In this document: one piece after another, positions 1-20,985 of the stretch
How positions within the stretch are numbered: the stretch's first letter is position 1
How the letters are laid out: every line of letters begins with the position of its first letter
The notes under the pieces: model-generated
Told to the model about the DNA's origin: nothing
The model's input: the letters and a program-made list of their open reading frames with translations, nothing else
The model's database searches: none
DNA from: Candidatus Hodarchaeota archaeon
Lineage (GTDB): Archaea; Asgardarchaeota; Heimdallarchaeia; Hodarchaeales; Hodarchaeaceae
NCBI GenBank assembly: GCA_016840035.1
Contig: JAEOTC010000074.1
Span: 1-20,985, forward strand
Direction of reading: 5' to 3'
DNA length: 20,985 nt
Translations under genes and position numbers: made by a program

Positions 1-406
1 TCCATCCTCTCTCCATCATCCACTCTGAAATTTCTTCCCCTTTTCGGAAGTCAACCTTATTCAATGTTTTACAATCTGTACTATCGAATTTTATCAAAAA
101 TTCGTTGTAAAGCTCGTTTACGGCTTGGATTGCTTTTTCTCGATCATCCTCATTTTCTTCTGGTATCCCGTGGAGATTTTGTCCACATTTGAGACCAATT
201 CCAATGCTACTACCAATTAAGAGTCCACAAGTTGTAGATCCTGATCCTATTGCTCCTAAGTACCCAGCTGTTGCCCATGAATTGGTTTCACGGGGTAAAT
301 TCCATAATTCTAATAACGCCTGAAGTGACGCCTCTGCACACGTATAACGATGCATTCTTCTGTATGCCTTGGTGAGAATATTATCAAATTTTTCTTGGTT
401 TGTCAT
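1..406 (-). CDS. C_GCAxxG_C_C family putative redox-active protein (partial, runs off the window start)
   Basis: Not in the ORF track. Manual translation from ATG at 406: MTNQEKFDNILTKAYRRMHRYTCAEASLQALL...GYLGAIGSGSTTCGLLIGSSIGIG...FDSTDCKTL...; open to position 1. The spaced Cys pattern (CAEA / TCGLLIG / STDC) matches the family. In-frame upstream stop at 464-466. Confidence 0.8.
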   Translation of the reverse strand, partial: MTNQEKFDNILTKAYRRMHRYTCAEASLQALLELWNLPRETNSWATAGYLGAIGSGSTTCGLLIGSSIGIGLKCGQNLHGIPEENEDDREKAIQAVNELYNEFLIKFDSTDCKTLNKVDFRKGEEISEWMMERGW

Positions 407-553
407 TGGAAAACTCTCTTTAGGTTTGTTCCATAATTTTTTGAATTGTAATCTCTGATAGATCTATGTTGAAATTCTCCATCCCTTTTTGAAAGTTGTC
501 CTTTCAATCTCATGGAAAATTATCGGGGGATTTAATGAGTCAACCCAAGATTG

Positions 554-566
554 CCGAAAATATAAG
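554..566 (+). promoter_or_regulatory. Candidate archaeal BRE/TATA promoter for the small membrane protein gene
   Basis: CCGAAAATATAAG: purine-rich BRE-like element followed directly by a TATA-like box, about 55-60 nt upstream of ATG 624. Confidence 0.35.
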
Positions 567-623
567 ATCTATAAACACATGGATAGGGAACCATTTAGAT
601 TCAATTAAGAAAACGTGATTAAA

Positions 624-842
624 ATGGAAAAAACACTGGCAATTAGAACATTAAAGACTATTGGAATAATAGGATGGATTCTTGGAATATTTGCGTTTAT
701 CTCAAGTTATTTAACAATGAATCAGCCATATGATAGTCCTGGAAACCTTGAAATTATTGTTTTCTTTGGATTATTTGGAGCAACAATGTTTATTTCGGGG
801 ACTGTTACCTATTTAAAGAGTTTAGACTACCTCGATACTTAA
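624..842 (+). CDS. Small two-TM hypothetical membrane protein (about 72 aa)
   Basis: ORF 615..842. ATG 624 preferred because GTGA at 615-618 looks like an archaeal RBS. Two hydrophobic segments (IGIIGWILGIFAFISSYL; IIVFFGLFGATMFISG). Confidence 0.6.
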   Translation: MEKTLAIRTLKTIGIIGWILGIFAFISSYLTMNQPYDSPGNLEIIVFFGLFGATMFISGTVTYLKSLDYLDT

Positions 843-862
843 TTATCTCTAGAGTGAAGTAA

Positions 863-2215
863 TTATAATTTCCTTCTGTTGAGTTTAATCATATTAGACA
901 TTCCTAGACGTTCTCTGATAAGTAATCGTTTATTTTCAAGACGAGATATGATTCTTGACATGTTCATCTCAGAAACACTTAGTTGTTCTGCAATTGATTT
1001 TTGGTTTAGAGCACCTTGAAAAAACAAAATCTCAACAACTTGTAGCTCTTGCCTTGGAAGAATTGATTCCCACCGAGCTTGTATAGAATCCCAATTTAAA
1101 TCGACTGCTTTAGAGAAATCTAAATGTGAGTTAGAACTGGTTGATGCATTCTGTGCAGAAATGTCTTTTCTTAACTTTCCACGACTTAAGAAATTCATAA
1201 CAGCATCATGTCTATAGTAAAAAAAACCAATAGCAAAGAAGACTGCAAAGCAAGAGAAAATAATAATAACTGGAAACAATCCATCTGGAGGTTTGTCTAG
1301 AACGACAACTGGAATAATTATTGGTTCTTGAAGCTCATAAACAATAACCTGAATACAACCATTCATTCTTGGAGATGCAAGAGAGTTCACAAGAAAGGTA
1401 GCAACAATTTTTTCTTCAGGAATTAATGTATAATTAGATACATTGGTACTTATCCAATCTGGAGTGATAATGAATAATTCAACATCAAAATCACCAATAT
1501 TTTCAATTGGAACGTGGATAGTTTCACCAATTGTACAATTCCAAGGGGGAAAATCTATCATTAGAAAAGTATTTGGCAACTCCCTTGGATGGAGTTCCAA
1601 TGTAGCATTAAATCCCTCTAAATTAATGTTAGTCCATGCTAATACAATGTTTCCCGAATTACTCACAATAGTAGTTGGTTCAGGTATTATTGACTCGTAT
1701 GTATAGTCACTCCCAAACCGAATTTCCGTGTTATGAGTTACAACCTTTGTACCCCAATCAATTCCTAACTCATAACTATAAGTATCAGAGGTGTTTCTGG
1801 AGTACTTCCCCCAGTAGCTTCCCCTTATCAGAAAGGAATCTCCAGAATGTATAGTATGATTTATCGTTGAGAAGGTGACAATATTTCCTGTTTTATTGAC
1901 AACAATAGGATCATTCTGAATTGATATGGTAACTTCATCAAAAGTCAACCCTGAAAGAGAAAATGAGCATTGAGCAAAATTATGTTCCGTTAACCAGTTC
2001 CCCAATGCTTCAAGTCGAAAATAGCAACGATATTCTCCATCTGGGTAGATATAATAGGCTAAGTAAGCATCAAGTATATCTATCTCAGTATGAGAACACG
2101 TGTCACATTTTCTGCATGTTTCTGCTGAAATAATAAGAAATTCTTCCGAGATGAAAGGAGTACAGGTTGGTATCATCACTAGTGCTACTATACACGCCAC
2201 TAGTCTCCTTTCCAA
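863..2215 (-). CDS. Membrane-anchored transcriptional regulator: signal peptide, extracellular beta/Ig-like region, single TM, C-terminal MarR-like winged HTH (COG2512-like)
   Basis: N-terminal hydrophobic leader; TM LFPVIIIFSCFAVFFAIGFFYY; C-terminal ELQVVEILFFQGALNQKSIAEQLSVSEMNMSRIISRLENKRLLIRERLGMSNMIKL is a typical wHTH. TTG start 7 nt after the stop of the upstream surface-protein gene. Confidence 0.8.
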   Translation of the reverse strand: MERRLVACIVALVMIPTCTPFISEEFLIISAETCRKCDTCSHTEIDILDAYLAYYIYPDGEYRCYFRLEALGNWLTEHNFAQCSFSLSGLTFDEVTISIQNDPIVVNKTGNIVTFSTINHTIHSGDSFLIRGSYWGKYSRNTSDTYSYELGIDWGTKVVTHNTEIRFGSDYTYESIIPEPTTIVSNSGNIVLAWTNINLEGFNATLELHPRELPNTFLMIDFPPWNCTIGETIHVPIENIGDFDVELFIITPDWISTNVSNYTLIPEEKIVATFLVNSLASPRMNGCIQVIVYELQEPIIIPVVVLDKPPDGLFPVIIIFSCFAVFFAIGFFYYRHDAVMNFLSRGKLRKDISAQNASTSSNSHLDFSKAVDLNWDSIQARWESILPRQELQVVEILFFQGALNQKSIAEQLSVSEMNMSRIISRLENKRLLIRERLGMSNMIKLNRRKL

Positions 2216-2222
2216 TAATAAT

Positions 2223-5216
2223 TCACCCGATTTTGTTCGAATCAGATTTTTGATATCGAGATAATTTAATAAGTTTTCTAGATTTTTTTCTTCTTAAACC
2301 AGAATAAATTACGAATAACGTCATCATTAATAATGAGGACGGCCCAGTTGCAGGTTTGCTGGTTGATGGTATAGTGGGATTTTCTGTATAACTTACGATG
2401 CTAAATAACTCATCAGAAATATCAGTAGCATTCAATCCTTCTGAACAAAAGGCAATAACTTTGATCATATAAAAAGAACTTGAGGGAAATGTCCTTATGT
2501 CCCAGACATATTCAGTTCCGACAATATCTTCCTCTAACATAGTCCAAGTGGTTCCTGCATCAGAGGAATAGTAAATTGAATACTTAATGGAATGGAAATG
2601 AGTATCGTGTGATGGGATCCAAGTTATTGTGATCATATTTTCAAGAATTTCCCTACCATTTGGAGAAATTATTGTAGGGGGAAGTAGTGCATGCTCTTCT
2701 GTAAAAAATGGTTTGACAAGAGGATAGTTATCCTGGTTTCTTGCAGACCCAGCTAGAATATAAGGCTTATCAACTATACCATCAGCATTAACATCTGGAT
2801 CTACCCAATCATCCCAGTAATTGTGGTTGAAGTTGTTACTAATGCTTTGGCCCAAACTTGAATCACGAGCTTGGTAAGTACTCCCTGGGTTATTACCCAC
2901 GAAACTATTCCAAGAAATAATATTGTTAAAAGCATAATCGGAGATAGCTATTCCTTGTTTCTGATTATTGGATATAATATTGTTGATGATAAAATTAGAA
3001 CTACTCGGTTCATCAGGATACCAAGGATAATATTGGCCTATTTCAATTCCAACACCATTGTTACTAGCAATTGTATTGCTGATGAGAGTATTGTTTCTTG
3101 AGTCATCGAGATATATTCCCCCTTCGTCATTATTGATGATCGAGTTATTGGTAAAAACATTATTGTGTGAGAAAACTAAACCAATTCCCGTGTAAGTGTT
3201 ATTCGTTATAAGATTAGCAGTAAAAATGTTACAACACGATCTTCGTAAGTCTATTCTACTAAAACTGATTATGTTATTACTAAAAGTATTATTCCATGAT
3301 TCAGATATAGATAAGTCAGAATTGTTCACATAAGTATCAATGATGAGACTATAATTACATAAATTGAGTTTGATATTATTCTTACTAACAATACTGTTGT
3401 TAATAGTAATATTACACGAATTTTGAATTTCCATTCCCTCATTATTATTGTTCATAACAGTGATATTGGTAAAAAAGATATTGAATGAATTATTCAACCA
3501 TATACCATCAGAATTATTCATGAATGCAAGGTCTATGAGATCTACTTCAGCTGAATTATCTATCCACACTCCATATCCAATATTTTTACATATTTCATTG
3601 TTTTCAAGTGTAACATTAGACGAATCCAATAAAGAAATCCCCGTGAATTTGTTGTAATTGAAGACATTATTATGAATGTTCAATTCCTTACAAAAAGCTG
3701 CTATTAATCCGTATGAAGTGTATGTGATAATTTGCCCCGTGATTTCTGCATCTGAAACATTAACCAATATAATTTGCTCTGCATTTGGAGGAATTGTACC
3801 ACCAATTGTATTTTGCCAATAAATCAATGGTCGTCCGTTAATCAGGTTATCCACAATTGAAGATTGCAGCCAATCCTCAATTTTTTCCCCATAAAAAGCA
3901 ATACCCTTACCCATTAGGTTATTTGCCTGGATAATATTGTTAGAGGAACGAAATAAAGCAATCCCGTAATTGCTGTTATTGGTGAATGTATTATCATGAA
4001 TATTAAGCTCCTTACAGAAAGCTACTAATAATCCACAAGAAGCGAATGAGATATTCTGGCCTGTGATTTCAACACCAGTAACATTAATGAGAATAATTTG
4101 CCCAGCGTCTGTAAGAATGGAACCACCTCTGATACCTTCCCAGAAAATTAGAGGTTTACCATTAACAAAGTTATCTTCGAAACCATTTTGTGAATATGTT
4201 TCAAAAGCTTCTCCATCAATTATTAGACCATTCCTTGTCAGGTTATTCGCAGATAAAGTGTTATTCCACGACTCAGAAAATCCAATTCCTCCTTCAGAGT
4301 TATTAATAATTAAATTGTTGAAAAGAGAATTGTTGTAGGAATGATAAAAGGATATACCTACTCCAGTATTGTTGGATACTATATTATGGGTAAAAGTATT
4401 CTGGTTTAGATAGCCTAAGTATATCCCATGATCAGTATTGTCAAAGATTGTATTATTGATATAAGAAATATGGAATGAACCCCCTGTGTTTATTCCACCA
4501 TAGAAATTTTCATGAACAAAATTATCAATAAGACTAATGTTACATGATCCTGATAATTTTATTCCACCATCTCTTCTACTTCCAGAATGACCACCTCCTC
4601 TTCCACTTTGACAGTTGTTAGAGACTGAATTTGAAGTAATAACGGTTTTGTTCGATTCTTCTAACCATATTCCAACAACACTGTTATTAAAGATTGTATT
4701 ATGAGAGATGGTACAATTAAATGACCCCCGGAAGTATACAGCATTCCCTCCATTCATGATCGTGTTATTAGTTATATTAATGTTGTATGAATGAGAAACC
4801 CAGATTCCCCAATAGCTGTTAACTACAGTGTTGTTAATTAGCTTACAATGTGCAACATTAGATAAAATCAAACTTTGGCCCATGTTCTTCAGGAAACAAT
4901 TGGAAATTTGAAAATGGAGGTCAACATTCCAAATGTTTATTCCATACCAAGTCTCTGAGACAATATCTAACCCATCTATGATATAAGGGTTTGATGCAGT
5001 TCCGTTTCCTGTCCATCCTTCACTATTTGCTTTTGCTATAAACTCAGCATTGGAATGTATCTCAATAGCTGGACTAGGAACATTTTGAATAACAGAACTT
5101 GAAAAAAGGGAACTTTGCTTAGGAATATCAGCTGGTGAGTTTATTATCTCAACTTGTGGAGTCAGAGTACTGGAAAATAAGACTATTAACAAGAGCATTA
5201 TGAAATTCTTAATCAT
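2223..5216 (-). CDS. Cell-surface right-handed parallel beta-helix protein (NosD/PbH1/pectin-lyase-like) with C-terminal FN3/Ig-like domain and membrane anchor
   Basis: Signal peptide; GWTGNGTASNPYIIDGLDI N-cap; many GIxLxxSxNNxIxxNxIxNN repeats; NYWDDW...D.PY...DNYPL C-cap; PPTIISPNG...ITW...YSIYYS..GTTW FN3-like domain; Thr/Ser/Pro linker, hydrophobic segment and basic RRKKSRK tail; abundant N-x-S/T sequons. Confidence 0.9.
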   Translation of the reverse strand: MIKNFIMLLLIVLFSSTLTPQVEIINSPADIPKQSSLFSSSVIQNVPSPAIEIHSNAEFIAKANSEGWTGNGTASNPYIIDGLDIVSETWYGINIWNVDLHFQISNCFLKNMGQSLILSNVAHCKLINNTVVNSYWGIWVSHSYNINITNNTIMNGGNAVYFRGSFNCTISHNTIFNNSVVGIWLEESNKTVITSNSVSNNCQSGRGGGHSGSRRDGGIKLSGSCNISLIDNFVHENFYGGINTGGSFHISYINNTIFDNTDHGIYLGYLNQNTFTHNIVSNNTGVGISFYHSYNNSLFNNLIINNSEGGIGFSESWNNTLSANNLTRNGLIIDGEAFETYSQNGFEDNFVNGKPLIFWEGIRGGSILTDAGQIILINVTGVEITGQNISFASCGLLVAFCKELNIHDNTFTNNSNYGIALFRSSNNIIQANNLMGKGIAFYGEKIEDWLQSSIVDNLINGRPLIYWQNTIGGTIPPNAEQIILVNVSDAEITGQIITYTSYGLIAAFCKELNIHNNVFNYNKFTGISLLDSSNVTLENNEICKNIGYGVWIDNSAEVDLIDLAFMNNSDGIWLNNSFNIFFTNITVMNNNNEGMEIQNSCNITINNSIVSKNNIKLNLCNYSLIIDTYVNNSDLSISESWNNTFSNNIISFSRIDLRRSCCNIFTANLITNNTYTGIGLVFSHNNVFTNNSIINNDEGGIYLDDSRNNTLISNTIASNNGVGIEIGQYYPWYPDEPSSSNFIINNIISNNQKQGIAISDYAFNNIISWNSFVGNNPGSTYQARDSSLGQSISNNFNHNYWDDWVDPDVNADGIVDKPYILAGSARNQDNYPLVKPFFTEEHALLPPTIISPNGREILENMITITWIPSHDTHFHSIKYSIYYSSDAGTTWTMLEEDIVGTEYVWDIRTFPSSSFYMIKVIAFCSEGLNATDISDELFSIVSYTENPTIPSTSKPATGPSSLLMMTLFVIYSGLRRKKSRKLIKLSRYQKSDSNKIG
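3600..4247 (-). repeat. Internal tandem duplication, 2 x 324 nt (108 aa), inside the beta-helix gene
   Basis: NNL..G....G......Q....DN..NG[KR]PLI[FY]W....GG.I...A.QIIL.NV...EITGQ.I...S.GL..AFCKELNIH.N occurs twice. The Ala codons of AFCKELNIH lie at 4020-4022 and 3696-3698, exactly 324 nt apart. Confidence 0.85.
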
Positions 5217-5302
5217 AAGATTGGTCCCTTCTTTATTTGTCCTCCATTCAGAAATCTAAATTCAGAGAGAGTGATGAATGTCTATATCTCTTAGAAATAT
5301 TG

Positions 5303-5350
5303 CTTATATTCCTTTACTTGCAGTTAACTGTTAGTCCCAACCTTCGGTTA
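5303..5350 (-). promoter_or_regulatory. Candidate promoter (BRE+TATA) of the surface protein/regulator operon with upstream dyads
   Basis: The minus strand reads GTAAAGGAATATAAG (5303-5317). Just upstream are a perfect 10-bp palindrome CAGTTAACTG (5321-5330) and AACC-TTC-GGTT (5339-5349). Confidence 0.35.
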
Positions 5351-5598
5351 TTACTTTCTCTAATCTAGTATTTTATCATATCATTTCATTTTTATCGTCA
5401 CTTCAATACGAATTCAAATGATCAAAAGAGAAATCTGTCCAGAAAATCTCTATCAGATTAGTCGAATTCAATTATCTATTCCTATCGTCGTAAAATGCCA
5501 GTTTGAAGACATAAAAAGTGTCAAAAACGGGACGTAGCGAATCCTTCCTTATAGATCCTCTTCTTGAAAAAAGGTTTTACTTTAAGGAGATCTAAATT

Positions 5599-6537
5599 AT
5601 GGACGAAATTTATGTTATTCTCTTGCTTCTTCCCATCATTATGATTTTAATTATTTCTATTCTCATTAGGGCTCAGTATAAGCGAGCTTTAAACCGAAAT
5701 CTTCAATTTCTCGATAATCTCCATTCAAAAACCTTTCAATCCACCTACGGAGAAGTAGAATATCTCTTAGAAGGAATAGGACCTACAATTCTTGTTTCTC
5801 ATGGGATTACAGGCGGGATTGATCAAGGAATAGGATTGATGAAAAGTTATTTGGGTTCTAGCTATCGATTTCTCTATATTTCACGCTTTGGGTATTTAAA
5901 ATCTTCAATTCCGGAAAATGCCACCGTTGAACTACAAGCCGATGTGTATAATGAGCTTTTAGAGCATCTAGGAATTTCTTCCACCTTTGTCTTAGGAAAT
6001 TCGGCAGGAGGCACCTCTGTAATTCAATTTGCCCTTCGATATCCGAAAATGTGCCAAGGCTTAATCTTACTCTCAACCAATGCCCCTCTTGACATTGATC
6101 TAGGACATCCCCCAAAATTCGTCTTTCGTTTTGATTTTCTTTACTGGTTTTTCATGAAGATGACTGGCCGATTTTTGCTATCCATGTTTGTACCAAAGGA
6201 AATTTTGAGGACATTATCAATAAAGAGAAGGAAAGAAATAATGGATGAAATCTATTTCTCTGGGTTACCAATCAGTAAGCGATCAGAAGGTATTTTCTTT
6301 GATATGTTTATTTCTAATCCATCTATTAACACTGATGTTCCATTTGAAAATATTAAATCTCCCACTTTGATCATTAATACCGTAGATGATCCCGCTACGC
6401 GTATTGAAGGAGCAAGAACGCTTGCAAAAAGAATTAAAACAAGCTCCATTGTTGTATTAGAATCAGGTGGGCATTTACTCTTAGGTCAAGAAGAAAAAGT
6501 AAGAAAAGAAATTGAGGTTTTTATCAGTAATAATTGA
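5599..6537 (+). CDS. Alpha/beta-fold hydrolase with N-terminal membrane anchor
   Basis: HGITGG oxyanion region, GNSAGG nucleophile elbow, DDP acid, GGHLL catalytic His; hydrophobic N-terminus; AAGGAG RBS at 5584-5589. Confidence 0.9.
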   Translation: MDEIYVILLLLPIIMILIISILIRAQYKRALNRNLQFLDNLHSKTFQSTYGEVEYLLEGIGPTILVSHGITGGIDQGIGLMKSYLGSSYRFLYISRFGYLKSSIPENATVELQADVYNELLEHLGISSTFVLGNSAGGTSVIQFALRYPKMCQGLILLSTNAPLDIDLGHPPKFVFRFDFLYWFFMKMTGRFLLSMFVPKEILRTLSIKRRKEIMDEIYFSGLPISKRSEGIFFDMFISNPSINTDVPFENIKSPTLIINTVDDPATRIEGARTLAKRIKTSSIVVLESGGHLLLGQEEKVRKEIEVFISNN

Positions 6538-6550
6538 CGTTCTATTTATA

Positions 6551-7003
6551 TTACATTGTCTTAAGATATGCCTCAAGTTTATCCAGAGCGGAATTGAAAC
6601 CTCTTGCAGCCCCTTCAAACATCTGATCAGTGAATTGATCATCAGTACTGGAAATTTCTAAGTTAAATTTTGTTTTGTCGGTCTCTTCATCTTCAAATGA
6701 TAAAGCAATGAGAAGCTGAGCCTTAGCACTCTTTTCTAAATATTTAATTTTTTCGTTGTCAACAATCTCTTGATACTCGACTTTACTTGTGAATGAAGAT
6801 CCATTTCCACTTTTCATGATATATTTCCATTCACCACCAACTCGGAAATCCATTTCAGATTCTATTGTAAACCCTTTGGGTCCATACCAGTTATCTAAAT
6901 GCTTGGGGTCTTTCCAAAGTTCAAAAATTAACGATCTTGGAGCATCGAAGATTCTAGTTATTGTGTTTTCATTTATTTCTTGTGTCATATATTTGTCTTC
7001 CAC
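6551..7003 (-). CDS. SRPBCC/AHSA1-like (START/Bet v1 fold) ligand-binding protein
   Basis: ITRIFDAPRSLIFELWKDPKHLDNWYGP...MDFRVGGEWKYIM...GFNSALDKLEAYL is the AHSA1 signature. Alternative start at ATG 6988. Confidence 0.9.
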   Translation of the reverse strand: MEDKYMTQEINENTITRIFDAPRSLIFELWKDPKHLDNWYGPKGFTIESEMDFRVGGEWKYIMKSGNGSSFTSKVEYQEIVDNEKIKYLEKSAKAQLLIALSFEDEETDKTKFNLEISSTDDQFTDQMFEGAARGFNSALDKLEAYLKTM

Positions 7004-7188
7004 AAAAGAAATTTATGTTCAGAAATTATTAGAAGTCTTGGTTTGGTTTTTCGAATATTCAATATCAAAAGATCCCTCAATTTTTTCCATTGTTTCTGTG
7101 TATGTAGACGTCCAAAATCTTAGCCACAAGTATAACCACTTCTCGACTCAACGAAAAAGTAACTATTCTCCGTGAATAATGAGTGCTC

Positions 7189-7220
7189 ACCTTTGAACGA
7201 AAAGCTTTTGGTTCAAATGT
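7189..7220. promoter_or_regulatory. Long palindrome, putative operator between the divergent SRPBCC and hydrolase genes
   Basis: TTTGAAC-G-AAAAGCTTTT-G-GTTCAAA (7192-7217): 26 bp with one mismatched pair, extendable to 7189-7220 with two. Contains BRE-like CGAAAAG. Confidence 0.6.
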
Positions 7221-7261
7221 TTATTCTCCGTATGGTAATAATTCTCGTTTAGGTGTCATGA

Positions 7262-8677
7262 TTGAGGTTCTTTGAAATAGTTCTGATATTTATTCTTGTC
7301 ATTTTTTCTACGAAGTTTCTTTGGTCGGCGAAATTGGATCATAGTCTGAAAATAATCTTAAGTGCGAGTATTAGTAGTGTAGCATTTATTGATTTTATGT
7401 TACATTATCTGATTGAAGGAATTCGTTGGCAATTGACAATTATCTATATCCCTTTAGTCTTCTTCATCATTTATGAAGTGTATACGATAATCAAACATTA
7501 CAAACAAGAAAATTCCGAAGTTGAGTCAGTTAAATCCAAATTGAGACTTGGTATTTCGGTGTCTGGACTAGTAATAATATTTTTATTGATAGTATCTACT
7601 TTATTCCTCAATTCACTCTTTCCTGTATTCAAACTACCCAATCCAACAGGTTCCTATTCAATTGGAACTACTTCTTTTGATCTAAATAATATCAATCAAG
7701 AAGAAACCTTCACACCTGAACCTTCAGATACACGTCGTTTTATGATAAGAGTATGGTATCCAGCCGATCAAGTTTCTAATAAAAGACCTGTCCCATATGT
7801 TCTCTCTCCTGGTGCATTTGGGGAGGGAATAGAACGGTCTTTCGGGTTTCCATCATTTGTTGTTAGTCATTTCCCCTTGACTTTTACCCATTCTTATAGA
7901 GATGTTCCACTGTCTAATAACCATTCCAATTATCCAATTTTAATATTCTCTCATGGGTATGGTGGATTAGATTTTCAAAATACTGTCCTCTTGGAGGAAT
8001 TAGCTAGTCAAGGATTTATTGTTTTTAGTATAAATCATGCGTATGAGTCTACAGTGTCTGTATTTCCCGATAAAACTGTAATATACGAATCTGAAAAAGA
8101 TGAATCGCATAATATTAGTTCCAGTTTGTCCATCTGGGCTAATGATACGGTTTTCTTGATTGACCAACTAGAAATCACAAATAATGATCTAATTCCCAAT
8201 ATATTCTGGGGAAAGTTGGATTTGTCTAAAATTGGATTGTTAGGCCATTCATTCGGGGGCACAACTAGTGAGGAAGTGAGTTTGCTTGATGATAGAATAA
8301 CATGTGGGATCAGTCTAGATAGTCCTCACATGGGCCATTCCTTATCTATGAATTTAACGAAACCTTTTATGCTCATGTTTGGGACAGATTACGGCAATCA
8401 GGAACTAAATGATAGTGTTTTCTTGAATGCGGAAAATAAAACATTTGGACTGTACGTTGAAGGCGCTTATCATTATAATTTTGCTGATGCAAATATTTGG
8501 GCACCATTTTTACAAACCATTGGTTATATCGGACCAATCGATGGATATAGAATGCTTGAGATAGTCAATCAGTATGTCACCGCCTTCTTTAACAAGTTTA
8601 TCAACAATATTGACTCAATATATTTGGATGGTGCTTCATCAGACTATCCAGAAGTTGCGTTTTACTCTCGAAATTAG
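7262..8677 (+). CDS. Membrane-anchored alpha/beta hydrolase, PAF-acetylhydrolase/dienelactone-hydrolase-like lipase/esterase
   Basis: About 4 N-terminal TMs; LPNPTGSYSIGT, RRFMIRVWYPA, YPILIFSHGYGG, EELASQGFIV, GHSFGG nucleophile, ISLD acid, HYNFAD His. TTG start with AGGTG RBS at 7251-7255. Confidence 0.9.
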   Translation: MRFFEIVLIFILVIFSTKFLWSAKLDHSLKIILSASISSVAFIDFMLHYLIEGIRWQLTIIYIPLVFFIIYEVYTIIKHYKQENSEVESVKSKLRLGISVSGLVIIFLLIVSTLFLNSLFPVFKLPNPTGSYSIGTTSFDLNNINQEETFTPEPSDTRRFMIRVWYPADQVSNKRPVPYVLSPGAFGEGIERSFGFPSFVVSHFPLTFTHSYRDVPLSNNHSNYPILIFSHGYGGLDFQNTVLLEELASQGFIVFSINHAYESTVSVFPDKTVIYESEKDESHNISSSLSIWANDTVFLIDQLEITNNDLIPNIFWGKLDLSKIGLLGHSFGGTTSEEVSLLDDRITCGISLDSPHMGHSLSMNLTKPFMLMFGTDYGNQELNDSVFLNAENKTFGLYVEGAYHYNFADANIWAPFLQTIGYIGPIDGYRMLEIVNQYVTAFFNKFINNIDSIYLDGASSDYPEVAFYSRN

Positions 8678-8716
8678 AATTCTCAATTCTATACCTTATT
8701 TCCATTTTTGTATGGA

Positions 8717-9967
8717 TTATTCATCCTTAGTAAGGTGAAATTGAGATACAAAATCAGAAAGTTTTTCACTTAATTCTGCTAGCGATTGAGCTAATTCAGT
8801 AAGTTCTCCTACTGATGCCGATTGCTCTTCTGTTGCGGCAGCTACTTCCTCAGAACTGGCAGAAAACTCTTCAGCTTGAGTAGCGAATTCTTGAAGTCTT
8901 TCTTGAAGTTTAATTACATTTGTTCCAATATTTGCTGTAACTGCATCTGTTAATCCGCTAATATCATTAGCATATCCTTTCGTTTCCTCTGCAAGTCTAC
9001 GGACGTTCTCTGCAACGACAGAAAAACCTCTTCCATATTCACCAGCTCTCGCAGCTTCAATACTTGCATTCAATGCTAAAATATTTGTTTGACCAGAGAT
9101 ATCTCCAATCATTTCGACCGTTGTTTCTATGTCGCTTGTTGTTTTATCCACTGCCTCAGTCATACTCTTAACATTTTGGATACCTTGAATGGCATATTCG
9201 GACTGTGTTGATGCACCACGACTAATTTGTTGAACTGTTGCCGTAATTTCTTCAGATAGGGCATTTACTTCTTCAGTAGTAGCAGCTAAGTTCTCTGATG
9301 AATCGGCAATAATCACTGTGGACTTTTTTACTGAAAGCATGGTACTTTCTAAATGCTCTAAAATTTCATTAATCATCTTCATAGACGAACCGAATGTTGA
9401 ATCCTTGAGAATAGATTCATCTTTCACTCTGATAGAAAGATTATTTTGTTTCACTTCCGTATTGAGCTTAGAAATTTCATTAGTATATCTATCTGTCAAA
9501 GTATATATGTTGAAAAAAGTGGAAAAAATAAGTACTACGTTCATGGGTATGATAATTAGTGGAGAGTAATTGGAATTATTTGTGCCTAGGAAAAGTTTGT
9601 ACACTTCCAATCCTGTCCTTCCCATTCCAACATTGAATATTATTATTATGACGACTACAATATGCAAGGTGATTTGGAATCTGTAATCATTTCTTCCTAA
9701 GTATGTGAGAGAAATTAAACAGATTACGGTTGTAAAAGTTGATAATAATAAATAAGAGAATAACCAAGCTTCAAAAATTATCCCAAAATATGACCCTTCA
9801 ATGTAGGACATAATTAGGATGAAAGCACAATAAGGAAGGACTAAGAGCTCCGCTACTCGTGTTATACTTTTAAGAATCTCTTTTTTGTGAGATGAGAGGA
9901 GCCCTTTTCGTAAATCACTCAATAGATTCACCGTGTTTAAAGAAATATTGATGGAGACAAATAGCAA
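8717..9967 (-). CDS. Methyl-accepting chemotaxis protein-like receptor with multi-TM N-terminus
   Basis: Hairpin tip [43 protein letters not shown]; methylation-like EE pairs ([25 protein letters not shown]); about 4 TM helices. Start uncertain (TTG 9967); minus-strand TTTTTATAAT at 9986-9995 would fit a leaderless transcript. Confidence 0.88.
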
Positions 9968-10143
9968 TTTTAGTATACCTGTGGTATTATAAAAACAATT
10001 TTGATTGAGATGTATTTACTTAGAAGGATGAATTTGCGGCCAAATAACGATAATACGCTCGAACGATTCTATTTAACAGAAATAACCGATGAGTTTAGTT
10101 CTATAACTGGAGTTAAAAAAAGAAAATACAAGGAGAATTCCCA

Positions 10144-10796
10144 ATGAGTCTCGAGTTGCAACTATCTGGTCTTCTATTTTTATTAATAATAATTGTTTTG
10201 ATTATCTGTGATATTCTTGGTCATGGTACAATTAGTGATACGGATTCAGAGGTTAAACTGCGTAAAATCAACGAAGATCCAAATAAATTTACGATAAGCT
10301 TTGTACTGCTCATAATGGAGCACTTTACTATAATAGTTCTTGCAATAATGTTGTTTATTGCGTTCAATCATCTTAACCTATTATTAGGGATTATCTGGTT
10401 TGTCTTTCGGGTTAGCGAGGGCGTATTCAAATTTACGGCAAAAAAAACTATTGGAGACTTCTCAAGTTAGCAAAACAATATTCAGAGGCTAGTAGTGATG
10501 AGAAAGATAATCTGATTGAGTTAGGTCGTGATATTCTTGAAAGAAAAATCAGGATTTTCACATTCACACAGATCCTATTTTCCATTGGTACACTTGCGTA
10601 CTCCATTCTGTTTGTTTTCTATGAGTCTGCTCCTATCTTTCTAGGTTGGTTCTGTATCATTACTAGTATCATCTATGGTTTGGGAAATGGAGCAAAATTA
10701 TCGAACCAAAATCTAGAAGTCTTATGGAATGCAGGGGGGTTATTTATCCTGGTTTTTGAATTCAGTCTAGGTGTTTGGCTTTTGATTTTAGCTTAA
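10144..10796 (+). pseudogene. DUF4386-like membrane protein split by a -1 frameshift (about 217 aa when joined)
   Basis: Frame 0 runs 10144-10470. The -1 frame is open from 10416 to TAA 10794-10796 and reads IQIYGKKNYWRLLKLAKQYSEASSDEKDNLIELGRDIL...FSIGTLAYSILF...PIFLGWF...LILVFEFSLGVWLLILA-like, with the family-type C-terminal FE..LG.WL. AAGGAG RBS at 10130-10135. Confidence 0.75.
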
Positions 10797-10927
10797 GACA
10801 TTTTATCGGAATAATATACTTCCTTAGAAATTAACTGTAAAAAGAAAACAAGAAGATCCCAAATAAATTCAAAAAGGGAAAAAAATACTGCCTAAGATCA
10901 ACTCACTTACAAGGATAATGAAATAAA

Positions 10928-11818
10928 ATGAATAAAAATGATTTACGAGCATGGATTGTAATAATTGTCATTCTTTTCATAGCTATCTTTCTTGCATTTG
11001 CGGGTAGTCAGGGAGGGGCATATTTTCTTGATTTCATTCCTCTATTTGCACTTGGGATTGGCCTAATTTTTGTAATACAGTGGATTGCTTTTATTCCAGC
11101 CTATATTTATCGTACAGAGAAGTTTTTTGACTTAATTGGTTCACTAACTTATTGTTCGGTAATAATTTTGTTGGGTTTTTTTTCACCAAATTTGGATCTT
11201 CGCTCCTTTGTCATTATAGTTTTGGTTTTAATTTGGGCTATCCGCTTAGGGACTTTTCTATTCAGAAGAGTATTGAAAGCAGGGGAAGATGAACGATTTA
11301 GGGATATTAAACAATCTGGCTCACGTTTTTTAGTTACTTGGACAATTCAAGGATTATGGGTTAGTTTTACACTAGCAGCTGCCATGGCGGTTCTTACAGT
11401 GGATTACCGCGAGAAATTCGGAATCATTGGGATTATTGGATTAGTAATTTGGATTATTGGGTTCATGTTTGAAGCAATCGCAGATTATCAGAAGAATCAA
11501 TTCAGATCTTTACCAGAGAATAAAGGGAAGTTTATACAAACTGGATTATGGTCGATTTCTCGTCATCCAAATTATTTCGGAGAAATTGTGCTTTGGATTG
11601 GGATAGCAATTATTGCCCTCCCTACATTATCTGGATGGAATTTAATAACGCTTATATCCCCAATATTTGTAACACTTCTATTAACAAAAGTAAGTGGCGT
11701 ACCATTACTTGAGAAACGTGCTGATGCAAAATGGGGAGATCAAGAAGATTACATCGCTTACAAGGGCAATACTCCTGTGCTAGTTCCAAAAATAAGATTT
11801 GGGAAGAAGACAAAATAG
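10928..11818 (+). CDS. DUF1295 family membrane protein (steroid 5-alpha-reductase/ICMT-like superfamily)
   Basis: EKFFDLIGS, WAIRLGTFLFRR...EDERF, W.IQGLWV, EAIADYQK, GKFIQTGLWSISRHPNYFGE, SGVPLLE motifs. Confidence 0.92.
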   Translation: MNKNDLRAWIVIIVILFIAIFLAFAGSQGGAYFLDFIPLFALGIGLIFVIQWIAFIPAYIYRTEKFFDLIGSLTYCSVIILLGFFSPNLDLRSFVIIVLVLIWAIRLGTFLFRRVLKAGEDERFRDIKQSGSRFLVTWTIQGLWVSFTLAAAMAVLTVDYREKFGIIGIIGLVIWIIGFMFEAIADYQKNQFRSLPENKGKFIQTGLWSISRHPNYFGEIVLWIGIAIIALPTLSGWNLITLISPIFVTLLLTKVSGVPLLEKRADAKWGDQEDYIAYKGNTPVLVPKIRFGKKTK

Positions 11819-11864
11819 TCACAATTCATCTTCATCCAAATATTTATGATAAATACATGGTAGA

Positions 11865-12506
11865 TTATTTGGAACTATCTGGTTTTCTCGCAAATATCCA
11901 ATACTGTGATTCCCCACCCCTGATGCGTACACCGTCTGTGATCAAATCAAATCCTACAGCTTTCACCAACTTAGCTGTCACTTCTGGTTGATGAGAACTC
12001 CAAAACATTGGTACATCAAAGAATTGTGAGAAAACTTCAGAATCAAAAACACCCGTGTTCAGTAGGAGAATACCGTTCGGTTTCAGGATTCTGTGAAAAT
12101 TCTCCAATACGAATTTATGGTTAACTCGTGGAATATGAAAAAGTACATAAACACAAACTAATCCGTCAAAAGAATTTTTCTCGAATTCTAGCTTATTAAT
12201 ATTCATCTTTCTGAAAATAGCTGTGGGTACGTTTCTCTTTGCTAGTTCAAGCATTGTATCTGATATATCAATACCAGTCACTTGGAAATTGTGCTCAACA
12301 AGGAATTTTGCAACAGGAACTCCAGCACCAGACCCAACATCCAAAACTTCCCCAAATCTTGGTAGAAGACTTTTCAACTCATGAAGCTCACGATCCATTT
12401 TTCTTACATTGCGATTGGCGGCATAGATTTCGCCAATCTTATTCCAGCTCTGTCTGACAGTTTCTGTGACTGATTTTGTAGAAGATCCTTCCTCTCTATG
12501 CTCCAT
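11865..12506 (-). CDS. Class I SAM-dependent methyltransferase
   Basis: Motif I VLDVGSGAG, post-I VTGIDIS, SFDGLVC, LFHIP, ILKPNGILL. Confidence 0.92.
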   Translation of the reverse strand: MEHREEGSSTKSVTETVRQSWNKIGEIYAANRNVRKMDRELHELKSLLPRFGEVLDVGSGAGVPVAKFLVEHNFQVTGIDISDTMLELAKRNVPTAIFRKMNINKLEFEKNSFDGLVCVYVLFHIPRVNHKFVLENFHRILKPNGILLLNTGVFDSEVFSQFFDVPMFWSSHQPEVTAKLVKAVGFDLITDGVRIRGGESQYWIFARKPDSSK

Positions 12507-12700
12507 ATGTTATGTTTAGTTACTGTATTAATATTTTTTATTCTACGAACATGATATTATGAAAAATGGTCCATTCTTCTTTATATATTGCTCCCAAAAG
12601 TCTCCTTTCACATGGATGGACTCATTCCTGTTTTTTTTCCCTAATTCGAATTTCAGAGAGATAGTATTAAAGATATTAGTTCATGATGTAAACCTACTAC

Positions 12701-12720
12701 ATGAATTAATTATAATTCAT
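12701..12720. promoter_or_regulatory. Palindrome upstream of the ABC-dikinase-PlsY operon
   Basis: ATGAATTA-ATTA-TAATTCAT (perfect 8-bp arms) enclosing a TATA-like AATTATAA. Extra half-sites: TTCAT at 12680 and ATGAATT at 12733. Confidence 0.45.
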
Positions 12721-12832
12721 TTGGTGAAAACGATGAATTTCAAGACAAAGATTTCTTTACAATTAATTTTTTTTGTTAAAAACAACAATAATTTTTTTTG
12801 ATTGGATTTACCTTTAAGCTCTAACCCAATTT

Positions 12833-13558
12833 ATGATTAAGAAACCAAAAAATTCTTTGGAAGTGAGAATTATAAGCAATGTTATTGAAGTACAAGATTT
12901 AAAGAAGGTTTATTCATTAGGGCAAGTGAAAGTAAATGCTTTATCCGGAATAAATATGAAAGTGCCTTCTGGTGACTTTGTAGCAATTTTAGGCCCTTCT
13001 GGCTCAGGTAAAACGACATTATTACATTCATTAGGCGCTTTAGATAAACCCACTTCTGGAAGTGTGTTAATTTTTGGTTCTGATCTTGCTTTATTAAATG
13101 ACAGTCAGCTTACTGAGTTTAGAAGGAAAATTGGATTTGTTTTTCAATTTTTCAATTTAATTCCCCGGTTAACTGCATTAGAAAATGTAGAATTGCCTTT
13201 ATCAATTGTAAGGGTTCCTAAAAAGGTTCGTAGAAAGAGAGCTATTAAGCTCTTAGAAACTGTTGGATTAGGAGATCGAATTCACCACAATCCTTTGGAA
13301 CTTAGCGGAGGAGAACGTCAAAGAGTGGCTTTGGCACGTGCGCTTGCAAATAAGCCTGATTTCTTATTAATGGACGAACCAACAGGAAATATTGACTCTA
13401 AGACGGCTTCTGAGCTGCTTGAGATAATAACTACCCTCAACCGAGAAAATCTTGTAACTACCATCATGGTAACTCATGATCATGAGATTGCAAAGTATGC
13501 AAAGCGAATTCTGCATTTTAAAGATGGCTTAATACTGAAAGAGGAGGTAAATTCCTAG
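12833..13558 (+). CDS. ABC transporter ATP-binding protein, LolD/MacB/SalX family
   Basis: Walker A GPSGSGKT, IGFVFQFFNLIP, signature LSGGERQRVA, Walker B LLMDEPTGN, VTHD switch. Confidence 0.96.
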   Translation: MIKKPKNSLEVRIISNVIEVQDLKKVYSLGQVKVNALSGINMKVPSGDFVAILGPSGSGKTTLLHSLGALDKPTSGSVLIFGSDLALLNDSQLTEFRRKIGFVFQFFNLIPRLTALENVELPLSIVRVPKKVRRKRAIKLLETVGLGDRIHHNPLELSGGERQRVALARALANKPDFLLMDEPTGNIDSKTASELLEIITTLNRENLVTTIMVTHDHEIAKYAKRILHFKDGLILKEEVNS

Positions 13559-14826
13559 TGTTTCTTAGTGATATTATCTCATATGCAATTGGCTCTATTC
13601 AAAGAAGGAAAGTACGTAAAGGTTTAGCTTTACTTGGTGTAACAATAGGTATCGCAGCTATCATTTCTTTAGGATCATTGAGTCAAGGATTTCGTGGAAT
13701 TGTTGCTATGCAATTTGAGCAAGGATTCTCTTCTGACACTATCATTTTGACAACTGGGAGTCTTGATTTCCTAAATACTGAATCTGATTTCGAATTATAC
13801 GTAAATGACACAGAATTAATTGATCAAATCGATAACGTGAGCCTTTCTGTTGCGCTTATTCAAAAAAATTGTTTCGTTCATCTTGGAGACGAGGAATTAT
13901 TATTACCTGTGATAGGAGTAGATTTTTCAAGGTACAAAGAGCTTTTTCCAAATACTTTCCTCACTCAATCAGGATCTATTAGTGATTTTCCTACTAATAA
14001 TACAGTCATTCTGGGAAAAAGAGTTATTGATCCATGGAACAATGGCACCTTACTTGGTACGATTTCTGATGAAATCAATATCACTTTTACAACCAGGGAT
14101 GGGTTTAATGTAGAAAATAAGACGTATACTGGTAATATTGAAGGAATTTTAGATGAGATTGGTGGATCTACAATAGGAGGGCCTACAGATATGGGTATTT
14201 ATATTCCTATTAGTCACGCAATCAAATTCTTTGATACCACCCGTTGTGAAACAATCCTAGTTAAGCTAGTAGAAAGTAATGAACAAACAATTAAAAGTAC
14301 GTCCGATTCCATAGAAGATCTTTTTGCGGGACAAGTTCAAGTTGTAACACCCACTTCAATAATCAATGCAATTTCGGAAATTGTAACTACTATCGAACTC
14401 TTTCTGATTGGAGTTTCTGCAATTTCTTTAGTTGTTGCGGGTGTAGGGATTATGAATATTATGCTTACTTCGATTATGGAAAGAACCCGTGAAATAGGTA
14501 TATTAAAATCGATTGGGATGAAAAAAGAGGTCGTTATTCTAATTTTTCTAAGTGAAGCGCTAATCATTGGGATTCTTGGATCAATATTCGGAATAATTGT
14601 TGGTGGATTTTTAGCAATTGCAGTGGATGAATTTGGTTTACTAACAGGTTTAGCAAGCGGTACTAAAGAGACTTTTATCGGAGAAGTATCAATTTCTCCC
14701 ATATTCAACTCAGGATTACTAATAGGATCTGTAATATTTGGTTTGATCGTAAGCATAATTTTTGGATTATACCCAGCATGGCGAGCTGCCAAATTAGATC
14801 CTGTCGAGGCATTAAGATATGAATAA
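13558..14826 (+). CDS. ABC transporter permease, MacB/FtsX (type VII) family
   Basis: TM1 LLGVTIGIAAII, large extracytoplasmic domain, ISLVVAGVGIMNIMLTSIMERTREIGILKSIG, GLYPAWRAAKLDPVEALRYE. TAGTG stop/start overlap; GAGGAGGT RBS at 13541-13548. Confidence 0.95.
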   Translation: MFLSDIISYAIGSIQRRKVRKGLALLGVTIGIAAIISLGSLSQGFRGIVAMQFEQGFSSDTIILTTGSLDFLNTESDFELYVNDTELIDQIDNVSLSVALIQKNCFVHLGDEELLLPVIGVDFSRYKELFPNTFLTQSGSISDFPTNNTVILGKRVIDPWNNGTLLGTISDEINITFTTRDGFNVENKTYTGNIEGILDEIGGSTIGGPTDMGIYIPISHAIKFFDTTRCETILVKLVESNEQTIKSTSDSIEDLFAGQVQVVTPTSIINAISEIVTTIELFLIGVSAISLVVAGVGIMNIMLTSIMERTREIGILKSIGMKKEVVILIFLSEALIIGILGSIFGIIVGGFLAIAVDEFGLLTGLASGTKETFIGEVSISPIFNSGLLIGSVIFGLIVSIIFGLYPAWRAAKLDPVEALRYE

Positions 14827-14839
14827 AGGAGTTTTCTGA

Positions 14840-17140
14840 ATGGGAAAGTATATTCAGCATTTGAATAGCAAACACAAGGATATAGATGTTGGAAATAAAG
14901 CTAAAAATCTTGCATTCCTTTCTAAAAACCGATATACTATTCCGAAGACCTATATATGTGGATTCAAGGCTTTTCGTGATTTTAGGGATGATAAAAATGT
15001 ATTATCTCAAATTAAAAGAGAATTAAACACAATTATTGATGAAAATACATCTTATTCAATCCGATCATCTGCAAGTGTTGAAGATACTTCAGATTTCTCT
15101 TATGCAGGACAATTTGAAACTTATTTAAACATAAAAGGTGTTGATTCAATTTTAGCCTCAATTGTCAAGATATGGGACTCAATTTCGGGTAAGCAGGCAA
15201 TTGCGTATGGAGAAGAGACCGGTCAATCTGAAGTAGAAATGGGAGTGATAATTCAAGAGATGGCTTGTCCACTTTTCTCTGGTGTTGTATTTACTCGAAA
15301 TCCCATAAACGGTCTCAATGAAATAATTATTGAATCAGTTGACGGTTTTGGTACACAACTAGTTCAGGAAGGTATCACACCTGAGAGGTGGAAATATAAG
15401 TGGGAAAGCTGGACTGAGAAGCCTTCAAACGAAACAAAAAAGTTTGAGGTTATTAGAAACGTAGTCCAGGAAGCCATAAATATTGAGAAAGAGTATGGAA
15501 AACCTGTTGACTTAGAATGGGTTTTTGATGGAAAAGATATTTATTGGCTGCAATTACGCGAGATTACTACTCTCAATAGTACAAATATTTATTCTAATCG
15601 TATTTCAAGAGAATTTTTGCCTGGAATTATTAAACCTCTTGTTTGGTCAATCAATATCCCAGTTGTTAATAGTTCATGGAAACAGTTATTCAAAGAGTTA
15701 TTGGGTAGAAAAGCTGAGTCGATTAATATTAATAATCTAGCAAATCAATTCTATTTTCGCGCCTACTTCAATATGGGAGTAGTTGGTGATATATTTGAAC
15801 TCCTTGGTATGCCAAGAGATGCGTTGGAAATTTTAGCAGGTATTGAGTTTTCAAATGAAAATAGGTCGTTATTTCGACCAGGTCCCCAAACTATCCAATT
15901 TCTTCCAAATATATTACGCTTTATTATGCAAAAAGCTATGTTTGAAAAGAATATTGAGAAATTTCAAAGAGATTTTCAATTAAAGTATAAACAGGTTAAG
16001 AAAGCACTCATAGAAGATCTCAACGAGGAAGAGACGTTAGGAATAATAGAAAAGCTCATTGATCTGAACTCCACGGCATCTTATTATGTTATCATGGCCC
16101 AATTGCTTAATAGCCTCTTTAGTATGGTTTTAAAAACTCGTCTCAAAAAAGAAAATATTTCAATTGAGGAATTTCCAGAGAATCAACCCCTTCTGGAATT
16201 TGTTGATCCAAGATTTCATCTAGCTAAATTAAATAAACTTTACAAGAAGCAATCAGATTCCGAAAACCTATTTAAAGAAGAAAATATCGATCCTGAATTC
16301 TTAAGAGAGCTTAGATTATTTAAGCAAAGATTTGGCCATTTGAGTGATAGTGGTAACGATTTTACAACTCCTTCATGGAATGAACAACCTGAGTTAATTA
16401 TTGAGATGATAAAGGCAACAGAACAAGGTTTAAAACCTAGTTCTATATCATTAAATCATGATTTACTTAAAAAGAAGGGAAATTTAATATTTTTTTATAA
16501 AAAAGCTGCTCGTTATCGATTATATCGTGAAACAGTGACTTTTCTGTATACTTATGGTTATCGATTATTTCGTCCTGCTTTCTTACATCTAGGATCCTTA
16601 TTAAGTAAAAAGAATCTTCTCAACGATTCTGATGATATTTTTTATCTTAAATATCCTGATATCAAAAAAATAATATCTGATCCTAGTGTGGCCTCTAAAT
16701 TACGAAAAAGAGTTAGAACTACAAAAGAAGAGATAAAAAAGTATGGGAACGTTCGATTACCTGAAGTTATTTTTGAAGAATTGCCTAAAGCAATGTTAAT
16801 GTCGTTAGATGTAAAAGAAGAACTTTATGGAGTGCCTACTTCAAAAGGTTATCATGTTGGCCCTGTAAAGGTAATAAAAGGAGTATCAGACTTTAAAAAA
16901 GTTACCAAAGGTGATATAATTATTATTCCTTTTTCAGATATTAGTTGGACGCCCTTGTTTGCCAAAGCTAGTGCTGTGATCTCCGAATCTGGCGGTATAC
17001 TATCTCATTGTTCTATAGTTGCTAGGGAGTATAGGATTCCTGCTATTGTTTCAGTAAATAATATTATGACAACATTAAGAGATAATATGAGAATTGCAGT
17101 AGATGGATTCAATGGAAAAATTCAAATCATACGAGATTGA
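14840..17140 (+). CDS. PEP-utilizer family ATP-dependent dikinase/phosphotransferase with RPH/PigC architecture (ATP-grasp, central substrate domain, C-terminal phospho-His swivel)
   Basis: VGNKAKNL, IRSSASVED...SYAGQFET, VIIQEM, SGVVFTRNP, DLEW, WLQLREIT; C-terminal GGILSHCSIVAREYRIPAIV (His723, codon 17006-17008). No PEP/pyruvate TIM barrel follows the His domain. AGGAG RBS at 14827-14831. Confidence 0.92.
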   Translation: MGKYIQHLNSKHKDIDVGNKAKNLAFLSKNRYTIPKTYICGFKAFRDFRDDKNVLSQIKRELNTIIDENTSYSIRSSASVEDTSDFSYAGQFETYLNIKGVDSILASIVKIWDSISGKQAIAYGEETGQSEVEMGVIIQEMACPLFSGVVFTRNPINGLNEIIIESVDGFGTQLVQEGITPERWKYKWESWTEKPSNETKKFEVIRNVVQEAINIEKEYGKPVDLEWVFDGKDIYWLQLREITTLNSTNIYSNRISREFLPGIIKPLVWSINIPVVNSSWKQLFKELLGRKAESININNLANQFYFRAYFNMGVVGDIFELLGMPRDALEILAGIEFSNENRSLFRPGPQTIQFLPNILRFIMQKAMFEKNIEKFQRDFQLKYKQVKKALIEDLNEEETLGIIEKLIDLNSTASYYVIMAQLLNSLFSMVLKTRLKKENISIEEFPENQPLLEFVDPRFHLAKLNKLYKKQSDSENLFKEENIDPEFLRELRLFKQRFGHLSDSGNDFTTPSWNEQPELIIEMIKATEQGLKPSSISLNHDLLKKKGNLIFFYKKAARYRLYRETVTFLYTYGYRLFRPAFLHLGSLLSKKNLLNDSDDIFYLKYPDIKKIISDPSVASKLRKRVRTTKEEIKKYGNVRLPEVIFEELPKAMLMSLDVKEELYGVPTSKGYHVGPVKVIKGVSDFKKVTKGDIIIIPFSDISWTPLFAKASAVISESGGILSHCSIVAREYRIPAIVSVNNIMTTLRDNMRIAVDGFNGKIQIIRD

Positions 17141-17150
17141 GTTTTAGTTT

Positions 17151-17930
17151 ATGAATTTATTAGAAGTATTAATTATAGGAATTATCGGATATCTCTTTGG
17201 ATCAATATCTTTTGCACGTCTCATAACGAAACTACTTGCTTCAGAGGACTCTATTGACAATTTATTTCTGGATATGGAAGATCAGGATCTTTCACAACTT
17301 ATGACTGGTTTTGGAGCCAATCGTGCAGCAATGGTTCTTGGTGCCAAATGGGGAATTGCAATCGGTCTTTTAGACATGCTAAAAGTCGTAATTCCTATGA
17401 TATTTGTAGGTTTCTTATTTTTAGATGAGAGTTATTTCTTGATTGTGTCCATTACAGGCCTAATTGGCCACAATTGGCCTCTTTATTATCGTTTTAAGGG
17501 AGGCAGAGGTTTTTCAGTAATTTATGGTAGCTTTTTTGCCATAGATTGGATTGGAGCTATCATAACTGTTATTCTTGGTTTACTATTTGGAATGGGTATT
17601 TTTGGAACCGTGATGATTGGTTATGTTGGATGGTTATGGCTAATGATTCCCTGGTTCCTCCTGAGAACCAATGATTCTGCATTTTTAATTTATGCCATTT
17701 TAATCAATATCATCTTCATTATAGGGACGATTCCTGAAATTCGTTTAGGAATGAGATTGAGAAAAGCCGGTAAATTTGCGGAATACCAAGAGAAACTGTT
17801 TCAATCTTCACCTAGATGGAGAGGCATGAAGAAAATGAATGATAGGATCCAATCGCCAATAGTACGCGGGTTTTTGGTCCTAATTGGTTTAATTCTCCTT
17901 TTCCCTGTATATTTTTTCATCCTTGTATAG
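17151..17930 (+). CDS. plsY: PlsY-like (DUF205) glycerol-3-phosphate acyltransferase family protein, divergent, copy 1
   Basis: GYLFGSI, LDMLK, GHNWPLYYRFKGGRG (PlsY motif 2). Motifs 1 and 3 are non-canonical. Starts 10 nt after the dikinase stop. Confidence 0.8.
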   Translation: MNLLEVLIIGIIGYLFGSISFARLITKLLASEDSIDNLFLDMEDQDLSQLMTGFGANRAAMVLGAKWGIAIGLLDMLKVVIPMIFVGFLFLDESYFLIVSITGLIGHNWPLYYRFKGGRGFSVIYGSFFAIDWIGAIITVILGLLFGMGIFGTVMIGYVGWLWLMIPWFLLRTNDSAFLIYAILINIIFIIGTIPEIRLGMRLRKAGKFAEYQEKLFQSSPRWRGMKKMNDRIQSPIVRGFLVLIGLILLFPVYFFILV

Positions 17931-19391
17931 ACTTAAGCCTTCAACCGTTTTCTTATAGTAATTATGAAAACAATCAGCAAATTAATTATTGTTACAACCA
18001 CAATTATTGGGATAATAATTTGAAGAACATCTAAATCATAAGTTGGGACGATGATATTGGTCACAGCAATACTTTCTGAACCAATATATTTGTAGAATAA
18101 TACTGAAGTGAAATGACCAAATATTCGTACTGAAAAAGTAGTAGTAATTGCCATATAAGCTTGGATTCCAGTTTCGGTGAAATAGCACTGGGTTTGATTT
18201 ATTTTTATACCAGTAAGATATAAACTCATACTCGACGGAACTCTGGGTTTTAGAATGATTGTCGAGGTCAATGTTTTATTTGTAAGTTCATATTCAACTA
18301 ATTCGACTTTTTTATCACAGATATATTCTTTAGATGCTAAGGTATCTAAAACTTGAATCCAGAGATCCCAATCTCTTGAGATAATGGGTTCTCCCAATTT
18401 ATTGCCGATTGTAAGTTGATATTCTGTCATATTATAAGAAACATTGATTCTGCCTGTATTTGTGTCATTTGGGAATGAAACAATCCTTATTGTGAAATTA
18501 GAGTTACGAGGGGGAATTGTATCAAAAATAGGTTGGAGTGTGAAGTTATCTATGCGAACTTGAGTCAAATTCGCGATATCTTCCATATCCATTCCTCCTG
18601 GTAACTCCATTCCCTGAGTAAAATCGGGTCTTTCTGGTCTTTGAACAACTCCGAATTCTAGATCCTGTCCTTCTTCCACACCATAGGATTGTAATGTGGC
18701 ATTACTGGTCTTGATTAGACTAATATTGAATGTAAGTACAAAAATTAAAATGAATTTAGTCTTAATCTGAACTTTTTTCAAGCTTAGCCCACACAGGAAA
18801 GAATGGATTATTTACATATTGATTCTTAATTTAATTATCTTTAAATTTTTACTATCATTTGAAGATTATGTAATACTTCAATTTCTATGATTCAGGCTAT
18901 TCAAAAGAAAGAGAAGGGAGCATTGCAAGAATGAGGAAGAAAGTAACAAAGCTAAAAACACCAATTATAATTCTAATTCGTCCTAAGCTGAGAATATAAT
19001 CTTCTATTGCTTTCATTCCCCTCCATCTTGGAGTAGATGTAAGTAAGGACTTCCTATAGTCTTCATATTTTCCTTCCCTTCGCATTTTCATATCTTCCTG
19101 TATTTCTGGAATAGCTGAAATAAGAAAGATTACGTTTGAAAGAACAGCATACAAGAAATAGAGTAGATCATTAGTTCTTAGGAGGAACCAGGGAATCATT
19201 AGGAAATAACCCAATGGATAAGCAATCATTATATCCCCCAGAAGGAAAATTCCAATTAAGAATCCAAAAACATTGGTAGTGATTGCTCCGAAAAAATCTA
19301 TTACGAAATAGCTCCCAATAATTACTGAAAGACCTCTACCTCCCTTAAAACGATAATAAAGGGGCCAATTATGGCCAATTAGGCCTGTGAT
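17451..19391. repeat. Inverted near-identical DNA patches shared by the two PlsY-like genes
   Basis: 17451-17522 vs reverse complement of 19320-19391: 67/72 identical. 17640-17675 vs reverse complement of 19167-19202: 34/36 identical. Each contains a 23-nt exact match. Confidence 0.85.
17933..18781 (-). CDS. Hypothetical exported protein with signal peptide and C-terminal TM anchor
   Basis: MKKVQIKTKFILIFVLTF leader; mature part begins ..SYGVEEGQ; several N-x-S/T sequons; C-terminal IIIPIIVVVTIINLLIVFIITIRKRLKA. No family recognised. Confidence 0.75.
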   Translation of the reverse strand: MKKVQIKTKFILIFVLTFNISLIKTSNATLQSYGVEEGQDLEFGVVQRPERPDFTQGMELPGGMDMEDIANLTQVRIDNFTLQPIFDTIPPRNSNFTIRIVSFPNDTNTGRINVSYNMTEYQLTIGNKLGEPIISRDWDLWIQVLDTLASKEYICDKKVELVEYELTNKTLTSTIILKPRVPSSMSLYLTGIKINQTQCYFTETGIQAYMAITTTFSVRIFGHFTSVLFYKYIGSESIAVTNIIVPTYDLDVLQIIIPIIVVVTIINLLIVFIITIRKRLKA

Positions 19392-19703
19392 TGCAATTAT
19401 TAAATGATATTCTTCTTGAGGATATAAAATACCTTTGAATATAATCATGGGTAGAATTACTTTAAGCATATCGAGAAATCCAATAAATAGTCCCCATCTT
19501 ACACCTAGAACAACAGAAACACGATCTCCTCCATATCCTGTTAGAATTGTACCTTTTTGTTCCTGATTATTGATTTGCATTGTATATTTCAAGTCTTCCA
19601 GAGATTTTTCTGATGCAATCAACCTACTTATTAAACGAGAGGAAGATATGGAACCTATTAAGTAACCAATAATTCCAGCAAGACCAGAAATCATTATCTC
19701 CAT
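18897..19703 (-). CDS. plsY: PlsY-like (DUF205) glycerol-3-phosphate acyltransferase family protein, divergent, copy 2
   Basis: GYLIGSI, LDMLK, GHNWPLYYRFKGGRG; colinear with 17151..17930 (shared LMIPWFLLRTND, IPEI, PRWRGMK). Confidence 0.8.
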   Translation of the reverse strand: MEIMISGLAGIIGYLIGSISSSRLISRLIASEKSLEDLKYTMQINNQEQKGTILTGYGGDRVSVVLGVRWGLFIGFLDMLKVILPMIIFKGILYPQEEYHLIIAITGLIGHNWPLYYRFKGGRGLSVIIGSYFVIDFFGAITTNVFGFLIGIFLLGDIMIAYPLGYFLMIPWFLLRTNDLLYFLYAVLSNVIFLISAIPEIQEDMKMRREGKYEDYRKSLLTSTPRWRGMKAIEDYILSLGRIRIIIGVFSFVTFFLILAMLPSLSFE

Positions 19704-19830
19704 TATAATTCAACCTAAATAACTTTGTGTATGGAGGAATCATAAAGAACAATAAAAAAGCTTATACTAAATTCGAAATAAGAAATAAGTCCTAATTTGT
19801 AAAAAAAAAGGAGAAAAATATAATATCATC

Positions 19831-19860
19831 AATTTAAAGTTCTTAATAGAACTTAAAATT
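19831..19860. promoter_or_regulatory. 30-bp palindrome centred in the divergent plsY2 / flavin-binding gene spacer
   Basis: AATTTAAAGTTCT-TAAT-AGAACTTAAAATT, 12 of 13 arm pairs complementary. Confidence 0.55.
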
Positions 19861-19991
19861 AGGGAGGACTATTTTAATTTGTTTCGAAGAGAAACTTAGA
19901 TTTGTTAGATAAAAATTCCGAATTCTAAAGAGAAAAGAATTAAATTTTTAGAAGAATTTGTAAAAATGAGAGTAAAAACAGAGATGATAAA

Positions 19992-20444
19992 ATGTTAGGA
20001 ATCGTTGAAAACTTTTTAAAGGACTCAAGAATACCTTTACGGCTTTCAGGAGTTACAAAATCAGGTTGGCCATTTTTATTAAGTTTATGGTATATTTATT
20101 CAGATGACAAGATCTATTTAGCTACAATTGAGTCAGCGAAAGTTGTCACGTACCTTTCTAACAATCCAAAATGTGCATTTGAGATTTCAAGTGAAAATCC
20201 TCCATATTGTGGAATTCGTGGGCAAGCTTCAGCGAAAATTATTGATTCACGAGGTGATGAAATATTAGAAGCACTCCTAAACAGATATTTAGGTGGTACC
20301 AATAATCCATTAGCCCAAAATTTAATGAATCGAAGTGTGAAAGAAGTCGCTATTGAACTCACTCCCATAAATATGTATCAATGGGATTTTAGTACTCGTA
20401 TGCAGAATTTATCATTTGACCCTCCATTGAAAGTATGCCCCTAA
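19992..20444 (+). CDS. Pyridoxamine 5'-phosphate oxidase-like split-barrel flavin/F420-binding protein
   Basis: LRLSGVTKSGWPFLLSLWY, IYLAT..SAKV..L..NPKCAF, PPYCGIRGQASA, RYLG, WDFS.RM pattern. Confidence 0.88.
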   Translation: MLGIVENFLKDSRIPLRLSGVTKSGWPFLLSLWYIYSDDKIYLATIESAKVVTYLSNNPKCAFEISSENPPYCGIRGQASAKIIDSRGDEILEALLNRYLGGTNNPLAQNLMNRSVKEVAIELTPINMYQWDFSTRMQNLSFDPPLKVCP

Positions 20445-20465
20445 AATAATTTGGAATGATTTAGC

Positions 20466-20985
20466 ATGATAGATATATTGATATTCTCATTTTTGATGTT
20501 ATTACTTTTTTTTAGCGCCTTCTACTTAATCGCTTTGAAACAAGGTATCTACAATACAGTCGATATCGCCTATGGTACCTCCTTTATTATCATTGCAGTC
20601 TACTCAATAATCATGAGTGATAACGGTTTAACATTAAGGAAATTATTAATTACCGCCCTCTTAGTATTTTGGGGAATTCGTATTGCTTATTTTCTAACCA
20701 TAAGAAAATATGGAAAAGATCCAATAACAAATGAAGATAAACGGTTCAAAATCATGCGGGATAGATGGGGAAAGAGCAGTCTTTGGAAGGGGTTCTTCTT
20801 CCTTTATCTTACACAAGTATTTCTTGTTCTTATAGTCTCCTTACCAGTTTTAGTTGTTAATTATTTTAGTGGTTCTCAAGAGTCTACAGCTCTCGAAATA
20901 GTAGTCTTGATATTAATTTTCATCGCGATTTTAGGGGAAACTTTGAGTGATTTTCAGCTCTACCAATTTAAGAAAAAGTCAACGA
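20466..20985 (+). CDS. DUF1295 family membrane protein (partial, runs off the window end)
   Basis: Not in the ORF track. Manual translation from ATG 20466: MIDILIFSF...NTVDIAYG...LVFWGIRIAYFLTIRKYGK...EDKRFKIMRDRWG...YLTQ...SLPV...GETLSDFQLYQFKK; open to the window end. Starts 21 nt after the upstream stop. Confidence 0.88.
   Translation, partial: MIDILIFSFLMLLLFFSAFYLIALKQGIYNTVDIAYGTSFIIIAVYSIIMSDNGLTLRKLLITALLVFWGIRIAYFLTIRKYGKDPITNEDKRFKIMRDRWGKSSLWKGFFFLYLTQVFLVLIVSLPVLVVNYFSGSQESTALEIVVLILIFIAILGETLSDFQLYQFKKKST

Follow-up and report, generated by a model that had tools for sequence, protein, structure and literature searches.

The DNA analysed here, a 20,985-nt contig of the Asgard archaeon Candidatus Hodarchaeota (hereafter the window), carries a gene block (Table 1) whose conserved core appears to combine an RPH-type dikinase with a PlsY-fold membrane protein as one two-part enzyme; in many other lineages the two form a single polypeptide. 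The link between the dikinase and the PlsY-like protein is strongly supported. The module is very unlikely to be the route by which the cell makes its phospholipids. Tentatively, and with somewhat less than even confidence, we propose that the dikinase phospho-activates a membrane-partitioning molecule, that the PlsY-like protein processes it, and that an ABC transporter exports the product. We did not find a published study of any member of this dikinase/PlsY-like family. The split archaeal form with an ABC transporter, the deletion of the block in a congener, and the tetrapyrrole gene context are new.

Table 1. Features of the gene block, in window coordinates.
Feature	Position	Strand	Basis
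ABC transporter ATPase, LolD/MacB/DevA-like, 241 aa	12833..13558	+	Pfam PF00005, 124 bits
Type VII ABC permease (MacB/LolC/FtsX-type), 422 aa, GTG start	13558..14826	+	PF12704 + PF02687
RPH-type swivelling-histidine dikinase, 766 aa	14840..17140	+	PPDK_N 142 bits, PEP-utilizers 69 bits
Codon of His723, predicted phospho-carrier	17006..17008	+	Invariant S722-H723, alignment A1
PlsY-fold membrane protein 1, 259 aa	17151..17930	+	PF02660 (G3P_acyltransf), 69 bits
282-aa secreted/anchored protein	17933..18781	-	Translation; no family match
PlsY-fold membrane protein 2, 268 aa	18897..19703	-	PF02660, 52 bits
Accessory block, full extent	13090..19647	.	Absent from same-genus genome G207

The ORFs of the ABC ATPase, the FtsX/MacB permease, the dikinase and PlsY-like protein 1 are intact. 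As the original prediction described, the four genes are tightly packed, with a 1-nt overlap followed by 13-nt and 10-nt gaps. The ATPase/permease junction reads cc-TAG-TG, so the stop codon and the GTG start share one base. The ribosome binding sites described before the permease and dikinase genes are also present: GGAGG lies 8 nt upstream of the permease GTG and AAGGAG lies inside the 13-nt gap. We did not find a clear one in the 10-nt gap upstream of PlsY-like gene 1. Judged from spacing only, the four genes are probably co-transcribed. The second PlsY-like gene had been overlooked; its product is 51% identical to PlsY-like protein 1. Between the two PlsY-like genes lies the gene for a 282-aa protein, whose translation has a signal-like N-terminal segment and a C-terminal TM anchor. 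This protein has no Pfam or NCBIfam match and no homolog in 80 related loci, and its gene is inside the block deleted in the congener.

Rosetta-stone fusions, together with near-universal adjacency, support the idea that the dikinase and the PlsY-like protein act together. About 40 of the best 120 dikinase homologs are proteins of ~1000 aa that combine PF02660, PF01326 and PF00391 with the PlsY-like part at the N-terminus, and the cyanobacterial PlsY/PEP-utilizer fusions that the original prediction mentioned are real. A survey of fusions and gene neighborhoods found conserved linkage. The PlsY-like protein is fused with or near the dikinase in 73/80 genome loci (49 fused, 20 within 500 bp, and four within 3.5 kb) and present in 53/80 metagenome loci with the dikinase. 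The 73 loci span Bathyarchaeota, Heimdallarchaeota, Chloroflexota, Acidimicrobiia, Thermotogaceae, Saccharibacteria, and ~50 cyanobacteria. All five Asgard genomes that have the dikinase have a PlsY-like protein fused or nearby. A few dikinase orthologs on adequate contigs are without a PlsY-like neighbor (e.g., locus L136). Several PlsY-like paralogs per dikinase recur (the window and loci L027, L033, L034, L043, and L135), which fits a specificity or transfer subunit.

The dikinase consists of an ATP-grasp domain (aa 5-241), an all-helical central substrate domain (aa 266-635), and a phosphohistidine swivel domain (aa 658-764). Pfam and the AF2 model agree with the predicted domain order and with the lack of a PEP/pyruvate barrel. 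His723 is within a GG-I-L-S-H motif, invariant in 16 family members (alignment A1), which aligns by phmmer with the His-bearing GG-L-M-T-H motif of RPH-Lm, where the catalytic residue is His825 (PMC4844700). RPH-Lm (5FBS, 5HV1; NF041857) is the best match both in sequence (phmmer to 5fbs/5hv1, E 1e-43) and in predicted fold (AF2 model to 5HV1, full length, E 4e-32), and the two have the same domain order. They differ in being ~18-19% identical and in the central domain; in the phmmer alignment the ends alone align and ~300 central residues of the dikinase are left unaligned. This domain, the site of substrate phosphorylation in RPH (PMC4844700), is strongly conserved within the dikinase's own family (alignment A1). 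The dikinase falls below every NCBIfam equivalog cut-off, including RPH (NF041857, 206 vs. 999) and the PigC-type profiles (NF052631, 175 vs. 1300; NF052632, 169 vs. 1350). Unlike RPH-Lm, the window-type dikinase occurs in obligate linkage or fusion with a membrane protein. We know of no characterized RPH-type enzyme that is.

The prodiginine ligases PigC, HapC, and RedH share the RPH-type architecture and act on pyrrole pigments. They are a precedent for activation followed by transfer, as phosphorylation activates a carbonyl oxygen and the phosphate leaves in the condensation (PMC13534948). PigC, however, performs both steps in a single soluble protein and has no PlsY-fold partner. Phenylphosphate synthase and HpeHI, two-component aromatic dikinases (PMC12167813, PDB 9GOJ), likewise contain a swivelling-His dikinase that is divided into accessory subunits or combined with them, and phosphorylate a small hydrophobic molecule with ATP to give AMP + Pi. 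They are, in contrast, soluble and catabolic with no membrane partner, and only the ATP-grasp part matches the window dikinase.

Both PlsY-like proteins exceed the PF02660 cut-off of 24 bits (Table 1) and are below the TIGR00023 cut-off of 137.2 bits (59.9 and 44.7 bits for proteins 1 and 2). Canonical PlsY of bacteria and some Asgard archaea score 115-182 bits against PF02660, compared to 52-70 bits for the dikinase-linked copies. The AF2 model of protein 1 (pLDDT 91) has its only significant Foldseek matches to PlsY (5xj5-5xj8, TM 0.76-0.78, prob 1.0). The proteins share the seven-helix fold and the N-terminal Y-L-x-G-S-I motif with the PlsY of Aquifex aeolicus (aaPlsY; PDB 5XJ5-5XJ9; PF02660, TIGR00023), whereas a beta-hairpin insert (aa ~37-52) and a C-terminal helix/TM segment are extra in protein 1. 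Proteins 1 and 2 are sisters in the tree (support 100/95), and protein 2 is a recent paralog of protein 1. A single branch separates canonical PlsY from the dikinase-linked proteins (88/87; 89% of bootstrap trees).

In aaPlsY, H92 and the GG(R)G loop form the phosphate hole for the acyl-phosphate, and single mutations at S35, N37, R45, H177, or N180 cost >80-90% of the activity (PMC5700162). Both window copies keep the phosphate hole (His92 and the Gly-rich loop 3, K104-A107), reading G-H-N-W-P ... F-K-G-G-R-G. They do not keep the acyl carbonyl binder Thr41 (N and D), the oxyanion stabilizer Asn37 (G in both), the G3P clamp (S35 to M/L, R45 to M/V, K104 to R/R, and N180 to E/E) or the 2-OH binder H177 (T/A). 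R45, H177, and N180 are kept in 0/19 dikinase-linked sequences and are kept in the canonical sequences of the same alignment, including those of some other Asgard genomes. R183 is likewise never kept in the linked proteins, which have either lost S35 or carry T in its place. H92 and the GG(R)G loop are retained in the split clade, to which both window copies belong. The fused clades have T or R for H92 and M, Q, or A for K104; thus, the family as a whole does not preserve a uniform acyl-phosphate site. The family-invariant PlsY residues are the Gly scaffold and one Lys only, and the former G3P/motif-3 region has conserved acidic residues (P-E/D). As in PlsY, a cytoplasmic ATP-using partner could supply a phosphorylated donor, but here the partner is a dikinase, while PlsX or FakAB supplies PlsY. 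PlsY is also essential, whereas the module is accessory.

The permease contains a MacB_PCD domain (PF12704, aa 23-239) and an FtsX domain (PF02687, aa 286-415). Its four-TM FtsX topology, with MacB_PCD between TM1 and TM2, together with a cognate ATPase is the type VII ABC architecture. The best NCBIfam match of the ATPase is LolD (246 bits vs. an equivalog cut-off of 307), and neither window ABC protein reaches the LolCDE/MacB equivalog cut-offs. The best solved relatives of the permease are the Spr0695 permease (5xu1), MacB, YtrF, and LolC/E/F. MacB, LolCDE, and DevCA take membrane-embedded lipids or lipoproteins as substrates, working from the outer leaflet, and DevCA exports heterocyst glycolipids. 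The window pair is similar to these systems in its permease, with the extracytoplasmic MacB_PCD domain, and its LolD/DevA-like ATPase, but the archaeal loci are without a membrane-fusion or outer-membrane partner. The original prediction was right to include the MacB-type pair, which is a recurrent third component of the module. It joins the dikinase/PlsY-like module in ~40% of split-gene loci, and permease orthologs are found ≤4 kb from the dikinase in 12/80, 13/80, and 4/7 loci. Archaea have three different gene orders: ABC-FtsX-dik-PlsY (window/Thor/Bathy), PlsY-ABC-FtsX-dik (G193), and PlsY~dik-FtsX-ABC (Loki). Many Chloroflexota loci also have the pair, sometimes with HlyD. Export is not obligatory, because the pair is missing in more than half of the loci and in nearly all fused forms.

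The module was found in 5/201 sampled Asgard genomes and in 0/9 congeners. In the same-genus genome G207, window position 13089 abuts 19648 and the sequence between is missing. By BLASTN, positions 1-1111 of the congener locus (L117) correspond to window 20762-19648 (80.5%), and positions 1112-1350, directly after, to window 13089-12851 (75%). The flanks of the contig share 70-80% DNA identity with congeners. The best explanation is that the block is an accessory, laterally mobile module. Its sporadic occurrence and its deletion in a congener do not fit a core membrane-lipid pathway.

In the mechanism that we tentatively prefer, the dikinase would load His723 from ATP, giving AMP + Pi, and then phosphorylate a hydrophobic, membrane-partitioning substrate, bound in its helical central domain, on an oxygen (carboxyl, carbonyl/enol, or hydroxyl). 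The phospho-intermediate would be taken up by the PlsY-like protein. By analogy with PlsY chemistry, the phosphate would leave there and the activated group would pass to an acceptor other than glycerol-3-phosphate; the two PlsY-like paralogs may serve two acceptors. The MacB-type transporter would then draw the product out of the membrane and towards the cell surface. Several points are against this mechanism: T41 is not conserved, H92 and K104 are altered in the fused clades, known RPH-type enzymes are mostly hydroxyl kinases, the ABC pair is often absent, and a few dikinase orthologs, such as that of locus L136, have no PlsY-like neighbor.

The original prediction had the dikinase making a fatty acyl-phosphate in place of PlsX/FakAB and the PlsY-like protein acylating glycerol phosphate, as a route to ester lipids or lipid anchors with bearing on the lipid divide. 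Its premise stands in part. Neither PlsX (PF02504) nor DegV/FakB (PF02645) has a match in the window or in the 87%-complete host genome, which bounds the absences reported here, and canonical PlsY was not found in that genome either. The same genome has three PlsC-type acyltransferases. The phosphate hole of the window copies would also suit this model, as would the lipase/esterase genes that recur near the module (two alpha/beta hydrolase genes in the window, GDSL and Hydrolase_4 in cyanobacteria). A clear GpsA, however, was not found in the host genome (PF01210 only 27 bits, in a 664-aa frame), and both G3P clamp and 2-OH binder, sites at which mutation removes most aaPlsY activity, are absent from the linked PlsY-like proteins. 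Furthermore, canonical PlsY is retained separately in 5/5 module-bearing bacterial genomes checked, canonical-type PlsY (166-182 bits) occurs in other Asgard genomes that do not have this dikinase, and congeners dispense with the module. The proposed route to fatty-acyl glycerophospholipids is therefore not supported. It is very unlikely that the module makes ordinary ester phospholipids, and we regard the model as a whole as highly improbable.

Doubtful, though better placed, is a lipid kinase without transfer. Here the PlsY-fold protein would be a membrane platform offering the phospho-His domain a lipid hydroxyl (for example of a polyprenol, a diacylglycerol-like lipid, or a pigment alcohol); the product, a phosphorylated lipid, would have its phosphate bound in the phosphate hole and would be flipped or extracted by the ABC transporter. 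Known RPH-type enzymes, RPH included, mostly phosphorylate hydroxyls; to our knowledge only PEP synthase and the PigC type make activated phosphates. The heavy degeneration of the PlsY catalytic site in the fused clades is consistent with such a kinase, the conserved acidic P-E/D could bind Mg2+ or dock the swivel domain, and the Loki locus is among GtrA, UbiA, and GT87 genes, typical of polyprenyl-phosphate-dependent glycosylation. Yet there is no obvious need for a separate presenting platform when the dikinase itself has a large, highly conserved substrate domain, and this model has more difficulty in accounting for multiple PlsY-like paralogs per dikinase. As far as we know, the chemistry of the PlsY fold is confined to displacing phosphate and does not extend to acquiring it. 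A role in detoxification, with the dikinase phosphorylating a hydrophobic xenobiotic or photosensitizing pigment that the PlsY-like protein captures from the membrane and the MacB-type pump expels, is improbable. The nearest solved relative of the dikinase is a resistance enzyme, RPH, and the closest relatives of the permease are MacB and pumps of the antimicrobial-peptide type. HlyD adaptors and response regulators in some bacterial loci, the accessory, patchy, HGT-like distribution, and TspO, Staygreen, and nitroreductase neighbors that fit pigment or stress handling point in the same direction. But the RPH equivalog score is far under its cut-off, a resistance kinase does not need a membrane partner, and the pump-less fused gene of many cyanobacterial genera looks physiological rather than like resistance.

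The gene neighborhoods offer candidate substrates. Divergent class II chelatase-like genes adjoin the pair in 16 loci. HupE/UreJ (eight loci) and DUF6512 (nine loci) are beside or near it, and in several bacterial loci they lie immediately upstream. Staygreen (Mg-dechelatase family) adjoins three of the loci closest to the window, TspO is found in three loci, the 'metal chelation' DUF364 in two, and amine-oxidase-type flavoproteins in six. Nostocales loci have CbiG+TP_methylase, and in the host genome a Staygreen gene is directly behind a heliorhodopsin gene. The chelatase-like, Staygreen, TspO, and HupE neighbors hint at tetrapyrroles. That the module handles these (heme, porphyrin, corrinoid, or chlorophyll-derived pigments) is an unlikely possibility, argued purely from guilt by association. 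A tetrapyrrole could be phospho-activated by the PigC-related dikinase, the most attractive option being conversion of a propionate carboxylate to an acyl phosphate, and the PlsY-fold protein could esterify it to a membrane acceptor or pass it to the MacB-type pump. Such activation is the mode of several ATP-dependent tailoring steps in tetrapyrrole biosynthesis. The ancestral donor of the PlsY-fold protein is an acyl phosphate. If true, cyanobacteria, Chloroflexota, and sediment archaea would share a hitherto unknown means of anchoring, tailoring, or disposing of tetrapyrroles.

Lipid-divide databases and papers score Asgard PF02660 matches as PlsY, i.e., as bacterial-type ester-lipid capacity (PMC6737245; discussion, PMC13400652). 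Asgard PF02660 proteins are heterogeneous, and some are canonical in every key residue. Dikinase-linked proteins in Loki- and Bathyarchaeia MAGs are annotated as 'glycerol-3-phosphate acyltransferase' with the G3P site absent. Since the host's copies and all dikinase-linked copies are without this site, counting them as PlsY is not warranted. The PlsY-fold/RPH-type dikinase pair is widespread, occurring in many cyanobacterial genera, Chloroflexota, Actinomycetota, CPR bacteria, Asgard archaea, and Bathyarchaeia. Its chemistry, either ATP-driven membrane phospho-activation or transfer with phosphate as the leaving group, would be new for both parent families. From the gene contexts, tetrapyrroles, polyprenols, and fatty acids emerge as concrete candidates for the substrate that can be tested. 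The cyanobacterial hosts of the module include cultured strains.

The four ORFs of the original prediction (ABC ATPase, permease, RPH-type dikinase and PlsY-like protein 1) lie exactly at the predicted positions. Pfam and NCBIfam upheld the domain assignments of all four proteins (see table), and none of the four reached an NCBIfam equivalog cut-off. The ATPase stop and the GTG start of the permease share one base in the sequence TAGTG, with a GGAGG upstream. The permease and dikinase are separated by 13 nt that contain an AAGGAG. The 10 nt spacing between the dikinase and PlsY-like 1 was also correct, and we did not see a clear RBS in this gap; RBSs had been claimed only before the permease and dikinase. 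A second PF02660 gene, PlsY-like 2, had been overlooked. Between the two PF02660 genes sits a 282 aa signal/anchor protein with no family match in Pfam or NCBIfam and no homolog among the related loci, which would be tied to the module by its position. Apart from these two window genes, PF02660 has no match in the genome (4.3 Mb, 87% complete), and PcrB/GGGPS had no match in this 87% complete genome. A methyl-accepting chemotaxis protein gene elsewhere in the window has many paralogs across the genome and genus. The first bases of the contig are repeated exactly on contig C153 of the same genome, and the two contigs are probably joined.

Coordinates of features in the window, on other contigs of its genome (C69, C153) and in other genomes (G) and homologous loci (L)
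Feature	Location	Strand	Remarks
Shared contig end	window 1-127		100% identical to C153:60029-60155
C_GCAxxG_C_C redox protein and NosD/beta-helix surface-protein genes	window 2-406 and 2223-5216
Methyl-accepting chemotaxis protein	window 8717-9967	-
Repeated DNA	window 8813-9301		numerous DNA matches at 65-72% (chemotaxis gene paralogs)
DUF1295, left copy	window 10928-11818		steroid-reductase/ICMT-like membrane protein
ABC ATPase	window 12833-13558	+	LolD/MacB/DevA-like (Pfam, NCBIfam)
Block deleted in congener	window 13090-19647		6.6 kb
Permease	window 13558-14826	+	MacB_PCD + FtsX (Pfam, NCBIfam)
Dikinase	window 14840-17140	+	PPDK_N + PEP-utilizers, without PEP/pyruvate barrel (Pfam, NCBIfam)
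PlsY-like 1	window 17151-17930	+	PF02660 (Pfam)
PlsY-like 2	window 18897-19703	-	PF02660; 51% identity to PlsY-like 1
DUF1295, right copy	window 20466-20984		steroid-reductase/ICMT-like membrane protein
Light-related island (L211)	C69 1338-9438
UvdE	C69 1338-2228
DNA photolyase	C69 2228-3607		followed by SDR
AMP-binding acyl-activating enzyme	C69 4565-6238
PlsC-type acyltransferase	C69 7350-8084
Staygreen/Mg-dechelatase family	C69 8098-8565	-	30 nt after heliorhodopsin
Heliorhodopsin	C69 8596-9438	-
Chelatase-like genes	L023:6725-7945; L031:1045-2064; L025:2311-3513
ATP10-like (PF05176)	L120:10338-10799; L132:3544-4140
Further Asgard PF02660 kinds (tandem arrays of family f13; type of about 80 bits in the window's genus)	G179:C6:56828-62954; G088:C106:5555-8769

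The link between the dikinase and the PlsY-like proteins is real. About 40 of the 120 best dikinase homologs are proteins of about 1000 aa that also contain PF02660, N-terminal every time. The cyanobacterial fusions put forward in the original prediction are real: they occur in Nostoc, Anabaena, Microcystis, Calothrix, Leptolyngbya and many more. A survey of gene neighborhoods bore out the linkage as conserved, with a PlsY-like protein at 73/80 loci of species-representative genomes (49 fused, 20 within 500 bp and four within 3.5 kb) and at 53/80 metagenome loci. Each of the seven genome loci without one sits on a short contig, at most about 10 kb long (3.9-10.0 kb), and in several the dikinase is broken off at the contig end. 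The metagenome loci without one are mostly contigs below 7 kb or distant paralogs (27% identity or less); at least one, L136, is a genuine exception. In each of the five dikinase-bearing Asgard genomes the PlsY-like partner is present as well, fused in two (including the Loki genome) and in the same cluster in the other three. Two further RPH-like paralogs in the window genome (contigs C9 and C4; about 25% identity) have no PlsY neighbor. Our literature searches on PlsY with dikinases, on their fusion and on RPH/PigC/acyl phosphate turned up no work on the pair. Two known folds make up this so far undescribed enzyme system. New here are the split form of archaea, with its MacB-type ABC transporter, the arrangement with two PlsY-like paralogs, the clade and residue comparison of linked proteins with canonical Asgard PlsY, the deletion of the block in a congener and the tetrapyrrole-themed neighborhood.

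The phospho-carrier His of the dikinase is intact. Both ends of the protein align to RPH-Lm (E 1e-43), which is also its best full-length fold match, and His723 falls on the catalytic-His motif. The AF2 model has an ATP-grasp domain at 5-241, an all-helical center at 266-635 and a swivel domain at 658-764. Family members share a highly conserved central domain that has no sequence alignment to RPH, which fits the view that RPH homologs keep the phosphotransfer machinery constant and vary the substrate domain (PMC4844700).

The AF2 model of PlsY-like 1 (pLDDT 91) has as its sole significant fold matches the structures of Aquifex aeolicus PlsY (aaPlsY), at TM 0.76-0.78. Canonical PlsY sequences, taken from the same bacterial genomes and from Asgard, served as the reference in an alignment of the linked copies, in which we compared the residues defined by the aaPlsY structures (PMC5700162). 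The canonical sequences, including four from Asgard (166-182 bits), retain S35, N37, N42, R45, H92, G-G-K104, H177, N180 and R183. Position 41 is Thr in the bacterial canonical copies and one of the four Asgard copies, and Ala in the other three. In this alignment R45, H177, N180 and R183 are each absent from all 19 dikinase-linked sequences. The window copies (PlsY-like 1/2) have M/L at 35, G at 37, N/D at 41, M/V at 45, H at 92, G-G-R at 102-104, T/A at 177 and E at 180. By these residues, the split clade retains the membrane-embedded phosphate hole, which binds the phosphate group of the acyl-phosphate, and has lost the G3P clamp, the 2-OH binder and the carbonyl-binding Thr. In the fused clades H92 is replaced by T or R and K104 by M, Q or A. 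Across the PlsY-like family, the invariant positions are only a glycine scaffold and one Lys. In a maximum-likelihood tree, a single branch sets the 18 linked sequences apart (88/87; present in 89% of bootstrap trees); support for the split clade is 100/100, and the window paralogs are sisters. We also considered whether Asgard 'PlsY' is non-canonical in general, and copies of 150-182 bits in many genomes of the same class rule this out. All four canonical-type Asgard copies examined retain the key residues, T41 excepted. Asgard 'PlsY' is at least five distinct kinds; its PF02660 forms include the canonical type, a 400 aa form of about 120 bits in tandem arrays, a form of about 80 bits in the window's genus, and the linked form. 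The arrays hold three to four of the roughly 400 aa proteins, which read T35/S41/H45 and lack motif 3. The 80-bit type keeps R45, H92 and K104, but not H177/N180.

As to the ABC pair, the dikinase has an FtsX-type permease no more than 4 kb away at 12/80, 13/80 and 4/7 loci in three locus sets, nearly all of the split-gene type. The order is ABC-FtsX-dikinase-PlsY in the window, Thorarchaeota SMTZ1-83, Bathyarchaeota and L130, PlsY-ABC-FtsX-dikinase in the Asgard genome G193 and L132, and PlsY~dikinase-FtsX-ABC in Lokiarchaeota. The neighborhood is kept but the order is shuffled, which argues for a functional, but facultative, tie to the module. Among solved structures, the permease is closest to MacB, an antimicrobial-peptide pump, YtrF and LolC/E/F. 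The redox and NosD genes near the module also occur at the Thorarchaeota SMTZ1-83 locus and may be a remnant of common synteny.

The flanks of the contig have 70-80% DNA identity to congeners, which marks it as native to the genus. On the strength of this identity and of a deletion junction within genes, we rejected mis-binning of the contig. In the congener G207, window position 13089 abuts 19648, and the junctions fall within the ABC gene and the 5′ end of PlsY-like 2; thus, the intervening block was deleted in G207. A dikinase of this type is present in 0/9 congeners searched and in 5/201 Asgard genomes sampled. Its nearest homologs, about 50% identical, come from MAGs of Thor-, Loki- and Bathyarchaeota. 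The block is accessory and is probably moved by lateral transfer. A DUF1295 paralog lies on each side of it, and DUF1295/PEMT/ICMT-type neighbors recur in archaeal loci (the window, L014, L018 and L036, including Loki and Heimdall loci). The left copy sits in the conserved flank still present in G207 after the deletion, so we rejected DUF1295 as a module member; this copy may be flank.

By analogy with PlsY and PigC chemistry, we favor a scheme of 'activate, then transfer' with phosphate as the leaving group. The dikinase would phosphorylate a hydrophobic substrate, converting ATP to AMP + Pi, and the PlsY-like partner would next bind the phosphorylated species. We favor it because the dikinase has a substrate domain of its own, because several loci have two PlsY-like paralogs per dikinase, and because phosphate displacement is, to our knowledge, the sole chemistry of the PlsY fold. 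These points weigh against a module acting as a lipid kinase only, which is the next most probable reading. A detoxification module is less likely. So is the original interpretation, in which the dikinase makes acyl-phosphate, the PlsY-like protein acylates G3P and the ABC transporter moves the product. The gene layout and linkage behind that interpretation stand, but its route to bacterial-type phospholipids in Asgard archaea, with a bearing on the lipid divide, is not supported: the G3P site is lost in 19/19 linked sequences, and all five module-bearing bacterial genomes examined keep a separate canonical PlsY (115-180 bits). The system is of real interest, but it does not speak for phospholipid synthesis of the bacterial type in Asgard archaea.

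Recurring neighbors of the pair point to tetrapyrroles or other pigments as the substrate, by association only; we clustered the neighbors from about 165 loci, many of them phylogenetically related. Divergent class II chelatase-like genes, usually directly adjacent, are of a 407 aa CbiX/CfbA-like type (11 loci) and a 340 aa HemH-like type (five loci; 60 bits against a cut-off of 125). Other neighbors are HupE/UreJ (eight loci), DUF6512 (nine loci, adjoining or near the pair and directly upstream in several), amine-oxidase-type flavoproteins (six), TspO (three), DUF364 'metal chelation' (two) and, 3-5 kb off in Nostocales, CbiG with a tetrapyrrole methylase (four). Staygreen genes (Mg-dechelatase family) lie beside the PlsY-like gene at three loci, L019, L130 and L166, among those closest to the window. 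Bacterial Staygreen homologs dechelate chlorophyll in vitro (PMC8531759, PMC11006732), and a preprint on prokaryotic chlorophyll degradation makes no mention of gene neighborhoods, kinases or acyltransferases. A single query, a chelatase-like protein from bacterial loci, had no match in the window genome. GtrA, UbiA and GT87 genes at the Loki locus suggest polyprenyl-phosphate glycosylation, and lipases/esterases in the window and cyanobacteria suggest fatty acids.

In Chloroflexota, Acidimicrobiia and others (20+ further loci), the pair is flanked by a chelatase-like gene and/or HupE/UreJ and DUF6512 directly upstream. An ATP10-like small protein adjoins the module in six loci (L120, L132, L170, L149, L197 and L201); in one of these, from G193, its gene is directly upstream of the PlsY-like gene. 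In a light-related island on a different contig of the window genome, a heliorhodopsin gene is immediately followed by a Staygreen gene, and this heliorhodopsin-Staygreen operon may be of interest in its own right.

Follow-up and report, generated by a model that had tools for sequence, protein, structure and literature searches.

The window, which is the whole stretch of DNA analyzed here, comprises 20,985 nucleotides of a contig (JAEOTC010000074.1) from Candidatus Hodarchaeota archaeon. It carries two genes for PlsY-like membrane proteins, together with genes for a dikinase, both parts of an ABC transporter, and a predicted surface protein, as follows:

12833–13558, + strand: LolD/MacB-type ABC ATPase (Pfam, NCBIfam).
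13558–14826, + strand: MacB/LolC-type ABC permease with MacB_PCD and FtsX domains (Pfam).
14840–17140, + strand: Rph/PigC-type His-swivel dikinase of 766 aa (PF01326, PF00391), ending 10 nt upstream of copy 1.
17151–17930, + strand: PlsY-like copy 1, 259 aa, a member of the S-type clade (PF02660, AF2 model, Foldseek).
17933–18781, − strand: predicted surface protein of 282 aa, between the two copies and downstream of copy 2 (no Pfam or NCBIfam match).
18897–19703, − strand: PlsY-like copy 2, 268 aa, likewise of the S-type clade and anciently paralogous to copy 1 (PF02660).
13090–19647, no strand: segment of 6,558 bp holding most of the module and precisely missing from a genome of the same genus (alignment to locus L204, genome G019).

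Both PlsY-like ORFs are intact and are confidently predicted to adopt the PlsY fold. They pass the PF02660 cut-off of 24.1 bits (copy 1, 69.1 bits; copy 2, 51.7 bits) and fall far short of the PlsY equivalog TIGR00023, with scores of 59.9 and 44.7 bits, respectively, versus a cut-off of 137.2. The AF2 model of copy 1 has a pLDDT of 91.8 and a pTM of 0.88, and its Foldseek matches at E ≤ 0.001 are confined to PlsY (5xj5–5xj8, TM 0.78). The copies share 55% identity, and in the tree each clusters beside an ortholog of its own (P0005 and P0006). The clade that holds them is referred to here as S-type. With PlsY (PF02660, TIGR00023; Aquifex aeolicus, 5XJ5–5XJ9) these proteins have in common the seven-helix fold and a cytoplasm-facing site. 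They differ in their linked genes, a dikinase and an ABC exporter rather than PlsX, and in a basic extension at the C terminus, to which some archaeal members add an eighth helix.

Residue roles in PlsY are taken from the liganded Aquifex structures and the accompanying mutant table (PMC5700162). Reversing an older view, that study assigned G3P binding chiefly to motifs 1 and 3 and acyl-phosphate binding chiefly to motif 2 (PMC5700162). The phosphate of G3P is clamped by Ser35, Arg45, Lys104, and Asn180, and its 2-OH is bound by His177 (91% conserved) and Ser142. Residual activities of 1.1% (R45A), 3.3% (N180D), 1.1% (H177E), and 25% (K104R) were recorded for the mutants (PMC5700162). The sequence-only reading had taken the motif-3 His for the catalytic base, an idea that is outdated (Li et al. 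2017) and with which the Aquifex structures disagree: His177 binds the 2-OH of G3P and lies 5.4 Å from the 1-OH, H177A keeps 6.5% activity, and catalysis needs no protein base (PMC5700162). The corresponding elements of the two copies are:

17304–17324, + strand: TGFGANR, motif-1 remnant of copy 1, residues 52–58 (identical mapping by MAFFT and HHalign).
17466–17510, + strand: putative acyl-phosphate half-site of copy 1, from GHNWP (His92 equivalent; residues 106–110) through FKGGRG (phosphate-hole loop; residues 115–120, 17493–17510) (96-sequence alignment, translation).
17730–17741, + strand: IPEI of copy 1, standing where motif 3 (HxxN) would be, residues 194–197 (MAFFT, continuation of helix 7).
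17805–17924, + strand: cytoplasmic basic extension of copy 1 (SSPRWRGMKK, residues 219–228, 17805–17834, from the translation), then an eighth helix (alignment, model helices).
19011–19040, − strand: TSTPRWRGMK of copy 2, followed by a terminal hydrophobic helix (translation).
19101–19112, − strand: IPEI of copy 2 (translation).
19332–19349, − strand: FKGGRG of copy 2 (translation).
19521–19541, − strand: TGYGGDR of copy 2 (translation).

The altered motif 1, the GGRG loop, the [TA]IPEI segment, and the lone His of copy 1 that had first drawn attention to these proteins all match the translations and motif coordinates (copy 2 has two His residues), and the pattern is not due to chance, as it recurs across an alignment of 96 clade sequences. 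In the motif-1 remnant of copy 1, which follows an insertion of ~12–25 residues typical of S-type proteins, the equivalents of Ser35, Asn37, Asn42, and Arg45 are gone and that of Ala40 is present. At the clamp positions copy 1 and copy 2 have, respectively, Met and Leu for Ser35, Met and Val for Arg45, Arg in both for Lys104, and Glu in both for Asn180. Throughout the clade the Ser35 position is variable, the Arg45 position is hydrophobic (no Arg in either a 78-sequence or the 96-sequence alignment), and the His177 position is Thr or Met; HHalign places Tyr in the Ser142 column. Glu or Asp fills the Asn180 column in 74 of the 78 sequences, and in the larger alignment Pro195 is found in 82/96 and Glu196 in 86/96, with Asp in another six. 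The motif-3 segment of both copies is free of His. Glu196 most likely sits at the Asn180 position, as placed by MAFFT and by the ungapped continuation of helix 7; the HHalign local alignment ends at residue 189, and its low-confidence forced tail is 2–3 residues off MAFFT at motif 3. Even with a shift of that size, no Asn lies near the Asn180 column. As aligned, then, the G3P clamp (Ser35, Arg45, Asn180) and the 2-OH ligand His177 are lost in the S-type clade, for which a different acceptor, as had been suggested, would be the most economical reading.

The acyl-phosphate half-site (His92, the GGxG loop, and Ala40) is retained in the clade, as judged by residue conservation. His107, the equivalent of His92, is found in 95/96 sequences, the glycines at 117, 118, and 120 in 96/96, and Ala56 (Ala40) in 87/96. 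Arg119 replaces Lys104 in 79/96, including both copies. At the Thr41 position copy 1 has Asn and copy 2 Asp; across the clade it is Thr or Ser in 59 of 96 sequences and Asn in 35. The LDxxK motif of PlsY helix 2 is also kept. Since motif 2 mainly holds acyl-phosphate, its preservation would leave the donor site intact.

The C-terminal extension with an additional membrane helix, described in the sequence-only reading as conserved, is so only in part. The basic tail (xRGxxK) is clade-wide, with Arg224 in 76/96 sequences and Lys or Arg at 228 in 83/96, but the eighth helix occurs in only 13/96, all from the archaeal branch. In the copy 1 model, helices span residues 209–219, 221–233, and, as the last helix, 236–258.

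That the two copies represent a selected subfamily rather than decay holds up well. The S-type proteins form a monophyletic clade (SH-aLRT 100, branch length 0.84) of about 173 clusters at 50% identity (E ≤ 1e-30), and 11 alignment columns are invariant over the 96 sequences, which come from two domains. A check for relaxed selection gave dN/dS values of 0.11–0.20 among closer S-type pairs, i.e., purifying selection; the comparison of copy 1 with copy 2 was left out as uninformative because its dS is saturated at 1.68. Members of the clade are found in Asgard archaea, Bathyarchaeota, Chloroflexota, and several further bacterial phyla. Among cultured species, Ornatilinea apprima and Anaerolinea thermophila (the latter seen here in a MAG) have the module. 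One Bathyarchaeota S-type copy (L112) carries stop codons.

Nine of 11 S-type-bearing bacterial genomes hold another PF02660 gene, which scores 113–191 bits versus 55–86 bits for the S-type gene; in six of these nine the second gene is of canonical type (156–191 bits). Among the 11, an Acidobacteriota genome is without another PF02660 gene, and the one in an Aminicenantes genome is just a 71-aa fragment at the end of a contig. On these sequence comparisons, S-type is a paralog, not an ortholog, of bacterial PlsY. Canonical PlsY is absent from the archaeal genomes that carry the clade, and the S-type gene was apparently acquired, as an accessory paralog, from Anaerolineae-like bacteria.

The dikinase consists of an ATP-grasp domain, a middle domain, and a swivel domain with His722, the last within a GGILSH motif. 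Its only Pfam matches are PF01326 (142 bits) and PF00391 (69 bits), with no family match to a PEP/pyruvate TIM barrel. The best PDB relatives are structures of the Listeria rifampin phosphotransferase (5fbs/5hv1). Scores lie far below the equivalog cut-offs for Rph (206/999 bits) and PigC (175/1300) and also below that for PEP synthase (186/740). Rph (5FBS/5HV1) and PigC/RedH have the same domain order as the window's enzyme, without the PEP/pyruvate barrel. In this dikinase family, the characterized enzymes transfer phosphate to hydroxyl or carbonyl oxygens, as in rifampin and a prodigiosin precursor; PigC, for instance, activates a carbonyl for condensation by phosphorylation. To our knowledge, no Rph, PigC, or RedH enzyme pairs or is fused with a PlsY-fold membrane protein.

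Synteny, together with naturally fused proteins of a second PlsY-like clade, gives strong support to the link between the PlsY-like proteins and the dikinase that had been suspected from the window. Of 74 genome loci, 68 have a dikinase gene next to the S-type gene, as do 44 of 46 metagenome contigs; the order of the genes varies. Six loci (L077–L082) gave no dikinase homolog, and their match to the query is confined to its N-terminal half. Of the 119 closest dikinase homologs, 40 are fusions of ~1000 aa in which a PlsY-like domain at the N terminus is followed by the dikinase, an order that agrees with the seven-helix, N-out/C-in topology of canonical PlsY. The fused domains form a separate clade (F-type, support 100) with hosts in Lokiarchaeota, Bathyarchaeia, and Dehalococcoidales, and their dikinase part is 42–49% identical to that of the window. 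The F-type membrane domain has the PlsY fold and, like S-type, is without Arg45, His177, and Asn180. It keeps Ser/Thr35, Asn37, and Asn42, and it lacks Thr41, Lys104, and, unlike S-type, His92. No F-type domain occurs within S-type loci. One in-frame read-through from a dikinase into an S-type gene (locus L005) was given no weight, being a single case of implausible topology. The literature that was covered, which is incomplete, holds nothing on PlsY with a dikinase, whether as a module or as fused proteins.

Homologs of the ABC permease occur in 48 of the 74 genome loci and in 25 of the 46 metagenome contigs, and those of the ATPase in 32 and 20, respectively; many of the loci are truncated contigs. 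The transporter shares its MacB_PCD and FtsX permease and LolD-like ATPase with type VII systems such as MacB/LolCDE. It differs in falling below equivalog cut-offs (246.5 bits for the ATPase against the LolD model, cut-off 307.75) and in occurring in archaea and Chloroflexota. Some bacterial loci also have LolA-like and HlyD-type partners. The 282-aa protein, with its N-terminal hydrophobic segment, many NxS/T sites, and C-terminal anchor, was rejected as a part of the module, for none of the related loci has a homolog of it; DNA homologous to its gene lies elsewhere in congeners.

The module is dispensable in the genus. In the same-genus genome G019, locus L204 aligns to window positions 20762–19648 and then directly to 13089–12851, which amounts to a clean deletion, and a search of 25 relatives did not find the module. 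Eleven of 20 congeners are without any PF02660 gene. A misbinned contig was rejected as an explanation, as the flanks are syntenic with the same-genus genome. The window's own genome, which is 87% complete, gave no match to PlsX (PF02504) or DegV/FakB (PF02645) and has three PlsC-type acyltransferases.

Asgard "PlsY" genes have repeatedly been cited as possible signs of bacterial-type ester phospholipids (PMC6431249, PMC6737245, PMC13400652), and a recent review noted that PlsY alone of the PlsX/PlsY pair is present and that its function is still to be elucidated (PMC9385802). New here are the linkage to a dikinase, usually with a MacB-type ABC transporter, and the dikinase-fused sister clade. 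These data turn the question of Asgard PlsY into a concrete four-gene module, one that points to a possible new acyl-phosphate route and a new lipid product. Because the clade regularly adjoins an ATP-driven dikinase, S-type proteins are probably not the bacterial-type phospholipid enzyme of their annotation.

The reading preferred here, to which we give about even credence, is that the S-type protein works with the adjacent dikinase, by which it is fed, as an acyl(phosphate) transferase whose acceptor is not G3P. The dikinase would spend ATP, yielding AMP and Pi, to load the swivel His722, and would then, at the membrane or close to it, phosphorylate a carboxylate, most simply that of a free fatty acid. 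Acyl-phosphate would thereby be made without PlsX, Fak, ACP, or CoA, and the PlsY-like protein would pass the acyl group to the non-G3P acceptor with release of Pi. Docking or acceptor binding is a candidate role for the basic cytoplasmic tail, and the co-transcribed MacB-type transporter would handle the hydrophobic product. We infer four points of this scheme, namely what the dikinase acts on, that acyl transfer continues, what kind of acceptor is used, and what the transporter does. The dikinase role resembles that of PlsX or FakA/FakB, in that acyl-phosphate would be supplied to a PlsY-fold enzyme. PlsX, which moves the acyl group of acyl-ACP onto phosphate, and the Dak-type kinase FakA are both unrelated in fold and chemistry to an ATP-grasp, swivel-His enzyme that releases AMP and Pi. 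Several points weigh against the scheme. The known dikinase relatives act on hydroxyl or carbonyl oxygens, and we know of none that makes an acyl-phosphate. The Thr41 hydroxyl, which binds the acyl carbonyl in PlsY, is replaced in both copies. With His92 and Lys104 gone from the fused clade, a common acyl-phosphate-hole chemistry is not secure across both clades. Finally, removal of substrates from the cytoplasmic leaflet is not known for MacB-type transporters.

A more tentative extension, which we consider somewhat doubtful, is that the dikinase and the PlsY-fold protein jointly make up a CoA/ACP-independent membrane acylation machine, not recognized before, with a new and possibly amine-bearing or cationic acceptor, the resulting lipid class being exported by the MacB-type pump. 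If true, this would explain the Asgard "PlsY without PlsX", and S-type genes could no longer be counted as signs that the archaeal relatives of eukaryotes have bacterial-type phospholipids.

Alternatively, the S-type proteins could still be G3P or G1P acyltransferases, with phosphate bound by Arg23, Arg119, and Arg224 and with the dikinase replacing PlsX/Fak in the making of Asgard ester lipids. The largely intact donor site fits this, and Arg23 (93/96), Arg119, and Arg224, whether clade-specific or retained, could form a new clamp; K104R PlsY, moreover, is partly active. Also in its favor are the lack of canonical PlsY in clade-bearing archaeal genomes, the three PlsC-type acyltransferases, and the acceptance of both glycerol-phosphate stereoisomers by bacterial PlsY (PMC13400652). 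We nevertheless think it unlikely, for four clamp positions have changed jointly, with an acidic residue at or next to Asn180, and acidic substitutions at Asn180 and His177 are severe in PlsY itself. Most clade-bearing bacteria keep a higher-scoring PF02660 gene, canonical in about half of those checked, and the linkage to an exporter is unlike that of a housekeeping plsY. The failure to find the module in 25 relatives, its deletion in a congener, and the 11 of 20 congeners without PF02660 exclude a bulk membrane lipid role in the genus.

It is comparably improbable that the module phosphorylates a membrane substrate, with the PlsY-like protein holding a lipid, hydrophobic alcohol, or xenobiotic in its phosphate hole, the swivel His phosphorylating it, and the MacB-type pump expelling the product, as in detoxification or lipid phosphorylation. 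The nearest characterized relatives of the dikinase do phosphorylate hydrophobic small molecules, as in rifampin phosphotransferase, MacB-type pumps export antibiotics, and the module is accessory and patchy. Fusion brings the swivel domain beside the membrane domain, and the loss of His92, Lys104, and Thr41 from the fused clade speaks against a conserved acyl-phosphate chemistry. The dikinase, however, has a middle, substrate-type domain of its own, as Rph does, and scores far under the Rph cut-off; S-type proteins largely conserve the residues with which PlsY binds acyl-phosphate, and no regulator or resistance-type context is conserved in the loci.

That these genes are decaying or non-catalytic remnants of a transferred bacterial plsY is close to refuted, since dispensability, the deletion in a congener, and the stop codons of L112 are set against two intact ORFs, purifying selection, invariant columns in two domains, a confident structure model, and conserved gene partners.

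The genome (4.3 Mb, 87% complete) has no PF02660 genes other than the two PlsY-like genes, here called copy 1 and copy 2, which share 55% identity. The window is an entire 20,985-bp contig in which they belong to two convergent units, one per strand:

12833-13558, + strand: ABC ATPase
13558-14826, + strand: MacB/FtsX-type permease
14840-17140, + strand: dikinase, 766 aa
17151-17930, + strand: PlsY-like copy 1 (PF02660)
19703-18897, - strand: PlsY-like copy 2 (PF02660)
18781-17933, - strand: predicted surface protein, 282 aa, following copy 2

Gaps between the successive forward-strand genes are -1, 13, and 10 nt. The cores of the two copies (17294-17675 and 19167-19550) form inverted repeats of 70% nucleotide identity.

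Both copies exceed the Pfam threshold for PF02660 (69.1 and 51.7 bits; threshold 24.1) and fall far short of the cut-off of the NCBI PlsY equivalog TIGR00023 (59.9 and 44.7 versus 137.2). The features named in the sequence-only reading were all found in the translated ORFs at their coordinates. In motif 1, GSGNxGATNxxR is replaced by TGFGANR (copy 1) or TGYGGDR (copy 2), and in motif 2 both copies have FKGGRG for FKGGKG. IPEI occupies the expected site of HxxNIxRL (17730-17741 in copy 1, 19101-19112 in copy 2), copy 1 has a single His, and both proteins carry S[ST]PRWRGMK and a terminal hydrophobic helix. Copy 1 was modelled with AlphaFold2 from a 96-sequence alignment at high confidence (pLDDT 91.8, pTM 0.88), and Aquifex PlsY (5xj5-5xj8) is the only similar fold in the PDB (E ~1e-5, TM 0.78 on target). 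Beyond the seven core helices, the model has short helices at 194-205, 209-219, and 221-233, followed by a final helix at 236-258.

The roles of these sites are known from liganded Aquifex PlsY structures and ~60 mutants (PMC5700162). The phosphate of the acyl-phosphate is bound in a "phosphate hole" formed by backbone amides 104-107, His92, and two helix dipoles, while Ala40 and Thr41 grip the acyl carbonyl (PMC5700162). G3P is clamped by Ser35, Arg45, Lys104, and Asn180, with its 2-OH contacting Ser142 and His177 (PMC5700162). Motifs 1 and 3 therefore contribute chiefly to acceptor (G3P) binding, and motif 2 chiefly to the donor site. The same work contradicts the earlier view of the motif-3 His as catalytic base: the distance from His177 to the 1-OH is 5.4 A, H177A retains 6.5% activity, and catalysis is substrate-assisted (PMC5700162). 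Residual activities of N180D, H177E, and R45A are 3.3%, 1.1%, and 1.1%, respectively (PMC5700162). Residues were mapped by MAFFT and HHalign (probability 99.8-99.9), which are concordant through helix 7.

Residues of copies 1 and 2 at Aquifex PlsY positions
Ser35: Met in copy 1, Leu in copy 2
Asn37: Gly in both
Ala40: Ala in copy 1, Gly in copy 2
Thr41: Asn in copy 1, Asp in copy 2
Asn42: Arg in both
Arg45: Met in copy 1, Val in copy 2
His92: kept in both
Gly102, Gly103, Gly105: kept in both
Lys104: Arg in both

For motif 3, MAFFT and ungapped helix continuation place Thr193 of copy 1 at the His177 position and Glu196 at that of Asn180. The confident part of the HHalign alignment ends at residue 189, and its low-confidence tail moves this mapping by 2-3 residues; under either alignment, the spot holds no His and no Asn, and a conserved Pro-Glu pair is found instead. 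As judged from the residue mapping and the low activity of the N180D, H177E, and R45A mutants, the predicted active-site pattern is one of a donor half kept and a G3P half replaced. These substitutions were not found in canonical PlsYs, the full set of clamp residues being present in the 10 canonical sequences aligned.

Both copies belong to a group referred to here as S-type. Placed in a tree alongside canonical and other PF02660 proteins, the 78 S-type members sampled group as a single clade (SH-aLRT 100, stem 0.84), and dN/dS is 0.11-0.20 for S-type pairs with unsaturated dS. The proposal of a selected subfamily is thus upheld, with no sign of relaxed selection. Residues conserved among 96 S-type sequences include Arg23 (93), Asp75 (96), Lys78 (96), Asp132 (88), and Trp168 (94); at the donor site, His107 (95), G117/G118/G120 (96), and Arg119 (79); and, in motif 3 and the tail, Pro195 (82), Glu196 (86, plus 6 with Asp), and Arg224 (76). 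The eighth helix is present in 13 of the 96, on the archaeal branch only.

A sequence search returned 492 relatives, named from Hermod-, Loki-, Thor-, and Promethearchaeota and Anaerolineae. A scan of species-representative genomes returned 495, from Thor- and Bathyarchaeota, many Chloroflexota (including Ornatilinea apprima and Anaerolinea thermophila), Aminicenantes, KSB1, Calditrichota, Acidobacteriota, Actinomycetota, Ignavibacteriota, and Spirochaetota. When 1.84 billion representatives were searched by profile, 173 clusters were recovered at E<=1e-30, compared with 12,389 PF02660-like proteins at E<=1e-3. Since archaeal sequences nest within an Anaerolineae group (support 96), transfer of the gene from bacterium to archaeon is suggested, with its direction read from a midpoint-rooted tree. 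Copies 1 and 2 pair with different orthologs, so their duplication is old. One Bathyarchaeota copy (L112, G014:C2:8564-8974) has three in-frame stops (one TGA, two TAA) beside a fragmented dikinase match, and this module looks to be in decay.

S-type genes of bacteria are paralogs, not orthologs, of canonical PlsY. In a PF02660 search of 11 bacterial genomes holding the clade, nine had at least one further PF02660 gene at 113-191 bits, versus 55-86 bits for the S-type gene. The extra gene is of canonical type in six (156-191 bits), and three Chloroflexota genomes have other variant types (113-127 bits). The search found no second PF02660 gene in the Acidobacteriota genome; in the Aminicenantes genome the only other match is a fragment of 71 aa, located at the end of a contig. 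In the Thor- and Bathyarchaeota genomes, the only PF02660 genes are S-type. Published accounts treat Asgard PlsY either as orthologous to the bacterial enzyme or as a homolog whose function is not known. The Pfam family itself includes several uncharacterised active-site variants. For instance, Anaerolineae loci L083-L085, L088, L089, and L091 have additional variants next to canonical-looking genes, one with SGRTGGTN … GGAG … LRPNIKRI (Lys104 to Ala, His177 to Leu) and another with GDGNPGATN … GGKA … KHxxEL.

When the window dikinase was used as a tblastn query, a homolog was found directly adjoining the S-type gene at 68 of 74 genome loci and on 44 of 46 metagenome contigs of at least 4 kb. 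The other six loci (L077-L082), mostly canonical PlsY loci that match just the N-terminal half of the query, had no dikinase homolog by tblastn. Many contigs are cut short, and on these data a MacB-type permease is present at 48/74 loci and on 25/46 contigs, and an ABC ATPase at 32/74 and on 20/46. Gene order varies: the dikinase may precede the PlsY-like gene, or the latter may be followed by dikinase, ATPase, and permease or by ATPase, permease, and dikinase. Some bacterial loci add LolA-like, HlyD, PGAP1-like hydrolase, or ferrochelatase/CbiX-like genes. PGAP1-like or PETase-like hydrolases recur beside bacterial modules, and the ferrochelatase/CbiX-like protein (405 aa, 41.7 bits; L009:13107-14321, +) occurs at 17 other bacterial loci (18/74). 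At L005:534-3581 (+; compare L004), an in-frame read-through joins the dikinase and S-type ORFs; this contig, binned as Flavobacteriaceae, is probably misbinned, as its module is nearly identical to a Bathyarchaeota one.

Natural fusions also occur. Forty of the 119 closest dikinase homologs are ~1000-aa proteins of Lokiarchaeota, Bathyarchaeia, and Dehalococcoidales (P0149, P0175-P0221) in which PF02660 occupies the N-terminal part and the dikinase the C-terminal part (in P0221, 13-207 and 292-1003), an order that fits a seven-helix, N-out/C-in membrane domain facing the dikinase to the cytoplasm. They are strong evidence that PlsY-fold proteins and this family of dikinases are functional partners. 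The membrane domains of the fusion proteins group in a clade of their own (F-type, support 100). Like the S-type, they lack Arg45, His177, and Asn180; unlike it, they keep Ser/Thr35, Asn37, and Asn42 and have lost His92, Thr41, and Lys104. The chemistry common to both types may depart somewhat from that of PlsY. A literature search found no paper describing a PlsY-dikinase module.

Within the genus, the module is accessory. No S-type gene was found in 25 relatives, 15 of the same genus. A third, unlinked PF02660 type occurs in 9/20 congeners, with no dikinase inside 1.5-kb flanks; the other 11, including a single-contig, 96%-complete genome, are without any PF02660 gene. This third type (L207-L212; for example, L207:1447-2163, -) reads GTGQLGASNAGR … WHGGKGG and has no motif 3. 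Congener locus L204 (G019:C104, 1-1350) is syntenic with both window flanks at 75–80% nucleotide identity, so the contig is genuinely of this genus. Exactly 13090-19647 (6,558 bp) is missing there, and 257 nt of the ATPase gene and 56 nt of copy 2 are left as stubs. Because the junction falls inside the ATPase gene and the first 19 codons of copy 2, L204 has cleanly lost a module that was ancestral; the end points of the deletion are not at the inverted repeats. Given this deletion and the lack of matches in relatives, the module cannot make bulk membrane lipid in the genus.

The best-supported reading, given about an even chance, is a two-enzyme, membrane-bound, ATP-driven transferase with a non-glycerol-phosphate acceptor. 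The dikinase combines an ATP-grasp domain with a His-swivel domain (GGILSH, His722) and lacks a PEP/pyruvate barrel; its nearest solved relative is Listeria rifampin phosphotransferase, and it scores far under the Rph, PigC, and PEP-synthase cut-offs. It would supply the phosphorylated donor, in the simplest case acyl-phosphate made from free fatty acid, and so would stand in for the missing PlsX/Fak: neither PlsX (PF02504) nor DegV/FakB (PF02645) was found in the 87%-complete genome, nor was a PcrB-type GGGPS, and three PlsC-type acyltransferases are present. The S-type protein would bind this donor in the phosphate hole it has retained and pass the acyl group to another acceptor, and the hydrophobic product would probably be handled by the ABC system. 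A head group bearing phosphate is disfavoured at that position by the loss of Arg45 and by the acidic residue that replaces the clamp Asn; a cationic or amine group would, speculatively, suit such a site. The basic tail is specific to the clade, as is linkage to the dikinase, and may serve in docking or acceptor binding.

It is unlikely that the clamp has merely been rebuilt and that S-type proteins still acylate G3P or G1P. Similarly doubtful is the idea that the PlsY-like protein is the subunit that presents substrate to a kinase acting on lipids or xenobiotics. Decay of the genes is scarcely credible at the dN/dS observed.

Around the module, DUF1295 (steroid-reductase/ICMT-like membrane) paralogs lie on either side (10928-11818, +; 20466-20984, +), and a class I SAM methyltransferase (11865-12506, -) separates the first from the ABC genes. 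Congeners retain DUF1295 and part of the methyltransferase; DUF1295 is near the module on 1/46 metagenome contigs. Two alpha/beta hydrolases lie upstream (5599-6537, +; 7262-8677, +), one resembling PAF-acetylhydrolase or lipase. Finally, bases 1-127 are 100% identical to G000:C153:60029-60155, another contig of the same assembly, probably an assembly overlap, as the length equals one k-mer.
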